A stretch of 64,000 nt of DNA from an uncultured virus (IMG/VR IMGVR_UViG_3300034375_008561) (taxonomy: Duplodnaviria > Heunggongvirae > Uroviricota > Caudoviricetes): IMG/VR virus record IMGVR_UViG_3300034375_008561; one strand, 5' to 3'. Below the pieces are notes generated by a model. The model made no database searches. It was not told where the DNA came from and saw only the letters and a program-made list of their open reading frames with translations. Positions 1 through 64,000 of this stretch are shown here, piece by piece (position 1 is the first letter of the stretch; every line of letters starts with the position of its first letter). Both the position numbers and the translations under genes were made by a program.

Positions 1-276
1 ACCTTCAAGAATAATATTATTATCCAAGCAAACTTGATTCAGTTTAGCAAATCTTGCCTTAACAAGGTCACTTCCTGGTTCTTTCAGGCTTCTGGTTAAA
101 ACTTTTGGTCCTAAACCAAATTCCATTCTACATCCATCTTTCTTTGGAAAGATTATGTATTCTTCAATCCCACCATTCTTGGCAATTGTTGCTTCAAATG
201 CTGTCTTATCAAATGACCCATCTTTAGGGGCATTTGGTATTAAATTCGGTTTAAACTTTATTGGTATATTTCCCAT
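1..276 (-). CDS. ATP-dependent DNA ligase, N-terminal part (runs off window start; not in ORF track)
   Basis: Manual translation from ATG at 276: MGNIPIKFKPNLIP...FPKKDGCRMEFG...LTRSLK...NIILEG. Contains nucleotidyltransferase motif I KxDGxR and the start of motif III. Confidence 0.8.
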   Translation of the reverse strand, partial: MGNIPIKFKPNLIPNAPKDGSFDKTAFEATIAKNGGIEEYIIFPKKDGCRMEFGLGPKVLTRSLKEPGSDLVKARFAKLNQVCLDNNIILEG

Positions 277-293
277 ATTTTGTGTATTTTATG

Positions 294-551
294 TTAATGT
301 CCTCCATATACTTGTTTTCCATCTCTGTATACATCGTACCTATTTGTATCTAAATCTCCTGCTTCTTCAGGAGTTATAGTCTCATAAGGAACATCATCAT
401 CAATCTCCCATTGTTCATTAATTTCAAATCCATTTGGAGAAATAAAATCTCCTACATCCTCATCATCTATGTCTTCAGGGACATCTACCTCAAATGTCTG
501 AGTTCTGTAATAAACTTCTGTAGCTGTTACTGTCACTTTTCTTGTTTCCAT
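294..551 (-). CDS. hypothetical acidic protein
   Basis: 85-aa ORF, co-oriented and abutting neighbours. Confidence 0.7.
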   Translation of the reverse strand: METRKVTVTATEVYYRTQTFEVDVPEDIDDEDVGDFISPNGFEINEQWEIDDDVPYETITPEEAGDLDTNRYDVYRDGKQVYGGH

Positions 552-1000
552 TACTTCATTGTATTAGTTACACTTGTTCTTCCTTTTCCTGCTTTCTTAG
601 CTTCAAGGTACTTATCATACCAGTCATCAAATTCATACATGGCTGAGGTACCCTGTCCTTTCTTTAAGAAATAATGTGGATACCTAATAAACCGTGAATC
701 TGTTTGAGATAAGTAAAGCTTAACTGTGGCAATCACATCTTCTTTTCTTATCTCTGGTCTAGCTCTGAACATTGCTTTCAATCTCATGACTGATTCTTTA
801 ACCTTTCCTCCTCTATCAGGATTCTTTGCTTTAAAGAGTGCACAATATTCTGTCTTCACCCATGCCCAAGGGTCATCATCTGCTATATCTATTATTATTG
901 AATCATAAATCTTATCAATAACAGATGCAGCAACAAGTTCTTCTCTAGGTGTTACGCAAATTTCTTTTGCAAAGGCTAAAATTTCTTCTCTTGTTATCAT
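551..1000 (-). CDS. hypothetical protein in replication module
   Basis: 149-aa ORF with stop/start overlap to both neighbours. Confidence 0.7.
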   Translation of the reverse strand: MITREEILAFAKEICVTPREELVAASVIDKIYDSIIIDIADDDPWAWVKTEYCALFKAKNPDRGGKVKESVMRLKAMFRARPEIRKEDVIATVKLYLSQTDSRFIRYPHYFLKKGQGTSAMYEFDDWYDKYLEAKKAGKGRTSVTNTMK

Positions 1001-2115
1001 AATACTAAATCTTTAAAATTAAGGTATGATACTTTCTTTGCATCAAAGCTCTTCAATGTTGAAGTTATCCATAATATATCCTGTGTGTCCTCAAGGCATA
1101 ATATCCAAATAGTTGCTTCATAGTCTCCCTGTTCTAAGAGAGTCCTAGCAATTTTCTGAGATGTTAGTCCATTGTTATCAGAATCAACCTGAGTTAGGAT
1201 GAGGTTATCAATTGCAGAATAGGTATACCCTGTTCCACCCTTGTTCACCATTGCAATCCTATTAACTTCGCCATTTATGAACTTTTGAAGGTCCTTACTA
1301 TTTGTGGTACCGTGGTACACATAGTCTGACAGCTCTTCAGCCTGTTTCCTGTCCATTGCAAAGATTAATTTCGTACCTTCAAGAGAATTAATGATATACT
1401 TAGCTGCAGCCACTTTGGATGGTGACTTACCTATAAGTCTTCTCCTGTGTAGCAATGCAAACTTAGTTTTACCATTTCTCTCCATCCTCCTGGTCAAATA
1501 TTCATACTGCTTAAGTTCAGATGTAGTAAAACTCTTCTCTTGTTTGGTCACCTTATCAGTGTACTTCACTTCAATGTTCATTTTGTCATCCATAGGGATA
1601 CCAACAACCATGATTTTGTAGTTTGATAAGAGACCAATATCAACAGCTGAGTTAATAGAAATTTTATATAACTTCTTGAGTCCCAGCTGCTCATAGATAT
1701 CTGTCTTCGATTGTGTCTTACTCTCTGTCCCTGTCATCGATAGCAACACATCCCATGTTAAGCTTCCTTCTAATAGTCCTACTGCATTAACTGGTGTAAT
1801 AAACTGCTCTTCATCTAACACAATAAGTGCATAATGTCCTTTCAATTTATTTAAACCTTTCCAAGTACTAGTAGTTAGTTGCTTAAGATATGTTTTTGCT
1901 TTCCATTTTTCAAACTCAAGAGGTATATCCTCATCAGCTAGCTTAGATGTTGGTGTAACCCATAGGATTTTACCTTTTACCTTATGCTTTTTGATGTAAT
2001 CTATAACAATCTTGGTCTTTCCTGACCTAGGAGCTAAGATAAGCCTACCAGATTCTCCAGCAGGGATAGAATTCACAACATCTTTCTGTAATTCATTCTT
2101 TTCTTTACTTGTCAT
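997..2115 (-). CDS. superfamily 2 helicase/ATPase
   Basis: Walker A LAPRSGKT, motif II VLDEEQ, motif III SMTGT, C-terminal QKIARTL. Probable start at ATG 2115 (MTSKEK). Confidence 0.8.
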   Translation of the reverse strand: MTSKEKNELQKDVVNSIPAGESGRLILAPRSGKTKIVIDYIKKHKVKGKILWVTPTSKLADEDIPLEFEKWKAKTYLKQLTTSTWKGLNKLKGHYALIVLDEEQFITPVNAVGLLEGSLTWDVLLSMTGTESKTQSKTDIYEQLGLKKLYKISINSAVDIGLLSNYKIMVVGIPMDDKMNIEVKYTDKVTKQEKSFTTSELKQYEYLTRRMERNGKTKFALLHRRRLIGKSPSKVAAAKYIINSLEGTKLIFAMDRKQAEELSDYVYHGTTNSKDLQKFINGEVNRIAMVNKGGTGYTYSAIDNLILTQVDSDNNGLTSQKIARTLLEQGDYEATIWILCLEDTQDILWITSTLKSFDAKKVSYLNFKDLVL

Positions 2116-2494
2116 TTTTGTAAAAATTCTTAAATTTAACCTCACTTTGCATATACCAATCAGACCTTAAGTATTTAGGAAGATTTTGGATACCTTCTAA
2201 TCTTGCTATCTCCTCTTGCATTGCATCCTTTTTTTCTTTAAACCTTACTAATTTGTCACAGTCATAGTTTAGTATAGTTTCATACATTCTTCTAACAATA
2301 GTATCAACATTATGCATCAGCTTGCTATCATAATTAACAAAATTATATCTCATAGTCCTGGCAGTGTCTTCTATAAGATATCCGATTTCATTTTGAATAG
2401 TACATATCTCATATTCTATATTAGCATTGTTTGCTTTAAATGTAGAGTCCCAAAATTTTCCTTTGTTATCTATATATCCACATGTCTTTTTCAT
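2105..2494 (-). CDS. hypothetical protein
   Basis: 129-aa ORF in operon context. Confidence 0.65.
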   Translation of the reverse strand: MKKTCGYIDNKGKFWDSTFKANNANIEYEICTIQNEIGYLIEDTARTMRYNFVNYDSKLMHNVDTIVRRMYETILNYDCDKLVRFKEKKDAMQEEIARLEGIQNLPKYLRSDWYMQSEVKFKNFYKNDK

Positions 2495-2677
2495 AATTCT
2501 TCTAATTTTTTTAAAATGAGTAATTTACGTGCACTATCAAATACAGACTTTGGCTCAAGCTTTTTTATATTCTTTATAAATTTTACTTTAAGTTCACCTG
2601 TTATCTTTCCTCTGTCATTACTTAACAAATACTCCATATTTGTTAGTTGTAGTTCTAATTCGTTCATAATACTGTTT

Positions 2678-4588
2678 TTAGTGGCATTCAGCGTAATTGT
2701 TTCCCCAATCAACACTGCAGCCTATTGTTACATTTAATCCTGTTTCTGCATTCATCTCATCCATTGCTCTCTTAAGTATCACAGCAACTTGGAATTTATG
2801 TTGTTGCTTACACTTTAGTAGTATCTCATCATGATACTGCAAACTTATCTTGATACCTAACTCATTCAAACCCTGTCTTACTTTCCTGACCCAAGAGTCA
2901 AAAACATAAACACCAGTAGATTGATTCAAGGTAGAAAACCTGTCCTTATCTGCTTTCAAAAACATCCAAAATCCTGAAACAGGGTTATATAACCACTTCT
3001 GCTTATCAACAATTTTGACTCTGCAGTCTTTTGCTGTCTGCTTCACTGCTGCATTCCTCTTCCAATAAGTTGTATGTAGTTTCTTTGCAAATTTAAGTGT
3101 ACATTTAAGTGATTCTGCAATTTTAGGTGGTCCTGCTCCATAAGTAGCTGAGAAATTAATCAGTTTTGCCTTCTTTCTTTCAGTATTGATGACATTATAC
3201 CTGTTAGCATCTGCCTCACTCCCATATACGAAATTATCACCCAAACTATCTTTCTCTGCAGAAATTTTTTTATAGAATTCTTCATCTTCCTTTGTTATTA
3301 ATTCAGCCAATACAGCTATGTCAATGTGTGGGTCAAATCCTGGAACTCTCATCTCTGTCACATAATCAGGGTCATAAAAGTATATGTAGTGCTGTTTGGT
3401 GTTATCCTCTAGTCCACTAATATCACTTCCACACATGATGTATGTTGTGTCAGGCACCATGAGGCACCCTCTGATTTCTTTCCCATAATACTTATCAACT
3501 CCAGGCAAGTTAGCTATTGGCTTAGCATGCTGCAATCTTAAAGTATTTGTAAAACCTTGAGCCCTAGAGTAGATGTAACCATTATCATCTACACTCTCTA
3601 AGAAAGATTTGAACAATCCATATCTATGTCTCGCTCTATAAAGACCTCCAAGCTCTTCCAAAAATGGATACTTCTCAAACATTTCTCTAATACTGAAACA
3701 TAGTCCACCACCAAATGGCAATGAAACCTGTGGTATTTTCTTATTTTTCTTATTTACTTTAAAGGTCTTTGGTTCCCAACCTAATTGAAACAACCAATCT
3801 TTTAGCTGTTGAGGTGATGTGGGACTTCCTGGCACTGTGATTTCCTGAGTATTCTCAGGTAAACCTTTCTTCTTCAGTAAGTCAAACCAACTCTGACCAT
3901 GGACTGACAAATCACCATCTTTCTTATAGATAATTGCAGGTGGTGTCTTGTCCACAATACGAGGCATGAACTTAGCTAAATTGGAAATCTTCTCATCTAT
4001 AATGAATTCGAGGTCCAAGCTAGATTGCTCAGCAAGCCTGATGTCAAGTTTAATCTTTTCATCTTCTTGCTCCCTTAGGCAATCCATTTTGTATCCTAAA
4101 TATCCAATTAGTCTCATTATCTCATTAAAATCACCATAGATTTGCATCAGGTAATCCATCATTGAATGAAAAGTTCTTGCATTAATCTCCACATCACTCT
4201 CACATCTGTCTACATATACTTCTACTGGCAGGTCATCCCAGTCATCTATGACGGGCTTAGGAAAACCCATTCTCTCACCCCAAGCAGCTAAACCATGTAC
4301 AAATCCTTTAATAGGGTACAGGTAAAAAGAGATTGCTAGCGTGTCTATTAACGTAGCATCTATCTTGATGTTTAAAATCTTTTCTAGCATAGGCACATCA
4401 TACTCTATTATCTTGTGTCCTACAATAGTCTCTTGTTGGAGAATAAAGTTAGACATATCTGTATAATCAGTAAATGAACCTTTTGCTAGCAAAGTTTTGT
4501 TCTCATAGATAGCATAAGAAAGACAATGAATCAGTGTACCTTTATCAAGAAGCCCATTAGCTTCAATATCAAATATTGTGTACTTCAT
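2678..4588 (-). CDS. polA: family A DNA polymerase with 3'-5' exonuclease domain
   Basis: ExoI FDIEANGL, motif A GSDISGLE, motif B RKKAKLINFSATYGAG, motif C QYHDE. Confidence 0.95.
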   Translation of the reverse strand: MKYTIFDIEANGLLDKGTLIHCLSYAIYENKTLLAKGSFTDYTDMSNFILQQETIVGHKIIEYDVPMLEKILNIKIDATLIDTLAISFYLYPIKGFVHGLAAWGERMGFPKPVIDDWDDLPVEVYVDRCESDVEINARTFHSMMDYLMQIYGDFNEIMRLIGYLGYKMDCLREQEDEKIKLDIRLAEQSSLDLEFIIDEKISNLAKFMPRIVDKTPPAIIYKKDGDLSVHGQSWFDLLKKKGLPENTQEITVPGSPTSPQQLKDWLFQLGWEPKTFKVNKKNKKIPQVSLPFGGGLCFSIREMFEKYPFLEELGGLYRARHRYGLFKSFLESVDDNGYIYSRAQGFTNTLRLQHAKPIANLPGVDKYYGKEIRGCLMVPDTTYIMCGSDISGLEDNTKQHYIYFYDPDYVTEMRVPGFDPHIDIAVLAELITKEDEEFYKKISAEKDSLGDNFVYGSEADANRYNVINTERKKAKLINFSATYGAGPPKIAESLKCTLKFAKKLHTTYWKRNAAVKQTAKDCRVKIVDKQKWLYNPVSGFWMFLKADKDRFSTLNQSTGVYVFDSWVRKVRQGLNELGIKISLQYHDEILLKCKQQHKFQVAVILKRAMDEMNAETGLNVTIGCSVDWGNNYAECH

Positions 4589-4605
4589 CTTGTCTCGTGT
4601 TTAAA

Positions 4606-4905
4606 TTAAATTTTCTTTATAGAATAGATGTAGATATTGTTGTATCTCTTACTATTCTTCTCAGAGCCTTGGAATAAGAAATCAATCTCAACAGTTGAAC
4701 CCTGTTTAATATCTCTCTCTTCAAGCATTTTCAGCTTGCCATTCCTTAACTCTGGAAATAATATTTGCCCATCAGGTGTCTCAATAGTTAATACACGCTT
4801 ATAAAGGTCAGGTATTCCATCTCTTTTAATGTGTACTAACTCTCCAACAACATGGACAGTTCCTTTTAAGTTAAAATAACTTTTTTCAATATGATTTCTA
4901 TACAT
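4606..4905 (-). CDS. DUF3127-like OB-fold, putative ssDNA-binding protein
   Basis: Pattern LKGTV...KRVLTIET...GSTVEIDFLFQGSE...RYNNI resembles Bacteroidota DUF3127. Lies between polymerase and helicase. Confidence 0.6.
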   Translation of the reverse strand: MYRNHIEKSYFNLKGTVHVVGELVHIKRDGIPDLYKRVLTIETPDGQILFPELRNGKLKMLEERDIKQGSTVEIDFLFQGSEKNSKRYNNIYIYSIKKI

Positions 4906-4909
4906 TTTG

Positions 4910-6223
4910 TTATGCTTTATATAAAATTAGTAGTCGTGCAGCTCTAGTCACAGCTGTATAAAGAAGCCTCTGCTTCTCTGACTTGTTTCGATTTAGATTC
5001 AGATTCTTGATGTTCACTATTGCCTGTTCATAGGTAGAGCCTTGACTCTTATGTACAGTGATAGCATGATTATACGTCATATTAGCAAACTGTTCTATGA
5101 ACTTAAAGTAATCACCCCAATCAATGACCCTGGTCTTAGCCAGCATCTTGAGTTTCTTTAATAGTTTTTCATATTCCTTCTCTGAATCTTCATGAATTAT
5201 TATTATCTCATCTACATACTCTTGTGCTTCAATTGAAAATGAGGCATTAATAGAGTAGTATTTGAACTTGATTGAACTAAAGGTAGTTTCCTTGAGAAAA
5301 CCTCCACCTTTCCCTGAGGGATAATGAAATGGCTTCTCTTTCACATCTGCCTGCTCCACTTTAATTTCTTGATTGGTATAAAACCCATCACCATAAGGAC
5401 TATTAAATATTAAGGTTTCTCCAACTTCTATCTTTGCAGGTGTACCATATATTCTTTGCCTTACTAAAGTGTTGACTAAATCAACTTCCTTATTAGTCCA
5501 TGCTAGATATTTTAGCTCATCAGTTCCATTGACAACTGCTAAGGTCTCTACTACCTGTGCTAAGTCATTACTAAATAGATATCCCATATCTTGTGAGTCC
5601 ATACTAGATTTAACTCTCTTTGATTCTTTAGTTTTGATATCATCTAGATTTCGACTTAGATGTATTATGGGATTCCCTTCTCCCTGTCTTATAATTTCAG
5701 TTAATTCTACCTCTGGGTAACTTGAGGCAAAGATGGGTGACACTAGTTCACCAATAGGATTCAGCTGTTTAGCATCTCCAATAAAAACAACTATTGCATT
5801 ATTTGCATCAGCGTGTTCTTCTACATACGTCAAAAGGTCCTTGTTTAGCATTGAAGCCTCATCTATAATAAGCAGCCCAACATTTTTTAATGGTGGATAC
5901 CTTTCACTATAATATGGCTTGAAACTAATAGCACCTGTCTTGTAATTTATTTCCTTTTTAATCTTCAGTGATGAATGCACTGTGGCAAATTCAAGGTTAG
6001 GGTATTCATCTACCTTACCTTTTACTACTGCAACAGCTTTATTTGTTGGAGCTGATACAATAATCTTCTTAAATGGTATTTTTGTCCTTAGTCTACTGAC
6101 CAATTCATTCACCAAGTAAGTTTTACCAACACCTGCACTCCCTGAGATTAAAAGTCTCTTCCCGTTCTCAAGTATAGCTAGACTCTCGTCTAACTTCTCT
6201 TGTTGATGTGCTGTTAAACTCAT
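4910..6223 (-). CDS. Dda/RecD-like SF1B DNA helicase
   Basis: GSAGVGKT, APTNKA, IIDEASM, GDAKQL, AITVHKSQGSTY, LYTAVTRA. Confidence 0.93.
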   Translation of the reverse strand: MSLTAHQQEKLDESLAILENGKRLLISGSAGVGKTYLVNELVSRLRTKIPFKKIIVSAPTNKAVAVVKGKVDEYPNLEFATVHSSLKIKKEINYKTGAISFKPYYSERYPPLKNVGLLIIDEASMLNKDLLTYVEEHADANNAIVVFIGDAKQLNPIGELVSPIFASSYPEVELTEIIRQGEGNPIIHLSRNLDDIKTKESKRVKSSMDSQDMGYLFSNDLAQVVETLAVVNGTDELKYLAWTNKEVDLVNTLVRQRIYGTPAKIEVGETLIFNSPYGDGFYTNQEIKVEQADVKEKPFHYPSGKGGGFLKETTFSSIKFKYYSINASFSIEAQEYVDEIIIIHEDSEKEYEKLLKKLKMLAKTRVIDWGDYFKFIEQFANMTYNHAITVHKSQGSTYEQAIVNIKNLNLNRNKSEKQRLLYTAVTRAARLLILYKA

Positions 6224-6281
6224 ACTTTATTTCATTTTTATTTCATTTTTGATTTGTGACTCAAAACTCGTGTAGTAAAGA

Positions 6282-6315
6282 AAGAATAAAGCAAGGTTTC
6301 CCTTACTTTATTCTT
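6282..6315 (-). terminator. 15-bp hairpin with GAAA tetraloop, terminator or processing site
   Basis: Minus strand AAGAATAAAGTAAGG-GAAA-CCTTGCTTTATTCTT (one G.U) followed by TCTTT, just after the stop at 6340. Confidence 0.6.
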
Positions 6316-6339
6316 CTTACTAAAATTCACACAAACATC

Positions 6340-6540
6340 TTAATACTCAGAAGCTCTGACTTCCATTGCTGCCATTTGCTCCTTAGTGTAACCTGGTCCA
6401 GTACTGATAAATCTGTCCTGAAATGGATTACACAAAATAAATTTGCCTTTCCGTGTACGTTTAAAGAAGTCCATCCTTTTAAAGGTGGCATTCCATATTG
6501 CTTTTAAATTACCTCTTTTAATGTTTCTTGTATAACTCAT
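6340..6540 (-). CDS. hypothetical basic protein
   Basis: 66-aa ORF coupled to upstream ORF. Confidence 0.6.
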   Translation of the reverse strand: MSYTRNIKRGNLKAIWNATFKRMDFFKRTRKGKFILCNPFQDRFISTGPGYTKEQMAAMEVRASEY

Positions 6541-6785
6541 TATTCACTTGGGTATTTAGTATCATCAAAACTATTTGATAATACGGTTATTAATTTCTTT
6601 ACTTGTTCTTGTGTCAATTGAATATAAGGTTGAGTGCTTAGCATTGTAAGCTGAAGCATTCTTCCATTTTCTGCTCCACCATAAAACCTAGTAATCATCA
6701 TACCTGTTGGCTCCTTAACGTGCTTTGCAAGAGTAGATTTTTTACTTTCTACTATACCTGCTATTGTTTCAATATGTGTGCTCAT
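6540..6785 (-). CDS. hypothetical protein
   Basis: 81-aa ORF. Confidence 0.65.
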   Translation of the reverse strand: MSTHIETIAGIVESKKSTLAKHVKEPTGMMITRFYGGAENGRMLQLTMLSTQPYIQLTQEQVKKLITVLSNSFDDTKYPSE

Positions 6786-6799
6786 TTTTATCGCATATT

Positions 6800-7468
6800 T
6801 TATAAGTTTTCTTTAATCCAATTATCATCAAGAGGTTTTGTATGTAAGACAGGAAACGCAAGATAGCCTTCATTTATACCTCTTCTAAAGGTTTTATTGC
6901 CATATGCTATCATTTCTTCTCTACTATACATCTTCTCTTCAACTACAGAAGTGATTGTAACTTCATTGTCTTGGTTTAGTTTGAGTTTATCATTACCATA
7001 AAACCTTCGTACTCTGTCTTCTGTAAAGCCATCAACATAGCTTTCTTCGTACTCGACCTCCCACTCTCCATCAGGATTAACAACAAACTCTTTTAAGAAT
7101 GATTGTTGTACTTGTGGTACTTGACAAGAATGACTTTTACTTATAGGCATTCTAAGCTTAGGGTCAGTAGTTGCTATGATTTTTCTACAAAACTTAAACC
7201 TATAATCTTTTTTATGATTAATTAAATGTCTAGTTTCAGTATGTGTTTGAACGCTTCTTTGAGATTCAGTAACAAACATATCAATATACCAGTCTCCTTC
7301 TTTAATAGGTTCTACCTCTTGAGATACTGTGATGTATAGGTGACACTGAGTTCCATTAGGTTTTCCAACCCTATATTTACCTTCTATTAAGTACCCTTTG
7401 TCATGAGTATATAATGGATAATCCTTATCTTCTGTTGGTAGCGTTACTACCTGTATTTTATGTTTCAT
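6800..7468 (-). CDS. hypothetical protein, paralog of 7478-8203
   Basis: Shared blocks YITVSQxVEPIK, CRKIIATTDPKL, GEWEVEY, KLKLNQDN, WIKENL. Confidence 0.8.
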   Translation of the reverse strand: MKHKIQVVTLPTEDKDYPLYTHDKGYLIEGKYRVGKPNGTQCHLYITVSQEVEPIKEGDWYIDMFVTESQRSVQTHTETRHLINHKKDYRFKFCRKIIATTDPKLRMPISKSHSCQVPQVQQSFLKEFVVNPDGEWEVEYEESYVDGFTEDRVRRFYGNDKLKLNQDNEVTITSVVEEKMYSREEMIAYGNKTFRRGINEGYLAFPVLHTKPLDDNWIKENL

Positions 7469-7477
7469 TGTGCCATT

Positions 7478-8203
7478 TTATAAGTTTTCTTTAATCCAAT
7501 CTTCTATTGTACTATATTTAGGAGATAAATCTTTAGGTAAATCAGCTATAATATGTATATCCACTACACCATCTTGAGAATTAAATTCTCTTGCACTATT
7601 AAAAGCATCTGTAAGTTCATCTTTACTATACATCTTCTCTTCAACAGAAGTAATATTAACAGTATTGTCTTGGTTTAGCTTGAGTTTTGGGTAATCTTCT
7701 TTTACTTCCATATCAGTTCCCCACCATTCATCATACTCAACTTCCCACTCTCCATTAGAATTAGCAATAAATTCTTCTAAGAATGATTGTTGTAGTTGTG
7801 GTATCTTCTGATAATTTTTACCCTCTATTCTTGTTATCTGACAATTATAAATCTTACAATTATAATTTTCACCCACATACTTTAAAAGTTTAGGGTCAGT
7901 AGTTGCTATGATTTTTCTACAAGCTTCATTAATATAACATAAATGATTATCAGATTCTAACTCATTGGTACTATTAAAACCTACACATTTATGTATAGTA
8001 GTAGAATCTCCTACAATAAACAAATCACCTACTTTAATAGGCTCTACATCCTGTGATACTGTGATGTATATGTGTTGAGTGATACTGAAACTTGTTCTTT
8101 TATACATGTCATCTAAATAGGAAGGTGTTTTAGAATCCCCTATTATAGCAATAGGACTGTTGTCTTCTGTTGGTAGCATTACTACCTGTGCTTTATTTTT
8201 CAT
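7478..8203 (-). CDS. hypothetical protein, paralog of 6800-7468
   Basis: Same conserved blocks as the neighbour. Confidence 0.8.
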   Translation of the reverse strand: MKNKAQVVMLPTEDNSPIAIIGDSKTPSYLDDMYKRTSFSITQHIYITVSQDVEPIKVGDLFIVGDSTTIHKCVGFNSTNELESDNHLCYINEACRKIIATTDPKLLKYVGENYNCKIYNCQITRIEGKNYQKIPQLQQSFLEEFIANSNGEWEVEYDEWWGTDMEVKEDYPKLKLNQDNTVNITSVEEKMYSKDELTDAFNSAREFNSQDGVVDIHIIADLPKDLSPKYSTIEDWIKENL

Positions 8204-8220
8204 TATTCATTTATTTTTAG

Positions 8221-8618
8221 TGGAGACGCTGGGACTCGAACCCAGGTCTTTCACATATCAATAATAATATTTTATACAGCTTCACGTTTCTTTAAATTCT
8301 TTACGCTAGATTAGGACCAACTGTTAAGTTGATGCTCCACCAGATTGTTTTTTTTATCACAGACAGTAACAATCAAATCTATCTGTTGCATAATCTTAGC
8401 TTATGCTGCTATTAAAACTTGACCTCCCATGGTATCTTGCGATACACCTTGGAAATCATTAAGAATGTTGTGAACAACACTCATGTTAGCTTCAATCTGT
8501 GCAGTTTCCTGCGTACTAGTTGTGTTTCCATTTAAGTAAACTCACCTTAGTTTTAGACAGTTATCTCTCTGTGCTGAATATTATTAAATCGCTATGAAAT
8601 CAATTCCATGTCGTCCCC
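8221..8618 (-). ncRNA. ssrA: tmRNA (transfer-messenger RNA), 398 nt, CCA not encoded
   Basis: 5' GGGGACG pairs with 3' CGTCTCC-A, giving a G3.U70 alanine identity pair. T-arm CTGGG-TTCGAGT-CCCAG. Helix 2 TAATAATATT/AATATTATTA and CAGC/GCTG. Tag frame at 8529-8401 ends GCA GCA TAA. Confidence 0.95.
8401..8529 (-). other. tmRNA tag reading frame (A)GNTTSTQETAQIEANMSVVHNILNDFQGVSQDTMGGQVLIAA*
   Basis: Resume context TTAAAT-GGA, then 42 open codons ending in LIAA-stop. Confidence 0.75.
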
Positions 8619-8779
8619 ATAAGAAGGTATGCCAAATGCATGTGCTCGTAAACACTAATACGCTGTTGACATACCTTTTAATAAAGAGCTGAGAATAAGG
8701 ATGTGCATCTACACTTAATTCTCATTTCATTGATATTGTAGGTATAGCTTTTACCTCTCCAGAATCAAACTCTTTTAAT

Positions 8780-9322
8780 TTAATCTACCCACTCTATTAG
8801 TGGACACCAATTTCTATATAATGACACAAGCATACTCCACATAAACCTAAATGGCATGCCGAGGTAATAGCCTAACTTCTTCTCTGCAAACAAATACACA
8901 AGTAAGACTATGATGGCAAGAAGAAGTGCTACTCCTCCTGTAACTGCTAACACAACAACTGTGTTTACAATTAGACCATAAATATATGCTACAAGCATAC
9001 CCAATAAGAATCCACCAATTGCTATGAAATATATCCATTTAAGTCCTGTTCCAATTATCATCCAAATTCTCGCTTTAGCTATTGGTTTAACTACATTCTG
9101 CCACACTACACTATCTCCTATAGAGTCAAACGCCTGCTCAACTTTATTTTCTGTAGGTAAGAGAGAATATATCAATCTTATAGGTAGTGCAATAGGTAGT
9201 AATAGAATTGTTAATACATATCCCCAAGAATATGGACACATTGTCTTCAGATTAGTGGCATCTGTCAGCCACATCCAATTGTAAAATCTTACAAAAATTG
9301 ATTTCTTATTTAATTTATACAT
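8780..9322 (-). CDS. membrane protein
   Basis: 180 aa with several long hydrophobic segments. Confidence 0.75.
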   Translation of the reverse strand: MYKLNKKSIFVRFYNWMWLTDATNLKTMCPYSWGYVLTILLLPIALPIRLIYSLLPTENKVEQAFDSIGDSVVWQNVVKPIAKARIWMIIGTGLKWIYFIAIGGFLLGMLVAYIYGLIVNTVVVLAVTGGVALLLAIIVLLVYLFAEKKLGYYLGMPFRFMWSMLVSLYRNWCPLIEWVD

Positions 9323-9331
9323 AATTTTTAT

Positions 9332-9790
9332 TTAATACTCTGTTATTATTTTATACTTAACTTTCAGTAAGCCAGACTCAAGGTTCCCAATGGAATCAAA
9401 TGCTGCTTTAGATAAGTCAAATACTCTTTTTGGATGAGGGATAAGTGGTCTTAATGCCCTGCCTTTTGAATCCATTTTATAGGGTCCTCTATCATTGACT
9501 CTAACTACAACCTTTTTGTTATTTTTAAGGTTTGTTATCTCAACAATAGTATTAAAAGGCAAGAAAGGGCTAGCACATGTCAACAAATTACAGTCATAAA
9601 TTTCCATATTTGCTGTTGTCCTACCATTCCATCTTTCACCATAGTATGACACTGTGCCATACTTAATCCCTTCTTCAGCCTCCATAGTGGGTGCTGATTC
9701 CGTATTCTCTACTTTAAGTGCTTCTGGTACAGATTCAGGTAAAATACCTAAACCCATAAATAGAAAGAACATTATTATAGTTTTAATCAT
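9332..9790 (-). CDS. rlpA: RlpA-like double-psi beta-barrel protein (putative lytic transglycosylase) with signal peptide
   Basis: GTVSYYG...GRTTANMEIYD...LTCAS..LPFNT.V...VVVRVNDRGPY...DLSKAAF. Confidence 0.88.
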   Translation of the reverse strand: MIKTIIMFFLFMGLGILPESVPEALKVENTESAPTMEAEEGIKYGTVSYYGERWNGRTTANMEIYDCNLLTCASPFLPFNTIVEITNLKNNKKVVVRVNDRGPYKMDSKGRALRPLIPHPKRVFDLSKAAFDSIGNLESGLLKVKYKIITEY

Positions 9791-10068
9791 TATTTGTATT
9801 GTTTAATTCTCTGCTTTAAATCACCTAAATGATATATTAATGTGTTAAGTTTAACAGATTTTTCAATGATTTCTAGATTAGCATTGCCAACAGTTTTGTG
9901 CGAGAAAGGACTGCTAATGAAGGATTTAATATCCCTAACACCAACAGTCACATACTCGTCACCATCATTAAACTGAAAATAATATTGTTTATACTCATCT
10001 AGAAACACATCAAACTTTCTGCCTTTGTACTCAAATTTGTCAACAAGCTTTAAGTTCATGTTCCCCAT
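9790..10068 (-). CDS. hypothetical protein
   Basis: 92-aa ORF. Confidence 0.65.
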   Translation of the reverse strand: MGNMNLKLVDKFEYKGRKFDVFLDEYKQYYFQFNDGDEYVTVGVRDIKSFISSPFSHKTVGNANLEIIEKSVKLNTLIYHLGDLKQRIKQYK

Positions 10069-10074
10069 TGAAGT

Positions 10075-10563
10075 CTACTTTTTATAGTTCTCTAATATAG
10101 CTTGTAATGCCTCATAATAAGGTGATTCTTTGTGCTCAGCTGCAAATTCATGCATATTTTCAGATTCCATCATCGCCTCAATTAAATCAAGAGCTTCTTG
10201 ACAGGTACAAGGGTTTTCACCACAAGGCTCAAAACTTTGTCCATCATTTGCTGCATCTTGAGCTAAATCAGCCATTATGCCAGCAAAAATCTTCTTCATC
10301 TCATCATCATTCTCATATTTGAGGTCATATAATGCTGCAAATGAACCTATTGCTGTTCCAATTAATAAGACCATCTCATCATCACTGAAACCAAAGTCTG
10401 GACCTGCTTGTTTGTCTAAAAATAAGTCAATGCTTACATAGTCACCATCTAAGGTCTTTGTACCTACTGTGTACACGACAAATGGTTTTTTCTGAAGCAT
10501 CATGTTCAATTCTTCAAAGAACTCTTCTGTTTGTATGGGCAATACCCAATTTACTTTTTTCAT
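10075..10563 (-). CDS. hypothetical acidic protein
   Basis: 162-aa ORF. Confidence 0.7.
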   Translation of the reverse strand: MKKVNWVLPIQTEEFFEELNMMLQKKPFVVYTVGTKTLDGDYVSIDLFLDKQAGPDFGFSDDEMVLLIGTAIGSFAALYDLKYENDDEMKKIFAGIMADLAQDAANDGQSFEPCGENPCTCQEALDLIEAMMESENMHEFAAEHKESPYYEALQAILENYKK

Positions 10564-10587
10564 AATATATTATTTTAGTTTAATTAT

Positions 10588-10908
10588 TTAATACTCGGCA
10601 ATATCAAATTGCTCTATGTCAAATGGGATTACTTTCCCTTTATAGGTCAATTCCCATGAAGTTTCAAAGTCATAACGCACATTTTCAAATGCCTCTGCAC
10701 ATTGTATAGGGATTTCAACACATAAATTCATATAACAAGTCCTTGTTATGTCTAAATTTAAGACTCCATCTATCTCTGCAACATACCCTATTGCTTCACT
10801 GCAATTGTTCTCCAATGCTCTTCTTGAAACTTCAGTTATTACACCTCTAATATGATTTACTGTCTGTTCAGCTTCTCTCAGCTTTTCTTCTAATTCTTTT
10901 TTTAACAT
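10588..10908 (-). CDS. hypothetical protein
   Basis: Probable start MLKKELEE at 10908. The longer track start lies in a hairpin at 10931-10953. Confidence 0.65.
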   Translation of the reverse strand: MLKKELEEKLREAEQTVNHIRGVITEVSRRALENNCSEAIGYVAEIDGVLNLDITRTCYMNLCVEIPIQCAEAFENVRYDFETSWELTYKGKVIPFDIEQFDIAEY

Positions 10909-11014
10909 TTTGTTTAGTTTTATGGTGAATGTGGGCACAAAGATTGCACCCACTTGTTCACCTAATTACTCTCAACGAAGAACCCCAAATTTCAAGGTAG
11001 AAAGTAATCAATTA

Positions 11015-11308
11015 TTACCATTGTCCACCATTATAGTTTTCACTTAGGTCATATGTTCCATCTGGATATCTTGGGGCTAAAGTGAAATGCATAGGTCCTT
11101 CAGCATCCATAGAGGCTGTTAATTCCTCATCATAGAATGTTTGGAGGTCTTTATACTTTATAGCTCTAGTTGTGACACAACCATCACAATCTTGACTATA
11201 ATAATTCACCCAAAAAAATCCATCCAATAACAATAGTTTAAGGATATCATTTTCTCTTTTTAAATTGACATCCGTCATAATACTATTACTTCTAGTCCTA
11301 CTCCCCAA
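11015..11308 (-). CDS. hypothetical protein
   Basis: ORF, true start may be MTDVNLK. Confidence 0.6.
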   Translation of the reverse strand: MGSRTRSNSIMTDVNLKRENDILKLLLLDGFFWVNYYSQDCDGCVTTRAIKYKDLQTFYDEELTASMDAEGPMHFTLAPRYPDGTYDLSENYNGGQW

Positions 11309-11844
11309 TTAAAGTTATCTCTAACTGCATCAAATGTATCAAATCTTTTATTGATATCATTTCTATCTGTCCATTGCATCGTTGATACAACTTTCCAACC
11401 TTTATAGATAGGGAATTTCAAATCAAAACCAAATTCAAAAGCACCTAATGTGGCTTGATTACTACCTCTAACAATAATTCCATAATTTATGAAAGGTGCT
11501 ATTGTATATTTATATTCAATCCCTGGTATAGGCATCCAATTAAATGAGTATCCAACTCCACCTGAATATCTAATGTATTTAGTAACACTAAGGTCTGCAT
11601 ATTCAAAGCCTGTCCTTACCTCAAGATTACCATAATTTGTAGGTATACCTTTCCAAAGCATAGTAATTCTTACATCAGGAGTAAACGGTTTATTTCCGTG
11701 GTCATCTTCCATGACTGCAAGTTTTACATCTTGTGTGAACATAAATGCTATTCGCTCAAACTTATCTTGTGCATATCCCTTTGTGCTAAGAAATAAAGCC
11801 AACAAAGTGTATATCATTATAAGTATTATAAAATTTCTTTTCAT
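11275..11844 (-). CDS. putative small outer-membrane beta-barrel protein
   Basis: Signal peptide ending KGYA/Q. Alternating amphipathic strands YSGGVGYSF, FEFGFDLKF, FNWGVGLEV. Confidence 0.65.
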   Translation of the reverse strand: MKRNFIILIMIYTLLALFLSTKGYAQDKFERIAFMFTQDVKLAVMEDDHGNKPFTPDVRITMLWKGIPTNYGNLEVRTGFEYADLSVTKYIRYSGGVGYSFNWMPIPGIEYKYTIAPFINYGIIVRGSNQATLGAFEFGFDLKFPIYKGWKVVSTMQWTDRNDINKRFDTFDAVRDNFNWGVGLEVIVL

Positions 11845-11847
11845 AAT

Positions 11848-12003
11848 TTAAGGTTTTGCTGTTAATATTTTGGAATCACATTTAATATATGATTCCATCT
11901 TTTGTTTCTTTGACTTGAGGCTATAACCTGCAATCCTATCTGGAGGAACAGCTGAGCCACAACTCATAAGTACTACGCTAAATAGATATAGGATTGTTTT
12001 CAT
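11848..12003 (-). CDS. small lipoprotein (51 aa, not in ORF track)
   Basis: MKTILYLFSVVLMS-CGSAVPP..., lipobox LMSC. Fills the gap between two co-oriented genes. Confidence 0.65.
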   Translation of the reverse strand: MKTILYLFSVVLMSCGSAVPPDRIAGYSLKSKKQKMESYIKCDSKILTAKP

Positions 12004-12007
12004 CACT

Positions 12008-12319
12008 TTAATGTGTTTCTTTTATTATTGTACAAACTTTGAATAGTCCTTCTTCTAGAGCATCTCTATAATCTTCATGACCTGTTTCATTATGGTCTAT
12101 ATGTCCTTCTACATTGTTTACTATAACCCAATCATATTCTAAGTCAATTGAATCACAAACAAAGACATCAAGATGCTGAATTTCTCTACACCATTTTTGT
12201 AACTCACAGAGCCACAGGTAATAGAAATCTTTAGAACTATACAAGCTTTCGATAGACTTACCAATAATTGCACTGGTAAACCCTATCTTTTTTGTTAATT
12301 CAATTAATTTATCTTTCAT
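12008..12319 (-). CDS. hypothetical phage protein
   Basis: 103-aa ORF (LQKWCRE...YRDALEEGL). Confidence 0.7.
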   Translation of the reverse strand: MKDKLIELTKKIGFTSAIIGKSIESLYSSKDFYYLWLCELQKWCREIQHLDVFVCDSIDLEYDWVIVNNVEGHIDHNETGHEDYRDALEEGLFKVCTIIKETH

Positions 12320-12364
12320 TTTATTATTATTAAAAAGGATAGGTGAGGTGGTTAAATAACCAAA

Positions 12365-12505
12365 TCATCGTATCCCATATACTTCTGCTAATACCCAAAT
12401 TATAGCCATAATGATAAAGTACAGAACAAAATATTGAGCTGTAAAATTCTCATCACCATTTTTTGGATTCCAAGGGCTACCTGCACTACTACCACTTAAA
12501 CTCAT
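12365..12505 (-). CDS. small single-pass membrane protein (46 aa, not in ORF track)
   Basis: MSLSGSSAGSPWNPKNGDENFTAQYFVLYFIIMAIIWVLAEVYGIR*. Confidence 0.5.
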   Translation of the reverse strand: MSLSGSSAGSPWNPKNGDENFTAQYFVLYFIIMAIIWVLAEVYGIR

Positions 12506-12523
12506 AATTACTGTATTATAGTA

Positions 12524-12556
12524 CATCTTGAGGTCTCATAATAGGACCTCAAGATG
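12524..12556 (-). terminator. 12-bp perfect hairpin after 12568-12909
   Basis: CATCTTGAGGTC / GACCTCAAGATG, extendable outward. No strong U tract, so it may be a stabilising or processing hairpin. Confidence 0.5.
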
Positions 12557-12567
12557 CACTGTTAATA

Positions 12568-12909
12568 TTACTTAGACTTTGAAATCTCAGCTAATTGCTC
12601 TTGCAAGAAGGCAACAGTTTCTAAATGCCCATCTAATTCTTCTTGTGCTGCTTCAACATGTCTTCGTTTTGAGAGAATTGTTATCAAGTAATCATCAGTA
12701 TCAGTAATCTGATATCCTTTGTTCACAAGAGCATTCTGTAAGCTCTCTTGTGCATTCTCAACGTTCTCTTCAAGAGACAAAGTGAATGCTTGTTTAACTG
12801 CAACCTGTGCAGTAAAAGCTGCTTTAGCTTTCTTTTGGATTTTCAATGCTAATACCTTGGCATCATCTCCCTCAATAAGGGCAACAATCGTTTTTAGAAA
12901 ATTGTTCAT
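12568..12909 (-). CDS. hypothetical coiled-coil protein
   Basis: 113 aa, helical Ala/Glu/Gln-rich. Confidence 0.75.
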   Translation of the reverse strand: MNNFLKTIVALIEGDDAKVLALKIQKKAKAAFTAQVAVKQAFTLSLEENVENAQESLQNALVNKGYQITDTDDYLITILSKRRHVEAAQEELDGHLETVAFLQEQLAEISKSK

Positions 12910-12924
12910 ACTGTTTGTTTTAAA

Positions 12925-13572
12925 TTAATTAATATTTCTCATTGGTGAAAAATCACTTGTTATTTGGAGTCCGTTATCCCTTATTTGGAGTCTGTTATCC
13001 CATATATTAGAACTTATTTGTGAAAATGTTGCTAACTCAGCCTCTGTTACCTTTTGATGTATTTTAACCATCTCTTTCATTGTAGCTTCATCCACAATTG
13101 GTTTGTGAATACTTATGTCAACAGTATCCGTGTGGCTAAAAATCCAACCACCATCAGTAAAACCTCTTTTATCTTTAATATTGCTGTTGCACTTTTTTGG
13201 AACTGGTCCACCCATATAGCAATTCATTTTACCACTATTTTCCCAATTTTCAGGACATTCATAACCAAAATCCCATGTGTTACTTTGAATAAACTCTTCC
13301 TTCGTTTTGAACCTATACATTTTCTCTTCCTCTTCTGCTCTTCCTTCAGAGTTTAATAATGAGAACAGATGTTGAGGTACATTCACGGAATATCTATTAT
13401 GTTCAGGATGCATCGTACCATGTTCATTATCAAATTCCTTAAGATAACCTCTTGTACACCAAGTCATATCTCCATGTCCCATCGCAGGGATATATTTCTT
13501 GATAGCATCAGACTTTACTCTCAACCAAATAACATCATCTTCATTTGGTGATATATATTCATATTCTTTCAT
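12925..13572 (-). CDS. hypothetical protein
   Basis: Probable start MKEYEY at 13572. Confidence 0.7.
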   Translation of the reverse strand: MKEYEYISPNEDDVIWLRVKSDAIKKYIPAMGHGDMTWCTRGYLKEFDNEHGTMHPEHNRYSVNVPQHLFSLLNSEGRAEEEEKMYRFKTKEEFIQSNTWDFGYECPENWENSGKMNCYMGGPVPKKCNSNIKDKRGFTDGGWIFSHTDTVDISIHKPIVDEATMKEMVKIHQKVTEAELATFSQISSNIWDNRLQIRDNGLQITSDFSPMRNIN

Positions 13573-13864
13573 AATTAAGATTTTGGCTATTAATACTAAA
13601 AAATATTGGCTACACACTCATACCAATAGACATCATTACAGTGAACCACAAAGGGCTGATGACTTTATCACTGCAACGTAGTGTGCTTAGCTTTGATAGA
13701 ATATCTTCTACAATCGCAAGTGATATATTTGTAGCTGCTGTTATACAACTTTAAGTGACTCATTCACTAGGTAGGTCACGCTACAAATACTATGTTTTAT
13801 TCATCCCAATTAGTACTTAGTGCTATTATGACACCTACTATTAAAACTGCTATTATTGTTGGAC

Positions 13865-14056
13865 TCATATTATATCGAATTCAGCTTGGATACTACCGTT
13901 AATCAAGTTAAATTGCTCAATAAACTTTAAGTTTCCGTGCTTGTTAAGTATGCTCTTTACCTCGTGATTCCATTGTACAATCACTGATATCCTACCTTTA
14001 AAAGGTGTTCTCACAAAAAATCTCTTTGATAAACTCTTTATTAAACTGTCCATCAC
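13865..14056 (-). CDS. hypothetical protein
   Basis: 63-aa ORF coupled to upstream ORF. Confidence 0.55.
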   Translation of the reverse strand: MMDSLIKSLSKRFFVRTPFKGRISVIVQWNHEVKSILNKHGNLKFIEQFNLINGSIQAEFDII

Positions 14057-14241
14057 ATCGGTATTATTAAATTATGGACAGCAATAGTGTTACAATCTAT
14101 AGCATCATGATAATCAGCCTGTGTGTTATCTATAACAACAAGCTCGTTATCTTTATCTATAATTATAGTAAGGTCAAAATATACCTCTACCAATTCTTCT
14201 GGTAATGCATCTCTCGTTATTATTCTAGGTTCTACTTTCAT
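14053..14241 (-). CDS. hypothetical protein
   Basis: 62-aa ORF with AT-rich leader. Confidence 0.6.
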   Translation of the reverse strand: MKVEPRIITRDALPEELVEVYFDLTIIIDKDNELVVIDNTQADYHDAIDCNTIAVHNLIIPM

Positions 14242-14257
14242 ATTATTTTATGTAAAA

Positions 14258-14508
14258 AGTTAAACATTTTGCTATTTCCTTCACGAATTATCTTGTGCCA
14301 CTGACCTACCACATGGTCCTAAGTGTTTAATTAACCCAACAGCTCGTGCCTTAATGGTTAAATGCATTTTACAGTCTCTTCTTGAAGGTTAGTATAATTG
14401 AGATTCACCCCTAAATAGCCTTAAACAAATGGGTTAAAGATGTTGTTATCTAAATATGATGCTCTGCTTTTTATGAGCCCTGTACTTCATAAAACAAAAT
14501 GTTCAACT
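14258..14508 (-). ncRNA. candidate structured RNA element (~250 nt)
   Basis: 14-bp closing helix 14258-14271/14495-14508 (G.U on minus strand) enclosing nested helices. No ORF. Confidence 0.55.
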
Positions 14509-14538
14509 ATTTAAGTATTTTATAATTAAATTTATACC

Positions 14539-15118
14539 CTGAGTGATGAGGTATTATACTGTCATTTTCAAGTCGTTTCCAACCTTGACACACACTTGAT
14601 GTAACTCCAAGTATACAGCATATTCACGAGTTGAGATGCTCGTCATCTTTACATTACAATATCATAAGATTACTTTCACACCACACTCTCTGTCGAGATT
14701 CACAGAGTACCCTCTGTTATGTAGATGCTACTAACTCTCTTTATCATGGTACTTGGAAGCACCTTAGACATCTCCATATCACAGAAGAATAAGAATATTT
14801 TAATCGTAATGTCTTAGCCTATTTTTCCTTTATCTTTAGTTTGATTTAGGAAACAGGTGAATAACTGAAGTTAGGATAAGTCTTGTTATCATGCTACCTT
14901 TTGAGTAGTTTAGATAAGACTTCAGTCTGCTTTTAGCTTGTCATGGCTTACTAACTGTTTAAATGCTAATGCTTTGTATTTCTACGCCCACATCTGTACA
15001 CTAAACTAATAACAACTCCGTCCCTGACAAGGACTACCATCATTATCTATCATATATCTTATTGTAATTTCTTACTCAACCACTTGCCTGTCAAATGGTT
15101 ATTAACGCTATCACTCAG
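14539..15118 (-). ncRNA. candidate large ornate structured ncRNA (580 nt)
   Basis: End-pairing CTGAGTGAT/ATCACTCAG, more than ten mutually compatible nested helices, complementary hairpin loops, no ORF of 60 aa or more. Confidence 0.7.
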
Positions 15119-15431
15119 TAGAGCCTTGCCACGTTAATAATAATATGATACCTTTCTATGGATTGGTGTGCATACGCAACCAACACAATCTGCTTTTCTT
15201 AATAAACAAATCATTTTATACCATTACTGGTTTATCCTTTTACACCTAAGGTGTGTAGTTATGAAGGCTAACTACTTCCTAAGCACAATGCTTAGTCTAT
15301 CTTCATTGGTGAGAAGTACTGTCTATGATTTCTCATGACAGATACTCCTACCAAATATTTCTTGCTATCATTATCAAATGATGCTTGCTCTTTTTTCAAA
15401 TCTTCTAAAAACTGTTCTTTTGCTGACATAA

Positions 15432-15854
15432 TTATTCTTGTATTTCTCCAAAGATTATTATTTCGATTTCTTGCCATGTATAACATTCTTTAAGGTCTGT
15501 GTTTAATGCACGTTCCTCAATCATATCAATGGTATTCATTGCTTTTTGTAATCCATAAGTGTTATGATTATGATAACACATCTCTTGGTACATATTAATT
15601 GTTTCGTCAACTAATGTATAAAGTATAACATCAGGGTCTTCATCTTCATTGTAGTATTCTACTTCAACAAATATCCAATCATCTTCTGAATCATCTAATG
15701 AATCATATATAACTTTAACTCCACCATCAACATGCTCTAATGTGATTTCACAACAGTTAGCATTGTTATGTTGATGAGGTTCACTTCTATTAGCCCAAGC
15801 AATTGTAAATATACATAGACTAATTACTAATAAAATAGGATATAAGTTTTTCAT
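15432..15854 (-). CDS. hypothetical secreted or membrane-anchored protein
   Basis: N-terminal hydrophobic signal, acidic body. Confidence 0.7.
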   Translation of the reverse strand: MKNLYPILLVISLCIFTIAWANRSEPHQHNNANCCEITLEHVDGGVKVIYDSLDDSEDDWIFVEVEYYNEDEDPDVILYTLVDETINMYQEMCYHNHNTYGLQKAMNTIDMIEERALNTDLKECYTWQEIEIIIFGEIQE

Positions 15855-15882
15855 AATGTTTGGTTTTAATAATGTTGATTAA

Positions 15883-16053
15883 TTATAATGTGTTATTTGT
15901 CTGATATTCTTTACCATTAATACTCCAAATTATAGAATATTCACCTGCATCATTAGCTCCTGACTGACCCACAAACTGTGGATTCATATCAATAGCATAT
16001 AACTCTGTTGGTGTGACTAGAGTTCTTTCTGGGGTAAGTGTTACATGTGCCAT
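15883..16053 (-). CDS. hypothetical small protein (56 aa, not in ORF track)
   Basis: MAHVTLTPERTLVTPTELYAIDMNPQFVGQSGANDAGEYSIIWSINGKEYQTNNTL*. Confidence 0.55.
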   Translation of the reverse strand: MAHVTLTPERTLVTPTELYAIDMNPQFVGQSGANDAGEYSIIWSINGKEYQTNNTL

Positions 16054-16121
16054 AGTATAAAATTTAGCTATTAATATATAATGTTTTGATAGATTTTGTT
16101 TATTGTTGATGTGAGATGTTT

Positions 16122-16153
16122 GGGTGAGAGCTCTCTTGACAACGCTCTCACCC
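16122..16153. other. GC-rich 10-bp inverted repeat
   Basis: GGGTGAGAGC / GCTCTCACCC in an AT-rich intergenic region. Confidence 0.6.
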
Positions 16154-16256
16154 TACACAATCCCTTAAAATATTCATAAAAAACAACCTAAAAGCTGTTA
16201 AATATAAATAATAATCAACATTACTAACCAAAATCAACCAATTATTCTCAATTAAG

Positions 16257-16293
16257 GGTTAAGATGTGCTACTATTGTTCACACATCTTAACC
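16257..16293 (-). terminator. 12-bp hairpin downstream of 16308-16580
   Basis: GGTTAAGATGTG / CACATCTTAACC. Confidence 0.55.
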
Positions 16294-16307
16294 AGGACAA
16301 GTCACTA

Positions 16308-16580
16308 TTAGATAGTAACTTCTGCAGGAGAATATTTCACTACACGATATGCAGTGTAATCTCCTTGCTCACCAGTTCTTGTCTCAGTCTGAAGACCAAG
16401 ACTTGAAATGTTGGCATCTGCTTGTAGTTCACCTACAAGGTCCTTATGGATACTAACAGCAACTCTGTTGTCATTATCCCAATGACGCATCCACTCTGTG
16501 GCATTCCCGTCACTATCCTTGGCAGTGTTTAGCTCCAACTTTGGAACACCAATCTTACCTTTAATATCAGTTAAAGTCAT
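16308..16580 (-). CDS. 90-aa early protein, paralog A
   Basis: 65/90 residues identical to 17098-17370 (manual count). Confidence 0.85.
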   Translation of the reverse strand: MTLTDIKGKIGVPKLELNTAKDSDGNATEWMRHWDNDNRVAVSIHKDLVGELQADANISSLGLQTETRTGEQGDYTAYRVVKYSPAEVTI

Positions 16581-16664
16581 AAGGCTTTATCAGGTATTAA
16601 TAATTCTGTGGCAATATCGCCAATACTTACCATCTCCTTAATAAACATAATTAGGGGATAGCAA

Positions 16665-16682
16665 GAATAAGTGAGGGTGTTG
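16665..16682 (-). promoter_or_regulatory. 18-nt repeated motif copy 1, putative phage promoter
   Basis: GAATAAGTGAGGGTGTTG on plus strand, 84 nt upstream of ATG 16580. Confidence 0.65.
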
Positions 16683-17010
16683 CAGTAGGGCTTTTATACC
16701 CTAATAACCCACTTTAGGTAAATTACATACTCGTGAGGTGAATCACCCAAATCACTTAAATATATAAGAGGAGCTAGCAACCCACTTAAGCGTTGCTATG
16801 TCTGCTCCAATAAGACCTGAGTAACTACTTCCCTTCTTCATGTGGTCTCAACACTAGTACCTGTCACAGTACTCGTACCTTTATATAGTTATGGTGCAAT
16901 AGCAGAGCTTGGGTCTTGAGTTGTAATTAAGTAGCACTGCCAAATCTGGAAGCCTACACACTCTGCTATTATACCCTAATATCATAATTAAAAAAAGAAA
17001 ATGAATGCAG

Positions 17011-17028
17011 GAATAAGTGAGGGTGTTG
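17011..17028 (-). promoter_or_regulatory. 18-nt repeated motif copy 2
   Basis: Identical GAATAAGTGAGGGTGTTG. Confidence 0.65.
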
Positions 17029-17097
17029 AAGGGAGGAGTGGAGTCAGTAAATGGCTCGAACCAGAATGCTTTCGCATCCTGGTTCTCGCCAAGCACA

Positions 17098-17370
17098 CTA
17101 CAGAGTCGTCTCTGCAGGTGCATACTTCACAATCCTGTAGGCAGTGTATGAACCCTGCTCTCCAGTCCTGGTTTCAGTCTGTAGACCCAAACTGTTCAGG
17201 TTCTTGTCAGACTTGATTTCAGCCACAAGGTCCTTATGGATTGAGACTGCTTCTCGTTCCTCATTGTTCCAGTGTCTCATCCAGTCTGTTGCGTTACCAT
17301 CTGCGTCCTTTGCAGTGTTAAGTTCAAGAGTGATAAGTCCAAGTTTCGCTTTGATTTCGGTAATAGTCAT
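17098..17370 (-). CDS. 90-aa early protein, paralog B
   Basis: Paralog of 16308-16580. Confidence 0.85.
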   Translation of the reverse strand: MTITEIKAKLGLITLELNTAKDADGNATDWMRHWNNEEREAVSIHKDLVAEIKSDKNLNSLGLQTETRTGEQGSYTAYRIVKYAPAETTL

Positions 17371-17431
17371 AATATTGGTGCGTACATTTCTCGCCAGAGT
17401 TAGTGGAGTATGCTGAATTGCACATCTCCGT

Positions 17432-17449
17432 GAATAAGTGAGGGTGTTG
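17432..17449 (-). promoter_or_regulatory. 18-nt repeated motif copy 3
   Basis: Identical GAATAAGTGAGGGTGTTG, 61 nt upstream of ATG 17370. Confidence 0.65.
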
Positions 17450-17883
17450 CATTAGGCTAATAGCACAATGATTGACAACAAGATGTTGAGTCTTGTTGTT
17501 TCATTGTCACTGACTAGACATCAAAGACATCAAGGTCTACACCTGAGTCTTCCATGTCTTGCATTGCAGCACGTTTTGCTACACGCAGGTCAGCTCTTTC
17601 CATCATTGTTGATAGGTATGGCATAACACATAGAGTATTAATGAGCTCCCAGGATTAATCTCGTCAAGAGTTTGGTAGGGGGGAGTTTCCCTTTCCAAAA
17701 ATGAGTGGGGGTTTTGTATAAGGTAGTCTACACACTCACAGATTTTCAATTATTTTACCCTTCAATAAATTTTTTCCAGAAATTTTTTTAGCTTAGAGTG
17801 ACATATGTGTATATCTTTTTCAAATTTTGTATACATATATGTGTAGAAAACCCTATCTTTGTAGACTTAAATACTTAACAGTT

Positions 17884-18102
17884 ATGAATATAGGACAAAA
17901 GAATACTATCTCTACATTTTGGAATGCAGTTATAGCTTCAATTATTATGGTAACTACTGCTTTACTATTGAAGGAAGATGCTAGTAAGGATACTATCATT
18001 ATATTTCAGGGTGTACTCTTTGGTGTAAAGACAGGGTCTGATATGCTAAAGAACTACACAACTGCTAAGATAGAAGAGATGGAGATAAAAACAAGACTGT
18101 AA
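17884..18102 (+). CDS. small hydrophobic membrane protein
   Basis: Probable start MNIGQK at 17884, after TATCTTTG at 17854-17861. Two hydrophobic stretches. Confidence 0.6.
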   Translation: MNIGQKNTISTFWNAVIASIIMVTTALLLKEDASKDTIIIFQGVLFGVKTGSDMLKNYTTAKIEEMEIKTRL

Positions 18103-18346
18103 TCTTGACAAAGAAAGAAAGTACCAAAGAAAGAAACGTTAATTGGCTCTCCCTTGATACTAGTTTGTTACTTTTGTGAAAGGTTTTTCAGGAGTGTTCC
18201 GAAAGAAACTTCTTTTGCAAAGTTACAAGAAATTTTTTTAACAATCAAGGGCTAGAAGAAATTTTAACATATTATTTTCTTATAGGTCTGAAAAAAGCTA
18301 TAAGAAAAATTTATAGTTGATTAAGATTTTTATTAAAATTAAATTG

Positions 18347-18354
18347 TATCTTTG
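18347..18354 (+). promoter_or_regulatory. Bacteroidota-type -7 promoter element
   Basis: TATCTTTG. The context AATTGTATCTTTGCCTA recurs at 41660-41676. Confidence 0.65.
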
Positions 18355-18369
18355 CCTAAAATATAATAT

Positions 18370-19674
18370 ATGCCATTACCTAAGAAGAGGGTGTATTTCC
18401 CTCAGTTGTCTGATGAGACAAAGTTTCAAAGACAGTTTACACAGAATACTCAAGATATTATAGCACTACGAAATGCTCTTAATGCTGGCGTAGGCACAGT
18501 AGTAGCTGGAGGAGGACCTGCAATAGAAAATATCTATGCTGATGTTGCAACCATGTTTGCAGACCAAACTAACCAGACTGCACAATCTTTTCAAAGGGTA
18601 GATGATGCTTCGGGAGATATAGCTGTAACTACAGGGTATGCTTATTATGAATATTTAGGTACTGTGGTTGGTGATATTACTGACTATAAGTTGGTAGTGT
18701 CTGAAGAGAGTCTGGGTGTAATTGCAGGTTCCACTACTCCAACTACAACTCTTGGAGATATGATTGTTAGAGGAGCAGTTGAAGATAAGAGACTACCAAA
18801 ATGTGCTACTAGTGATGTGTTAGTAATGGGTGCAGATGAACCAGAATGGCAAACTCCAAGTACTGTACCTGTATTGAGACTTTCACATTCTGCAATTATC
18901 AATCTACAAATTGCAGAAGGTTCTACAGAGGTATTACCATGGGATACTCAAGATGCAATAGATACAGACACATATATTCATGATACAGTTACCAATAACA
19001 GTAGGATTTATGTAAATGTAAGTGGAATATATCTAATTAAGTGGGATGTGTTTGCTGTAAGTGCAGGAGCAAATCGTTTAAGCTGGGAATCAAGACTTAG
19101 AATAGATGGTGTTGCTCAAGATATAGGTAGAAGAAAAAATTATTCAAGAGGTTCACTTTATGGTAGTGGGATAAATGCAGAGCAAAATATAGAAGTATCT
19201 CTCACAGCAGGACAATATATTGAGGCTACAATTTATGTACAAGATGCAGAACAAACAAGTGCAGTTAATAGCATAGCAGCCTCTCAAAACTTAGTAGTAA
19301 AAAAGATAGATGGACTAGGAGGAACTAAAGGAGATAAAGGAGATACAGGAGTCCCAGGAGGTATTCCTTCTACTTTGACTATATCAAGCGATGAATTAGA
19401 TGCGGGTAACTATCTTGGAAATATTTATAATGAAGAAGCACCTTATGTATATAGCGGAACGATTAGTTTTATTAATTTAGCAAGTAAAGGGTTTGGAGTT
19501 CTAAGAATTACAACGGCAGGGGAAACTAATTTTCCTTTAATAGATGCTAATGGTGGATTAAATACTCAAGTTAGTGGTGATTCTTTTCAAGCCGATTATA
19601 TATATGAAATGCTTTTTAGAGTTATAGGAACAACAAAAGTAGAATATGGATTTATAGGATTATACCCTTCTTAA
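18370..19674 (+). CDS. putative fibre/decoration protein with C1q-like jelly-roll and short collagen-like stretch
   Basis: LPWDT...NNSRIYVNVSGIYLIKW...VSLTAGQYIE; GTKGDKGDTGVPG. Confidence 0.6.
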   Translation: MPLPKKRVYFPQLSDETKFQRQFTQNTQDIIALRNALNAGVGTVVAGGGPAIENIYADVATMFADQTNQTAQSFQRVDDASGDIAVTTGYAYYEYLGTVVGDITDYKLVVSEESLGVIAGSTTPTTTLGDMIVRGAVEDKRLPKCATSDVLVMGADEPEWQTPSTVPVLRLSHSAIINLQIAEGSTEVLPWDTQDAIDTDTYIHDTVTNNSRIYVNVSGIYLIKWDVFAVSAGANRLSWESRLRIDGVAQDIGRRKNYSRGSLYGSGINAEQNIEVSLTAGQYIEATIYVQDAEQTSAVNSIAASQNLVVKKIDGLGGTKGDKGDTGVPGGIPSTLTISSDELDAGNYLGNIYNEEAPYVYSGTISFINLASKGFGVLRITTAGETNFPLIDANGGLNTQVSGDSFQADYIYEMLFRVIGTTKVEYGFIGLYPS

Positions 19675-19675
19675 T

Positions 19676-21466
19676 ATGGCATATTTATCTCACATAGAAA
19701 AGTATATAAGACCTAATAAAGATTTTATTCAAAAGTTTAAAAAAATTCGTTATTGGTATGGAACAGAAGTTCATCCTGATGTTAAATATGGAGTTTATAA
19801 TTCTGTAAATAGAGTTTGTGTAGTGAATGTTAGTTCACTTCAATTTGATGTTTTTTGTGATTCTAATAATGAAATATCTAATAATTCTATGGCTTGTCCT
19901 ATTGGTACATATAGTGGATTTAGAACTCTAGCAGGATGGTATAATTTTTATGGAAATCAAAAATGGTATTTAAGAGGCTTTTATAATCAAGCAAATAAAG
20001 GTCTTGAATATATAAGTCATCTAGCTAATAGCGGAATTGTTTTTGGAAATGAAGGTAATTCTAAACAAACAGAAGTAAGTCCAGATACAGGAAGAGCTGC
20101 TCCAGAATTTGAAGGAGTAAGGCTAGTTAAAGATTACCCTTGCCCAGAATTAGATGATGGTAAAAGATTTGCAATAACTACTATAACTTCTAATAAAGAT
20201 GTAAATAATCTAGGATGTATTTTTGATTGTAGTACAACATCAGCTGGACAATTTAAAGTATGGCATGATTCAGGTAGTGAATATTCTTTTATGGCTGCTT
20301 GTCGTTCTACTACAGGAACAAGAAGGCAAGATGTAACTATGGTTGATGAAAATGTTTTAGCTAATAATTTAGTACAACTTCAATCTATTTTAGTAGATGA
20401 AGATAATACTATACATGGATATTTGTCAGGCGTAAAACAAACTGAATCTAAAAGATATACAGATTGGTCAAGGAATAATGATTACTTTTCTTTAGGATAT
20501 GAAGGGGCTACTTCAGCCACAAATTTTTTTAAAGGACATTTTTCTGCTCTAATAATTCAGGCAGGAAATATTGAAGAGGCTGATATAACAGATTTAGTTT
20601 CATATTTAGAAACTAATCATGGAGTACCTATTAGAACTCCGATAACTATGCCAAATTTATCTTTCGATTTTGCTTATGGAGGTGTTAAATTACCTGATGG
20701 AATTTCTTCTTATCCTATTACAGCAATTAATCCTATATCAGCTTTAGAAGAAAATATACCCTTTGATGCAAAGGGAATATTTGATAAAGATACAATAGAG
20801 GCGTTTGCACAAGGAGGAAATTTAAGACTTGAAGGTATTGTTGACCAATTAGGTAATTATCCTATTTTAAAATCACAAATAAATCAAGGACATAGACTAA
20901 CTGATGCAAGTGGTTTTGCTTTAGACGTTCTTCACAATGATGTACAAAGAACAGGAGTTAGAAGTACTTCTAATGTTGATGTTTCTGGATTAGATGTTGG
21001 ACAGGATTTTGTAGCAGGTTTATTATATAGCCCTTTATCACAAGGTAATAGCGATAGAACAAATGTTGTAATACGGAATATTGATATTTCAACAGAGATG
21101 TTTGCTATTTCTACTCAAAGTAGTAATACAACACAATTTAGATTACATATAAAAGCAGGAGTTGGTAGTATAGATGATTTTTATGTTAATTTAGATGGAA
21201 CAAATTTGTCTCAATTAATTACTATTGTTGTAACAAGAATAGGAGGAATATTAAAAGTATATATAAATTCAGTAGAAAAAACAAGTGGTGCTTTGAATTT
21301 TTGGTCTATGAGATTTCTGGATTACGAATTAGCTATTGGAGTCAATTTTAATAATAGTTATGGTAAATTAGATTATTTTAGAATGTTTGTTTGGAAACAA
21401 GGAGCAGACCTTTCTTCATATAATTGGAAAAATGTAGCATCACAATTATTAACATTAAGAGGTTAA
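19676..21466 (+). CDS. putative virion protein with concanavalin A/LamG-like domains
   Basis: 596 aa, beta-rich. ITIVVTRIGGILKVYINSV and FFKGHFSALII resemble LamG folds. Confidence 0.5.
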   Translation: MAYLSHIEKYIRPNKDFIQKFKKIRYWYGTEVHPDVKYGVYNSVNRVCVVNVSSLQFDVFCDSNNEISNNSMACPIGTYSGFRTLAGWYNFYGNQKWYLRGFYNQANKGLEYISHLANSGIVFGNEGNSKQTEVSPDTGRAAPEFEGVRLVKDYPCPELDDGKRFAITTITSNKDVNNLGCIFDCSTTSAGQFKVWHDSGSEYSFMAACRSTTGTRRQDVTMVDENVLANNLVQLQSILVDEDNTIHGYLSGVKQTESKRYTDWSRNNDYFSLGYEGATSATNFFKGHFSALIIQAGNIEEADITDLVSYLETNHGVPIRTPITMPNLSFDFAYGGVKLPDGISSYPITAINPISALEENIPFDAKGIFDKDTIEAFAQGGNLRLEGIVDQLGNYPILKSQINQGHRLTDASGFALDVLHNDVQRTGVRSTSNVDVSGLDVGQDFVAGLLYSPLSQGNSDRTNVVIRNIDISTEMFAISTQSSNTTQFRLHIKAGVGSIDDFYVNLDGTNLSQLITIVVTRIGGILKVYINSVEKTSGALNFWSMRFLDYELAIGVNFNNSYGKLDYFRMFVWKQGADLSSYNWKNVASQLLTLRG

Positions 21467-21538
21467 AATATAAAAATTATGAAAATAAGGTAGTAAAGTC
21501 TAGCACGTTTTCACTTATGAACAATTAAATATTGAAAT

Positions 21539-22129
21539 ATGAAATTAAAAAATATTTGGGCTATCACAAGATGGTTATTATTAGGAGTGGCTTTTGGTGT
21601 CATGGCATTTATAGGTATCCTTATCTTTCACATAGTATACCCGATTGAGTGTATATGGGGATGGAAGAAGTACTCATTCGGTTGGTGGTTTGTTAACCGA
21701 GACGAGAAGGATGAGATAAGTAACCTATACGGTGACGAAGGGTGGCGAGAGAGGAATGATATAGTGATAGAGGATATGACTGGATTTATTGGCTGGTTTC
21801 AACGTTCTTATGTTGCTTTTAGATGGATGGCACTTAGAAACCCAACTTGGAACTTTAAGCTTTGGGTGAGACCAAAGAATGGACCTCTATCAGATATAGA
21901 TATATTAATTGATGAAGGTCCAGGAGGTGCATTGACATACAGGAACCATACTTTATTTGGAGAGCAATATGGCTTCTTTACAGTAGGTGGCACTAGGTAC
22001 TTTAGATACTCTATCTCTAAGCATGTCAAGTTCTTATGGATATGGGAGAGGCACTGGATTGTGCAACTTGGCAGTTCTAGTGAGAGATACATCTACAAAA
22101 ATAAATGGTCAGATAGACAAATAAGTTAA
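21539..22129 (+). CDS. Trp-rich membrane-associated phage protein
   Basis: N-terminal TM helix, WMALRNP motif. Confidence 0.65.
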   Translation: MKLKNIWAITRWLLLGVAFGVMAFIGILIFHIVYPIECIWGWKKYSFGWWFVNRDEKDEISNLYGDEGWRERNDIVIEDMTGFIGWFQRSYVAFRWMALRNPTWNFKLWVRPKNGPLSDIDILIDEGPGGALTYRNHTLFGEQYGFFTVGGTRYFRYSISKHVKFLWIWERHWIVQLGSSSERYIYKNKWSDRQIS

Positions 22130-22136
22130 CTTTTCC

Positions 22137-22167
22137 TTTGTTATTATTAATATTTATCTTAAATTTG
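22137..22167 (+). promoter_or_regulatory. Bacteroidota-type promoter
   Basis: TTTG-19 nt-TAAATTTG upstream of 22190. Confidence 0.7.
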
Positions 22168-22189
22168 CTTCATATTAAAATTAAAAGAT

Positions 22190-22561
22190 ATGCAAGTAAT
22201 AACAAAAGTGTTGAAAGTCAGCAAGTATGATTACTACATTAAGCATTTAGAAATAATGAATGTTCTTCTGCCAGAGGATAAATTTCCTGAAAGGCTATCC
22301 ACTAAAGAGATTGAAGTATTAGCTGCTTTCATGTCACAGGACAAGAACCTCATTGAAGAAGATATGTTTAATGGGGTTGTCAGAAAAAAGGTGATGGAGA
22401 AACTCTCTCTTAAACCTGGTGGTCTTGGTAACCACCTCAAAAAAATGATAGCTAAGAACTATCTAACCAAGAACCCTATCACAAGAAAAATAGATTTAAG
22501 AAGTTTTATGTTCCCTGTCAATAATAGTCAGGGGTATCGAATCAAACTAGTAAAAGAATGA
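22190..22561 (+). CDS. putative winged helix-turn-helix protein
   Basis: LSTKEIEVLA...RKKVMEKLSLKPGGLGNHLKKMIAKNYL. Confidence 0.55.
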   Translation: MQVITKVLKVSKYDYYIKHLEIMNVLLPEDKFPERLSTKEIEVLAAFMSQDKNLIEEDMFNGVVRKKVMEKLSLKPGGLGNHLKKMIAKNYLTKNPITRKIDLRSFMFPVNNSQGYRIKLVKE

Positions 22562-22791
22562 ATCACCTATTAGGAGTAGAAAGCACACTAATGATGAACA
22601 CAGACACTCAAAAGGTGGACTATGTGTTACAGATAGAGATTACACAAGATGTATATGACTGGTTAGACAATCATGATATTGAGTACACTGAGGAAAGAGA
22701 AAAGGTATTCCTTGTCAATAACATCAGGTATGTGTATTTAGGACCAAAAATAGAATTAACAATGCCTATGGCAACAGAAGGACAAGCATGA
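22558..22791 (+). CDS. hypothetical protein
   Basis: 77 aa, ATGA overlaps at both ends. Confidence 0.65.
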   Translation: MNHLLGVESTLMMNTDTQKVDYVLQIEITQDVYDWLDNHDIEYTEEREKVFLVNNIRYVYLGPKIELTMPMATEGQA

Positions 22792-23105
22792 GAAAAGAAG
22801 AAACATTAAAAAATGATGAACTCTTACATGAGTTTTATGCTCAAGAAGGGCATAAGTATCCTGAATTGAATTTAGACCAATTCAAGGAGATAGTGTTTGG
22901 ACCCTGGTTAATGACAAAGAAAGAGATGGAATCAGGAGACCTGGATACCATAAGATTAAAATACTTTGGTACATTCCAAGTCTACCCTGGTAGGGCAAAA
23001 CAACAGCTAAAGAGTATTAATGACAGAAAGAGGTTTAATAAGATTGAGATTTCTCAATACTTCAAGTTAAAGGATATGCTTGAAAAATTCTTAAAAAAGC
23101 AATAA
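22788..23105 (+). CDS. HU/IHF-like protein
   Basis: TIRLKYFGTFQV resembles the HU/IHF signature. Confidence 0.5.
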   Translation: MRKEETLKNDELLHEFYAQEGHKYPELNLDQFKEIVFGPWLMTKKEMESGDLDTIRLKYFGTFQVYPGRAKQQLKSINDRKRFNKIEISQYFKLKDMLEKFLKKQ

Positions 23106-23311
23106 TGGGAACAATAAAAAACATATATGTAGGGTATAAAAATTACTTAACAGGTAAGACTACCCCAGAGGAAAAGCAAAGACTTGCAATCTGTAATAGG
23201 TGTGAATTTAAGAAACCTAAAGCTCCTATACATTGGTGTATGAAATGCCCATGTCATATGCCAGCAAAAATTAAATCCCCAAAGGCACATTGTAAAATAA
23301 AAAGATGGTAA
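23105..23311 (+). CDS. small Cys-rich zinc-finger protein
   Basis: RLAICNRCE...CMKCPC...KAHCKIKRW. Confidence 0.65.
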   Translation: MGTIKNIYVGYKNYLTGKTTPEEKQRLAICNRCEFKKPKAPIHWCMKCPCHMPAKIKSPKAHCKIKRW

Positions 23312-23415
23312 TATGAACAACAATATAAAAACCCTGAAAGAAAACTATAATAAGTTAATTCAGAAGAGACAAATAAAAAACACAGCAGGGATAACCTGGA
23401 AAAATAAATTAAGAT

Positions 23416-24012
23416 ATGGAGGATAATAATTATACAAGAGTAAGAAATTACACAACAAAAGAACTATTAAATCATGTAAAAACTCTCCCCTCATTTAAAG
23501 GCTTTCCAAAAGATTATTGGATACTTGGAATACAATCTAATGAAGATTTATATAATCATTTTGATGATAAATTCTATTTATTTTTTGGGAGGAAGTTTAT
23601 AATGGTAACAACAGGTACTACTAATGCTGGTACTACTGGATTACATAACTATGAAAAATATAGTAAGGATGGTGTTTTAATTGTTAAGACAAATGAGTGG
23701 TACTATGGGCTCTGGAAGTTTGGATTACACAGAGGAAGAATGCCAGCTTTAAAACAAATCAGACCAATCAAATATTTCAGAGATTGGAATAAGAATAAAA
23801 AGGTTGAGGAAATAGGCAAGATGTATGAGGGCATACGTGGAATTAATTTTCACACTGTCACCTATCAGAAAGCTATGAACTTAATCCGAAAATTAATTGG
23901 TGGCTGGAGTGTTGGCTGTCAAGTGATTAATAATGTAAGAAAATATTTTGAAATCTTAGACCTAGTTAAAGGTCAGAAAGATGTAACTTATTGTTTAATA
24001 AAAGAATTTTAA
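23416..24012 (+). CDS. putative cell-wall hydrolase/endolysin (L,D-transpeptidase-like His/Cys motif)
   Basis: GINFH...GWSVGCQV. Confidence 0.55.
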   Translation: MEDNNYTRVRNYTTKELLNHVKTLPSFKGFPKDYWILGIQSNEDLYNHFDDKFYLFFGRKFIMVTTGTTNAGTTGLHNYEKYSKDGVLIVKTNEWYYGLWKFGLHRGRMPALKQIRPIKYFRDWNKNKKVEEIGKMYEGIRGINFHTVTYQKAMNLIRKLIGGWSVGCQVINNVRKYFEILDLVKGQKDVTYCLIKEF

Positions 24013-24013
24013 T

Positions 24014-24199
24014 ATGAGAGTAGAGATACAAAGAAACGAAACAAGCCAGCCTATTGTCTACGAGACAATAGAGAATGCTTATACTAAAGGACCCATGTAC
24101 TGTGTAATGTTTATAAAAGATGGAGCACGTAAAACACATAAATATCCTTTATGTTCCTTGTTTAGGGTGATTGAGGAGTATAATAAATCTAAAAGATAA
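24014..24199 (+). CDS. hypothetical protein
   Basis: 61-aa ORF. Confidence 0.6.
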   Translation: MRVEIQRNETSQPIVYETIENAYTKGPMYCVMFIKDGARKTHKYPLCSLFRVIEEYNKSKR

Positions 24200-24200
24200 T

Positions 24201-24773
24201 ATGGCATACCTATTTATAGTATCAGAAAAAACAGTATTTCCACATGCAGAGACTTTGTTGATTAGTCCTTTCAAAGATATTTGGGAGAGAGACAAAGACA
24301 AGAAAAAAGTCAATGCCTTAGAGGAGCTAGCTTATGTAGAGTTTATGACCTCAATGAAAAAGAGTAATCAATATAGGCAGTACCCTGAAAGTCAAAAAGA
24401 AGGTAAAGTAAGGGCTGCTGTTATTACAAGAGAACATTGGGAACCTGATGAACTGATTAAGCAAGCAATGCATAAGATAATTCAATTCCAACAAGAAGCA
24501 TCTACAACCTATAACTATTATATGGCTGCAAAGAAAGCTGCAGAGAAAATGCAGAACTTCTTCTTAGAGGTGGATATCAATGCAGTAAATGAGAAGACAA
24601 TGAATCCTTTGTATAAACCAAGGGATATAACAGCAGCTCTGAATGACACAGAGAAAGTATTGAGCAACCTAAAGAACTTAGAGAAGAAAGTAGAAGAAGA
24701 GTTGTATGAAGAAACAAAGAATAGAAGTAATAAAGAAATTTCATTCTTTGCTAATCCTGAAAGTTTAAATTAA
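24201..24773 (+). CDS. conserved helical protein upstream of TerL (possible small terminase subunit)
   Basis: Position, size and coiled-coil C-terminus. Probable start MAYLF at 24201. Confidence 0.45.
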   Translation: MAYLFIVSEKTVFPHAETLLISPFKDIWERDKDKKKVNALEELAYVEFMTSMKKSNQYRQYPESQKEGKVRAAVITREHWEPDELIKQAMHKIIQFQQEASTTYNYYMAAKKAAEKMQNFFLEVDINAVNEKTMNPLYKPRDITAALNDTEKVLSNLKNLEKKVEEELYEETKNRSNKEISFFANPESLN

Positions 24774-24841
24774 TGGGAGTACTAGACCTATTAGTATTAA
24801 TATTACTACTGCTCATAGTGGGTGGTGACCAAAGAGAATAG

Positions 24842-27010
24842 ATGGTAGATGAAACATACATCACTGGTAAGGTTGATGCAGTAAGAAACCCTAGTGGTGA
24901 CTGGGTAAATACTCAGGTATTTAGGGAAGCTGGTAACCATTACATGAAGCATAATTATTATGTTGCAGACCCCTGGGGCACACCTGACTGGGTATCTTAT
25001 TGGAAAAATGAGAGAACTAAGTCAATGAAAGGTGTTACCATTGGTGGCTCTAGGATTACAGGAGAACATTATAACTACCTCAACTATACACCTATTAAAA
25101 AGGTAGGTGCGATTAGAGGAAACAAAGCAGACAAGATTACAGGGTTTCCTGACTTTTGGGATGGAGACTACAACTACTTCTGGATTAGGCAGATAGCCAG
25201 GTATGGAGTAATAGACATGCTCCTTGAAGATGAAGAAAAGGAGTTGGTCTTAAAGATGGACGATAAAGCTCAGGCTCTCAAGATGAAAGAATTATTTGAG
25301 AGCTTGAATCTTTTTGTGCAGATTGAGGAAGGTTTTCTAGGTGGAGGATTTAATCTTATTGTAGGTAAGAGTAGACGTAAAGGATATTCCCTAAAGGCTG
25401 CTGCAATTGGCTCTAATGCTTACTTCACTAAACCCAACAAACTTATTATATATGGTGCCCATGATAAAAAATACCTATACCCAAATGGTATTTTTGGAAT
25501 GACCTACAACAACATTAACTTCATCAATGCTAACACTGGTTGGGCTATGCCCTCTGATGTTATTGATAGGTTAGGTTCTGGTCACATTAAGGCATCATAC
25601 ATTCAATACAAGAATGGAATAAAATTAGAGAAAGGTTTCAAGTCTGAGATTATGGCTTTAACCTTTAAGGACAACCCAGATGCTGCCAGGGGTAAGGATG
25701 CTGAAGAAGTATTCTTTGAAGAATCAGGAGCATTTGGTACACCTGGATTATTGAAAGATTCCTATAAAGCAACAGAAGATTGTGTAATGGCAGGGGCTAT
25801 CAAGACAGGTATGATTACAATCTTTGGTACTTCTGGAGATATGGAAGGTGGTACTTATGATTATGCTGACATGTTTGGTAGACCACAAGCCTTTGGTTTA
25901 CTGCCATTTAAGAATATATGGGATGAGAATCAAATAGATATGAATGTAGGATTCTTCCACCCAATCAACTGGAACATGGAAGGATTCTATGATAAGCACG
26001 GTAACTCAGATAAAGAAGGAGCTAAAAATGTAGAGATTAAGATTAGAGAAAATCTTATCAAGCATGGTGCAACCTCAACAGAGATACAGTCTAGAATGCA
26101 AGAGAAACCTCTTGGACCTAGTGAAGCTTTCTCTGCCATATCTGTAAACACATTCCCTGTCCTAGAACTGAAGAGACAATTACAACTAGTAAAAGGTAAA
26201 GGTTGGCAAATGTCAAAAGGTACTCCTGTCAACATGTACTATAAGGATGGCAAAGTAATTGCTGAGCCAATCATGGATGGGACAGCCAAACCAGTTACAA
26301 GTTATTATAATGTACCCACTGATACAAGAGGGTGTCCAATGATTTATGAACAACCTATTGCAAATCCTCCAGTTGGATTGTATAAGATTGGTTATGACCC
26401 TATTAGACAAGATGAAGGAACCTCACTAGCTTCCATCATAGTTTATAAGAGTGCCCACAGAGGTACACAACACTCTGACATAGTTGTGGCTGAATATATA
26501 GGCAGGTTAGAAACTCCATCAGATATTGACAGGATTGCAGAAATGTTTGCAGACCTCTATGGAACTAAAATCATGTACGAGAATGAAGTTACTGGTGTTA
26601 AAACCTACTTCCAAAGAATTAAAAGATTGCATTTACTTGCAGCTCAACCTGACAGAGTAATTAGTAAGAACATAAAAAACTCTAGAGTTGCTAGGGTATT
26701 TGGATGTCACATGAATGGACAACTTAAAGATGCAGGAGAGAGATATGTAAAAGAGTGGCTACTTACTGTGTTAGACTATGATGAACATGGTGCAGCAATC
26801 AGAGTGATAGATAAAATTTATTCTATCAGGTTGCTTGAAGAGCTAATCGCATACAACAGAGCAGGGAACTTTGATATGGTTTCTTCACTGTTTATGTGCA
26901 TGTTTCAAATACAAGAAGAAGAGCTAGGAAAGGTGTATGATGAGAAGGATAAACATAAAAATGCAAAAAAACTTCTTGAAATGCGTCGAAAAATGTATAA
27001 AAAGCGTTAA
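24842..27010 (+). CDS. terL: terminase large subunit (crAss-like)
   Basis: Walker A GKSRRKGYS, Walker B FFEESG, GTSG coupling motif, nuclease IGYDP...NFDMVSS. Confidence 0.93.
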   Translation: MVDETYITGKVDAVRNPSGDWVNTQVFREAGNHYMKHNYYVADPWGTPDWVSYWKNERTKSMKGVTIGGSRITGEHYNYLNYTPIKKVGAIRGNKADKITGFPDFWDGDYNYFWIRQIARYGVIDMLLEDEEKELVLKMDDKAQALKMKELFESLNLFVQIEEGFLGGGFNLIVGKSRRKGYSLKAAAIGSNAYFTKPNKLIIYGAHDKKYLYPNGIFGMTYNNINFINANTGWAMPSDVIDRLGSGHIKASYIQYKNGIKLEKGFKSEIMALTFKDNPDAARGKDAEEVFFEESGAFGTPGLLKDSYKATEDCVMAGAIKTGMITIFGTSGDMEGGTYDYADMFGRPQAFGLLPFKNIWDENQIDMNVGFFHPINWNMEGFYDKHGNSDKEGAKNVEIKIRENLIKHGATSTEIQSRMQEKPLGPSEAFSAISVNTFPVLELKRQLQLVKGKGWQMSKGTPVNMYYKDGKVIAEPIMDGTAKPVTSYYNVPTDTRGCPMIYEQPIANPPVGLYKIGYDPIRQDEGTSLASIIVYKSAHRGTQHSDIVVAEYIGRLETPSDIDRIAEMFADLYGTKIMYENEVTGVKTYFQRIKRLHLLAAQPDRVISKNIKNSRVARVFGCHMNGQLKDAGERYVKEWLLTVLDYDEHGAAIRVIDKIYSIRLLEELIAYNRAGNFDMVSSLFMCMFQIQEEELGKVYDEKDKHKNAKKLLEMRRKMYKKR

Positions 27011-27023
27011 CTTTGTAAAAATT

Positions 27024-29447
27024 ATGAATATGAATCAATCAATTAAGAGAGCTGTCAACGAAAGATTAAGCTCAGCAGCCAAGAATGCAGACAAGCAAGC
27101 ATGGTATAAAGAAAAAGCCAATACACTTAAAAATGACCACAACTCTCTTAGAGAATCTTATGGTCATGTCTCGGATTACAAGAGAATGATGGTTAACTAC
27201 AATCTCTTCAACAACATTATAGACCTAAAGGATTTTGAATATGTCTGTAAACCATTTGGTTCTGAGCAAGGTGAACTTCCTGCATCTATGGTAAACCGTG
27301 ATATATCCTCAGGTAAGCTGAAAGCTCTGTTTGGTATGGAGATGAAGAGACCAAACTCCTGGAAGACAATTGCTGTTAATCCAGAAGCTACTACTAGAAA
27401 AGAGCAGGAAGCTATGGGCAGATACAGAAACTTTGTTGTATCTGAGATAACTGGTCCAATTAGAAAACAGATTGAGACGAGAATTGCTCAGGAGAATTCT
27501 GGCAAAGAACTCACAGCTGAAGAGCAACAACAAGTTGCAGCAAGGATAGACCAGGAACTTAATTCCCAAACTCCTCTAGAAACAAAGAAATATATGGAGC
27601 GTGAGCACCAAGACCCAGCTGAGGTTATGACACATCAGCTCTTGGAATACATGATTCAGAAGACAGATATCAAAAGAAAATTTAATGAGGCATTCAAACA
27701 CCTTAGCTTATCAGCCAAGGAGTGTATGTATGTAGGTATCCTTAATGGAGAGCCTCAGGCATGGAATGTAAACTCATTACGCATACATACTAAAAGGTCA
27801 AGTATCTCTCCTTTTATAGAAGATGGAGAAAGTATGTCTGTAAAGTATAAAATGACACCATCAGAAATCTTACAACATTTTGGAGATGAATTAACAAATG
27901 AAGAAATAGATAGAATCTACTCTGCTTATATAGATGATAACTCAGGTGAAGACTTATTTGAGTTGGCAGAAAGAGTTGATGAAGATGGTGAGTATAGAGA
28001 CTATGCAAATATTGATGTACACCACTGTTTATGGAAGTCCCTTAGAAAGATGGCATTCTTATACTATACAGGTGCAGATGGGGCAGAAGCTGTTATGATA
28101 GTTGATGAGACTTATAAGCTTAACCCAGATGCTGGTGACATTAGAATAGAATTTGAATGGTTACCTGAAAGTTATCAGACTTGGATAATCCTCGATGATA
28201 TCTACGTTAACATGGAACCAATCCCAGGTCAGTTCAAAGATATTGACGACCTCTATAATTGTAAATTCCCATACTATGGAGTGTACTTAGATGATATGAA
28301 CTCAGTTCCTACTTCACCTATGGATAGACTAAAGGTTTATCAGTACTACTATAATATTGTAATGTATCGATTAGAATTACTTCTTGCCTCAGATAAAGGT
28401 AAGAAAGTTATGATGAACATTAATGCTATCCCTGACAGTGCAGGTATAGATATGGAGCAATGGACATACTTCTTTGAGAGTTCACCATTTATGTGGTTTA
28501 ACCCAAATGAAGAAGGAACAGGATATAATGATGTAAATACAATGGCTAAGACCATAGATTTATCATTAGCCTCTGACATTGCAAAGTATATTGAATTCGC
28601 TGAATATCTTAAAAGACAAGCTGGAGCCTCAATAGGTATTCCAGAAAGTGTTGAAGGTCAGGCTGATGCTAATCAAGCTGTGGGTACTAACAGACAGAAC
28701 CTTGTACAGACCTCAAATATCTTAGAACCATTCTTTGATATACACGCTACCTTTAAAAGAAATGTATTGGTTGCTCTTATAGAGACAGCCAAGATTGCTT
28801 ATGCTGGTAAGAATTCAGTAAAGCTTTCTTATGTATTAGATGATATGTCTATGAAAATGCTAGAGTTAGATGTAGACTTACTACAAGCCTCTAGAATTGG
28901 ACTGTTTGTTGCTAATGCTACCAAAGCTACTGAAGCTGTGGATAACATTAAGCAATTGGCTCATGCAGCTATGCAGAACCAAAAAGCAGAGCTATCAGAC
29001 ATTATGGCTGTCCTTAGAACTGAAGGAGTAGTAGAAGCTGAAGAAACTCTTAAAGTGGCTGAGAAGTCACGTAAAGCTGACGAAGCTGCTATTGAACAGA
29101 ACAGAGGCAAGCAGGCTCAAGAACTTGAGAAAATGAGACAAGATGGCTTAGATAAGCTACACAAGAATGATAAAGAGCTTGTTGTTCTTAAGGAAGGTGA
29201 AAGACGTAAAACTGTTATTGCTCAATCAGCTATTACAGGAATGTCCTTCAATCCAGATGCTGATGCAGATAATGATGGAGTAAATGACTTCCTTGAAGTT
29301 GCCAGAGATGGAGTGAAAGCTGACATTGAAAGAAGCAAAGCACAGCTAGACCGTGAAAAATTTGAGCAATCTAAGGTAGAACACAAGGATAAAATGAAGC
29401 TTGAAGGCAAAAAAATTAGCTCAGGAAACAAAAATCCAAAGAAATAG
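27024..29447 (+). CDS. portal protein
   Basis: ~800 aa directly after TerL, as in crAss-like gene order. Probable start 27024, after TAACTTTG at 27008-27015. Confidence 0.85.
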   Translation: MNMNQSIKRAVNERLSSAAKNADKQAWYKEKANTLKNDHNSLRESYGHVSDYKRMMVNYNLFNNIIDLKDFEYVCKPFGSEQGELPASMVNRDISSGKLKALFGMEMKRPNSWKTIAVNPEATTRKEQEAMGRYRNFVVSEITGPIRKQIETRIAQENSGKELTAEEQQQVAARIDQELNSQTPLETKKYMEREHQDPAEVMTHQLLEYMIQKTDIKRKFNEAFKHLSLSAKECMYVGILNGEPQAWNVNSLRIHTKRSSISPFIEDGESMSVKYKMTPSEILQHFGDELTNEEIDRIYSAYIDDNSGEDLFELAERVDEDGEYRDYANIDVHHCLWKSLRKMAFLYYTGADGAEAVMIVDETYKLNPDAGDIRIEFEWLPESYQTWIILDDIYVNMEPIPGQFKDIDDLYNCKFPYYGVYLDDMNSVPTSPMDRLKVYQYYYNIVMYRLELLLASDKGKKVMMNINAIPDSAGIDMEQWTYFFESSPFMWFNPNEEGTGYNDVNTMAKTIDLSLASDIAKYIEFAEYLKRQAGASIGIPESVEGQADANQAVGTNRQNLVQTSNILEPFFDIHATFKRNVLVALIETAKIAYAGKNSVKLSYVLDDMSMKMLELDVDLLQASRIGLFVANATKATEAVDNIKQLAHAAMQNQKAELSDIMAVLRTEGVVEAEETLKVAEKSRKADEAAIEQNRGKQAQELEKMRQDGLDKLHKNDKELVVLKEGERRKTVIAQSAITGMSFNPDADADNDGVNDFLEVARDGVKADIERSKAQLDREKFEQSKVEHKDKMKLEGKKISSGNKNPKK

Positions 29448-29518
29448 CTATTACACACTAATAAAAAATAATTAAGATTTATGTTAATTATTATTAATAT
29501 TTATTTTATATTTGCAGT

Positions 29519-30658
29519 ATGCTAAAAACAAATAATGATGAATTTGCTGGTTTATTCGATTCTGATGTAGCAGATGTTGACTTCTTTGCAGAAGAAGCAG
29601 CACCTACTGAAGGAGAAGAAGAAGCAGTAGATGATAAGAACCCTAAGGTTGAAGACAGTAAGCCTAAGGAAGAGCCCAAACCCGATGAAGACCTATTCAA
29701 AAAAGAAGAGGTAGTTATTACAGAAGAAGAAGAAGAGGAAGAAGAAGAAGAAGCAGGTGAACCAGAAGGTGAACCAAGTTCTGCTTTATCCACTTTAAAG
29801 AATCTCAAAGAAAAAGGTTATATCGATTATGAGCTAGAGGAAGGGGAAACCCTTACTGAACAAAAAGCTGAAGAGCTTATTGAGGATTCTTTTGACAATA
29901 TGTTTGAAGAAAGAATTGAAGAGTTGTTTGCAAATGTACCAGAAGTGGTCAAGCAAATGAACAAGTACGTATTACAAGGTGGTGACATCAATGCATTCTT
30001 AGACCAAGTGGCTACACAAAAATCCACAGGTATCTCAGTAGGCATGGACTTAACTGATGAGGCTAACCAAGAGTTAGTAGTCCGTAATGGATTAAAAGAT
30101 GAAGGGTATGACGATGAATACATTGCTGCCAACATTGAGTTTCTTAAAGACTCAAAAAGGATGGAGAGCGTTGCTGAGAAACAGTACAGTAAGTGGACAA
30201 AAGAATATAAGGTTAAACAAGCTGAGATTCTTGAATCTACAAAGAATGCTGAAAAAGAAGCAAAAGCTCAACGTCGAGAATTAAAAAATAAAGTGGTATC
30301 ATTCCTTGATGAAACAGAAACTGTTGAAGGATTTGCTGTCACTAGACAAGACAAAAAAGAGCTACCTACTTATATGTCTGATAGAACTATTCAATTAGAG
30401 AATGGAAATCAGGTAACAGGTATGCAAAAAGATTTAATGAGAGTTTTGAATAGCCCTACGGGTTCTATCCAAATAGCAAAGTTATTAAAAAATGCTAACG
30501 CAGATGGAGTTCTAAGTTTTGAAGAAATCAAGCAACATACAGAATCAAAGGTAACAGAGAAGGTTAGGGATAATGTTAGGCGAAATAAAAAGAGTGTTAT
30601 ATCAGGAGCAGGGGGAGTTAGAAAATCTAAAAAACCTTTAGCATCCTATTTTAATTAA
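29519..30658 (+). CDS. acidic scaffold-like protein
   Basis: Glu-rich N-terminus, basic C-terminus, between portal and capsid. Confidence 0.6.
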   Translation: MLKTNNDEFAGLFDSDVADVDFFAEEAAPTEGEEEAVDDKNPKVEDSKPKEEPKPDEDLFKKEEVVITEEEEEEEEEEAGEPEGEPSSALSTLKNLKEKGYIDYELEEGETLTEQKAEELIEDSFDNMFEERIEELFANVPEVVKQMNKYVLQGGDINAFLDQVATQKSTGISVGMDLTDEANQELVVRNGLKDEGYDDEYIAANIEFLKDSKRMESVAEKQYSKWTKEYKVKQAEILESTKNAEKEAKAQRRELKNKVVSFLDETETVEGFAVTRQDKKELPTYMSDRTIQLENGNQVTGMQKDLMRVLNSPTGSIQIAKLLKNANADGVLSFEEIKQHTESKVTEKVRDNVRRNKKSVISGAGGVRKSKKPLASYFN

Positions 30659-30675
30659 AACTAAATATTTAATTT

Positions 30676-32157
30676 ATGGCAACTAAAATTAACAAATTGC
30701 AGGTAAGACAAGCCAAGTTTAATTCCACTAGGATGACTGACTTAAACCACTGGAGTAACCAGTTGGCTATCAAACCTACTGTCTTTGAGGCACCAACAAG
30801 AGCAATCTTTGCATCAAAAACAAATAGCCTAAATCTTTCCTCTGGTAATGTATTGGAAGGTATCTTCGGGCTAGGAAAAACGAAGTATATTGATGACCTT
30901 AACTGGTCATGGAAAATGAAAGTTAAAGGATTCCGTCCTATGACTATCATTGAGAACAGAACAGCTGGAAACACTCCAGGTAAATATCGTGGAGACATCG
31001 AAGTATTAGTAGATGTTGACCTATTTGCTATTGGTGAATCAATTGGACCTGGTTCCTCTGACAAGTCTCAAGTGGTAACTGTAACTAATAAGACTAAAGA
31101 GGGAGCTCGTGGATTCGTGTATACCTTAAAGACTTATACTGAAGGTGCAGAGCATTTTATCAATCCTAAGTACCTTAAGCCAGGAACTAAATGGACTCGT
31201 ATGTTTACCATGCGTGGTGAAGCTGCAGAAAGTGGGTCTCACACTGAGAACTACACTAATGTAGAGTACAAAAACTCATTGGTTAAACTTCGTAAGGAGT
31301 ACAAAGTAACTGATTTCGCTGCACAAGCAGTGGTTGAAATTGCTTTCCAAGATGATGAGGGTGGAGTACACAAATCATGGATGGACAAACAAGAAGCTGA
31401 TTACTACATGGCAATGAATAAAGAAATGGCAACATTTGCTCTTTATTCTCGTTTAGGTGACCAACCTCTTATCGACCCAGATTCAGGATACCCAATCAAT
31501 CCAGGTGCTGGTATGGAGCAACAAATTGGTTTTGGTGGAAATGTAGAGCGTTATACTACAATGTCTGCTGAGCTAATTGAAGCTTTCTTTGATAGAATCG
31601 TATACTCTAGAATAAATCCAGGAGATTTAGGAGAAGTTATGGGATTATCAGGTCATTATGGAATGAAAGAGTATGCTAAAGCATTAGATACTTGGACAGG
31701 TGGTAAAGCTATTGTTCGTGAATCTTCTACCTTTATTAAAGGTACTGAAGGTATGAGTAATAACTCACTAAGAACTGGTTATCAGTTTGTAACTTATGAC
31801 CTACCAACAGGTGGTTCATTCAAGTTAGTTCATAATGCTATGAATGATGATAAGTCTATTCACCGTGATATTGACCCATTAACTGGTGTTCCATTACAAT
31901 CACAGCGAATTACTATCCTTGATGTAACAGGTGGTAATGGTGATAGCTTAGCTAAAGATAACATTTGCTTGGTTCGTAAGAATAAAGTATATGGTAGCAC
32001 ACGAATTTTAGGACGAGTTGGACCAGGTGGTGTAAGTACTGGAGACAGAGCTACACACTCAGGAGATTACTACGAAGTACATATCTCAGATAGTATCGGA
32101 GTACAAATTACTGACTCAACTGTAACTGGGGAACTAGTTAAATCAGTGAATGAATAA
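30676..32157 (+). CDS. major capsid protein
   Basis: 493 aa in the crAss-like TerL-portal-scaffold-MCP order. YPINPGAGMEQQI, FKLVHN..DD, DPLTGVP, HSGDYY. Confidence 0.88.
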   Translation: MATKINKLQVRQAKFNSTRMTDLNHWSNQLAIKPTVFEAPTRAIFASKTNSLNLSSGNVLEGIFGLGKTKYIDDLNWSWKMKVKGFRPMTIIENRTAGNTPGKYRGDIEVLVDVDLFAIGESIGPGSSDKSQVVTVTNKTKEGARGFVYTLKTYTEGAEHFINPKYLKPGTKWTRMFTMRGEAAESGSHTENYTNVEYKNSLVKLRKEYKVTDFAAQAVVEIAFQDDEGGVHKSWMDKQEADYYMAMNKEMATFALYSRLGDQPLIDPDSGYPINPGAGMEQQIGFGGNVERYTTMSAELIEAFFDRIVYSRINPGDLGEVMGLSGHYGMKEYAKALDTWTGGKAIVRESSTFIKGTEGMSNNSLRTGYQFVTYDLPTGGSFKLVHNAMNDDKSIHRDIDPLTGVPLQSQRITILDVTGGNGDSLAKDNICLVRKNKVYGSTRILGRVGPGGVSTGDRATHSGDYYEVHISDSIGVQITDSTVTGELVKSVNE

Positions 32158-32170
32158 TTAAAATTAGAGC

Positions 32171-32989
32171 ATGGTAGATAAAGATTTAAAAATAGAAATC
32201 AGACCAATACCAGGACGAAATGGTATAAAAAGTTTTTCCGAAAACTTGGAGTACTTTAGTCAGGCTCATATCTTAGCTCCTTTTGTAAACCCTGTGACGT
32301 TGAAATACAGCACAGGGTTAGCAGAGGAGGATGTAGCACAATTGAAAAAGGGAGGATTCCCTTATAATATTGATGATACATATAGAAGAGGTGTGCCACA
32401 TGAATTCTGGGAAAGTTCGATAGTAAAGGTAGAATTAAGCAATAGTCCAATCTTCTTATATCCAGGCAAAAATCAAATTGACTTTATTAAATACAAGTAT
32501 TTACTCGTAAACAACTATATTTATAAAAGTGAAGATGAGATGTTGACTGGAAGTAAGCCAGAAGCTACACACTATATTTATGATGAAGGTGCAGCCAATA
32601 AGATTAAAGCAACCAAACTTGATAGGAGAAACAGTCTCGTGAGACAAGTATCTGACCTTTCTTTAACTAGAAAAAGACAGATTATTCTTATCATACTTAA
32701 TGAAAACACAGATAATAAGGATGAAGATTATTTAACTGTAAGATTTGAGGACATATTTAATAAAAAAGAGTTATCTTTGGAACTTAAAATGTTATTGGAG
32801 CGAGATAAGAAAGAAGTTGCATTAGCAGCTGATATTAAATCAGCAATTCAAAAGAATGTGCTAAAACGCACAAAACAAGGAATTTTCTATTTTGAGACCA
32901 ATTTAGGTTTCAATGAGGAGGACGTTAGGAAAACCCTGAGTTCACCTGATAACCAAGAGATTTTATTACATATAAAATCCAAAATTTAA
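32171..32989 (+). CDS. conserved crAss-like protein downstream of MCP
   Basis: 272 aa, synteny. Confidence 0.65.
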   Translation: MVDKDLKIEIRPIPGRNGIKSFSENLEYFSQAHILAPFVNPVTLKYSTGLAEEDVAQLKKGGFPYNIDDTYRRGVPHEFWESSIVKVELSNSPIFLYPGKNQIDFIKYKYLLVNNYIYKSEDEMLTGSKPEATHYIYDEGAANKIKATKLDRRNSLVRQVSDLSLTRKRQIILIILNENTDNKDEDYLTVRFEDIFNKKELSLELKMLLERDKKEVALAADIKSAIQKNVLKRTKQGIFYFETNLGFNEEDVRKTLSSPDNQEILLHIKSKI

Positions 32990-32995
32990 TAACTT

Positions 32996-34219
32996 ATGAA
33001 AAATACATTAGCAGACAACAAGCAGCTTTTCAACGTAAAAGCAATTGGAGATTCAAAAACACTAGACCTATTATTGGATGGTGAATTTGGAGTCTTTGCA
33101 AAGGGAGCTACTACCTCAGTGGCAGCAGCAACTGCCTTTGCAGCCCTTCCAGATGAGTTTCGCTTTATTGCGAAATTAGATGGAAAGGTATATTACAGTT
33201 TTGACACAATCAAGAAATCTTCAATTATAAACGTTGCTGAAAGCCCTTATGTTGCTCCAGCTGTGAATATATGGGAAGCCACAGTGGCAAGTTCAGAGTG
33301 TGATTGCATTAGTGCAGCTACATTAAGAATTGGTCTAGATGAGGAGTCTTTGATGCGTGAAAGAGGATTGTCTTGGGTAAACATGGACAGTACAGTAGTT
33401 AATGCTCCAACAGAGCTAACTAGTGCTTGTGATTGTACAGGTAACCCAACTTATGATAATCACATTATCACATCTGAATTATTCAGTCAAGTGAATAATT
33501 CTGAATCACCATTTTACATTGCAAAGGTACGCTTTGATGTGACAGGATTAACCACTTATGCAGATGATACTGCACGAGATGCAGCTATCCCAGCTCCAGT
33601 AGGAGGTGAGATTGTATTGAACACTGCAGATGCATTTATGCAAGTTTATGACTTAGCAACAACTGCATGGGTTGATGTAGCTAGTTTAACTGGTTACTTC
33701 ACTGATAAAGCAGCAATCACTGCTTTCATCACAGCTACTAAAGCTCTTAACACTGACAGCAATGACGTAACTGATACTGAGAAGTTGATTTTAGTTCTTG
33801 AAGGTGTTCCAGCAACAGCTCGTAATTACAAGGACCTAGATGTAAATTATATCTATCCTCGTGGTGTTAGATTATCACCAGCAATAACTCTTAATGGGGA
33901 CAGTGGTCCTTCTATTGAGTTCACTGAAACACAAGAACTTGTGTATGAAGTAAATGCAGGTGCTGACCTAAGAGCAGAAGAGTTTGAGTGCATGTCATTG
34001 CATACTAACTTGAATCACTATCCTCAGTTATCTGATGGTATTGCTTCAGGAGATTTAATCTTCCAATTTGAGAATGGTCAAACATACAGCTCAATTAACT
34101 TTGAGTTCTCAACGGATAAAGTAAATCGCAATGATGGTGATAAGCGTAACTTCAATGTCTTACTGGCAACAGATGATGGAGGAGTTTATGCTCAATTACA
34201 AAACATGTTTGTAGCATAA
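32996..34219 (+). CDS. putative auxiliary capsid/structural protein
   Basis: 407 aa, Ala/Thr-rich, synteny. Confidence 0.55.
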   Translation: MKNTLADNKQLFNVKAIGDSKTLDLLLDGEFGVFAKGATTSVAAATAFAALPDEFRFIAKLDGKVYYSFDTIKKSSIINVAESPYVAPAVNIWEATVASSECDCISAATLRIGLDEESLMRERGLSWVNMDSTVVNAPTELTSACDCTGNPTYDNHIITSELFSQVNNSESPFYIAKVRFDVTGLTTYADDTARDAAIPAPVGGEIVLNTADAFMQVYDLATTAWVDVASLTGYFTDKAAITAFITATKALNTDSNDVTDTEKLILVLEGVPATARNYKDLDVNYIYPRGVRLSPAITLNGDSGPSIEFTETQELVYEVNAGADLRAEEFECMSLHTNLNHYPQLSDGIASGDLIFQFENGQTYSSINFEFSTDKVNRNDGDKRNFNVLLATDDGGVYAQLQNMFVA

Positions 34220-34238
34220 TAACTAAAAAAAGGAAACT

Positions 34239-34943
34239 GTGGACATAAAGGACATGCATTATGACTTCAAATCGAAGTTTAATAAAATTGACAGTCAATC
34301 ATACAGGAATCTTCGGGTTCCTGAGATTGATTGGATACTTAATGAAGCACAGGAACTTTTTGTAAAGATGGTAGCAAAGCCTAGGGTGAAAAACTCCCTA
34401 GGTTTTGAAACCTCTCAAAGAACAATAGATGATATCAGACCTCTAGTAGTTAAAGCTACACTAGGTTTATTAAATGGAACTGTATATACTCTTCCTAGTG
34501 ACTATTGGTTCTACTTGAGAGCAAGAGCTGTTTTAACCAAAGGAACTTGCAGAAATTTCCCAGCTGTTGTTAGAATTCAGCAGCTAGATGATGAGTTTGA
34601 AGAAGACCCATTTACAGCATCTTCATTTGAATGGAGAGAGGTAAATGGCGTTTTTAATTCACAAGGATTACAGTTATTCACAGATGGCACATTTTCATAT
34701 CAAAGTGTCAAGATGGATTACATTAAAAAATTAGAATACATACACAATGCAGAAGATTTTAGAGCTGGTGGGTATAATTTACCTTCAGGTATTGCCCTAA
34801 CAGGGACTAATGATTGTATTTTACCTGAGGGAACACACAGAGAAATTGTGGACCTCGCAGTTATGTTGGCTTCAGCAAATATTCAATCTCCTGATTGGCA
34901 ACAGAAACTTGCAAAAATTAACCTAAACATACCACTCTCATGA
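34239..34943 (+). CDS. tail ring (adaptor) protein
   Basis: EIDWILNEAQ...FETSQRTIDDIRPLV...LPSDY...HREIVDLAV. Confidence 0.65.
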   Translation: MDIKDMHYDFKSKFNKIDSQSYRNLRVPEIDWILNEAQELFVKMVAKPRVKNSLGFETSQRTIDDIRPLVVKATLGLLNGTVYTLPSDYWFYLRARAVLTKGTCRNFPAVVRIQQLDDEFEEDPFTASSFEWREVNGVFNSQGLQLFTDGTFSYQSVKMDYIKKLEYIHNAEDFRAGGYNLPSGIALTGTNDCILPEGTHREIVDLAVMLASANIQSPDWQQKLAKINLNIPLS

Positions 34944-35569
34944 ATATAAACCTATTAGAAATAAATGCAGATGCCTCCTATATTGTGGCATCAGTTACAG
35001 TTGAGGCTGGTAACAGAGTAGCAAATGTATATGCCTGGAATCAGGAAACATACAAGACTGCTGCTGATGTTATTGACTTATCAAGCTTATTAGAGGGAAC
35101 CTCAGAAGATGAGGATTTTACAATTCCAGCAAGTGCCCTAGGTACTGAGTCTATCTCTGGTGTGTGGATTATTGAGTTCTATGCAAATAATAGTACAATA
35201 GACCCACTAGTAGGAGACTCCAAAACAAATATACCAACAGTTGATGATGAAGCTCCAGTAGAAGGATTAGTAGCTAACTTAATTGGCTACCATGAGTGTG
35301 TATTAGAAAAAGGATTAAACATAGTCGTAAAAGACTGTAAGATACAAAGAGATAACTGTGGAAATACAGACTCTCTTATATTTGCAGCAACTCTATTAGA
35401 TTTGTTGCACCAAGCTTTGACATTTAGTCAAACAGAAGAGGCAATTAGGATAGCAAGTGCCCTAGATGATGTATGTGATATTTGTGCAGGGTGCCCAGAT
35501 TATGCCCCAGGATTATCAAACATTGGCTATGGTTTTAAAACAGTAGATAATGTGATAACTCCTACATAA
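34940..35569 (+). CDS. putative tail hub/structural protein
   Basis: 209 aa, Cys-containing C-terminus, synteny. Confidence 0.5.
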   Translation: MNINLLEINADASYIVASVTVEAGNRVANVYAWNQETYKTAADVIDLSSLLEGTSEDEDFTIPASALGTESISGVWIIEFYANNSTIDPLVGDSKTNIPTVDDEAPVEGLVANLIGYHECVLEKGLNIVVKDCKIQRDNCGNTDSLIFAATLLDLLHQALTFSQTEEAIRIASALDDVCDICAGCPDYAPGLSNIGYGFKTVDNVITPT

Positions 35570-35570
35570 G

Positions 35571-35924
35571 ATGGCAACAGCAGATAACAATGTAAATATA
35601 TTAATAGGTAGTACCATTAAGGCTTTGGACAGGAAGATTATTCTTGGAGGTCCAGCCACTACAATGATGATTGCCTTATATAGCACTTTAGTAAAACAAC
35701 GTGCCTATGCCAGTGTTCAAGTGGCAGCAGGAAATGTCGAGTATTCAGAAAAAATCACTAAACTAGATGAATTATTATTTAAACTTAAGTATGGATGTAC
35801 TGATATCTGTAATTACTACAAGCAAATTGAAGGAGCTATTTTAATAAACTTCAAGATAAGTAATGCTACTATCACAATTGATACTCAGGAACTAAAAATA
35901 AGTCAACTACAAATCATAACATAA
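35571..35924 (+). CDS. putative structural protein
   Basis: 117 aa, synteny. Confidence 0.5.
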   Translation: MATADNNVNILIGSTIKALDRKIILGGPATTMMIALYSTLVKQRAYASVQVAAGNVEYSEKITKLDELLFKLKYGCTDICNYYKQIEGAILINFKISNATITIDTQELKISQLQIIT

Positions 35925-37802
35925 ATGGCACAACAAAACTTTAATGTAGGCACACCTAATGGAGATAATGGAGATTTTGTCCGTGATGCTTTTAACAAAA
36001 TAGAAGACAACTTCACAGAACTTTATAACTACAATACTAATGTAGTTGATGTATATGCTCAATGGACATCAAATCTAAACTTCGTTGTTACTGCACAATC
36101 ATTTCCAGTTGCTGGAGAATGGTATAGTATAGGAGGAGAATTCGGTTTAACTTTAGATGCAGCTGACCCAACCTTTGATAGGTTTGATTTATTTGTGGCT
36201 GATATAGATGGCTCAATTAAAAAAATTACAGGAACTCCAGCAGCATCTCCTGCTGAACCAAACTATGATTTCCAAACACAATATCCAATCAAATTTATTA
36301 GAGTACAGGCTGCAGCAACAGACCCAGGAGGATACTCAGGAGAAGCAGTATTTAATGAGGATTTAGGAGAACCAGGAGAATGGATATATACACCAGCCCC
36401 AACAAATGTTGTAACTAGTGTTAGTACACATTCAGGGACTAAATCAGTTGAAGCTACAAACTGTGTAAATGACAAAGTAAAATTTAGCAAGAGTACAGCA
36501 GTACCCACTTCAAATATAAATACCTTAACTTTCTGGATACTTCAAAAGGAAGCTTGGGACATCAAAGCAGTAATTTATGTAGACCTATATAATACTTTAG
36601 GGATAGCTGAGGTACCACCAGAAAGAATTACTATTCGTAATGGACAATATGGATATAACCCTTTAAATACCAGTTGGCAAAAAATAACTCTTGACTTTGA
36701 CACAGTTGTTACATCAGGTTTTTCTGGTTTAACTAGTATCCCAACACAAGGTGTTAATTTATCAAGTATAGACAAGATTCAGATATTACCTTACAGAGGA
36801 GGATTTGCTAATAATGGATATTTTATTGATGAAGTTGACTTACAATTTCATGAGGTCATTATCGCACCACCTTCACCGACTACTTCAGAACTTATAAATA
36901 ATGGAACTGACGGAACTGACACTTATGTAGAATTAGGGGAATTGGGGGCAGTGGCTGTAAGTAATGATTATGTGGATTTACTTAACAAACCTACTTTAAG
37001 TTCTGATTTCACAAATGATGGAGCTGATAATACATCTACTTATGTTGAGCATGACGAATTAGGAGCAGCAGCCACATCAAATGACTATACTGACTTAGAC
37101 AATACACCTTTACCATATTATAAAGGTCTTTATGTAAGTTTAGCAGCTTTAAATATTGCACATCCAACAGCTAATGCTGGGGACTACGCAAATGTAGACC
37201 CAGGAGTAGCAAGTGATGTAACAAGGTATATTTGGGATGCTGATGATAATATTTGGGTTCAAGCAACAGGAGCACTTGTAGTAAATACATCTGACTTAGC
37301 AAATGATGGTGCAGATGGTACATCAACCTTTGTGGAAAATGATGAAATAGCAGCTGTGGCAAATAGTGGTAGTTATACTGACTTAATAAATGTCCCATTA
37401 GCTGTACAAACAGTTGAGTTGGCTGAGGTAACTATCTTACCAGCTGCTCTGTTAGACTTGCTTGCAACACCAGTTCTTTGTGTTGCAAAAGGAGGACCAA
37501 ATACAGTTATTAAGATTCTTGCAATTTCAGGATACATAACATACAATTCAGTAGCTTACGATTTCATAGAGAATCTAGAATTTAAGTATTCCACTAGTGG
37601 AGTTATTATTAATATAGGTACATTTGCTGATTGGAATGCTGTTGCAACAGGAGCCTTTGATATTGATAAGACAGGAGCTAGTGGTGGACCTTTAGGTATA
37701 GATGAGAATGTAACAGTCTCAGTGCCAACAACAGATGCAACTGTGGGTGATAGTACAATAAAATTGTCTATCCTTTACACAATCCAAGATTTCACATTTT
37801 AA
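35925..37802 (+). CDS. tail fibre protein with carbohydrate-binding-like domain and three internal repeats
   Basis: N-terminal NVGTPNGDNGDFVRDAFNKIEDNFTELY, WQKITLDF...FIDEV, three ~38-aa repeats. Confidence 0.7.
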   Translation: MAQQNFNVGTPNGDNGDFVRDAFNKIEDNFTELYNYNTNVVDVYAQWTSNLNFVVTAQSFPVAGEWYSIGGEFGLTLDAADPTFDRFDLFVADIDGSIKKITGTPAASPAEPNYDFQTQYPIKFIRVQAAATDPGGYSGEAVFNEDLGEPGEWIYTPAPTNVVTSVSTHSGTKSVEATNCVNDKVKFSKSTAVPTSNINTLTFWILQKEAWDIKAVIYVDLYNTLGIAEVPPERITIRNGQYGYNPLNTSWQKITLDFDTVVTSGFSGLTSIPTQGVNLSSIDKIQILPYRGGFANNGYFIDEVDLQFHEVIIAPPSPTTSELINNGTDGTDTYVELGELGAVAVSNDYVDLLNKPTLSSDFTNDGADNTSTYVEHDELGAAATSNDYTDLDNTPLPYYKGLYVSLAALNIAHPTANAGDYANVDPGVASDVTRYIWDADDNIWVQATGALVVNTSDLANDGADGTSTFVENDEIAAVANSGSYTDLINVPLAVQTVELAEVTILPAALLDLLATPVLCVAKGGPNTVIKILAISGYITYNSVAYDFIENLEFKYSTSGVIINIGTFADWNAVATGAFDIDKTGASGGPLGIDENVTVSVPTTDATVGDSTIKLSILYTIQDFTF

Positions 37803-38610
37803 TAAATAAATAAATAAATAAATATTATGGAACAAAAAAATTTAAACATAGACCGATTTACGGATAAAGAAAAAGTAAAAGTAGAGTTAAACTTTAGAGA
37901 CTTATTTAGAAGAGTGAAAGGTCTTGAAGATGCACCAGATGGTGGAGGTGGTGAATTACCTTATACTAGTTATAATGCAATAATCACTGCTGGAGGTTAT
38001 GTTGAGGGTACTAGTGGTTTATTAATAGTTGGTAAAACATATTATATTGATTTTCTTGAAGTGGGGGATGATTTTGCTAATGTAGGGTATGTATCTGCAG
38101 GAACAGCTTTTGTTGCTACAGGAACGACTCCAACAAATTGGACTAATGGAACTTATGTTCTTAATCTTACAGATTCAACTTTTGACCTTGTAGAATTATC
38201 TAATAATACAGGAGAAATCATTACTGCTGCAGTAACCTACAATGAAGGGCAATTTATTAATACTACTGGCTCAATATTTTTAGAAGATAAAACACAGATA
38301 TTTATTACAATTATGGGGGTTAGTAATAATACAGGAACTGCAGCATATAGAAATGATAATGATTCTATATTATTTAGAAGTTTAGTAGCTGGAGTAAAAT
38401 ATTCACTTGAAGTAAGGGTTTATCCATAATAAAAAAAAATGAGAGAAGAAGGACATTTTAATAAATAAATAAATAAAAATTATGGCACAAAAAAATTTAA
38501 ACATAGACCGATTTACTGATAAAGAAAAAGTAAAAGTAGAGTTAAACTTTAGAGACTTATTTAGAAGATTGAAAGGTCTTGAAGATGCACCAGATGGTGG
38601 AGGTGGAGAA
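37794..38610 (+). repeat. ~160-bp near-identical direct repeat (37794-37955 and 38453-38610)
   Basis: Covers the (AAAT)n leader and first ~43 codons of both fibre genes. Confidence 0.9.
37827..38429 (+). CDS. short fibre-like protein
   Basis: Shared N-terminal module, Gly linker, distinct C-terminal domain. Confidence 0.7.
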   Translation: MEQKNLNIDRFTDKEKVKVELNFRDLFRRVKGLEDAPDGGGGELPYTSYNAIITAGGYVEGTSGLLIVGKTYYIDFLEVGDDFANVGYVSAGTAFVATGTTPTNWTNGTYVLNLTDSTFDLVELSNNTGEIITAAVTYNEGQFINTTGSIFLEDKTQIFITIMGVSNNTGTAAYRNDNDSILFRSLVAGVKYSLEVRVYP

Positions 38611-39453
38611 CCTGAAGGCTACACTACTTGGGGAACTACAATTGAGGGAGAAGAGTTATATGTATCAATAGGGGATTATAATGGAGCTGTTAATGGCACT
38701 ACTATTGAAATTGATGATGCTGGAAGTTCAGTAGATATATATGCTGATAATATAAATCTAAATGGTTCTGCTTTTATGAGAAAACCTGATTATTTTCAAG
38801 TAAGAGATTCTCCTGGAAGTGGATATAATCAACTTCATTGGAATAAATTAGAATTAAGTAGTGGATTTGGAGACCCTACTATATATACAACTAGTGGTTT
38901 TGATTTATCAGGGAGATTAAATTTTAGTAAAGACAGTATTGTGTGTTCTCCTCAAATAATTCCTAGCACAGATGCTATGGGAACTTTTTTATTTCCAAAT
39001 TTAGATGCTATAGCAACTGAAAAAACATTTGTTATGTCAGTAAATGGTGTAGATGCTGGAATTGATGGAAACGTAATAACAGGGTCTCAACAAGTTAAAG
39101 TATCATTATCTGCTGCTCAAATAAAGGCATTAGGAACTACTCCAATAGATTTAATACCAGCACCAGGAGCAGGGAAGTATATTCGAGTAACAGGAATGGA
39201 CTATGACTATAATTACACTGCAGCCCCATTTGACGCTAACAGCTTTACTGTAGACTTTGATGGAGCAGGGGATAACATAATCTTTCCTGATTTGAATTTA
39301 GCTACAACAGCTGATGACTGGGCTTTTGCTAGTCCAATTAATGAGCATAAGAATTTAGAGAATACTAAAGTAGTGGTCAATGGCACGGATTCAGTAGCAA
39401 CTGGAGATGGCGTACTAACACTAAATGTAACTTATATGATAATGACTAGATAA
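38482..39453 (+). CDS. fibre-like protein
   Basis: N-terminus shared with 37827, C-terminal domain shared with 35925. Confidence 0.7.
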   Translation: MAQKNLNIDRFTDKEKVKVELNFRDLFRRLKGLEDAPDGGGGEPEGYTTWGTTIEGEELYVSIGDYNGAVNGTTIEIDDAGSSVDIYADNINLNGSAFMRKPDYFQVRDSPGSGYNQLHWNKLELSSGFGDPTIYTTSGFDLSGRLNFSKDSIVCSPQIIPSTDAMGTFLFPNLDAIATEKTFVMSVNGVDAGIDGNVITGSQQVKVSLSAAQIKALGTTPIDLIPAPGAGKYIRVTGMDYDYNYTAAPFDANSFTVDFDGAGDNIIFPDLNLATTADDWAFASPINEHKNLENTKVVVNGTDSVATGDGVLTLNVTYMIMTR

Positions 39454-39510
39454 TGAAAAAATTCTGGGACCACAAAAGCATAAATTGCTAACTATATAAA
39501 ATAATTAAAA

Positions 39511-41031
39511 ATGATGACATTAAGTCCAAAAGAAAGTATAAAGAAGAGTTTACAAAAGACAAGAGAAAATTTTATAGACCTTTTCAGAAGAGTCACAGCT
39601 CTTGAATCAGGAGGAGGAGGAGGAGGAGGAGCCTCAGTTATTGAAGTAACAAAAGCAGAGATAGATGTACTAATTGCCAATGGAGAATTAGTTGTTGGCT
39701 CTGCATATAAAATAAGTGGCGTAGACACTGCTTTGTATGGTGGAACTACAATTATGCTTCAAGCAGTTGAAACAGATAAGCTAAGCTTAGATGGAGTAGG
39801 AATTTTTTACAATCCTAAATATGACGATACAGTAAGTGGATTCAATGTTTTTGATGATGCAGGAGTTTATATAGTAGGGGATAGAGTGCATTGGGGAGGT
39901 AAAACTTGGGTAAACCTAAATGGGAATACTGGTATTCCACCTGATGTAAATTATGAATACGAACTTAGTGCAGATTGGACTGCACTTCCATTTGATGCAG
40001 TAGAATACAATGTAGCTTATGATGCTATTAAATACGATTATGAAAATGACTTAATTGTAGAACGAAATGAAAACAACTCAAATATAGTATCTTGTGATAG
40101 ATTGACTGTTCAGCTTTATGGGAAAAGTCCTATCAGAGCCTTCATGTGGGGTAATAACCCAACTATCTTTGAAGACCTTTACATATATACTTATTATGGT
40201 AGAGCATATGGTTCATATACTCCTACTTTTTCTGCTGATATTTTTGGTATAGCGAATAATAGGATTATAAATTCTTTAAATGAAAATATTAATTTTAAAG
40301 GGCTTGCTTCTTATAATATAACAATGATTGAAAATAGTCAACAGGTTAGGTGTATATTTAAGACAGGGAGTTATCAAGTCAATATATCACTCTCAGGTAA
40401 AAGCCAACAGTTTGATTTAGTATTCGAGAATGGTTCATACCAAGAAGATATTATTTTAACGGACAATACTATTCAAAAGGATGTTAAAGCAGACAACAGT
40501 TCACAAACACATTTAAGAATGAATAAAAGTGTTCAACAGAGCTTAACTCTTATAAATGCTGCACAAAGCTTTTGTTTATTTGATGATGGTTCACAATTTA
40601 ATACTAGTTTTACTGATTGTACCCAAGCTAATTGTCAATTTCTTTATGGAGGAGTACAACAGCAATGTGCATTTTCAGTTGGTAGCCATCAAAGGCATTG
40701 TAAATTTATAGGTGAGAATGCAGAACAGAGAAGATTAACTTCTGCATTAGGGCATATACAAGAGAGAATTGTGTTTGAAGATTATTATAGTGAAAGATTA
40801 GCTTTGAATCCAACTGCAACAGAGGCAGATTTAATTTATAGTCCACGTATAATAACCAAACCATTCTTAGTAGCTGACTTACCTGATGGTATTACACCAA
40901 ATCTCAGATATGTTGGAATGAAATGTTTTGTGACAGATGCAACTGCACCCACTTATGGGGCAACCATTGCTGGTGCTGGTGCTGTGTTTTCTCCTGTGAT
41001 TTGGGATGGAAGTAATTGGATAGTGGGATAA
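39511..41031 (+). CDS. tail fibre/spike with Gln-ladder beta-helix-like region
   Basis: ENFIDLFRRVTALESGGGGGG, ~11-aa periodic S.Q repeats, C-terminal VIWDGSNWIVG. Confidence 0.65.
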   Translation: MMTLSPKESIKKSLQKTRENFIDLFRRVTALESGGGGGGGASVIEVTKAEIDVLIANGELVVGSAYKISGVDTALYGGTTIMLQAVETDKLSLDGVGIFYNPKYDDTVSGFNVFDDAGVYIVGDRVHWGGKTWVNLNGNTGIPPDVNYEYELSADWTALPFDAVEYNVAYDAIKYDYENDLIVERNENNSNIVSCDRLTVQLYGKSPIRAFMWGNNPTIFEDLYIYTYYGRAYGSYTPTFSADIFGIANNRIINSLNENINFKGLASYNITMIENSQQVRCIFKTGSYQVNISLSGKSQQFDLVFENGSYQEDIILTDNTIQKDVKADNSSQTHLRMNKSVQQSLTLINAAQSFCLFDDGSQFNTSFTDCTQANCQFLYGGVQQQCAFSVGSHQRHCKFIGENAEQRRLTSALGHIQERIVFEDYYSERLALNPTATEADLIYSPRIITKPFLVADLPDGITPNLRYVGMKCFVTDATAPTYGATIAGAGAVFSPVIWDGSNWIVG

Positions 41032-41032
41032 T

Positions 41033-41650
41033 ATGAAACTAAGAAATAAACTTTTTAGGAGAAAATCCTTTGCTTTATCTCGACAACCTATTTTCATACA
41101 TATACCTAAAACTGGTGGAACAGCTTTAGAACATTGCTTTAAGCAAGCTGGATTAAGAATAAATAATTTATTACATACCCCAGCAAGATTTATTAAAGAA
41201 CGTTTTCCTGATAATTATAAAGACCAATTTACTTTCACTATTGTCAGGAATCCTTATGCAAGATTTTTAAGTGCTTGCAGATATAATGGAGTAGATGATG
41301 AAAACATTGAGGAGTTATCCTCCCAGATAAAGGGAGGAAATGTAGATTGGTGCAGTAATTTTAGTATACATCATTATGAACACTTTTTCACTCAGAAACA
41401 TTTTATAACAGACTTTGATAATGAAACTATTATAGTAGATTACATAGGAAAGTTTGAAGACCTACAAAATGTAATAGATATTCTAAAAGAGAATGATGCT
41501 GACATCTCTAAGTATTTTGAGGTCAAAGCAAGTAAGTCCTCAGATTGGGAAAATATCTTAACACAAGAAACAAAAGACAATATCCAAAGTATTTATAGTG
41601 AAGACTTTACATTATTTAATAACTTTTATAAGAAATATATTACAAATTAA
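41033..41650 (+). CDS. sulfotransferase family 2 protein
   Basis: PAPS-binding motifs FIHIPKTGGT and VRNPYARFLS, plus DYIGKFEDL and YSEDFTLF. Confidence 0.88.
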   Translation: MKLRNKLFRRKSFALSRQPIFIHIPKTGGTALEHCFKQAGLRINNLLHTPARFIKERFPDNYKDQFTFTIVRNPYARFLSACRYNGVDDENIEELSSQIKGGNVDWCSNFSIHHYEHFFTQKHFITDFDNETIIVDYIGKFEDLQNVIDILKENDADISKYFEVKASKSSDWENILTQETKDNIQSIYSEDFTLFNNFYKKYITN

Positions 41651-41704
41651 TAAAATATTAATTGTATCTTTGCCTAGGCAGAGTATTAAAATATAGAAAT
41701 AACG

Positions 41705-42271
41705 ATGAAGCAATATAACTTTTTTAACTTTTTTACTAATTTTAATTGGAAAAAAGCTTTAATTTTTCTTCCTGTACCATTATTAGCCCACCTTGAATCT
41801 GTGATATACCCCTTAATTACTTTATTCATAGTCATCAACTTAGACTTACTAACAGGACTAGTATCTTATTTTTACAAGCTTCGTAAAGAAATAAGCAGAC
41901 CACTTATCTTAAATGATTATAGGTATGGTGTAGTATCAGGTGGCATAAGACAAACAATAATAAAATCATACCAATATGGTATGGCATTCATAGTTTTATT
42001 CATAATAGAGATGATGGCATTTAAAGGCTCATACTCTTTTGAAGTACCATTAATTGGTATTCAAGCAAACCTAAGTCAATTCCTTTTGTGGGCTCTAGTT
42101 ATGATAGAGGTCAAGAGTATAGATGAAAACTTAAAAGGGGTTAGTGGTAAATCATTATTTGAGTCCATAGGACAAACTTTTCAATTTTTTAGAGACTTCG
42201 TCAATAAAATCACTGGGAAAACACAAGACACCAGAGATTGGGAGGAATACCCTGATGACGAGGCTCGTTAA
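41705..42271 (+). CDS. putative holin
   Basis: Three hydrophobic segments. DLLTGL...GIRQTIIK...EVKSIDENL. TATCTTTG at 41665-41672. Confidence 0.7.
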   Translation: MKQYNFFNFFTNFNWKKALIFLPVPLLAHLESVIYPLITLFIVINLDLLTGLVSYFYKLRKEISRPLILNDYRYGVVSGGIRQTIIKSYQYGMAFIVLFIIEMMAFKGSYSFEVPLIGIQANLSQFLLWALVMIEVKSIDENLKGVSGKSLFESIGQTFQFFRDFVNKITGKTQDTRDWEEYPDDEAR

Positions 42272-42285
42272 TTTCAAACAACTAT

Positions 42286-43605
42286 ATGATTAAAAAACAG
42301 ATTATTAATCACCTTCTAGCAAATGGTGGTAAACTGACATCAGAAGAAACTTGGCTATCAATAGCCAAAAGATATGGTATTGAACCAGCAGACCAAGAGA
42401 GGGCTGCAACAGATAAGAAATACAAAAACAAGACAATAGCAAGATTAGCTCAGAGATACTGGCAACAGTATTGCAAACAAGAGAACAAACTAAGCCTTGT
42501 CAGTCAAACCTTCAAAGGTGATAAATTAGCCTTTGAGACATTTAAAAAACAACAAAAACAAGCAGTCCCAATTGACTTTGATGACTTTGAGATAGAAAAA
42601 CTCACAACTAATCCCAATGGAGTTCCATGGATTAAGATGAAAAAGAAGGAGAACTTCTACTCAGAGGAACATCTTGCAAATCTAAAAGAGGTACTGACAA
42701 AAGAATTAGAACCTTTCAACTATAACCCAACTATATTTACAAATGGCAAAGCTCATTTTGTATATGGTGCTGACAAGCATATTGGGGCTCTCACTAAACT
42801 AGATTCTATTTACAAGAACATATATGACAAAGATGTCATGAGAGAGAGGATAGTCTACGCTACTATCAGAAATATACAAGAAAGTGTAGCATTACATGGA
42901 GCATTTGATTCTTTGTTCATTATGGACTTTGGAGATGCTCTTGATGGCTTTAATGCAAAAACTACTGGTGGTTTAAGAGGAACATCTTCTCACACACTAC
43001 CTCAGCAGTTAAACAATAGGGAACAGCATGACTTCTATGTAGAGTTACATAGGGAATTGTTTGACATCATTATGGCTAATGATTTTGCAAGAGATGTTTA
43101 TTTCATTGCAACAAGTAACTCAAATCATGGTGGAGACTTTGAATACGGAGCTATGAAGCACCTTGAGACCTACTTAGAGGTAAAGTATCCAGACATCAAA
43201 ACTTATGTCTCCTACAACGCTTACAATCATTTTATATGGGAAGGACATGCTCTTGTTTTTGGACATGGAAAAGATGATGAAGATATGAAGAATGGACTAC
43301 CTTTAGTCATTAATGATAAAGTAGCTTCTGTCTTATCTGATTACATCAGAGTGAACAAGTTAGATGACTACAATGTAAGTGTTATCAGTGGTGACTTACA
43401 CCAATCAGCTGATGGATATGCAAAGAATTTCAGATACAAAAAAGTACTGTCACAATATGGTAGTTCTAAATGGATGCACACCAACTTTGGTTCAGGGCAA
43501 CCAGGATTATCTTCTGAAGTTTTTGTAGCTAATACAAGAAAAATATACAAGGATGAAGACTTCTTTGAAATAGAAGAAGAGTCAAACACAGGAATAACAT
43601 TTTAA
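42286..43605 (+). CDS. calcineurin-like metallophosphoesterase
   Basis: ADKHIG, GDALDG, SNHG, GHG, GDLH. Confidence 0.8.
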   Translation: MIKKQIINHLLANGGKLTSEETWLSIAKRYGIEPADQERAATDKKYKNKTIARLAQRYWQQYCKQENKLSLVSQTFKGDKLAFETFKKQQKQAVPIDFDDFEIEKLTTNPNGVPWIKMKKKENFYSEEHLANLKEVLTKELEPFNYNPTIFTNGKAHFVYGADKHIGALTKLDSIYKNIYDKDVMRERIVYATIRNIQESVALHGAFDSLFIMDFGDALDGFNAKTTGGLRGTSSHTLPQQLNNREQHDFYVELHRELFDIIMANDFARDVYFIATSNSNHGGDFEYGAMKHLETYLEVKYPDIKTYVSYNAYNHFIWEGHALVFGHGKDDEDMKNGLPLVINDKVASVLSDYIRVNKLDDYNVSVISGDLHQSADGYAKNFRYKKVLSQYGSSKWMHTNFGSGQPGLSSEVFVANTRKIYKDEDFFEIEEESNTGITF

Positions 43606-43631
43606 AGTACTTAACAGATAAATAAAAAATT

Positions 43632-44117
43632 ATGGAATTAACAGATTTAAGAATTACAAATAATTCGCCAAAAAATGAAAAGATTACACAACAAAATTTT
43701 AAAAGGCTTGAAGTCCTGGAAGTAGTGGAAGTAGTAGGTAGTGTAAACTATATAGAGAGAGCTCCAGGAACATTATTAGAGTCTGAATCAGGAAGTCAGT
43801 TTCTAATCAGTGGTTTTACTGGGGAAGCATTCTTGTTACCAGATAACCCTGCTACTAACACACAGTATGAATTTTTCATTACTAGTGGTCCAGGAATAGG
43901 ACTTACTTCAGTTACTACTCAAGGAACATCTGAACTGATAGGGACAGTAATAACAGCAGCATCAGGAGTAGCTGGGGTGATAACAGGCTATACTGGGAGT
44001 GATAATAAGACAGGTATCAACTTTTCAGGAGAGTCCCTAGGAGCACGTTTACTAGCGATATACAATGGTAATCATTGGATGATAACAGCAAATGGAGCAG
44101 GTATAACATTAACCTAA
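43632..44117 (+). CDS. short fibre/decoration protein
   Basis: KITQQNFKRLE N-terminal module, LLPDNPA...YNGNHWMI. Confidence 0.55.
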   Translation: MELTDLRITNNSPKNEKITQQNFKRLEVLEVVEVVGSVNYIERAPGTLLESESGSQFLISGFTGEAFLLPDNPATNTQYEFFITSGPGIGLTSVTTQGTSELIGTVITAASGVAGVITGYTGSDNKTGINFSGESLGARLLAIYNGNHWMITANGAGITLT

Positions 44118-44154
44118 TAGTGCTTAGTTAAATAAATTTTACTATCTTTGTAAG

Positions 44155-44871
44155 ATGGAGTCAGAACTAAACAAAATAATTAGCTTCTTTAAAGCATTGA
44201 CTTTCAATGAAGCTAGACATATATATCATGTGGGAGACCATAGGGTTAAAGAATCAGTATCAAAAAAGCTGAAAGTTTTTGTGCCTAAAGCAGATTTTGA
44301 GGGGATAGCAATCTCTATTGATAAGAGAGACAAGCTGCCCCCTGGCACCACAGCTCATCTTTGGAAATTAAATTCTGATGTTGCATTAGCTATTGGAAAC
44401 AGAGCTCACTATTTTGGTGAGCTATATGCGTTTAATAGGGACCTAATTCCACCAACAGGATACGAAGAAGCAGTTGTTAAGTTTTGGAATGACATCCCAA
44501 ATCACATTGTACCAGTTATAATGGAGCTAAAGATGTACCATAAAGAGTACATGTTTGCAGGAACAGGAGATATTCTCTTGTACAATATGCAAACAGGAAA
44601 GTATATTATTGGTGACTACAAAACAAATAAGGATTTATACAAGAATTTTAATGGACAAAAATTAAAAGCTCCATTTGATAGTTTATTAGATATGCCTCTA
44701 AACCACTACCAATTACAATTATCTTACTACCAACTTTTGTTTGAACAAACAGGTTTTGAAGTAGAGAGTAGAAAGGTTATCTGGCTAAAGCCAAGTGGAG
44801 AATATGAGATGTTTGATACAGAAGATTACACTGAAATTTTAAAAGAACATTTAAAACATTTAAAACAATAA
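44155..44871 (+). CDS. PD-(D/E)xK nuclease
   Basis: ELKM...AGTGDIL...IGDYKT...YQLQLSYY. Confidence 0.85.
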   Translation: MESELNKIISFFKALTFNEARHIYHVGDHRVKESVSKKLKVFVPKADFEGIAISIDKRDKLPPGTTAHLWKLNSDVALAIGNRAHYFGELYAFNRDLIPPTGYEEAVVKFWNDIPNHIVPVIMELKMYHKEYMFAGTGDILLYNMQTGKYIIGDYKTNKDLYKNFNGQKLKAPFDSLLDMPLNHYQLQLSYYQLLFEQTGFEVESRKVIWLKPSGEYEMFDTEDYTEILKEHLKHLKQ

Positions 44872-44874
44872 AGT

Positions 44875-46164
44875 ATGAAATTAGATTGGTATATTACTAG
44901 GTTACCTTGGCTCTGGTGGAAATTAAAAGGGATTATTGAATCTCCAACAATCTTATCACCAACCGAGAACAGGATTATAGTCACTCAGGCTAACAAAGAC
45001 ACTATCTTAGGAGGAGTAATTGATTCTACTAAGGAATACTTTTTGGATGGGATTATTGATATGGGTTCAACCCAAATAACAGTTCCTCCAACTGGAATGA
45101 CTATATCAGGTCTGTCTTTTGACATTAGTGGTCTTACATCATCTGAAGACAATTATACGATGTTTATATCTGAGTCTATTGGTATAGGCAGTGGCAACTT
45201 GTTAGGTGCTGATTACTTTATATCAGTTTTAGGAGCAGGTTCTAAAGTGTACGAGTTATATGATGCTACGGGGTTTAATGCTTTTGAGTTCTCAAGAATC
45301 AACTACATAGATTGTACTGATTTAGGAGACATATATGACTACAGACAAGGACTAGAAGATGGTACAGGAAGATTTGGAGGTTCTCCTTCATTGACGCTAC
45401 ATGGCTTATGGAGAGGCGGTTATAGAATAACTACAAGTATTGTTAGAAGTTTAGCAGGAACAATGACTAAGCCATTATTCAAAGAAGGAACCTTATTTCA
45501 AATGAATAGTAGGTTTTTAACAGATATTAACTGTGACCTACCTACTTTAGCACCTTTCTGTGATTTTCAGGCTATAAACTTTGTAAACCCTTCTACGGTG
45601 CAAATTAAGGGTGCTATAATAAGTAGAGACGGAGGATTTAATGCTAATGATGCAAACATATTTCCAAATCTATTAGCAAGTGATTTACCTTGTGATTGGG
45701 ATAACAATATAGGTATTTCTAATACTTTCGTAGGAGGAGCTTTAAATAATACGTCGGAAATAGCAACTAATATTGTAACACAAAATGAAGCAGTAGATTT
45801 AAACGGAACTTTTACTCCTATTGATTTACAGCACTTTGATAGTCCTGTTAATGGTCAATTAAGACATATAGGAACAAATCCAAGAGAATATAACGTTACT
45901 TTCGACTTTGTTTTAGACGGTACTAATAACGGAGAATACACTTTATTTTTATTAAAAAGTGATGGAGGTCTACCTTCTGTGGAATACACACAAAAAAGAG
46001 TTATTAATAACTTACAAGGCGGTAGAGATGTAGCTTATTACAACGGACAAACTGCTGTAATATTAAATCAAAATGAGTATATATTTTGGCAAGTAGCAAA
46101 CTCAACTGGAACCCAAGATTGTACTTTAGAATTAGATTCAACTTGGTCTGTAAAAGAAAGATAA
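44875..46164 (+). CDS. hypothetical beta-rich (probably virion) protein
   Basis: 429-aa ORF. Confidence 0.6.
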   Translation: MKLDWYITRLPWLWWKLKGIIESPTILSPTENRIIVTQANKDTILGGVIDSTKEYFLDGIIDMGSTQITVPPTGMTISGLSFDISGLTSSEDNYTMFISESIGIGSGNLLGADYFISVLGAGSKVYELYDATGFNAFEFSRINYIDCTDLGDIYDYRQGLEDGTGRFGGSPSLTLHGLWRGGYRITTSIVRSLAGTMTKPLFKEGTLFQMNSRFLTDINCDLPTLAPFCDFQAINFVNPSTVQIKGAIISRDGGFNANDANIFPNLLASDLPCDWDNNIGISNTFVGGALNNTSEIATNIVTQNEAVDLNGTFTPIDLQHFDSPVNGQLRHIGTNPREYNVTFDFVLDGTNNGEYTLFLLKSDGGLPSVEYTQKRVINNLQGGRDVAYYNGQTAVILNQNEYIFWQVANSTGTQDCTLELDSTWSVKER

Positions 46165-46168
46165 AATT

Positions 46169-46909
46169 ATGAAGACAAAAGAAATAATACAACGGATTCA
46201 ATCTCTTTATTCTAAAGGGGTAAAATCTGATGATTCGAGATTGTCATCAAGACACATTTATAATAAAGCCTTGACAACTAGGGCTTTTCTCATTGAACAG
46301 AAACTGGATAAAAGACAGCCTATTAGTCAGTCTGTATATCAAACTCTTGATTGTGTAGAGCTTATTCCTGCTCTACCTTATGAGTGTCCTTGCCTGCCTG
46401 AAGTAGGATGTAAGATACTAAGAACAAAATATCAAATACCTCAACTACTTACTGGATTACTAGAAGGTGCTGCTATTCAATCAGTTAACTCTGTTGAAGG
46501 TAGTTTAACATTTAATAGAACAACATTTGAGGACAAGAAATATAAAAAGGGAAATAAGTACACAGCTTCAAAACCTGATTATTACATTAGAAATGATTAT
46601 ATTTATATCACCTGCAAGGATGCACCTAAAGTAATTACTATAACTGGTCTCTTTGATGACCCATTGGATGCCTGGGATTATCCTAGTATCTGTGGGGCTG
46701 ATGATTGTGTAGACGCAACCACAGAAAGTACAAATCCTACTAACTGCCCAGAATGTGTCAGTCCTCTTGATAAAGAATTCCCAATTGAGAAGAGCATGAT
46801 TAAGACTTTAGTCGAGATTGCAAGCACAGAGTTGATAGGAATGTTTAATCAGAGCAGAGAAGACAAAAGCAATAATACAAAAGATTCAACAACAGAAGAA
46901 ACTAAGTAA
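46169..46909 (+). CDS. tail ring protein
   Basis: SDDSRLSSRHI...YQTLDCVEL...GLFDDP...EFPIE, crAss-like synteny. Confidence 0.6.
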   Translation: MKTKEIIQRIQSLYSKGVKSDDSRLSSRHIYNKALTTRAFLIEQKLDKRQPISQSVYQTLDCVELIPALPYECPCLPEVGCKILRTKYQIPQLLTGLLEGAAIQSVNSVEGSLTFNRTTFEDKKYKKGNKYTASKPDYYIRNDYIYITCKDAPKVITITGLFDDPLDAWDYPSICGADDCVDATTESTNPTNCPECVSPLDKEFPIEKSMIKTLVEIASTELIGMFNQSREDKSNNTKDSTTEETK

Positions 46910-47367
46910 TGAAGAATTTAAGAGATAGTTATAAATTATACAAAGAAAGTGTAGAGAACCCAACAGATATTAAAACATACCTGCTTTTAGCAGCAGACTA
47001 TAATAAGTTCTTAATAGACAAGGTGTTAGAAGGGAAATCTATAACCTTACCCTCAAGAATGGGTACCCTGGAAATAGTAGGGAGAAAGACAAAGATAAGA
47101 TTTGATGAAGATGGAAAGATAATAGGTCTAGCTCCTGATTGGGTAAAAACAAAAGAACTGTGGGACAAAAACCCACAAGCTAAGAAAGAAAAGAAAAGGG
47201 TATTCCACCTTAATGAAGACACAGGAGGATATCGATTCAAATTTTTATGGTCAAAGAAGAATGTATTAGTAGAGAATAAGACTCTATATTCTCTTAGGTT
47301 AACAAGAACAAACAAAAGAGCTGTACACGAGAACATAAAGAATGGGGTACAGTATAAAACAATTTAA
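46909..47367 (+). CDS. IHF/HU-like protein of the crAss-like tail module
   Basis: ITLPSRMGTLEI...PDWVKTKELW. Confidence 0.6.
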   Translation: MKNLRDSYKLYKESVENPTDIKTYLLLAADYNKFLIDKVLEGKSITLPSRMGTLEIVGRKTKIRFDEDGKIIGLAPDWVKTKELWDKNPQAKKEKKRVFHLNEDTGGYRFKFLWSKKNVLVENKTLYSLRLTRTNKRAVHENIKNGVQYKTI

Positions 47368-47369
47368 TT

Positions 47370-47633
47370 ATGGAAGAAAAAGTAATGGCATCAGATGTTA
47401 CCTTTGAAGGTAAGCCAAAAGTCAAACTCCCAAAAGGAGCAGAAGTTATCAAAAAAGAAGTTAGAATAACAGTAGAGGAAATAGAAAATGGATTTATTGT
47501 AAAAAAGAGTTATGACATCACCTTTACTCTAGGAGAAAAAACTGATTATTTATACTATACTAAAAAAGTGTTTTCAGATGATAATCCTATTCAAATAGAG
47601 GATGATAAAATGTTAGCAGATTATTTTGATTAA
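47370..47633 (+). CDS. hypothetical protein
   Basis: 87-aa ORF. Confidence 0.65.
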   Translation: MEEKVMASDVTFEGKPKVKLPKGAEVIKKEVRITVEEIENGFIVKKSYDITFTLGEKTDYLYYTKKVFSDDNPIQIEDDKMLADYFD

Positions 47634-47646
47634 TAAATAAAACATT

Positions 47647-48564
47647 ATGAGCGAACTTAAATTTGTAACAATAGATAGAATACTTGCAAAGCTCAACAGA
47701 GATTTGAAAGGTTCATTGCTAAATGAGGGAGACGTTATTGAAATGATAGGTGAATCCCTTGAATTCCTTAAGGTCCCACAGGTATTAGAACAGTCAGTAG
47801 CCTTTTTAAAAGTAGAAGACTATCATGCTGTTATACCTGATGGTTTGCACATGGTAACACAAATAGCTAGAAACAACAAACCAACAGAATGTACTTGCCC
47901 AGCATCAGATGTATCTGCTGTGAGCACAGATGAAGAAGTTACTATACCAGTAAATGTTCCATGTGAATGTAACTTTACTTGCCCAGATAGGATACTAAAT
48001 CCTGACTGGACTTATGAGGTATGGACAAGCTCACCTGAATATGAAAGAAACTACTCTGTTGTTAGATTAGCCACAGGAACATTCTTTAACTCTTTGGTAT
48101 GCAAGGAGAAAGATGAGTCATTATATATGACCTGCGAGGATGAATACACAATAGTTGGAACAGTAGATAAGAGATTAAGATTTAATTTTATTGAAGGTCA
48201 GGTAGCAATAGCTTACTTGAGAAACACTATTGACCAAGAAACAGGCTATCCATTAGTACCTGAGCATATTTCTTATATCTCTGCAATCACTTATTACATT
48301 AAGTGGAAATTAGCTGAGATGTATGAGTGGGCTGGTAGAGATGGTTGGGCAGGCAAAGCTGACAAGGCTGAAGCTAGATGGATAAAATATGCAAGACAAG
48401 CTAAAAATGAAATGAAGATGCCAAAAACTCTAGACCAATACCAGAACTTACTTGAGCAAACTCATCAATTAATACCAAACCACAGAAGATATTATGGTTA
48501 CTTTGGAAACTTAGGTAAAGACCAACCTAGAATTTATAATACATTAAACAAAGTCTATGGATAA
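47647..48564 (+). CDS. tail tubular/ring protein
   Basis: DQETGYPLVPE...AITYYIKWK, directly upstream of the muzzle gene. Confidence 0.65.
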   Translation: MSELKFVTIDRILAKLNRDLKGSLLNEGDVIEMIGESLEFLKVPQVLEQSVAFLKVEDYHAVIPDGLHMVTQIARNNKPTECTCPASDVSAVSTDEEVTIPVNVPCECNFTCPDRILNPDWTYEVWTSSPEYERNYSVVRLATGTFFNSLVCKEKDESLYMTCEDEYTIVGTVDKRLRFNFIEGQVAIAYLRNTIDQETGYPLVPEHISYISAITYYIKWKLAEMYEWAGRDGWAGKADKAEARWIKYARQAKNEMKMPKTLDQYQNLLEQTHQLIPNHRRYYGYFGNLGKDQPRIYNTLNKVYG

Positions 48565-51500
48565 GAATACTACACCTATCAAAGGGGGATTACATTTAGA
48601 TAATTCTCGTACTGATGTCCCAAAAGGGACATATCAATATGCATTAAATGCAGTAAATGAAACTGAGCAAGGTGACAACTCTTTTCTTTCAAATGAAGGC
48701 AGTAACACTCCTTGTGGACCTTTACCCTCTGGTTATATACCAATAGGTTCAGTCTACATAGGAAATAACAAAACTGCTATCTTTTCTATTAGTCAAGATG
48801 GCTCTACTAGCGAAATAGGTGTTAGAGATGAAGAATGTAATTATGTTACACACGTAAACGGAAACTTAGGGTTTAAAATTACACAGCAAATTGATGCAAC
48901 CTTCAGGTTGAGAAAAGGATGTGAAAGGACAATTTACTGGGTTGATGGTAAGAACAATAAACCAATGTATTATGTATTTGAGAAGCCTTGGCAATTCCAA
49001 ACTGATTTAGGGGCTTGGGATAAAAATAAATTTGAGCTCCAAAGGAGTTATGGGAAAGTACCTAGATTTCAAGAAGTTGAAGTTCTTAATTCTGGAGGAC
49101 AATTAGAGGCAGGTTCATATAATATAGGCATAAGATACAAAGATGAAAACTTAAATCCAACAGAATGGATTACTACATCTGAAGTAATTTTAGTATATAA
49201 CACTGACACTAATGAAGAGTATCTAGATATTAGTGGAAGTATAAATATAGAATCAGGAGCAGATATAGAAGATTATAGAGATTTTCCAACTACAGATAAA
49301 GCGATAAGAGTAGTGTTAGATAATTTAGATACTACTTTCTTATTTTATCAACTAGCATTTATAGAAGCAACAACAGGTAATGGACAGATTAGTGCTATAA
49401 AATATACAGAAGATATACCTATAGATAATAGTATCTTTATTTTTACAGGAGGAAATTTTAGTGTTAATGGTACAGAAGAAGAAATTAAAGCTGTAACAGC
49501 TATTATTGAATCAGCAGGGTCTATTGAGCAGGCAGACAATATGTTAATCTTAGGTAACACTCAAGGGAAACAAGTTAATTTCTGTAAGTTACAAAGATAT
49601 GCATCTAGGATTCAAGCAGATATGACAGTAAAAAATGTATTGTCTAATAACATGATAGACCCAGCAAATCCAAAAAGTCCTACAGCTAGATTTGAAGGAG
49701 TAGGATATATGCCAGGAGAAATATATTCTTTTGGTATTATCTATGTATTTAAAGATGGGTCTCAGTCTCCTGTATATCATATCCCTGGAAAAAGTAATAG
49801 TATACTGTCTCCATTAGGGGATAATGTTTCAGAAAATTATATATTTCAACCAGCTATTGGGCAAGAAATTTATCCTATGTCTATTGATAATGGAAGTTTG
49901 AATTCTAGATATAGTGATAATAGTACTTGTGAAGATGGAGATTTTTGGGGAGTTGATTCAATAGGAACTCCCTTAACAGGAAATTTGGTCAGACATCATA
50001 GATTCCCATTAAGGAGTGATATAGGTTTACCTTTAGTTAGTTTAGATACAGTAGAAGGTGGAGTAAGCACATATTATCAAATAAAATTAAGTGTTACAGG
50101 TACTATACTGTCTTCTTTTGTTTGTGATGCAACAGGTGTTTCAAATGGTGACTGCCTCTCTACAGAATTAGGATTACAAATTCCTTATGATATTTTTCAA
50201 GTTAGGATAAGTTTTGAGCATGAGGGACAACCTGATGAAATGATTGTTAATATAAATCCTTTAGATTACTTAGGTGTGGGAGATACAGCTACAATTGATT
50301 TAGCAGAATACTCAAACTATTTAATTACAAATGCAATCACTATCACAAACCTTCAAGAAAGTAAATATGATGGTACTGCTGTAAGTCTTGGTACCACTTC
50401 AGGAACTGGGGATGTAGAACATGGGTCATTATCCTACACTGTGGAAGTTGTTCCAGCAGAATTTAATTCAGAGACTCGTCTTTACTCTACAAAAATGTAT
50501 GGTATACAATTTTCAAATATCGATTTACCTACTGTTGAAGACACAGGAGGAGAAGAAATTATTGGATATTATATAGTTAGAAATGAAAGGACTGAGTTAG
50601 AAAAAACTATTTTAGATAGTGCTGTTCTTACTCCAACAGTTACAAATGACAAATATATTTCTCATGGATTAATGTTTCCTGAATTCAATGGGGCTCCTAG
50701 AGTGTCTCAGGAAGTTATGGGATTAATTCACCCTGAACATAAATTTCACAATAAAAAATATTCTGAGTATTCAGAAATGATTCAACAAGGTGGATTTAAA
50801 GTTATACAAAGAGAAAAAAGTAAAAGTAGATATTTAGATATTACTGATGGAACAACCTTTGACTCTTCTGTACACAAAGGAGGAGGTGGTCAAGATGATG
50901 ATGGATGGTCTTTAAAAGCTATTACTAGGGATAACATCACAGAATTTGTTACAGAGTATGATGAGTTTAATTATACAGAAGCAGAGATTGAAGACACTTT
51001 TTATTTAAAGGCTCTTCAAAGCAGAAATATACAAGCAGAAGAAAAGAAAGTATTTAATCTTGCAGGAGATAATAGAGTAGGTATTGTAGAGCTTGCAACA
51101 GGCACAAATGCATATATTACAGACACATTACCTTATGTCTATATTAAGCGACCAATAGCAGATTCATATTCCACATTTAGGTCTCTGCCTTATTATAAAA
51201 CAAGCATAAATATGCATGAATTTTATGATGCAGCAGGAGTCTATGACCCTGATAGTGATACTACTGTTGAGTTTGCAGGAGACACATATATATCCGCTAT
51301 GAGGTATGTCAACACAATGTGGTGGGATAACAGAGTGGCTAAAAGGGCTGGGAGAACATCAGTCTGGAGTTATATAATTGGTGCCATACTTATTGTGATA
51401 GGAGCTATTCTAACTATTTTTGGAGTAGGAGTCATAGTAATTGGACTAGGTATTGCAGTTCTTGGAGCTGGAGCATTATTTATTTCTTCAGGTATTGAAA

Positions 51501-54391
51501 GAGATGCTTTAGTAAGAGCATACTATGATGAGTATGATAAAGGGTTAAGAGAGACTACTTTAGATGATTGGGTAAGTAAAGAATATCAAGACTTACCTTG
51601 TGAAGGATATGGTAGAACAACATGTGATACACCTGAAGATGATGAAATAGAGTGGTTAGCAGATTGTGTAACAGATTTATGGTTTGAATCTCAAATTAAT
51701 ATATCTTTAAGGTACGGAATGACTTCTGGTGTTCCTACATTCCTAAATGCACCAGGTAAACTAGAATCAGGTAATACAGAGGTGGAACAAGCCTATGAAC
51801 ATTTTGATATCTATAAGCAGAGGGATGTTTCAATATATCCTTTTACAAAATTGGATAGACATGTTATGGATAAGCTTTTGGTATTTAGCCCTGAAAGAGG
51901 AGATAGCAGAGAATACATAGGACACCCATTAGGAGAATGGTATGAAATCAATCCTGATTATAAGAGAGAAAATCATGAAAAATCATACTTTCATTTGCCA
52001 ATTGAATATGATTGTTGTTCAGAATGTCAAGAGGATTTTCCTCACAGAATTCATAATTCTCAGCAATCATTCCAAGAAGAATTAACTGATAACTTCAGAG
52101 TGTTCTTACCTAATGATTATAGAGATATAGAAGGTGAGACAGGGCAGATTACAGATTTGTTTAGAATATCAAACAACATCTATATCCATACTGAAGAAGC
52201 ATTATGGCACCAACCTCAAAACTTCCAAGAAAGAGTTACAGGGGATATTGTGTCCTTCTTAGGAACTGGTGGTTATTTCAATATACCTCCAAGAAAAATA
52301 TTAGATGATAATAAAGCTTCTGCAGGGACTAGACATAGATGGGGAACTACAAAGACTAAGCATGGTGTATTCTTTGTCTCTGAGCAAGAAAACAAAATAT
52401 ACAATTTTGATGGGAATGCTTTAAATCCTATTTCTGATATAGGAATGTCCTCTTGGTTTAATAAGAATACAAAAATTAAATTACTAAGTGATTATTATGA
52501 TTCAGATGGTTCAGTATTTCCTTATGATAATAATCCTTCAAACCCTTATGGAGTTGGTTTTATTTCTGTCTATGACACAGAGAAAGAAAGAGTACTCTTT
52601 ACTAAAAAAGATAAAGTATTAAATGAAGCTTTACCAGCCAATGGGGACTATGAAATTTGTACTTTAGGTGGAGACCTCACTATATTTGAAGATATCAGTC
52701 AGACAATTGCAACTAGGGCTTTAGCTGGGTGGACATACACGGGTATAGAGGATTGTAGATTAAGATTTGAAAGGACTATTAATAATACACAAACTGTAAC
52801 AGGGCAAGTATTGCATTTAGAAACACTACCTACTACAGCTGATATTGTGGTACATTATGATACCTCTGGTTCTTTTACTCCAACAGCAAGAGCAGACATT
52901 AAAGCTGTTGTCGATGCATGGTTACTTACATTCCAAGCAAATAACCCAGGATGGGTTGGAAGTTTATACCATTTTGAAACGGGTTCTTCATCTGGAGAAG
53001 TTTGGATAAATGCACTTGATGAAGTATTAAATTCTCCATCTTTGCCTTTCCTTGCAAGACCTAATGATGAAATAGATATGGTAATGGTGTCTTTCACTAA
53101 TGAATCAGACCCACATTATCATTCTAATGTATTATCTAATCCTATGCAGTCTCCTCCTGCATTGTTTGATACTCATGCAGCTCAATTTAGACTCCAACAT
53201 GATACTTTAAAATCATTTAAAGGTTTATTATACCCTGTAGTATTTTCTACTGGTGGTGGCAGTGATGCTTCTACTAGAGTATTTTATCAAACTATGCTTG
53301 GAGCAATAAAAAATACAAATTATTCAACAGGAGAGACAGATGTTATCCCTGTAAATCCAGGTTTTTCTGCTCCAGACTGGGCTATATTAATAGGTTCTTT
53401 ACAAAATGCTATTGGTTATGCTCAATATGTTGGTTTTGAAAATTATGGTTGGAAAGTTGTTTATGATAGCTGGTGGGATGGTAATGTTTTAAACCCTATT
53501 GTAGATGAGGCTGAATTTAATACAAACATTGAGGAATTCTTAACAGGTACTCCTGTGGTATTATATGACAATCAAGATATAGAAATTAATGTACCTACAG
53601 TAGAAGTAGAATATGAAGATGGTATACCTACTGAGTTAGCACAAGGAGACCAATCTTGGACTATGAGTTATTCTTTAAAAGGTAAGTCATGGACTTCTTG
53701 GCATTCTTATTTACCTGACTTTTATTATTCAATAGCAGGTAAATTTTATTCCTGGATAAATGAGATTGATTTAGAATTCCCAAGACCAAATAGTTTTTAT
53801 AAACATAACGTGCATGCTCAGTACCAGAGATTCTATTATTCTCAGGTGCCTTTTATTGTAGAGTACACATCTTTATCAGACCCTATAAAAACTAGAGTAT
53901 GGGAGGATATTAAACTTCACACTGAGGCAAAGAAATGGGATGCAGTAAATGAAGAATACATAGACCAAAGATTTATAACTTTTAATAAAGCTATAATGTA
54001 TAACCACAGACAGTGTACAGGAGAGCTTATATTAGAGCCTAAGAGCACAGATGATGATAATGTAGACTACTTATTAGAGCAAGTAGTAAACAACCCAGGA
54101 CTCACCATCACAGTAGATAAGAATGAGGGAGATTGGTCTCTTAATGATATCAGAGACATTAGAGTAGATTATGACCAAACTATATTTGATTCTAATATAA
54201 TGTCACGCCAAAGTGATTACTATACGGACAAAATATTAAATGTTTCAGCTCTAGATGAAAATAAATCACCATGGGAACTTGAAAGTTTCAGAGGAAAATA
54301 TTTGGTAGTTAGGTTAATATTCGATAACTTTGATGACGTTAAGCTGATTATGAACTATTCTATTGAAACTGAACAGGTTACAGATGTTTAA
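48557..54391 (+). CDS. tail stabilisation/muzzle protein (1944 aa) with insertions
   Basis: GYMPGEIYSFGIIY, FLPNDYRD...GQIT, WTMSYS...WTSWHSYLPD, FRGKYLVVRL; synteny. Confidence 0.75.
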   Translation: MDKNTTPIKGGLHLDNSRTDVPKGTYQYALNAVNETEQGDNSFLSNEGSNTPCGPLPSGYIPIGSVYIGNNKTAIFSISQDGSTSEIGVRDEECNYVTHVNGNLGFKITQQIDATFRLRKGCERTIYWVDGKNNKPMYYVFEKPWQFQTDLGAWDKNKFELQRSYGKVPRFQEVEVLNSGGQLEAGSYNIGIRYKDENLNPTEWITTSEVILVYNTDTNEEYLDISGSINIESGADIEDYRDFPTTDKAIRVVLDNLDTTFLFYQLAFIEATTGNGQISAIKYTEDIPIDNSIFIFTGGNFSVNGTEEEIKAVTAIIESAGSIEQADNMLILGNTQGKQVNFCKLQRYASRIQADMTVKNVLSNNMIDPANPKSPTARFEGVGYMPGEIYSFGIIYVFKDGSQSPVYHIPGKSNSILSPLGDNVSENYIFQPAIGQEIYPMSIDNGSLNSRYSDNSTCEDGDFWGVDSIGTPLTGNLVRHHRFPLRSDIGLPLVSLDTVEGGVSTYYQIKLSVTGTILSSFVCDATGVSNGDCLSTELGLQIPYDIFQVRISFEHEGQPDEMIVNINPLDYLGVGDTATIDLAEYSNYLITNAITITNLQESKYDGTAVSLGTTSGTGDVEHGSLSYTVEVVPAEFNSETRLYSTKMYGIQFSNIDLPTVEDTGGEEIIGYYIVRNERTELEKTILDSAVLTPTVTNDKYISHGLMFPEFNGAPRVSQEVMGLIHPEHKFHNKKYSEYSEMIQQGGFKVIQREKSKSRYLDITDGTTFDSSVHKGGGGQDDDGWSLKAITRDNITEFVTEYDEFNYTEAEIEDTFYLKALQSRNIQAEEKKVFNLAGDNRVGIVELATGTNAYITDTLPYVYIKRPIADSYSTFRSLPYYKTSINMHEFYDAAGVYDPDSDTTVEFAGDTYISAMRYVNTMWWDNRVAKRAGRTSVWSYIIGAILIVIGAILTIFGVGVIVIGLGIAVLGAGALFISSGIERDALVRAYYDEYDKGLRETTLDDWVSKEYQDLPCEGYGRTTCDTPEDDEIEWLADCVTDLWFESQINISLRYGMTSGVPTFLNAPGKLESGNTEVEQAYEHFDIYKQRDVSIYPFTKLDRHVMDKLLVFSPERGDSREYIGHPLGEWYEINPDYKRENHEKSYFHLPIEYDCCSECQEDFPHRIHNSQQSFQEELTDNFRVFLPNDYRDIEGETGQITDLFRISNNIYIHTEEALWHQPQNFQERVTGDIVSFLGTGGYFNIPPRKILDDNKASAGTRHRWGTTKTKHGVFFVSEQENKIYNFDGNALNPISDIGMSSWFNKNTKIKLLSDYYDSDGSVFPYDNNPSNPYGVGFISVYDTEKERVLFTKKDKVLNEALPANGDYEICTLGGDLTIFEDISQTIATRALAGWTYTGIEDCRLRFERTINNTQTVTGQVLHLETLPTTADIVVHYDTSGSFTPTARADIKAVVDAWLLTFQANNPGWVGSLYHFETGSSSGEVWINALDEVLNSPSLPFLARPNDEIDMVMVSFTNESDPHYHSNVLSNPMQSPPALFDTHAAQFRLQHDTLKSFKGLLYPVVFSTGGGSDASTRVFYQTMLGAIKNTNYSTGETDVIPVNPGFSAPDWAILIGSLQNAIGYAQYVGFENYGWKVVYDSWWDGNVLNPIVDEAEFNTNIEEFLTGTPVVLYDNQDIEINVPTVEVEYEDGIPTELAQGDQSWTMSYSLKGKSWTSWHSYLPDFYYSIAGKFYSWINEIDLEFPRPNSFYKHNVHAQYQRFYYSQVPFIVEYTSLSDPIKTRVWEDIKLHTEAKKWDAVNEEYIDQRFITFNKAIMYNHRQCTGELILEPKSTDDDNVDYLLEQVVNNPGLTITVDKNEGDWSLNDIRDIRVDYDQTIFDSNIMSRQSDYYTDKILNVSALDENKSPWELESFRGKYLVVRLIFDNFDDVKLIMNYSIETEQVTDV
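54301..54332 (+). promoter_or_regulatory. Bacteroidota-type promoter for cargo genes, inside the muzzle 3' end
   Basis: TTTG-20 nt-TAACTTTG. Confidence 0.55.
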
Positions 54392-54418
54392 GATAGTAAT
54401 TTAAAAGTTAACAATAAT

Positions 54419-56146
54419 ATGAAAAGAAAAAAATTTGGATACGGAGGTAGAAATAGAGTAGTTAGAAACTATTTAGAGACTCCTTCAGAGACCTTGGCAG
54501 AGAATGATATCATGCTTGCCAAGGCAAAAAGTAAAGCTGCAAACAATGGATGGGTTAAAGCAACCCAGATACTTGGAACTGCAGCTATACAATATGGCAT
54601 GAACAAAATGGGTGCAGGAGGAGCATCAGGTTCTATAACAGGAGCTTTTAATGACCCATCTGATGGTGGTATAGTAGGAGGAGAGAGTTCTCAAGGCTTT
54701 GATAATCAACAAAGCACTTTCAATGCAGGCTTTGGTGATGGAGGATTTGGCGATGCAATGGGGAATGATGATAGTATGTATGCAGCCTTTGGTGGTGAAG
54801 TAAAATCACAAGAAGTTGAAGTTGAAGATGGAGAAACTGCAGAACTTCCTGATGGTGGATTACTTGAGTTTAAAGGTAAAGACCATAAAGATGGTGGGAT
54901 AGATGTAAACTTACCTGATGGCACAGACATTTTTTCAAAGAGAATATCTATTAAAGGTATAACCATGGCTGAAAGAGAGAAAGCTAGAAAGAAAGAAGAA
55001 CAGAGACTAGCCAAACTTTTAGATAAGACTCCTTATGATAAAACTTTAGAGAATACCTTTCTCAGAACTCAAGAAACAAATAAAATGGAACAAGAAAAAG
55101 ACAAGAGACTTCAAAAAGCAGTCAAAATGGTCAAGGACCTTGCCAGCATGTCAAACCAAGTTAAGAAGAAAGCTGCCTGGGGATTAGATGGTGGTGATGA
55201 CCCTGAAAATCCATTGTATGCAAATATGACTGACGAAGATTTCTTGGCACAGGCTCAAGTCTTTCTACAAATGAATCAAGATGATGGAGCAGGAACCACA
55301 GCAGGAAAAGGAGTAGAAGGAGGAACTGATAAACCAGGAACTGGATTTGGTAGGATGGCTAGAAATCTTTTTGGAGGTACAGACCCTGATGGCAATGAAG
55401 TTGAAGGAGGTCTTAATTTAAACATGGGAGATTTAGCAGGCATGGCAGGTACAATGTACTCAGCCTTTGCACCTATGGCAAATACAAAGAAGCAAAGGTC
55501 AGAGGATACTCCTAATATAAATGCATTCAGAGACTTTGGAAATGATGCCTTAGATAGAATAGACAGTGCAAAAGGATATGCAGATGAACAAAAATCTAAA
55601 GCTTTACTGGATGTTGATAAGGGAAGAAACAGAATAATACAGGGTAACAGAGCTAGTGCAAGAGGTGTTAATACCTTAAGAGCTTTGGACTTAGCAGCAG
55701 ATAGTCAAGCAACAGACCAAAAATCAGATATCTATGACCAGTTCAGTAAGAACATGATGAACATGCTTTCAACACAAGCAGGATTTGAAAACCAACAAGA
55801 TTCAGCTGTAATGGCAGGTGAGCAAGCAAGAGACTTAGCTGATAGAGAAGATAGAGATAATTACTACTCTCAACTGGCACAAGACATTGCATCAAAAGGA
55901 CAAGGAATACAGCAAGGTGCTAAAATGCTTAATCAACAAAAACTTAACAAAGCAAAAACTGAAGCAATTAATAATACAAGCACTGACTTTAGTTATGTTA
56001 ATGGTAAAATTGTTGATAAGAATGGAAAAGTAAAGATGAGCCCAGCAGAAATAGAAAAAGCAGCAAGAGTTGGAGGATTTTTAAACGCAGATGGAACTGT
56101 GAACACAGAAAAGTATTTAGCATCAATAGGTATAACAACAGAATAA
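54419..56146 (+). CDS. putative internal virion cargo/ejection protein
   Basis: Gly/Ala/Gln-rich, helical. EVEDGE...GKDHKDGG. Follows the muzzle gene. Confidence 0.6.
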   Translation: MKRKKFGYGGRNRVVRNYLETPSETLAENDIMLAKAKSKAANNGWVKATQILGTAAIQYGMNKMGAGGASGSITGAFNDPSDGGIVGGESSQGFDNQQSTFNAGFGDGGFGDAMGNDDSMYAAFGGEVKSQEVEVEDGETAELPDGGLLEFKGKDHKDGGIDVNLPDGTDIFSKRISIKGITMAEREKARKKEEQRLAKLLDKTPYDKTLENTFLRTQETNKMEQEKDKRLQKAVKMVKDLASMSNQVKKKAAWGLDGGDDPENPLYANMTDEDFLAQAQVFLQMNQDDGAGTTAGKGVEGGTDKPGTGFGRMARNLFGGTDPDGNEVEGGLNLNMGDLAGMAGTMYSAFAPMANTKKQRSEDTPNINAFRDFGNDALDRIDSAKGYADEQKSKALLDVDKGRNRIIQGNRASARGVNTLRALDLAADSQATDQKSDIYDQFSKNMMNMLSTQAGFENQQDSAVMAGEQARDLADREDRDNYYSQLAQDIASKGQGIQQGAKMLNQQKLNKAKTEAINNTSTDFSYVNGKIVDKNGKVKMSPAEIEKAARVGGFLNADGTVNTEKYLASIGITTE

Positions 56147-56149
56147 ATT

Positions 56150-58096
56150 ATGGGAAGATTTTATAAAACAGCAAAGCCAACTTTTGTAGATGATATTATC
56201 TACCAGGCACCACATGAACTGATGTTAAATGCCTTAACCTCTCATCAAGAGAAGTTTGACCAACAGAAAGAAGTCATTGATAGCTTTTCTGCAGCAGGAG
56301 AAAATCTTGACTATGTAGATAAAGATTCAGAAGCAAGACAGGCAGCTATTGACAAACACAGAAATAAATCTAATGAGCTAGCAGATAAGATTGCTAAGAA
56401 TCCAGCATTATATCAACATTATATGGGTGAAATCAATAAAGCCAAGAGAGACTATGAATATGATATGACTCAAGGTGATTTATTCCAAATGGACAGAACA
56501 GCAAAGAGACGAGAAAAAGTTAGAGCTGCTGAGAAAGTCAGATTAGATAAAGGTGAGATTAGTGCAGACCAATATCAAGCAGCAATAGACACATTAGATA
56601 GACAATATGAAGGTGTTGGTAAAGGTAACTATGATGAAAGTATCCATATCTATAATAAAGTAGATGAAAATGCACTTGTCAAAAACCTTAAAGACAATAT
56701 AAATGTCTCTACCACTGGAGTATCAACTACGCAGCCTGATAAGCCTGGGTATATGATTAAAGAAGGGTCAACAACAGCTTACTTAACAAAAGAAAGGCTA
56801 GAACAAATTATAGAAGCAGACCCACAAATGCAGGATTGGAGAAATGCTGAACTGCAAACTATGGAAAGACAACTAGCTAATGGTGCTCTTACAGATAAAA
56901 ATGGCAGACCTATCACAGATGAGGATGGTATGAGAGCTGAGTATCTTAAAAGGTCAGAGGATTTCAAAAAATCAACTATTGACAAATTAGCTTACCAAAA
57001 AACTGATGTCGAAACTGCCTATTCTAATGATGCTTCATACTGGGCAGGGAAGAGTAATGAAAGAGCGTGGTATCAGATAAGAAAGAAAGAAGAAAAAGAA
57101 GGTGGTGATGTATATGAACTTAATGTAACTGGACAATATAAAGAATTAGATGCAGGCAGTGTTGAAAACATATTTAGTATTGGAGGTTTGGATAAAACCT
57201 ATGGTAACCAAATACCTAATGCTCCAGTTAATGCAGATGGTTCAATTCCTAAAACTCCTTATACAAAAGCACAGATGGTTGCATATCTTAATAATGAAAA
57301 AGCTAATCTTGCTACAAAATTAAAGGCTATTGATATGCCTCAGGAAACCTTTAAAGAAAAAATGAAAGACTATAATGAGAGAACTAAACTAGCTAAACAA
57401 TTGGGAGTTACAGTAGAGCTACTTGCGAGACAAGCTAATTATGATACGAGTTATGAGTATAGGGCTGTTAGGTCTCCAGATAGAAATGGAGAAGATTATA
57501 ATCTTAATCAGCAATATGAAGCAACTATTGTTAAGGGAGTAAATAATATGGGGGCTGAGACTATTGTTAAAGCTAAAATTATTCGCCCAGATGGTACAGT
57601 TGTATCAGATGAGGATATTACATTGGGTAATGCTAATAAACAAGGCTATATAACTCCACAACAGGTAGCAACAGTTGAAGAGGATTTAGTTCCACTTTCA
57701 AAGGATGGAAATGTTGGTTACAAAGGGCATACTGGAGAAGTTGTAATGATGCCTTCTGGAGAAACAGAGGAAGTAAATGGCAAGATAAGAGACAAGGAAA
57801 TTCCTGCAACTAAAGAGTATGTCGTGAATAATGGATTAGGCGTAACTAAAAAAGTGCAGGGGGTAAAGAGTGATGACACAAAACCTTTAGTGAATATAGA
57901 TAAAGATAGAATTACAACGTCTGAGATAACAGATTATGGTAATGGAAGGTCAGCTCCTAAAACTACAAAATACTATAATGTCCACACATATAAAAATGTT
58001 ATGAACCCTAGCACGGGTAAGATGGAACAACACACAGTCATACTACAAATACCTGAAAAGGACTTCGACATTAAGATGTTGAGAACACAAAACTAA
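56150..58096 (+). CDS. putative internal virion cargo/ejection protein
   Basis: 648 aa, helical N-terminus, synteny. Confidence 0.55.
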   Translation: MGRFYKTAKPTFVDDIIYQAPHELMLNALTSHQEKFDQQKEVIDSFSAAGENLDYVDKDSEARQAAIDKHRNKSNELADKIAKNPALYQHYMGEINKAKRDYEYDMTQGDLFQMDRTAKRREKVRAAEKVRLDKGEISADQYQAAIDTLDRQYEGVGKGNYDESIHIYNKVDENALVKNLKDNINVSTTGVSTTQPDKPGYMIKEGSTTAYLTKERLEQIIEADPQMQDWRNAELQTMERQLANGALTDKNGRPITDEDGMRAEYLKRSEDFKKSTIDKLAYQKTDVETAYSNDASYWAGKSNERAWYQIRKKEEKEGGDVYELNVTGQYKELDAGSVENIFSIGGLDKTYGNQIPNAPVNADGSIPKTPYTKAQMVAYLNNEKANLATKLKAIDMPQETFKEKMKDYNERTKLAKQLGVTVELLARQANYDTSYEYRAVRSPDRNGEDYNLNQQYEATIVKGVNNMGAETIVKAKIIRPDGTVVSDEDITLGNANKQGYITPQQVATVEEDLVPLSKDGNVGYKGHTGEVVMMPSGETEEVNGKIRDKEIPATKEYVVNNGLGVTKKVQGVKSDDTKPLVNIDKDRITTSEITDYGNGRSAPKTTKYYNVHTYKNVMNPSTGKMEQHTVILQIPEKDFDIKMLRTQN

Positions 58097-58106
58097 ACTA
58101 TAAAAT

Positions 58107-61100
58107 ATGGATGAATTTGCAATTGAAGTACTAAAAGCTAATGGGTATGATTATGACAGTGGTGGAATAATTGATGCAGAAGGTAATTTTCTATCTTCAG
58201 TAGAATTAAATGGTAAAACATACACTTCTGAGGCAGACCCAGTTCTCTGGGAAGAAGCACAACAACCTCAGTATCGTGAAACTGGAGCACCTGACCCTGT
58301 ACAAGACTTTAGAGGTTTTGAAGCTGACCCATTAGGGACTGCACTTACCCCAGCTCAAAAGGAAAATTATCCTATGTATGCTCAAATACAGGAAGAGCAA
58401 GGGCTCCCAACTTATGATGATGCAAACATCTATGAAAAAGAGATGGAAAGGCAAGCTGAAGAAGAAATGGAAGACCCTTATTATGGTACATTGAGAGAGT
58501 TACAGGAAGAAGGACATGAGGGAATTAACGATGAGTTAATCAATAAGATAAAAGAAAATGAAAAGTTCATCGCTGAAGTTGAAGCAAAAGACCCAAGTTG
58601 GAATGTTAATATAAGAGAGAAGGATGATACTGATGAACAAATAGAAGATGCAGCTATGTATAATGTACCAGGTATAGCAGCTGGTTACATAGAAAAAGGA
58701 GTAATGGGTCTAGTTAAATGGGCAAACTCAACCTTCTATGGTGAGAGTGCTGGTATGAATGGGACTAAAGAAGAAAAATTAGCTTATGAAAAAGCTTTGC
58801 AGGATAGAAAAGAAATGAAAAAACCTGCAGCTAGAATAATGAAAGCTAAGATAGATGAAAAATTAGCTGAGCTTAATCCTGTATGGGAGGAGATGAGTAT
58901 GTTAGAAACAATTCACCCAGACAATGATATTGTAAGATATGCAATTAATGAATTAGAGCAAGAGAAAGCTTTAATTGATAACTCAATAGATGAGCAATGG
59001 ATATTCAATCCTCTTAGTGATAAATATACAATTAACACATTAACTGCAGGTTTTCAAGGTGTGATTGATAAATATATGCACTTTCAACCATTAGCTAATA
59101 AAGTTACAAAAGGTGAAGAACTTACTGAAAATGAACAACTTGCAGCAGAAGCCTTAGGTTTACAAACAAAAACACAAGGTATGCAACTTGAACAACACTG
59201 GATGCATGGTTTAACAAAAGGTACTTTTGATAGTGCAGCATTCTTATATGGTGGTGCAGTAGGTAGGGTTGCAATGAAAGGTGTAACAAAAGCAGTAACC
59301 ACAGCTGCATCTAAGCAAGTGGGTAATCTATTTGGTAATATTATAGGAGGAAGTGTAAACATGACTGGACAAGCTATCCTACACCCTGAGTCTCATATTA
59401 GAGCAATAGATAAATATTATGGTTCAATTGCTATGGATGTTGATGCAGAGGGTAAGCCTGTTTTGACAACAGACAGAAGAACTTATGCTACTCTTATGGA
59501 AGAGATGACCCAAAAAGAGGATGAGCTTGAAGAAATGTTGCTTACTGCAAAAGACCCTGACATGAGAAGAAACCTTCAGGCTGTCTTAAAGAGTACACAA
59601 GATATTAAGAATGGATTAGTTGAGCCAGAAACCTTGGCTAACTCTATTGGTTATGGATTTACATCAGTTCTTACAGAGAATACTATTGAGAACTACGGTT
59701 TAAAGATAGGAAAAGGGTTGATTAAAAACCCAGTAACAAAAAAATTAGCGTCTAAAAACTGGGTTAAATCAGTAGCTGCAAGTAGAGCTGCTAAAGGAAC
59801 TGGAGCTGCACTTAATAAAGTGGATAATCTCTTTATGGGTGTCAAAAGAAAATTCAATGCTATCACAGGAGATGGAGGGTCTAAACTAGTTGGTGGTAAC
59901 TTTGAAGAAATGGGTGAAGAAGTCGCAACACAATTGGTACCTGTTTGGGGAGAAACTGATGAAGAAGCTATTGCAAGAAAAGGTGAACTGCTTGAATTGT
60001 CTTTTTATGGGCAAGTAGCAGGGCAAACTCTATTGATGGGTGGACTGATGAAAGGTGTTCATGCACCAGCTGCAGGATTATCTGCTCTTCAAAATAGTAG
60101 AAATAAAGATGTAAAAAAGGCTAGACAAGCCTACAAAGACCTCGTAAAAGAATTTGGAAAAGGAAATATCACAGAGGCTGAGACCCATGAGTTACTAATG
60201 AAAGCTGGTGGTGGTAAGTTCACAGTTCAAGAGTACAACAATAAAATAAACCAGCTAAAAGCCCAAGGTGATTTTGCTGGAGCAGCTGATGTTGAAAGAA
60301 ATAAGACTTTCAATATTGGTAAGGAAATGATAAAAAATGGTAAAGGGAAGCAATTTGTTAGAGATATGAATCGCCTTATAGCCAATGGTACTATACCTGC
60401 AGAATCTACCCCAGCTGTAATGGAAGCTGTAAATGAAATAAAGAAAATGAATGGTGATATGTCTAAGCACGGTGACCTTAGAAATAAGGACTTTGTCTTA
60501 GAATTGAAATCCAAGCAACGTTATACTGCAAATCAAAAAAAGAAGATAAAAGAAGAAATGACAAGATTGCAGGGTGAAGAAGTTTCTCCACAAAGAGATG
60601 GGTCCATTAAAGGGCTAGAGACTGCATTGGCTAATATAGAAACCTTTGAAGGTCGTCTCAATAAGCAACTAAGACTGGAAACTTCAGAAGCAATGAGAGA
60701 TAAACTGCAAAAAGAAGCTGAGATTACCCAGGAACTTGTTAAAAACTACAAAAAACATGAAGGTGACAAGGGTACAGGCTATGTAAAGATTACAAGAAAA
60801 GAGGCTATTGATAAGATGGAGAAGAAATATGGTAATACTATTCAGAGTTCTGTCAAACAAATGGCTAAGAAAAATCTTGATAGATACATTCTTAATGAGA
60901 CCATTGATGAGCACATGAAGAAGTTTGAGGCTATGCCTGCAAACAAACCAAATGAAACCGAAACAAAAGTTGATAATCAAAATCCTCCTGAGGATGGTGC
61001 AACACCACCACCAACATCAACTCCACCTGCAGAAACACAAGAGGTAACAGCAAAGCAAACAAAGGTTAAAGACCATGTTGATAAACTAAGTAAAAGTATC

Positions 61101-64000
61101 GATGATGTTACTGCACAATTAGAACAACAGCAGACATTATTTGATGATGAGGGTAGTCTAAATTTAGCATCCCCTGATACTAATGTACCTCCAACTAAAG
61201 AACCAGACACTGACCCTGCAAAGGATGCAACTCTAGAACAAGCAGAGCTTATGGATACTGCATTCTTTGATGATATGCCAAAAGCATCAGATGGTAAATT
61301 TGAAAATGAACCATTCCAAGCTATGGTAGATGCTGTGAAGACAAGAGTTAAAGAAATGGAAGAAGAAAATGGTGAAGCTCCTACATTTGATGACTATGTT
61401 GATGAGATGTTAGAGAATGGTGATGTTGAGGCAGATGTTATGAAAGGTCACATGAGAGCCCTAGGTTTAGCCTGGGATGGAGCTCAACTAGGAAAATCAA
61501 ATTGGAAAAAATCTTACAATGAGAGATATGCTAGTATGGAAGCAATGTTAGCTTTGGATGCAGCAAAAAGAAGTAATGTACCTCCAAAGGTTAAAACTGA
61601 TGAGGAAATTGTAGAAGAGGAGAAAGAACAAGAACAAGTGGCAGGTAAGAAGACTAATTCTGAACCTATCACATATAATCCAGACACTGGAGAAGGTTCA
61701 CATGTTACACCTAATAAGCAAAAACATTACGGTACAGAACACAAAGCAAACTTCTCTGCTATTCAATATGAAGAGGAGATTACCATAGATGAAAATGGTA
61801 AAGAAGTACGTAAAAAAGTCAATGCACCTGTGCCTCAAGCAAATATGGAGAGTTCTGTTAATTGGTGGGACTTAGTAAATCCTAATAAGAATAACATAGG
61901 TGACAAACTAATTCCAACTTTATTAGAGGGAGAAGAATTAGCAAACACTGATGTAGCTGTTAGAGATGAGAGAGGTATTCAAATACCTGGGAAGTCAGAA
62001 ACCTTTGAAGCATGGACATTGAGAACCATGGAGGAAAAATACCCAAGCTTAACATTTGAACAATTTCAAGAAACTCAAGAATATAAGGACAAAGTACCTA
62101 TGGTCTATAAAGACTCTAATGGAAGCAATGTGGCTTATGTACCTGAGGTTATGTGGTTTAATGCAAATTCTGTTGGAGACCCAACTGATGTTGAAGAAAT
62201 CGATTTAAACAATCCAACTGCATATCATCAAAAACTCATAGACCAAAATAGAGAGCAAGCTCGTGCTTTGAGAAATGGAATTCTATCTGGTGATGTTGTA
62301 GGAATGGAGATAGCAGATAATTTGAGTATGCCTCCATTTATTAAGATGGAGAAGCAAGATGCAGATGGTATGCCCATCCCAACAGCTCCATTAAATCAAA
62401 TGCATCCTGATACAAGACTTGTTCAAATGAATCCAAATGGACAGTTCTATGGATTAGATGGTGTTAGTTTAAAAGATGAACACGCTGACATTATTAACTA
62501 TGGAGATGATAAGTCAGGTTTAGGTAAAATGGAGATGAAGCAGCAAGGAAAAGCTAAATCCCAAGTAGCAACTAATAAAGGACACTACTATGCTCTTAGT
62601 TTTATAGGTATGAAAGATGGTAGAAAACAATATATAGCTATTGAACTTAATAGAAAGAAAGAAGATGGGCTTACAGATGGAGCTCATAAAGACGATATAG
62701 AAACTGCAAGATGGATTGCAGCCACAAATAAAATTACAAAATTCCCTAATTCTCCAGTTGGGGATAATGATACTCACCCTAATCACATGACTAAGACTGA
62801 GGCTGAGGCTTTGAGAAGACAAATCCTGGAGGTAACTGGTATTGATGTAAAAGATAAGTATGCTGATATGCTTGAAGCTAGAGTTGCACACCATTTAGGT
62901 GGGTTTTCCAAAAAGACAACCTTTGGTAAAGACACCATAGGCATGCTATTAGGATTTAATGAAACTGCAGGGACATATACAAAACCTGACAGTGAGTGGG
63001 TAAGTAACATGAAGTTTAAGTTTAATGCTCCAATGGTTACTATTAAAAGGAATCCTGACAGGTCATTTGAAGTTAAGCTAGTTGAGATAACACCTAAAAC
63101 AGTAAATGGTGAAAAAGTTACTCAAGCTAAAAACTATGAAGATTTCTTAAAAGAAAGACTATCAAGTAATGTAATGGGATTCAATGTAGGTACTGAGGCA
63201 AACCCAGTGTTTACAGCTGCACCTCAACAAAGATATAAACTTACACCTATACTTAAAGACAAAACCCTTGAGGACCACAAAGAGACCTTTAAACAAGAGG
63301 TAGAGGATTTGAAACAAGATGAGAAGGTAGAGAAGAAAACAACTGAAGTTGAAACAAAAGATGCTCCAGTAGTAGCTGATACTAAGATTATTGATAAGGC
63401 TAAGCGAAAAGAAGCAATGACTCAAGCTGCAGCTCTTGCTAAAAGATTAAACCTCAACATTGAAGATATTTCAGAAATCGATAACTTAGTTGTTGCAGAA
63501 ATGGCTACAACTGAGCAGGTTGAAAAGGGAATACTAAGTACTCCTGGCTTAACTATCAAGCAAGAAGAACAAGTTGTAGACTGGTTATTCAGTCAGTTAT
63601 CATCAAAAGAAGGAACTTATGAGGATGCAAAGCACAGAATTAGTGGAATCTTAACTCTTAATGTTGAAGAACTAAACCAATCAATCTCTGACCTTCAAGC
63701 ATTTAAAGATAACCCAGTTGTCCTTCAGATGATTTTGAACATGGAACAAGCTGTAGAACAGCAAACTGAAGTACTTAATTCACTAGATGAATTGGTAGCT
63801 GAAGCTGGACTAAGAGCAGTGAACGTTGATTTTGTCTCAGAAGAGTTTGATGTAGAAGAATGGGAAGAGAATATTAAAGATTTCTCAAAAGGTGCAGGAG
63901 AAGTTAAATCTATTGATAAAGTAGGAACTGCATTGAAAAGAATCTTTGCTCAAGTTTCTGATGGACAAACAGGATTTATGGGACTTGAAACATTCCCTGG
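58107..64000 (+). CDS. giant virion cargo protein, partial (>1960 aa, no stop seen; not in ORF track)
   Basis: ATG 58107 MDEFAIEVLKANG...; the same frame is open at spot checks and at the window end (DGQTGFMGLETFP). Position matches crAss-like giant cargo/virion RNA polymerase genes. Confidence 0.75.
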   Translation, partial: MDEFAIEVLKANGYDYDSGGIIDAEGNFLSSVELNGKTYTSEADPVLWEEAQQPQYRETGAPDPVQDFRGFEADPLGTALTPAQKENYPMYAQIQEEQGLPTYDDANIYEKEMERQAEEEMEDPYYGTLRELQEEGHEGINDELINKIKENEKFIAEVEAKDPSWNVNIREKDDTDEQIEDAAMYNVPGIAAGYIEKGVMGLVKWANSTFYGESAGMNGTKEEKLAYEKALQDRKEMKKPAARIMKAKIDEKLAELNPVWEEMSMLETIHPDNDIVRYAINELEQEKALIDNSIDEQWIFNPLSDKYTINTLTAGFQGVIDKYMHFQPLANKVTKGEELTENEQLAAEALGLQTKTQGMQLEQHWMHGLTKGTFDSAAFLYGGAVGRVAMKGVTKAVTTAASKQVGNLFGNIIGGSVNMTGQAILHPESHIRAIDKYYGSIAMDVDAEGKPVLTTDRRTYATLMEEMTQKEDELEEMLLTAKDPDMRRNLQAVLKSTQDIKNGLVEPETLANSIGYGFTSVLTENTIENYGLKIGKGLIKNPVTKKLASKNWVKSVAASRAAKGTGAALNKVDNLFMGVKRKFNAITGDGGSKLVGGNFEEMGEEVATQLVPVWGETDEEAIARKGELLELSFYGQVAGQTLLMGGLMKGVHAPAAGLSALQNSRNKDVKKARQAYKDLVKEFGKGNITEAETHELLMKAGGGKFTVQEYNNKINQLKAQGDFAGAADVERNKTFNIGKEMIKNGKGKQFVRDMNRLIANGTIPAESTPAVMEAVNEIKKMNGDMSKHGDLRNKDFVLELKSKQRYTANQKKKIKEEMTRLQGEEVSPQRDGSIKGLETALANIETFEGRLNKQLRLETSEAMRDKLQKEAEITQELVKNYKKHEGDKGTGYVKITRKEAIDKMEKKYGNTIQSSVKQMAKKNLDRYILNETIDEHMKKFEAMPANKPNETETKVDNQNPPEDGATPPPTSTPPAETQEVTAKQTKVKDHVDKLSKSIDDVTAQLEQQQTLFDDEGSLNLASPDTNVPPTKEPDTDPAKDATLEQAELMDTAFFDDMPKASDGKFENEPFQAMVDAVKTRVKEMEEENGEAPTFDDYVDEMLENGDVEADVMKGHMRALGLAWDGAQLGKSNWKKSYNERYASMEAMLALDAAKRSNVPPKVKTDEEIVEEEKEQEQVAGKKTNSEPITYNPDTGEGSHVTPNKQKHYGTEHKANFSAIQYEEEITIDENGKEVRKKVNAPVPQANMESSVNWWDLVNPNKNNIGDKLIPTLLEGEELANTDVAVRDERGIQIPGKSETFEAWTLRTMEEKYPSLTFEQFQETQEYKDKVPMVYKDSNGSNVAYVPEVMWFNANSVGDPTDVEEIDLNNPTAYHQKLIDQNREQARALRNGILSGDVVGMEIADNLSMPPFIKMEKQDADGMPIPTAPLNQMHPDTRLVQMNPNGQFYGLDGVSLKDEHADIINYGDDKSGLGKMEMKQQGKAKSQVATNKGHYYALSFIGMKDGRKQYIAIELNRKKEDGLTDGAHKDDIETARWIAATNKITKFPNSPVGDNDTHPNHMTKTEAEALRRQILEVTGIDVKDKYADMLEARVAHHLGGFSKKTTFGKDTIGMLLGFNETAGTYTKPDSEWVSNMKFKFNAPMVTIKRNPDRSFEVKLVEITPKTVNGEKVTQAKNYEDFLKERLSSNVMGFNVGTEANPVFTAAPQQRYKLTPILKDKTLEDHKETFKQEVEDLKQDEKVEKKTTEVETKDAPVVADTKIIDKAKRKEAMTQAAALAKRLNLNIEDISEIDNLVVAEMATTEQVEKGILSTPGLTIKQEEQVVDWLFSQLSSKEGTYEDAKHRISGILTLNVEELNQSISDLQAFKDNPVVLQMILNMEQAVEQQTEVLNSLDELVAEAGLRAVNVDFVSEEFDVEEWEENIKDFSKGAGEVKSIDKVGTALKRIFAQVSDGQTGFMGLETFP

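Follow-up and report, generated by a model that had tools for sequence, protein, structure and literature searches.

A phage tmRNA gene with a predicted 42-residue tag and its long-tag relatives in flavobacterial phages

The tmRNA gene and its surroundings

We analyzed a 64,000-nucleotide stretch of DNA from an uncultured member of the Caudoviricetes (IMG/VR record IMGVR_UViG_3300034375_008561), hereafter the window. PHROG matches among its open reading frames (ORFs) include a crAss-type terminase, a portal, a major head protein, and a 1944-aa virion protein. A one-piece tmRNA gene lies at positions 8218 to 8618 on the minus strand, as do all features described below. A 161-nt spacer separates it from an upstream ORF of 180 aa (8780 to 9322), which has no PHROG or Pfam match. 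The downstream ORF of 241 aa (7478 to 8203), whose ATG is located 15 nt past the tmRNA match, matches phrog_15656, a family of unknown function, and has no Pfam match. No promoter or terminator of the gene's own rises above chance around it, sigma-70-type sites occur at chance level, and a Bacteroidota-type promoter motif has no exact match near the gene. The 20 listed runs that contain this stretch include no RNA run, and all are DNA metagenome contigs.

The Rfam model RF00023 matches positions 8218 to 8618 over its full length (model positions 1 to 374) with 57.4 bits, above the gathering score of 47 (E value of 6.9e-20). ARAGORN calls neither a tRNA gene nor a tmRNA gene anywhere in the 64-kb window, which we regard as a limit of the tool and not as a defining biological feature. 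An initial annotation, made from the letters of the window, had called a phage tmRNA here and proposed ARAGORN or a tmRNA covariance model as a check; with ARAGORN blank, the full-model match above the gathering score in a window with crAss-type virion genes upholds that call. The window's 57 bits are far under the 118 to 181 bits of host tmRNAs. Relatives score 86.6 and 58.2 bits, and the gene of Cellulophaga phage phi14:2 scores 46.0 bits, just below the gathering score.

The complete tRNA-Ala-like domain that had been described can be read directly in all of its parts. The 5′ strand of the acceptor stem, GGGGACG (8612 to 8618), pairs with CGTCTCC (8228 to 8222) and includes the G3.U70 pair. 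The remainder of the 3′ portion (8221 to 8245), also supported by Rfam, consists of the T arm, CTGGG/TTCGAGT/CCCAG (8245 to 8229), and the discriminator A (8221). The CCA end is not encoded, since CTA follows the discriminator immediately (8220 to 8218). Helix 2 is formed by a 5′ strand at 8573 to 8601 and a 3′ strand at 8247 to 8280, both placed by the Rfam alignment, by compensatory changes, and by comparison with L012, the closest relative of the window among the matches listed.

We evaluated the conservation of these elements across 58 unique relatives from the matches listed. The G3.U70 pair is present in all 58; extraction of the relatives demanded seven acceptor pairs but left the identity of pair 3 free. 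Acceptor pairs 5 and 6 covary, and compensatory changes occur at three of the five T-stem pairs, the T-loop pattern having been partly demanded by the extraction. Overall, 13 of the 20 consensus pairs show compensatory changes, and eight of these lie in helix 2, where pairing was not demanded. L012 itself differs from the window by a C23T change in helix 2 that is paired with G365A. The tRNA-like domain and helix 2 thus evolve with their structure conserved.

The region between helix 2 and the tag departs further from the Rfam model. A conserved element, AGAGAGATAACTG..AACTAAGGTGA, occupies the place of pseudoknot 1 (PK1) at 8542 to 8570 and is common to the window and three groups of isolated phages. 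The region does not appear to form the model's PK1 stem: Rfam flags nonstandard pairs, and by eye only a hairpin of 3 to 4 bp (CAG..CUG) can be drawn. PK1 is important in E. coli. Because this same element served as the search pattern for the family, its conservation among the matches is by construction, and no covariation could be obtained for it. Directly 5′ of the first tag codon, GGA, direct reading and Rfam place the resume context TTAAAT (8530 to 8535). Several host Flavobacteriales tmRNAs carry TTTAAAT immediately before the GGC of GENNYALAA, and the similarity indicates that the two contexts are homologous.

Conservation of the long tag frame

The tag frame (8529 to 8401) has 42 codons followed by TAA (8403 to 8401) and translates to GNTTSTQETAQIEANMSVVHNILNDFQGVSQDTMGGQVLIAA, identical to the 42-residue tag first proposed; it takes up 129 nt of the 398- to 401-nt gene and is conserved in the family. 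It has no start codon and ends in LIAA-TAA, a hydrophobic C terminus followed by a stop. Tags of host Flavobacteriales are 9 to 10 residues long and GENNYALAA-like in 28 of 30 loci, so the window tag is about four times the length of a host tag. AlphaFold2, run on an alignment of 82 distinct tags (alignment A1), predicts an alpha-helix over residues 6 to 27 (codons at 8449 to 8514), with a mean pLDDT of 88 over residues 11 to 20, and a disordered tail with a pLDDT of 48 to 53 over the last 12 residues, ending in LIAA. The predicted helix is amphipathic with a broad hydrophobic face, in keeping with the amphipathic-looking helix of the initial annotation. Three copies of the tag modeled as a complex on the same alignment, in a run without controls, scored 0.02 against a mark of 0.42.

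To place this tag among its relatives, we scanned IMG/VR and found at least 120 contigs with related tmRNAs. The family was gathered with one exact 24-base pattern, and the sample is therefore biased. Only a single match to this pattern was found in 185,579 species genomes, and the long-tag family looks phage-borne by this distribution. Its culturable members are the Cellulophaga phages phi14:2 and phi38:1/Calle and the FpV4 group of Flavobacterium psychrophilum phages, and the sequence designated Calle_1 belongs to the family. The record nearest to the window, a 24.9-kb fragment, has no tmRNA match.

The matches listed contain 83 distinct complete tags, which are 24 to 49 residues long with a median of 35. 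They begin with G (68 tags) or D (15 tags) and end in AA (77 tags), VA (5 tags), or GV (1 tag), and an in-frame ANM is present in 82 of the 83. Across 123 related sequences among the matches listed, the resume frame stays open for 24 to 49 codons, while the +1 frame closes within 22 codons and the +2 frame closes within 17. Chance does not account for the open tag frame. The nucleotide motif GCN-AAY-ATG is missing from 3 of 92 distinct sequences among the matches listed, and in all 89 that have it, it is in frame with the resume codon. The spacer before ANM comes in 8 lengths and the part after it in 13, always in frame, again among the matches listed.

Within alignment A1, built from the matches listed, Q11, A14, N15, and M16 are invariant in the 82 aligned tags, and V19 occurs in 90% or more of them. 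The conserved core of the window tag extends from Q11 to L23 (QIEANMSVVHNIL; 8461 to 8499). The invariant residues are written with synonymous codons: GCT 66, GCA 10, GCC 5, and GCG 1 for Ala, AAC 51 and AAT 31 for Asn, and CAA 77 and CAG 5 for Gln. Serine is encoded by both TCN and AGC in the tags. The pN/pS ratio is 0.41 in the core, 0.71 in the N-terminal part, and 0.78 in the C-terminal part, with columns outside the core being poorly alignable; conservation within the tag is lowest in its C-terminal part. The whole frame is under selection at the peptide level, and outside the core it appears to be reflected mainly in the keeping of the frame. An alignment of homologs had been suggested as a check on the long frame, and it bears the frame out: the frame is kept, all 89 sequences with the motif have it in phase with the resume codon, and the codons of the invariant residues vary synonymously. 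A long tag had also been viewed as peculiar to one RNA, which proved mistaken, as it is the rule in a large family of flavobacterial phage tmRNAs.

We also considered an RNA hairpin within the frame as the cause of core conservation. The window can form GAGUGUUG UUCA CAACAUUC at 8463 to 8482 with a ΔG of −8.4 kcal/mol, but 85 relatives have a median of −3.6, and the 22 of them that also encode V-H-N have a median of −2.5. The hairpin is local to the window's lineage and is not kept in relatives, and this candidate was rejected.

These patterns bear on the proposal that resumption occurs late in the frame, close to its 3′ end, yielding a short tag such as DTMGGQVLIAA and leaving the upstream codons untranslated. 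ARAGORN does place late starts in relatives, with GSSVQKLAMVA in phi14:2 and AQIEANMEAVNAILNLEVAVGV in Calle_1. However, the resume context is homologous to that of the host, upstream residues Q11, A14, and N15 never change while their codons vary synonymously, eight spacer lengths all preserve the frame with 89 of 89 sequences in frame (matches listed), and a short tag would comprise the C-terminal part, where conservation is lowest. We consider a short tag very unlikely, and the conserved unit is the whole 42-codon frame and not a short 3′ piece.

A further explanation is that the locus holds an ordinary small gene, in which the ATG of M16 starts a 27-residue peptide, or a functionless remnant of a decayed host tmRNA copy or attachment site. 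The ATG is invariant in all 82 aligned tags (matches listed), gene callers predict small ORFs at these loci, and tmRNA genes are known integration sites (PMC11590407). Nevertheless, invariant residues are also found upstream of the ATG, compensatory changes are seen in the tRNA-like domain and helix 2, and the gene is full length and not a 3′ fragment. Furthermore, PHROG and Pfam searches of the window ORFs show no integrase, and species genomes gave the single pattern match noted above. Such an origin seems highly improbable to us.

The late starts in phi14:2 and Calle_1 are part of a broader annotation gap, as ARAGORN either misses genes of this family or places the tag start late. It finds no tmRNA in FpV4, and none of the 29 Flavobacterium phage records with a match lists a tmRNA: 11 have no feature at the position and 18 carry no annotation at all. 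In phi14:2, three coding sequences labeled "hypothetical protein" overlie the tmRNA gene.

The region downstream of the tag

The region after the stop codon is about 120 nt long and holds one pseudoknot candidate and one hairpin, compared to several further stems in the Rfam consensus. This agrees with the compressed post-tag region noted initially, and both stems of the pseudoknot proposed there are present in the sequence, with one hairpin besides. The candidate, found by direct reading (8343 to 8386), consists of stem 1, ACAGATAG with CTGTCTGT (8386 to 8379 and 8366 to 8359), and a crossing stem 2, GATTGTT with AACAATC (8374 to 8368 and 8349 to 8343). We assessed the 125 nt after the stop with dinucleotide shuffles: the best interleaved pair of stems shares stem 1 of the candidate and has another stem 2, and 14 of 1,000 shuffles reach the score of that best pair. 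The hairpin GGA..CAACU UAAC AGUUG..UCC (8314 to 8338) lies at the place of the later pseudoknots and is identical in L012 bar one base.

Positions 8341 to 8460, comprising the C-terminal half of the tag, the stop codon, and the pseudoknot region, cannot be aligned with L012. The flanks of this segment are 95.6% identical on the 5′ side (158 nt) and 98.4% identical on the 3′ side (125 nt). Contigs of two sequencing runs (X1 and X2) join position 8342 to position 8461. The comparison shows the C-terminal half of the tag and the pseudoknot region behind it to be a swapped cassette. This cassette is absent from all relatives among the matches listed.

Host dependence and the proposed role of the tag

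No SmpB is recognized by Pfam in 45 of the window ORFs, the other 22 having been scanned against PHROGs only. Among 33 related phage records, 25 of which are at least 90% complete, SmpB is found in none, ClpP in none over the cutoff, and Lon_C in none. SmpB must therefore be supplied by the host, as had been anticipated from the window alone. It had also been suggested that the extra residues could steer rescued products to a different adaptor or fate and that the RNA may restore trans-translation under host defense. The ClpX zinc finger is present in 60 of 61 host genomes, and SspB is recognizable in none of the 61.

Several candidate partners for the helix were examined and rejected. A conserved neighbor gene is not apparent, given that even the most widespread cluster within 8 kb on each side is found in at most 21 of 81 loci, and the 19 commonest neighbor clusters have one subthreshold Pfam match (PDDEXK) and no other. 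All-against-all BLASTP of nine genomes yields only one shared cluster, a single-linkage cluster of large virion proteins. The phage chaperonin Cpn60 is present in only 9 of 33 records, L012 among them. Mimicry of a motif in a real protein was assessed by comparing a profile of the 82 tags with 1.84 billion proteins; the 80 matches are all 28 to 94 aa long, nearly all reach the C-terminal end, and 14 of 14 inspected are gene-caller ORFs that overlap tmRNAs. Among the profile matches inspected, the tag motif appears only in phage tmRNAs. A search of the ESM Atlas gave no score of at least 0.9.

The reading that we favor, and hold to be reasonably probable, is that the locus encodes a working one-piece tmRNA of a Flavobacteriia crAss-like phage, in which the 42-residue tag combines an Ala-Ala degron with a helical recognition site of the phage's own. 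We infer that the RNA is expressed and charged, that the resume codon is used, that tagged products are degraded, and that the helix may have a role, and these steps would fit together as follows. The tmRNA is probably excised from a transcript that covers the replication-gene block on the same strand. Host enzymes would add CCA, and host AlaRS would charge it with alanine, with G3.U70 as the identity pair. It would then be carried to stalled ribosomes by host SmpB and EF-Tu, and translation would resume there at GGA (8529) and proceed through all 42 codons. The resulting tag would comprise a host-like start, G-N, a 22-residue amphipathic helix bearing the invariant Q..ANM..V face, a variable disordered linker, and a hydrophobic-Ala-Ala end of the ssrA type. 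This end would pass rescued products to host proteases of the ClpXP type, as host tags do, and the helix would be a second recognition site that the phage has set. The helix most likely docks on a host factor, since no phage protein travels with the RNA. The phage would thus probably set the fate of unfinished proteins itself. Against this reading, 42 residues is costly if the tag only marks a protein for destruction. Also counting against it are the missed ARAGORN call, the low Rfam score, the PK1 stem that does not appear to form, the lack of a recognizable promoter or terminator of the gene's own, the listed runs being all DNA, the pN/pS ratios of 0.71 and 0.78 outside the core, and the sampling of the family with a single pattern.

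In one alternative, the phage needs additional capacity for ribosome rescue at a time when mRNAs are being degraded, and the long peptide serves a step at the ribosome and not the targeting of the product. For example, a uniform sequence could fill the exit tunnel and push the arrested chain out before termination. Every tag among the matches listed has at least 24 residues, and the median of 35 is roughly an exit tunnel's length. No phage or other protein carries the motif, the 80 profile matches being short ORFs that nearly all end with the tag, and a co-traveling phage partner was not found in 81 loci or 9 genomes. However, no fixed tag length is selected, as shown by the range of 24 to 49 residues, and the hydrophobic-Ala-Ala end in 77 of 83 tags (matches listed) points to recognition after release. 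The invariant Q/N/M face of the helix likewise suggests a specific protein contact, and we judge this alternative unlikely.

Another possibility is that the tag reroutes its products to a fate unlike that of host-tagged proteins, with the helix binding a chaperone, a membrane, or itself, or occupying host proteases as a slow substrate. The predicted amphipathic helix with its wide hydrophobic face is consistent with such binding, as are the phage Cpn60 in 9 of 33 records, including L012, and the lack of a recognizable SspB in the 61 hosts. In contrast, the chaperonin is missing from 24 of the 33 records, the ssrA-like end is conserved, and the partner searches returned none. Rerouting is accordingly graded as improbable.

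The favored reading can be set beside known systems. The window tmRNA resembles the chromosomal SsrA of Flavobacteriales (RF00023) in its G3.U70 tRNA-like domain, T arm, helix 2, TTAAAT|GG context, and hydrophobic-Ala-Ala end, and family tags share the G or D first residue. It differs in its tag of 42 versus 9 to 10 residues, in its score of 57 versus 118 to 181 bits, in having another conserved sequence at the place of the PK1 stem, in the roughly 120 nt after the stop, and in being phage-borne without SmpB. The E. coli ssrA tag is bipartite, with an upstream site for the adaptor SspB and a C-terminal Ala-Ala site for ClpX. By analogy, the long tag would also hold two recognition elements, but SspB is found in none of the 61 hosts, and the upstream element here is a predicted 22-residue helix.

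A long tag in Mycoplasma is linked to the loss of ClpXP. That tmRNA tag has 27 residues and is read mainly by Lon without adaptors (PMC8403727). Both tags are much longer than usual, and that of Mycoplasma is tied to a changed reading protease. Unlike in that cellular system, hosts here keep ClpX (60 of 61), tags range from 24 to 49 residues, and the sequences are unrelated. A Mycoplasma-type, Lon-directed tag was rejected for these hosts, which keep ClpX, and no profile relatives occur outside the tmRNA frames of the family among the matches inspected; the resemblance would be one of logic only.

Among phages, tmRNAs have been reported in 402 of 18,146 genomes, with upkeep of hijacked machinery or selective tagging proposed as their role, and the ssrA of the OM43 phage Melnitz is a permuted two-piece form (PMC9004378). 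The available text on Cellulophaga phage Calle counts "one tmRNA" and nothing further (PMC8776804). Like these, the window belongs to a lytic-type phage genome with a complete tmRNA; unlike the Melnitz form, those of the long-tag family are one-piece tmRNAs, and they are confined to flavobacterial phages. Mycobacteriophage DS6A carries a tagless tmRNA consisting only of the tRNA-like domain, which is proposed to disrupt host trans-translation or to substitute for it (PMC11915505). Both are phage derivatives of tmRNA with opposite designs, DS6A having no tag frame and the family studied here having an enlarged one.

We found no paper in the full-text literature describing the long-tag family. 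The accessible portions of PMC9004378 and PMC8776804 describe neither tag length nor a conserved tag core, and the word "tmRNA" is absent from the main text of PMC5335546, which concerns an RNA-seq time course of phi38:1 on Cellulophaga baltica. The accessible text of the tmRNA database paper (PMC11915505) makes no mention of long phage tags, and the available part of its supplement contains neither "Cellulophaga" nor "Phage"; the database itself may list some of these genes.

A more specific form of the favored reading, which we advance tentatively, is that the Q..ANM..V helix is a portable docking module, an adaptor function built into the tag by phages of SspB-less Flavobacteriia. A host AAA+ protease or chaperone would receive or retain the rescued products under conditions dictated by the phage, with the C-terminal half of the tag and the pseudoknot exchanged between phages as a cassette. 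If this is true, such exchange would point to a continuing contest over the reading of phage tags by host proteolysis. The tag may also serve as a degradation or docking tag in Bacteroidota genetics. As three culturable systems carry family members, the idea is testable at the bench. The published reasons why phages carry tmRNAs have so far been guesses in the available text (PMC9004378), and the long-tag family offers a concrete handle on this question in the form of a motif, invariant in 82 distinct tags among the matches listed, with a host-like start on one side and a host-like degron on the other.

A tmRNA gene in a crAss-like phage

The window belongs to the genome of a crAss-like phage, and its PHROG matches cover terminase, portal, major head protein, a 1944-aa virion protein, family A DNA polymerase, and a Dda-like helicase. 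Its nearest DNA relatives among phage genomes are Cellulophaga and Flavobacterium phages (blastn), and most of the stretch is present in runs labeled as freshwater metagenomes. The 1944-aa protein is the product of a giant ORF at 48557-54391 (+) matching PHROG 15100, a virion structural protein. Large virion proteins of this kind are found in crAss-like phages, and a second giant ORF at 58107-63998 (+), >1964 aa, is open at the window end.

Rfam identifies a full-length RF00023 match at 8218-8618 on the minus strand (57.4 bits versus a gathering score of 47, E = 6.9e-20), whereas ARAGORN, the other detection tool, calls no tRNA or tmRNA gene within the 64 kb. The complete tRNA-Ala-like domain described in the initial annotation is present: we read from the sequence an acceptor stem (GGGGACG/CGTCTCC) with G3.U70, a T arm (CTGGG-TTCGAGT-CCCAG), and a long helix 2. 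The discriminator A at 8221 is directly followed by CTA, and CCA is thus not encoded. The resume context TTAAAT lies immediately 5' of GGA at 8529, and translation from this GGA gives GNTTSTQETAQIEANMSVVHNILNDFQGVSQDTMGGQVLIAA, then TAA, identical to the 42-codon tag peptide originally proposed. The window gene is a genuine phage tmRNA.

The gene lies inside a minus-strand replication block, with the ATG of the next ORF 15 nt after it. No promoter or terminator signals above chance were found around it, suggesting that a longer transcript would be made first and the tmRNA processed out of it. Elsewhere in the window, a match to the eukaryotic H/ACA snoRNA SNORA14 at 12729-12817 (+) (39.2 bits versus a cut-off of 36, E = 0.00083) falls within a minus-strand ORF, has a fold no more stable than that of shuffled sequences (z = -0.75), and is most likely a chance match.

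G3.U70 is invariant in 58 unique full-length relatives, among which compensatory changes affect 13 of the 20 consensus pairs: two in the acceptor stem (5 and 6), eight in helix 2, and three in the T stem. A sequence qualified as a relative only if it had seven acceptor pairs and fitted part of the T-loop pattern, while helix 2 and the identity of pair 3 were left free. By these comparisons, the phage RNA evolves as a tmRNA. The Rfam pseudoknot 1 stem appears not to form in the window, where Rfam marks nonstandard pairs. A conserved sequence occupies that position, and no covariation can be read from it because the relatives were found by searching with it. The region after the stop codon is indeed compressed, at about 120 nt, and holds one hairpin and a candidate pseudoknot. 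This pseudoknot, previously called clear, is plausible, with no counterpart in the relatives compared. A script's top-scoring interleaved stem pair, which shares its stem 1 but uses another stem 2, had a score reached by 14 of 1,000 shuffles.

A family of long tags with conserved frames

The long tag is not unique to the window. Related stretches occur in 38 phage genome records (29 Flavobacterium and 9 Cellulophaga phages; blastn). The tmRNAs of the isolates Calle_1 and phi14:2 (Cellulophaga phages) and FpV4 (Flavobacterium phage) score 86.6, 46.0, and 58.2 bits with Rfam, respectively; in all three, the aligned resume position reads GGA-AAC and the frame is long. ARAGORN misses the FpV4 gene and, for Calle_1 and phi14:2, starts the tag late. 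Isolate records have annotation gaps at these loci (L001, 1440-1959; L002, 1518-1877; L003, 1461-1875): in phi14:2, three CDSs labeled "hypothetical protein" overlap the tmRNA, FpV4 has no feature, and the annotated Calle_1 tmRNA sits about 50 nt further downstream than Rfam and ARAGORN place it.

We gathered the family using a 24-base pattern taken from upstream of the tag, which matches at least 120 IMG/VR contigs and, among 185,579 species-representative genomes, a single 4.9-kb contig of a Flavobacteriales MAG. The tag survey comprised 124 sequences: 120 IMG/VR contigs among the matches listed, the three isolates, and the window. The resume context is present in 123 (absent from L107, a related locus), and 121 give complete tags. 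At least 83 distinct complete tags occur among the matches listed, of 24 to 49 residues (median, 35), starting with G (68) or D (15) and ending with AA (77), VA (5), or GV (1). All but one contain Ala-Asn-Met (ANM; 82/83). The exception among the matches listed, L037/L194 from a 4.8-kb IMG/VR contig, encodes GNIDNDAQEVVDINYTFSTPMMVVHKGERKSVSPSQDLSWGTRQVAIAA, a 49-residue tag with an open frame, an AA end, and M-VVH retained; it is either a divergent tag or the product of a frame-restoring indel pair.

The frame conservation expected of a real tag is found in these homologs, with 24 to 49 codons open. The spacer from resume codon to ANM has 8 different lengths and the part after ANM has 13, and GCN-AAY-ATG is in frame with the resume codon in all 89 distinct sequences having the motif (absent in 3/92); the +1 and +2 frames reach a stop within 22 and 17 codons, respectively. 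This persistence of the frame despite so much length variation gives the strongest support for translation of the whole stretch between resume codon and stop codon.

Across an alignment of 82 distinct tags (window numbering), Q11, A14, N15, and M16 are invariant, and V19, A41, and A42 each occur in at least 90%. The codons vary: GCT 66, GCA 10, GCC 5, and GCG 1 for the invariant Ala; AAC 51 and AAT 31 for Asn; CAA 77 and CAG 5 for Gln; and GTA 42, GTT 34, and GTG 5 for Val19, plus one GCT (Ala). One core serine is encoded by both TCN and AGC. In the core, uncorrected pN/pS is 0.41; it is 0.71 in the N-terminal and 0.78 in the C-terminal part, the latter two values both from poorly alignable columns. 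An RNA hairpin could have explained the conserved core, as the window has one of 8 bp beneath the S-V-V-H-N-I codons (dG, -8.4 kcal/mol). This is ruled out because the same site folds weakly or not at all in relatives (median, -3.6; n = 85), even among 22 encoding V-H-N (-2.5, several at 0). Invariant residues also lie upstream of Met, which speaks against ordinary initiation at the invariant ATG. The window's 42-codon tag is genuine and belongs to a phage-borne family whose predicted helical core is conserved.

Probable exchange of tag modules

The closest relative among the matches listed, L012, comes from a complete 105-kb record. The window and L012 are 95.6% identical over the first 158 nt and 98.4% over the last 125 nt, and unalignable over the middle ~120 nt (8460-8341), which spans residue 24 and later of the tag, its stop codon, and the pseudoknot. 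In two metagenome runs, contigs bridge precisely this block, linking 8342 directly to 8461, and have codons 4 and 5 altered as in L012. In these lake metagenomes, which contain the window phage, contigs fragment around the tmRNA and one form skips 8343-8460; such breaks fit coexisting variants differing in the tag cassette. Among related tags, the same N-terminal modules are paired with different helix variants and ends, and the tags thus seem to be built of modules that recombination exchanges. The 105-kb record carries the same genes, DNA polymerase and two neighbors, at both ends (~0.5-4.6 and 96.2-100.3 kb), which points to either an untrimmed overlap of the ends or a long terminal repeat, and to a true length that may be ~95 kb.

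Origin and probable readers of the tag

A tmRNA scores above the cut-off in 58 of 61 Flavobacteriales genomes, the 57 chromosomal ones at 118 to 181 bits (Rfam). Their tags are of the GENNYALAA type with 9 to 10 residues in 28 of 30 loci (ARAGORN; the other two calls look misplaced), versus 42 in the window phage. Host and phage RNAs have the resume context and a G/D start in common, and the phage RNA thus derives from the flavobacterial type, with its tag enlarged. In the available portions of published sources, tmRNA is reported in 402 of 18,146 phage genomes (PMC9004378), one tmRNA is counted for Calle (PMC8776804), and the commonest tag length is 10 residues, with very short and absent tags discussed and long phage tags not (the tmRNA database paper PMC11915505). 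The nearest precedent in logic there is the 27-residue mycoplasma tag read by Lon (PMC8403727). A full-text literature search found no description of this phage tmRNA family or its motif.

The helix suspected in the initial annotation is also predicted by AlphaFold2 from the tag alignment, at residues 6 to 27 (pLDDT 88 over 11 to 20), followed by a disordered tail; in this model, the conserved Q and N would lie midway in a wide hydrophobic face. No smpB had been visible in the window, and SmpB is likewise absent from all 33 tmRNA-carrying phage records surveyed (25 at least 90% complete), as are Lon_C and ClpP above the cut-off (one weak match). A chaperonin occurs in 9 of the 33, spanning crAss-like phages, Calle/phi38:1, and one 68-kb phage; that of the closest relative is of the Cpn60/GroEL type (G064:C1:78551-80071). 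It is a second protein-quality-control gene in some tmRNA phages and not an obligate tmRNA companion. Each neighbor gene cluster is present at 21 or fewer of 81 loci, and nine genomes have no gene family in common besides large virion proteins. The tag profile matched 80 of 1.84 billion proteins, all short ORFs, and all 14 inspected are tmRNA frames. These searches found no phage-encoded tag reader. The host genomes have a ClpX zinc finger (60/61) and no recognizable SspB (0/61). Our inference is that the tag is read by the host: ClpXP-type proteases would recognize its Ala-Ala end, and a host partner may recognize the predicted helix.

Follow-up and report, generated by a model that had tools for sequence, protein, structure and literature searches.

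GOLLD RNAs are among the largest and most elaborate RNAs of bacteria and phages, and they build nanocages free of protein. As described in PMC12286853, phages and prophages encode them, frequently in the vicinity of tRNA islands; many members exceed 800 nt, and expression rises during lysis. Conservation is universal in the 3' region and weaker in the 5' region, and a variable linker sometimes contains tRNAs (PMC12286853). The env-38 member assembles as a closed, D7-symmetric 14-mer 380 Å across, a cage held together by kissing loops and A-minor contacts in which the 5' portion supplies the cap and the 3' portion the ring, the linker lying inside (PMC12286853). ROOL, which is distinct from GOLLD in both sequence and fold, was solved as an 8-mer nanocage (PMC12286853).

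The DNA analysed here is a stretch of 64,000 nucleotides from an uncultured virus (IMGVR_UViG_3300034375_008561), hereafter the window. On its minus strand, at 14534-15278, lies an RNA of about 745 nt which we consider to be a far-diverged member of GOLLD and, by homology, a probable RNA-only multimeric cage (probability roughly 85%). When 521 nt of the window were searched, the Rfam GOLLD model (RF02032) matched 14536-14924 on the minus strand with 41.4 bits (E 1.3e-9), covering model positions 1-416. Five of eight relatives match over the whole 416-position model, with scores of 77.2-117.8 bits and E-values from 1e-18 to 7e-31 (L005, 117.8 bits, E 6.7e-31; L008, 102.9; L061, 83.8; L022, 83.1; L046, 77.2); the other three tested (L006, L021 and L036) give no match at E ≤1. 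The window and all scored relatives thus lie below the 150-bit gathering score of Rfam, an operational cut-off rather than a biological trait, and for this reason routine annotation misses the clade, which is at the edge of what the curated GOLLD model can see.

Early negative results from Rfam were misleading since the speed filters made both searches miss GOLLD: the whole window at the gathering threshold yielded only a tmRNA and a chance snoRNA row, and 13800-15900 (2.1 kb) at E ≤10 yielded two chance rows. Whole-record contigs of L001, L006 and L021 were also without GOLLD at E ≤0.01, a kind of search that does not show absence. The first-pass annotation had suggested an Rfam scan and had offered two readings, a diverged member of the ROOL and GOLLD size class or a new class. 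Standard scans miss the family, while the search of 521 nt finds it below the gathering score; the GOLLD option of the first reading was right, as the full-model match to RF02032 shows, and matches at 41.4-117.8 bits speak against the second. The clade falls within the known GOLLD family and is no new category of RNA. ROOL, which we take to be Rfam RF03087, resembles the window RNA in being large, ornate and phage-borne, with kissing loops and pseudoknots, and its linker is disordered; however, neither the window RNA nor any of the eight relatives matched it in any Rfam search.

The helices of the RNA had been derived from covariation before the GOLLD match was obtained, and they coincide with the structure line of the model, pseudoknot included. 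The UCAAAAG hairpin, the linker, helix P13, the GNRA hairpins, P20/P21 and the CUCAG-type terminal loop are all in register with it. The 3' architecture is accordingly that of GOLLD, with UCAAAAG in the first hairpin, a pseudoknot in the core, GNRA-capped hairpins and a CUCAG-type terminal hairpin, and the layout is also the same, a less conserved 5' region standing ahead of a conserved 3' region. Further points of likeness are the full length and significant E-value of the match of the 3' 390 nt, the terminal loop that pairs back, carriage by a phage, a 5' half that is variable and measures some 350-450 nt, a total length of about 0.75-0.85 kb, and relatives with tRNAs in or beside the RNA. 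The linker is variable and of about 41 nt in the window; in L061 a tRNA lies inside the linker of the GOLLD match and in L006 tRNAs lie about 450 nt downstream. The differences are that scores here are only 41-118 bits, under the gathering score, that the window RNA resides in a crAss-like phage without tRNA genes anywhere in its 64 kb, and that the cage is predicted by homology.

The crAss-like nature of the carrier, a freshwater phage, was already proposed in the first-pass annotation and is confirmed by Pfam matches in the window to Crass_capsid at 30676-32157 (E 2.2e-77) and to crAss_MUZ at 48557-54391 (E 2.4e-52). A Crass-type capsid gene is present in three of five further carrier contigs, the other two being estimated as 53% and 12% complete. 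One of the most abundant phage groups is thereby tied to a clade of at least 48 distinct sequences lying below the database threshold. In listings and abstracts of the literature no paper was found linking GOLLD, or any large non-coding RNA, to crAss-like phages, and the main text of PMC7886860 contains no occurrence of 'non-coding', 'noncoding' or 'ncRNA'.

The locus had been described as free of ORFs and this holds: short read-through frames excepted, 14242-15291 contains no ORF of at least 60 aa under table 11, TAG=Q, table 4 or TAA=Q. A recoded gene in this interval was rejected, as none of the three alternative codes (TAG=Q, table 4, TAA=Q) yields a long frame. The flanking genes, of 140 aa (15432-15854) and 62 aa (14053-14241), are both on the minus strand, as is the RNA, and a divergent switch between replication-side and structural gene blocks lies about 3 kb upstream of the RNA. 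Between the RNA and the 62-aa ORF is a non-coding tail (14242-14533, minus strand) that contains no ORF, aligns poorly and is not conserved with L001. The tail gave no Rfam match at E ≤10 save two chance-level rows and, unlike the corresponding tail of L005, no ribozyme match; in L005 a Pistol ribozyme (2164-2225, plus strand; 55 bits against a gathering score of 34.5) follows GOLLD after about 280 nt. None of 14 neighbour proteins was assigned a PHROG family, a 230-aa neighbour has no relatives among the viral contigs, the nearest record (G001) lacks the RNA region, and blastn of 14200-15350 against GenBank phages gave no match.

Two further features of the window may be recorded. The interval 16250-17750 has a G+C content of 0.40-0.48, compared with 0.27-0.35 around it, contains only small ORFs (80-90 aa) and adjoins both the divergent switch and the point at which cumulative GC skew is lowest. 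At 8218-8618 on the minus strand the full Rfam tmRNA model matches with 57.4 bits (gathering score 47, E 6.9e-20); ARAGORN reports no tmRNA in the window. The match suggests that the phage carries a tmRNA-like gene, about 6 kb downstream of that for GOLLD. In L022 a weak tmRNA-like row (27.2 bits, below the cut-off) lies about 800 nt downstream of GOLLD.

Homologues were reached through a relative of the 140-aa neighbour protein, which led to three viral contigs carrying a gene-free stretch with 66% identity to the window over about 600 nt. Scanning with an 18-nt invariant core gave 30 loci on viral contigs and with its 21-nt form 42 metagenome loci; an nhmmer profile built from the first alignment matched 21 of the former and all 42 of the latter, with E-values of 1e-30 to 1e-206. 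The same profile matched none of 48 bacterial and archaeal genome loci with the 18-nt core, and no copy was seen there. About half of these loci correspond to the 3'-terminal part of a coding gene in Campylobacterota, a coincidence, and they were rejected as members. Two Prochlorococcus single-cell assemblies, L078 (about 1498-1519, minus strand) and L085 (590-611, minus strand), contain the extended 22-nt GOLLD core TAAACTACTCAAAAGGTAGCAT, the rest of the RNA family being undetectable in either and model R1 giving no match. After removal of duplicates the set comprised 48 distinct sequences from viral and metagenome contigs, aligned with mafft L-INS-i. Distinct homologues are 46-62% identical to the window, and L067 is identical to it. 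In the most divergent members (L034-L038, L061 and L068-L075) the nhmmer profile matches the 3' part only; in the main clade about 110 nt of additional conserved sequence lie upstream, and the 5' extensions differ between clades.

Strand and extent were assessed by folding against shuffled sequences and by conservation. For 14539-15118, the minus strand gave a z-score of -2.83, with none of 100 shuffles as good, and the plus strand one of -0.68, with 25 of 100 as good; only the minus strand folds better than chance. The full minus-strand interval 14534-15278 has an MFE z-score of -2.81 (0/20 shuffles as good). The first-pass annotation had delimited the element as 14539-15118, had left its strand unstated and had called for a comparison of folding with shuffles. 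Folding is indeed better than chance, on the minus strand only, but the 5' boundary had been set about 160 nt short, as conservation and structure continue to about 15278. Conservation among homologues runs from the H1 hairpin to just past the terminal hairpin, placing the 5' end near 15278 and the 3' end at about the terminal hairpin. The 3' end is not fixed, because an RNA-library contig lies at 14299-14531, just downstream of that hairpin.

Covariation across the 48 distinct sequences is heavy, in agreement with what had been anticipated for homologues. Column pairs were ranked by G-test with average-product correction, and those at the top are nearly all canonical and stack into helices. 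RNAalifold applied to 21 sequences gave 77 pairs, 63 of which have at least one compensatory double change. The window sequence was folded with the family data as soft constraints, producing a model of 146 nested pairs; over the 48 sequences these are 84.5% canonical, compared with 65% in shuffled controls (0/300 as high) and 38-43% in slid ones, and double (compensatory) changes occur in 121. Canonical pairing in the 19 tertiary pairs reaches 92.5%, whereas shuffled controls give 76% and slid ones 32-44%. Alignment A4 of the 3' module, with 39 distinct rows, is 82.2% paired, against 64.1 ± 0.8% in shuffled (0/500) and 33-55% in slid controls, and its covariation score of 0.501 compares with 0.197 for shuffled alignments (0/500 as high). 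Five tertiary pairings hold: the P13/P14 pseudoknot, the kissing loop, and three designated PK-C, PK-D and PK-E. The divergence of the clade thus provides covariation for a kissing loop, a loop-strand pairing and two pseudoknots, which may be compared with the solved structure.

The fourteen helices of the first-pass annotation were projected on the 48 homologues and half of them survived. The seven kept, at 0.76-0.99 canonical, are ACGAG 14626/14639, ACAGAG 14702/14712, ACTGAAGT 14864/14919, TTATC 14886/14913, CTAC 14894/14905, which is invariant, GTCC 15020/15031 and the hairpin at 15078-15100, and six of these show compensatory changes. The seven lost, at 0.43-0.58, are the closing helix 14539-47/15110-18, TCAAGT 14568/14594, TCCAAGTA 14606/14750, AGCAT 14617/14725, AATAAGA(A)TAT 14788/15054, TTAGTTT 14836/15003 and AAACAG 14851/14955. 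With the closing helix (0.54 canonical over the 48 homologues) goes the 'end-paired' architecture that had been read from it: its 3' arm is in fact the conserved loop of the terminal hairpin, and a segment of its 5' arm (GAGU, 15116-15113) forms the local helix P6a with GCUC 15124-15121.

All features of the RNA lie on the minus strand, so that paired segments are given from high to low coordinates. The conserved 3' domain (14536-14924) aligns to the full RF02032 model, positions 1-416. It opens with the P12/P12a/P12b stem-loop (14863-14927), in which P12a is 0.98 canonical with all five pairs compensatory and P12 is 0.79 canonical. The hairpin CUAC-UCAAAAG-GUAG (14908-14894) lies inside a 22-nt core that is identical in 48 of 48 sequences, and in the alignment this hairpin falls on the one with UCAAAAG in the GOLLD consensus. 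There follows the variable linker (14822-14862), whose length and sequence both vary across the alignment. It is closed by PK-E, in which 14880-14872 pairs with 14821-14813 and for which at least 17 members keep 8-12 bp although their sequences there are unrelated. The length of the best duplex, averaging 9.2 against 8.4 in shuffled sequences, did not discriminate, and PK-E is supported by its fixed position and by the unrelated complementary sequences that fill it.

Next comes the pseudoknotted core (14620-14812), where P13 (14812-04/14659-51) crosses P14 (14798-93/14625-20) and which encloses P15 (14788-71), P16 (14770-42), P17, P18/a/b (14724-14681) and P19 (14643-26). P13 is 0.81 canonical with nine of nine pairs compensatory, and is the pseudoknot that Rfam brackets in the GOLLD consensus; P14 is 0.99 canonical and holds the top-scoring covarying pairs. 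An alternative stem GAUG/CAUC (14647-44/14638-35) was rejected, being only 58% paired. The 3' terminal module (14534-14620), for which pairs were counted on alignment A4 and model R1 scores 100.4 bits, consists of P20 (14620-14/14563-57), P21 (14613-09/14597-93), a GGAAAC hairpin (14585-70) and the terminal hairpin P22 (14554-49/14539-34) with its conserved loop CACUCAG. In PK-C the CAC of this loop (14545-43) pairs with GUG 14591-89; the interaction is 98.3% paired, one of its pairs occurring as six pair types.

The variable 5' domain (14928-15278) is outside the Rfam GOLLD model and contains helices P2-P11, which covary. It is rich in GNRA tetraloops and includes a covarying five-base loop-loop pairing. 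At its start is the H1 hairpin GUAGUUA-GCCUUCA-UAACUAC (15255-15275), with a stem 0.80 canonical, at least two pair types at each of its seven pairs, and a loop conserved as GCCUUCR across the family. The loop bases GCCUU (15268-15264) pair with AAGGU 15154-15150, within GAAAGGU, to form PK-D, which is 0.88 canonical with double changes in three of five pairs. The most conserved 5' box, GGAUAAACCA-GNRA-UGGUAUAAA (15214-15239), shows 91-96% identity by blastn. Within it is a 4-bp hairpin (15231-28/15223-20) capped by GUAA, GUGA or GCAA as the GNRA loop, its stem 0.94 canonical with three of four pairs compensatory. The same positions were considered as an extended -10 promoter, which the GNRA hairpin with its compensatory changes rules out.

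Downstream is a three-hairpin subdomain (15048-15150) closed by P5 (15150-43/15055-48) and comprising P6 (15139-31/15108-00), P6a (15124-21/15116-13), P7 (15099-92/15086-79) and P8, a GAAA hairpin (15075-72/15067-64). Its helices are 0.81-0.92 canonical with two to eight compensatory pairs each. P9 (15047-39/15016-08) and P9a (15034-30/15024-20), together at 15008-15047, are 0.85 and 0.77 canonical respectively. The P9a loop UGUCA (15029-15025) covaries with the loop UGACA (14943-14939) of hairpin P11 (14935-14948), the two forming a kissing interaction that is 0.86 canonical. A kissing loop between 14938-43 and 15025-30 had been predicted at the outset and is borne out by compensatory change: most members have GCCAA with UUGGC, while GUC with GAC is found in the window, L001/L002, L036 and L053, and a partial third variant in L046/L071.

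Taken together, the RNA is produced from the minus strand as a molecule of about 745 nt ending in the conserved hairpin, and folds into two domains, the variable 5' domain (15278-14928) and the conserved 3' domain (14927-14534) with every GOLLD consensus helix. Its terminal loop pairs back onto the GUGUGU strand of the 3' domain. On the model of the solved GOLLD structure (PMC12286853), copies of the RNA would assemble, without protein, into a closed multimeric shell in which the 3' domains form the ring and the 5' domains the cap, with the linker directed inward. Some of the covarying loop pairings may link copies; covariation cannot separate contacts within a copy from those between copies. 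Published ideas on the role of the GOLLD shell are that it holds tRNAs, ribosomes or other cargo during infection. A more specific proposal, which we make tentatively and regard as rather doubtful, is that the crAss-like clade constitutes a GOLLD lineage of its own, with a distinct cap, an inter-copy bridge formed by 15029-25 and 14943-39, a cage that departs from the env-38 14-mer in geometry or copy number, and an early, host-type promoter with a function in host take-over.

The argument for GOLLD membership has to be set against three other explanations. It might be supposed that the RNA belongs to a new large phage class that shares a few GOLLD motifs through convergence or module exchange, given that every score is below 150 bits, that several members go undetected by the GOLLD model, that the 5' domain has no catalogued counterpart and that the same short hairpin motif recurs in gut crAss-like phages, within a 2.1-kb RNA region that is otherwise unrelated. 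Yet the matches are not motif-sized but run the full length of the model (1-416) with E-values of 1e-9 to 7e-31, at least ten helices follow it in order and nesting, the pseudoknot also agrees, and so do the position of the linker and the association with tRNAs; we therefore consider a new class improbable. The possibility of an intron of group I or II, or of another known ribozyme missed by Rfam, is scarcely credible. No such family matches the RNA at E ≤10 and no host gene is split, the flanking ORFs being complete, differing between members, and ending 36-190 nt before the element or starting 290-475 nt after it. What might recall an intron or ribozyme is the abundance of GNRA tetraloops, the large-scale pseudoknot and a stretch UAUGG...CCUAAC in most relatives, which we presume to resemble the 11-nt tetraloop receptor. 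However, the helix order, A-B-[inner]-A'-hairpin-B', is unlike the P3-[P4-P6]-P7-P3'-P8-P7' of group I introns, and with neither an Rfam row nor an interrupted gene a group I intron was rejected.

If the RNA were a long structured leader or cis-regulatory region for the small genes that follow it, made only as part of an operon mRNA, this would explain why it shares the strand of its flanking genes, why an RNA-library contig is found between the terminal hairpin and the next gene, and why the hairpin of the window has no strong U-run. This reading is nevertheless very improbable: the RNA is conserved where the genes downstream of it change from member to member, a terminator-like hairpin immediately precedes it in L001, relatives carry U-runs after their terminal hairpins, and its architecture matches that of a known stand-alone RNA family. 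The terminator-like hairpin of L001, with its U-run, stands about 35 nt before H1, and U-runs after the terminal hairpin occur in several members, though the window lacks a good one. Together with promoter-like motifs upstream in four relatives, these features speak for the RNA being a transcription unit of its own in relatives.

Genomic context agrees with a fixed position for the GOLLD gene. In 14 carrier contigs examined with their flanks, the RNA is always on the strand of the flanking small genes and its region contains short spurious ORFs only. The upstream divergent switch, where in view, is 2-4 kb from the RNA, which thus lies 2-4 kb into the gene block leading away from the structural genes. 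Matches to TAnnTTTG, which we take to be the Bacteroidota -7 promoter motif, occur upstream of the RNA in L006, L023, L039 and L048, and from these promoter-like motifs in four relatives only, the hosts are probably Bacteroidota. The window itself shows no clear promoter upstream of the RNA, a sigma-70 scan showing none beside 15278, and the only terminator-like site near 15278 is a hairpin at 15279-15295 read on the plus strand.

RNA-library contigs from four metatranscriptome runs in four studies, labelled freshwater, lie on 14299-15278; they attest presence only, without strand, ends or abundance. One contig, from run X13, has its end at 15278, and a relative's version is also present in one of the runs. 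None was found on 13800-14298 or 15279-15900, which is no evidence that the flanks are silent. In run X12 a contig covers 14299-14531 of the non-conserved tail, and may represent read-through transcription, an independent small RNA or leader sequence of the following gene.

Lastly, human-gut crAss-like phages of the Suoliviridae/Loutivirinae (cr52_1, cr60_1, cr113_1, cr56_1, cr53_1 and cr4_1) contain a nearly gene-free region of about 2.1 kb (L124 2312-4420, corresponding to NC_055888.1 74203-76311, with matching parts of L125 and L146-L150). The seven records are 65-91% identical, one of them annotating a small opposite-strand gene inside the region; their longest stretches without a stop measure 68-131 aa, and reassigning any one stop codon opens no frame. 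RNAalifold gives 439 pairs, 93% canonical against 36-41% when slid, and 118 compensatory pairs against 17-27. As in the GOLLD core, both ACAGUGAG and the UACUCAAAAGGUAG hairpin are present, and there is a GCCAA loop whose partner is UUGGY, but the region is three times longer than the window RNA. It was rejected as GOLLD, having no GOLLD match, a profile match of at most 22 nt and a best E of 0.54 with R1. A separate observation concerns G004, the contig of L008/L129, in which a Crass-type capsid gene (C1:89886-91376, minus strand; 662.9 bits) is interrupted by seven in-frame TAG codons, which suggests TAG reassignment in the late genes of that phage.
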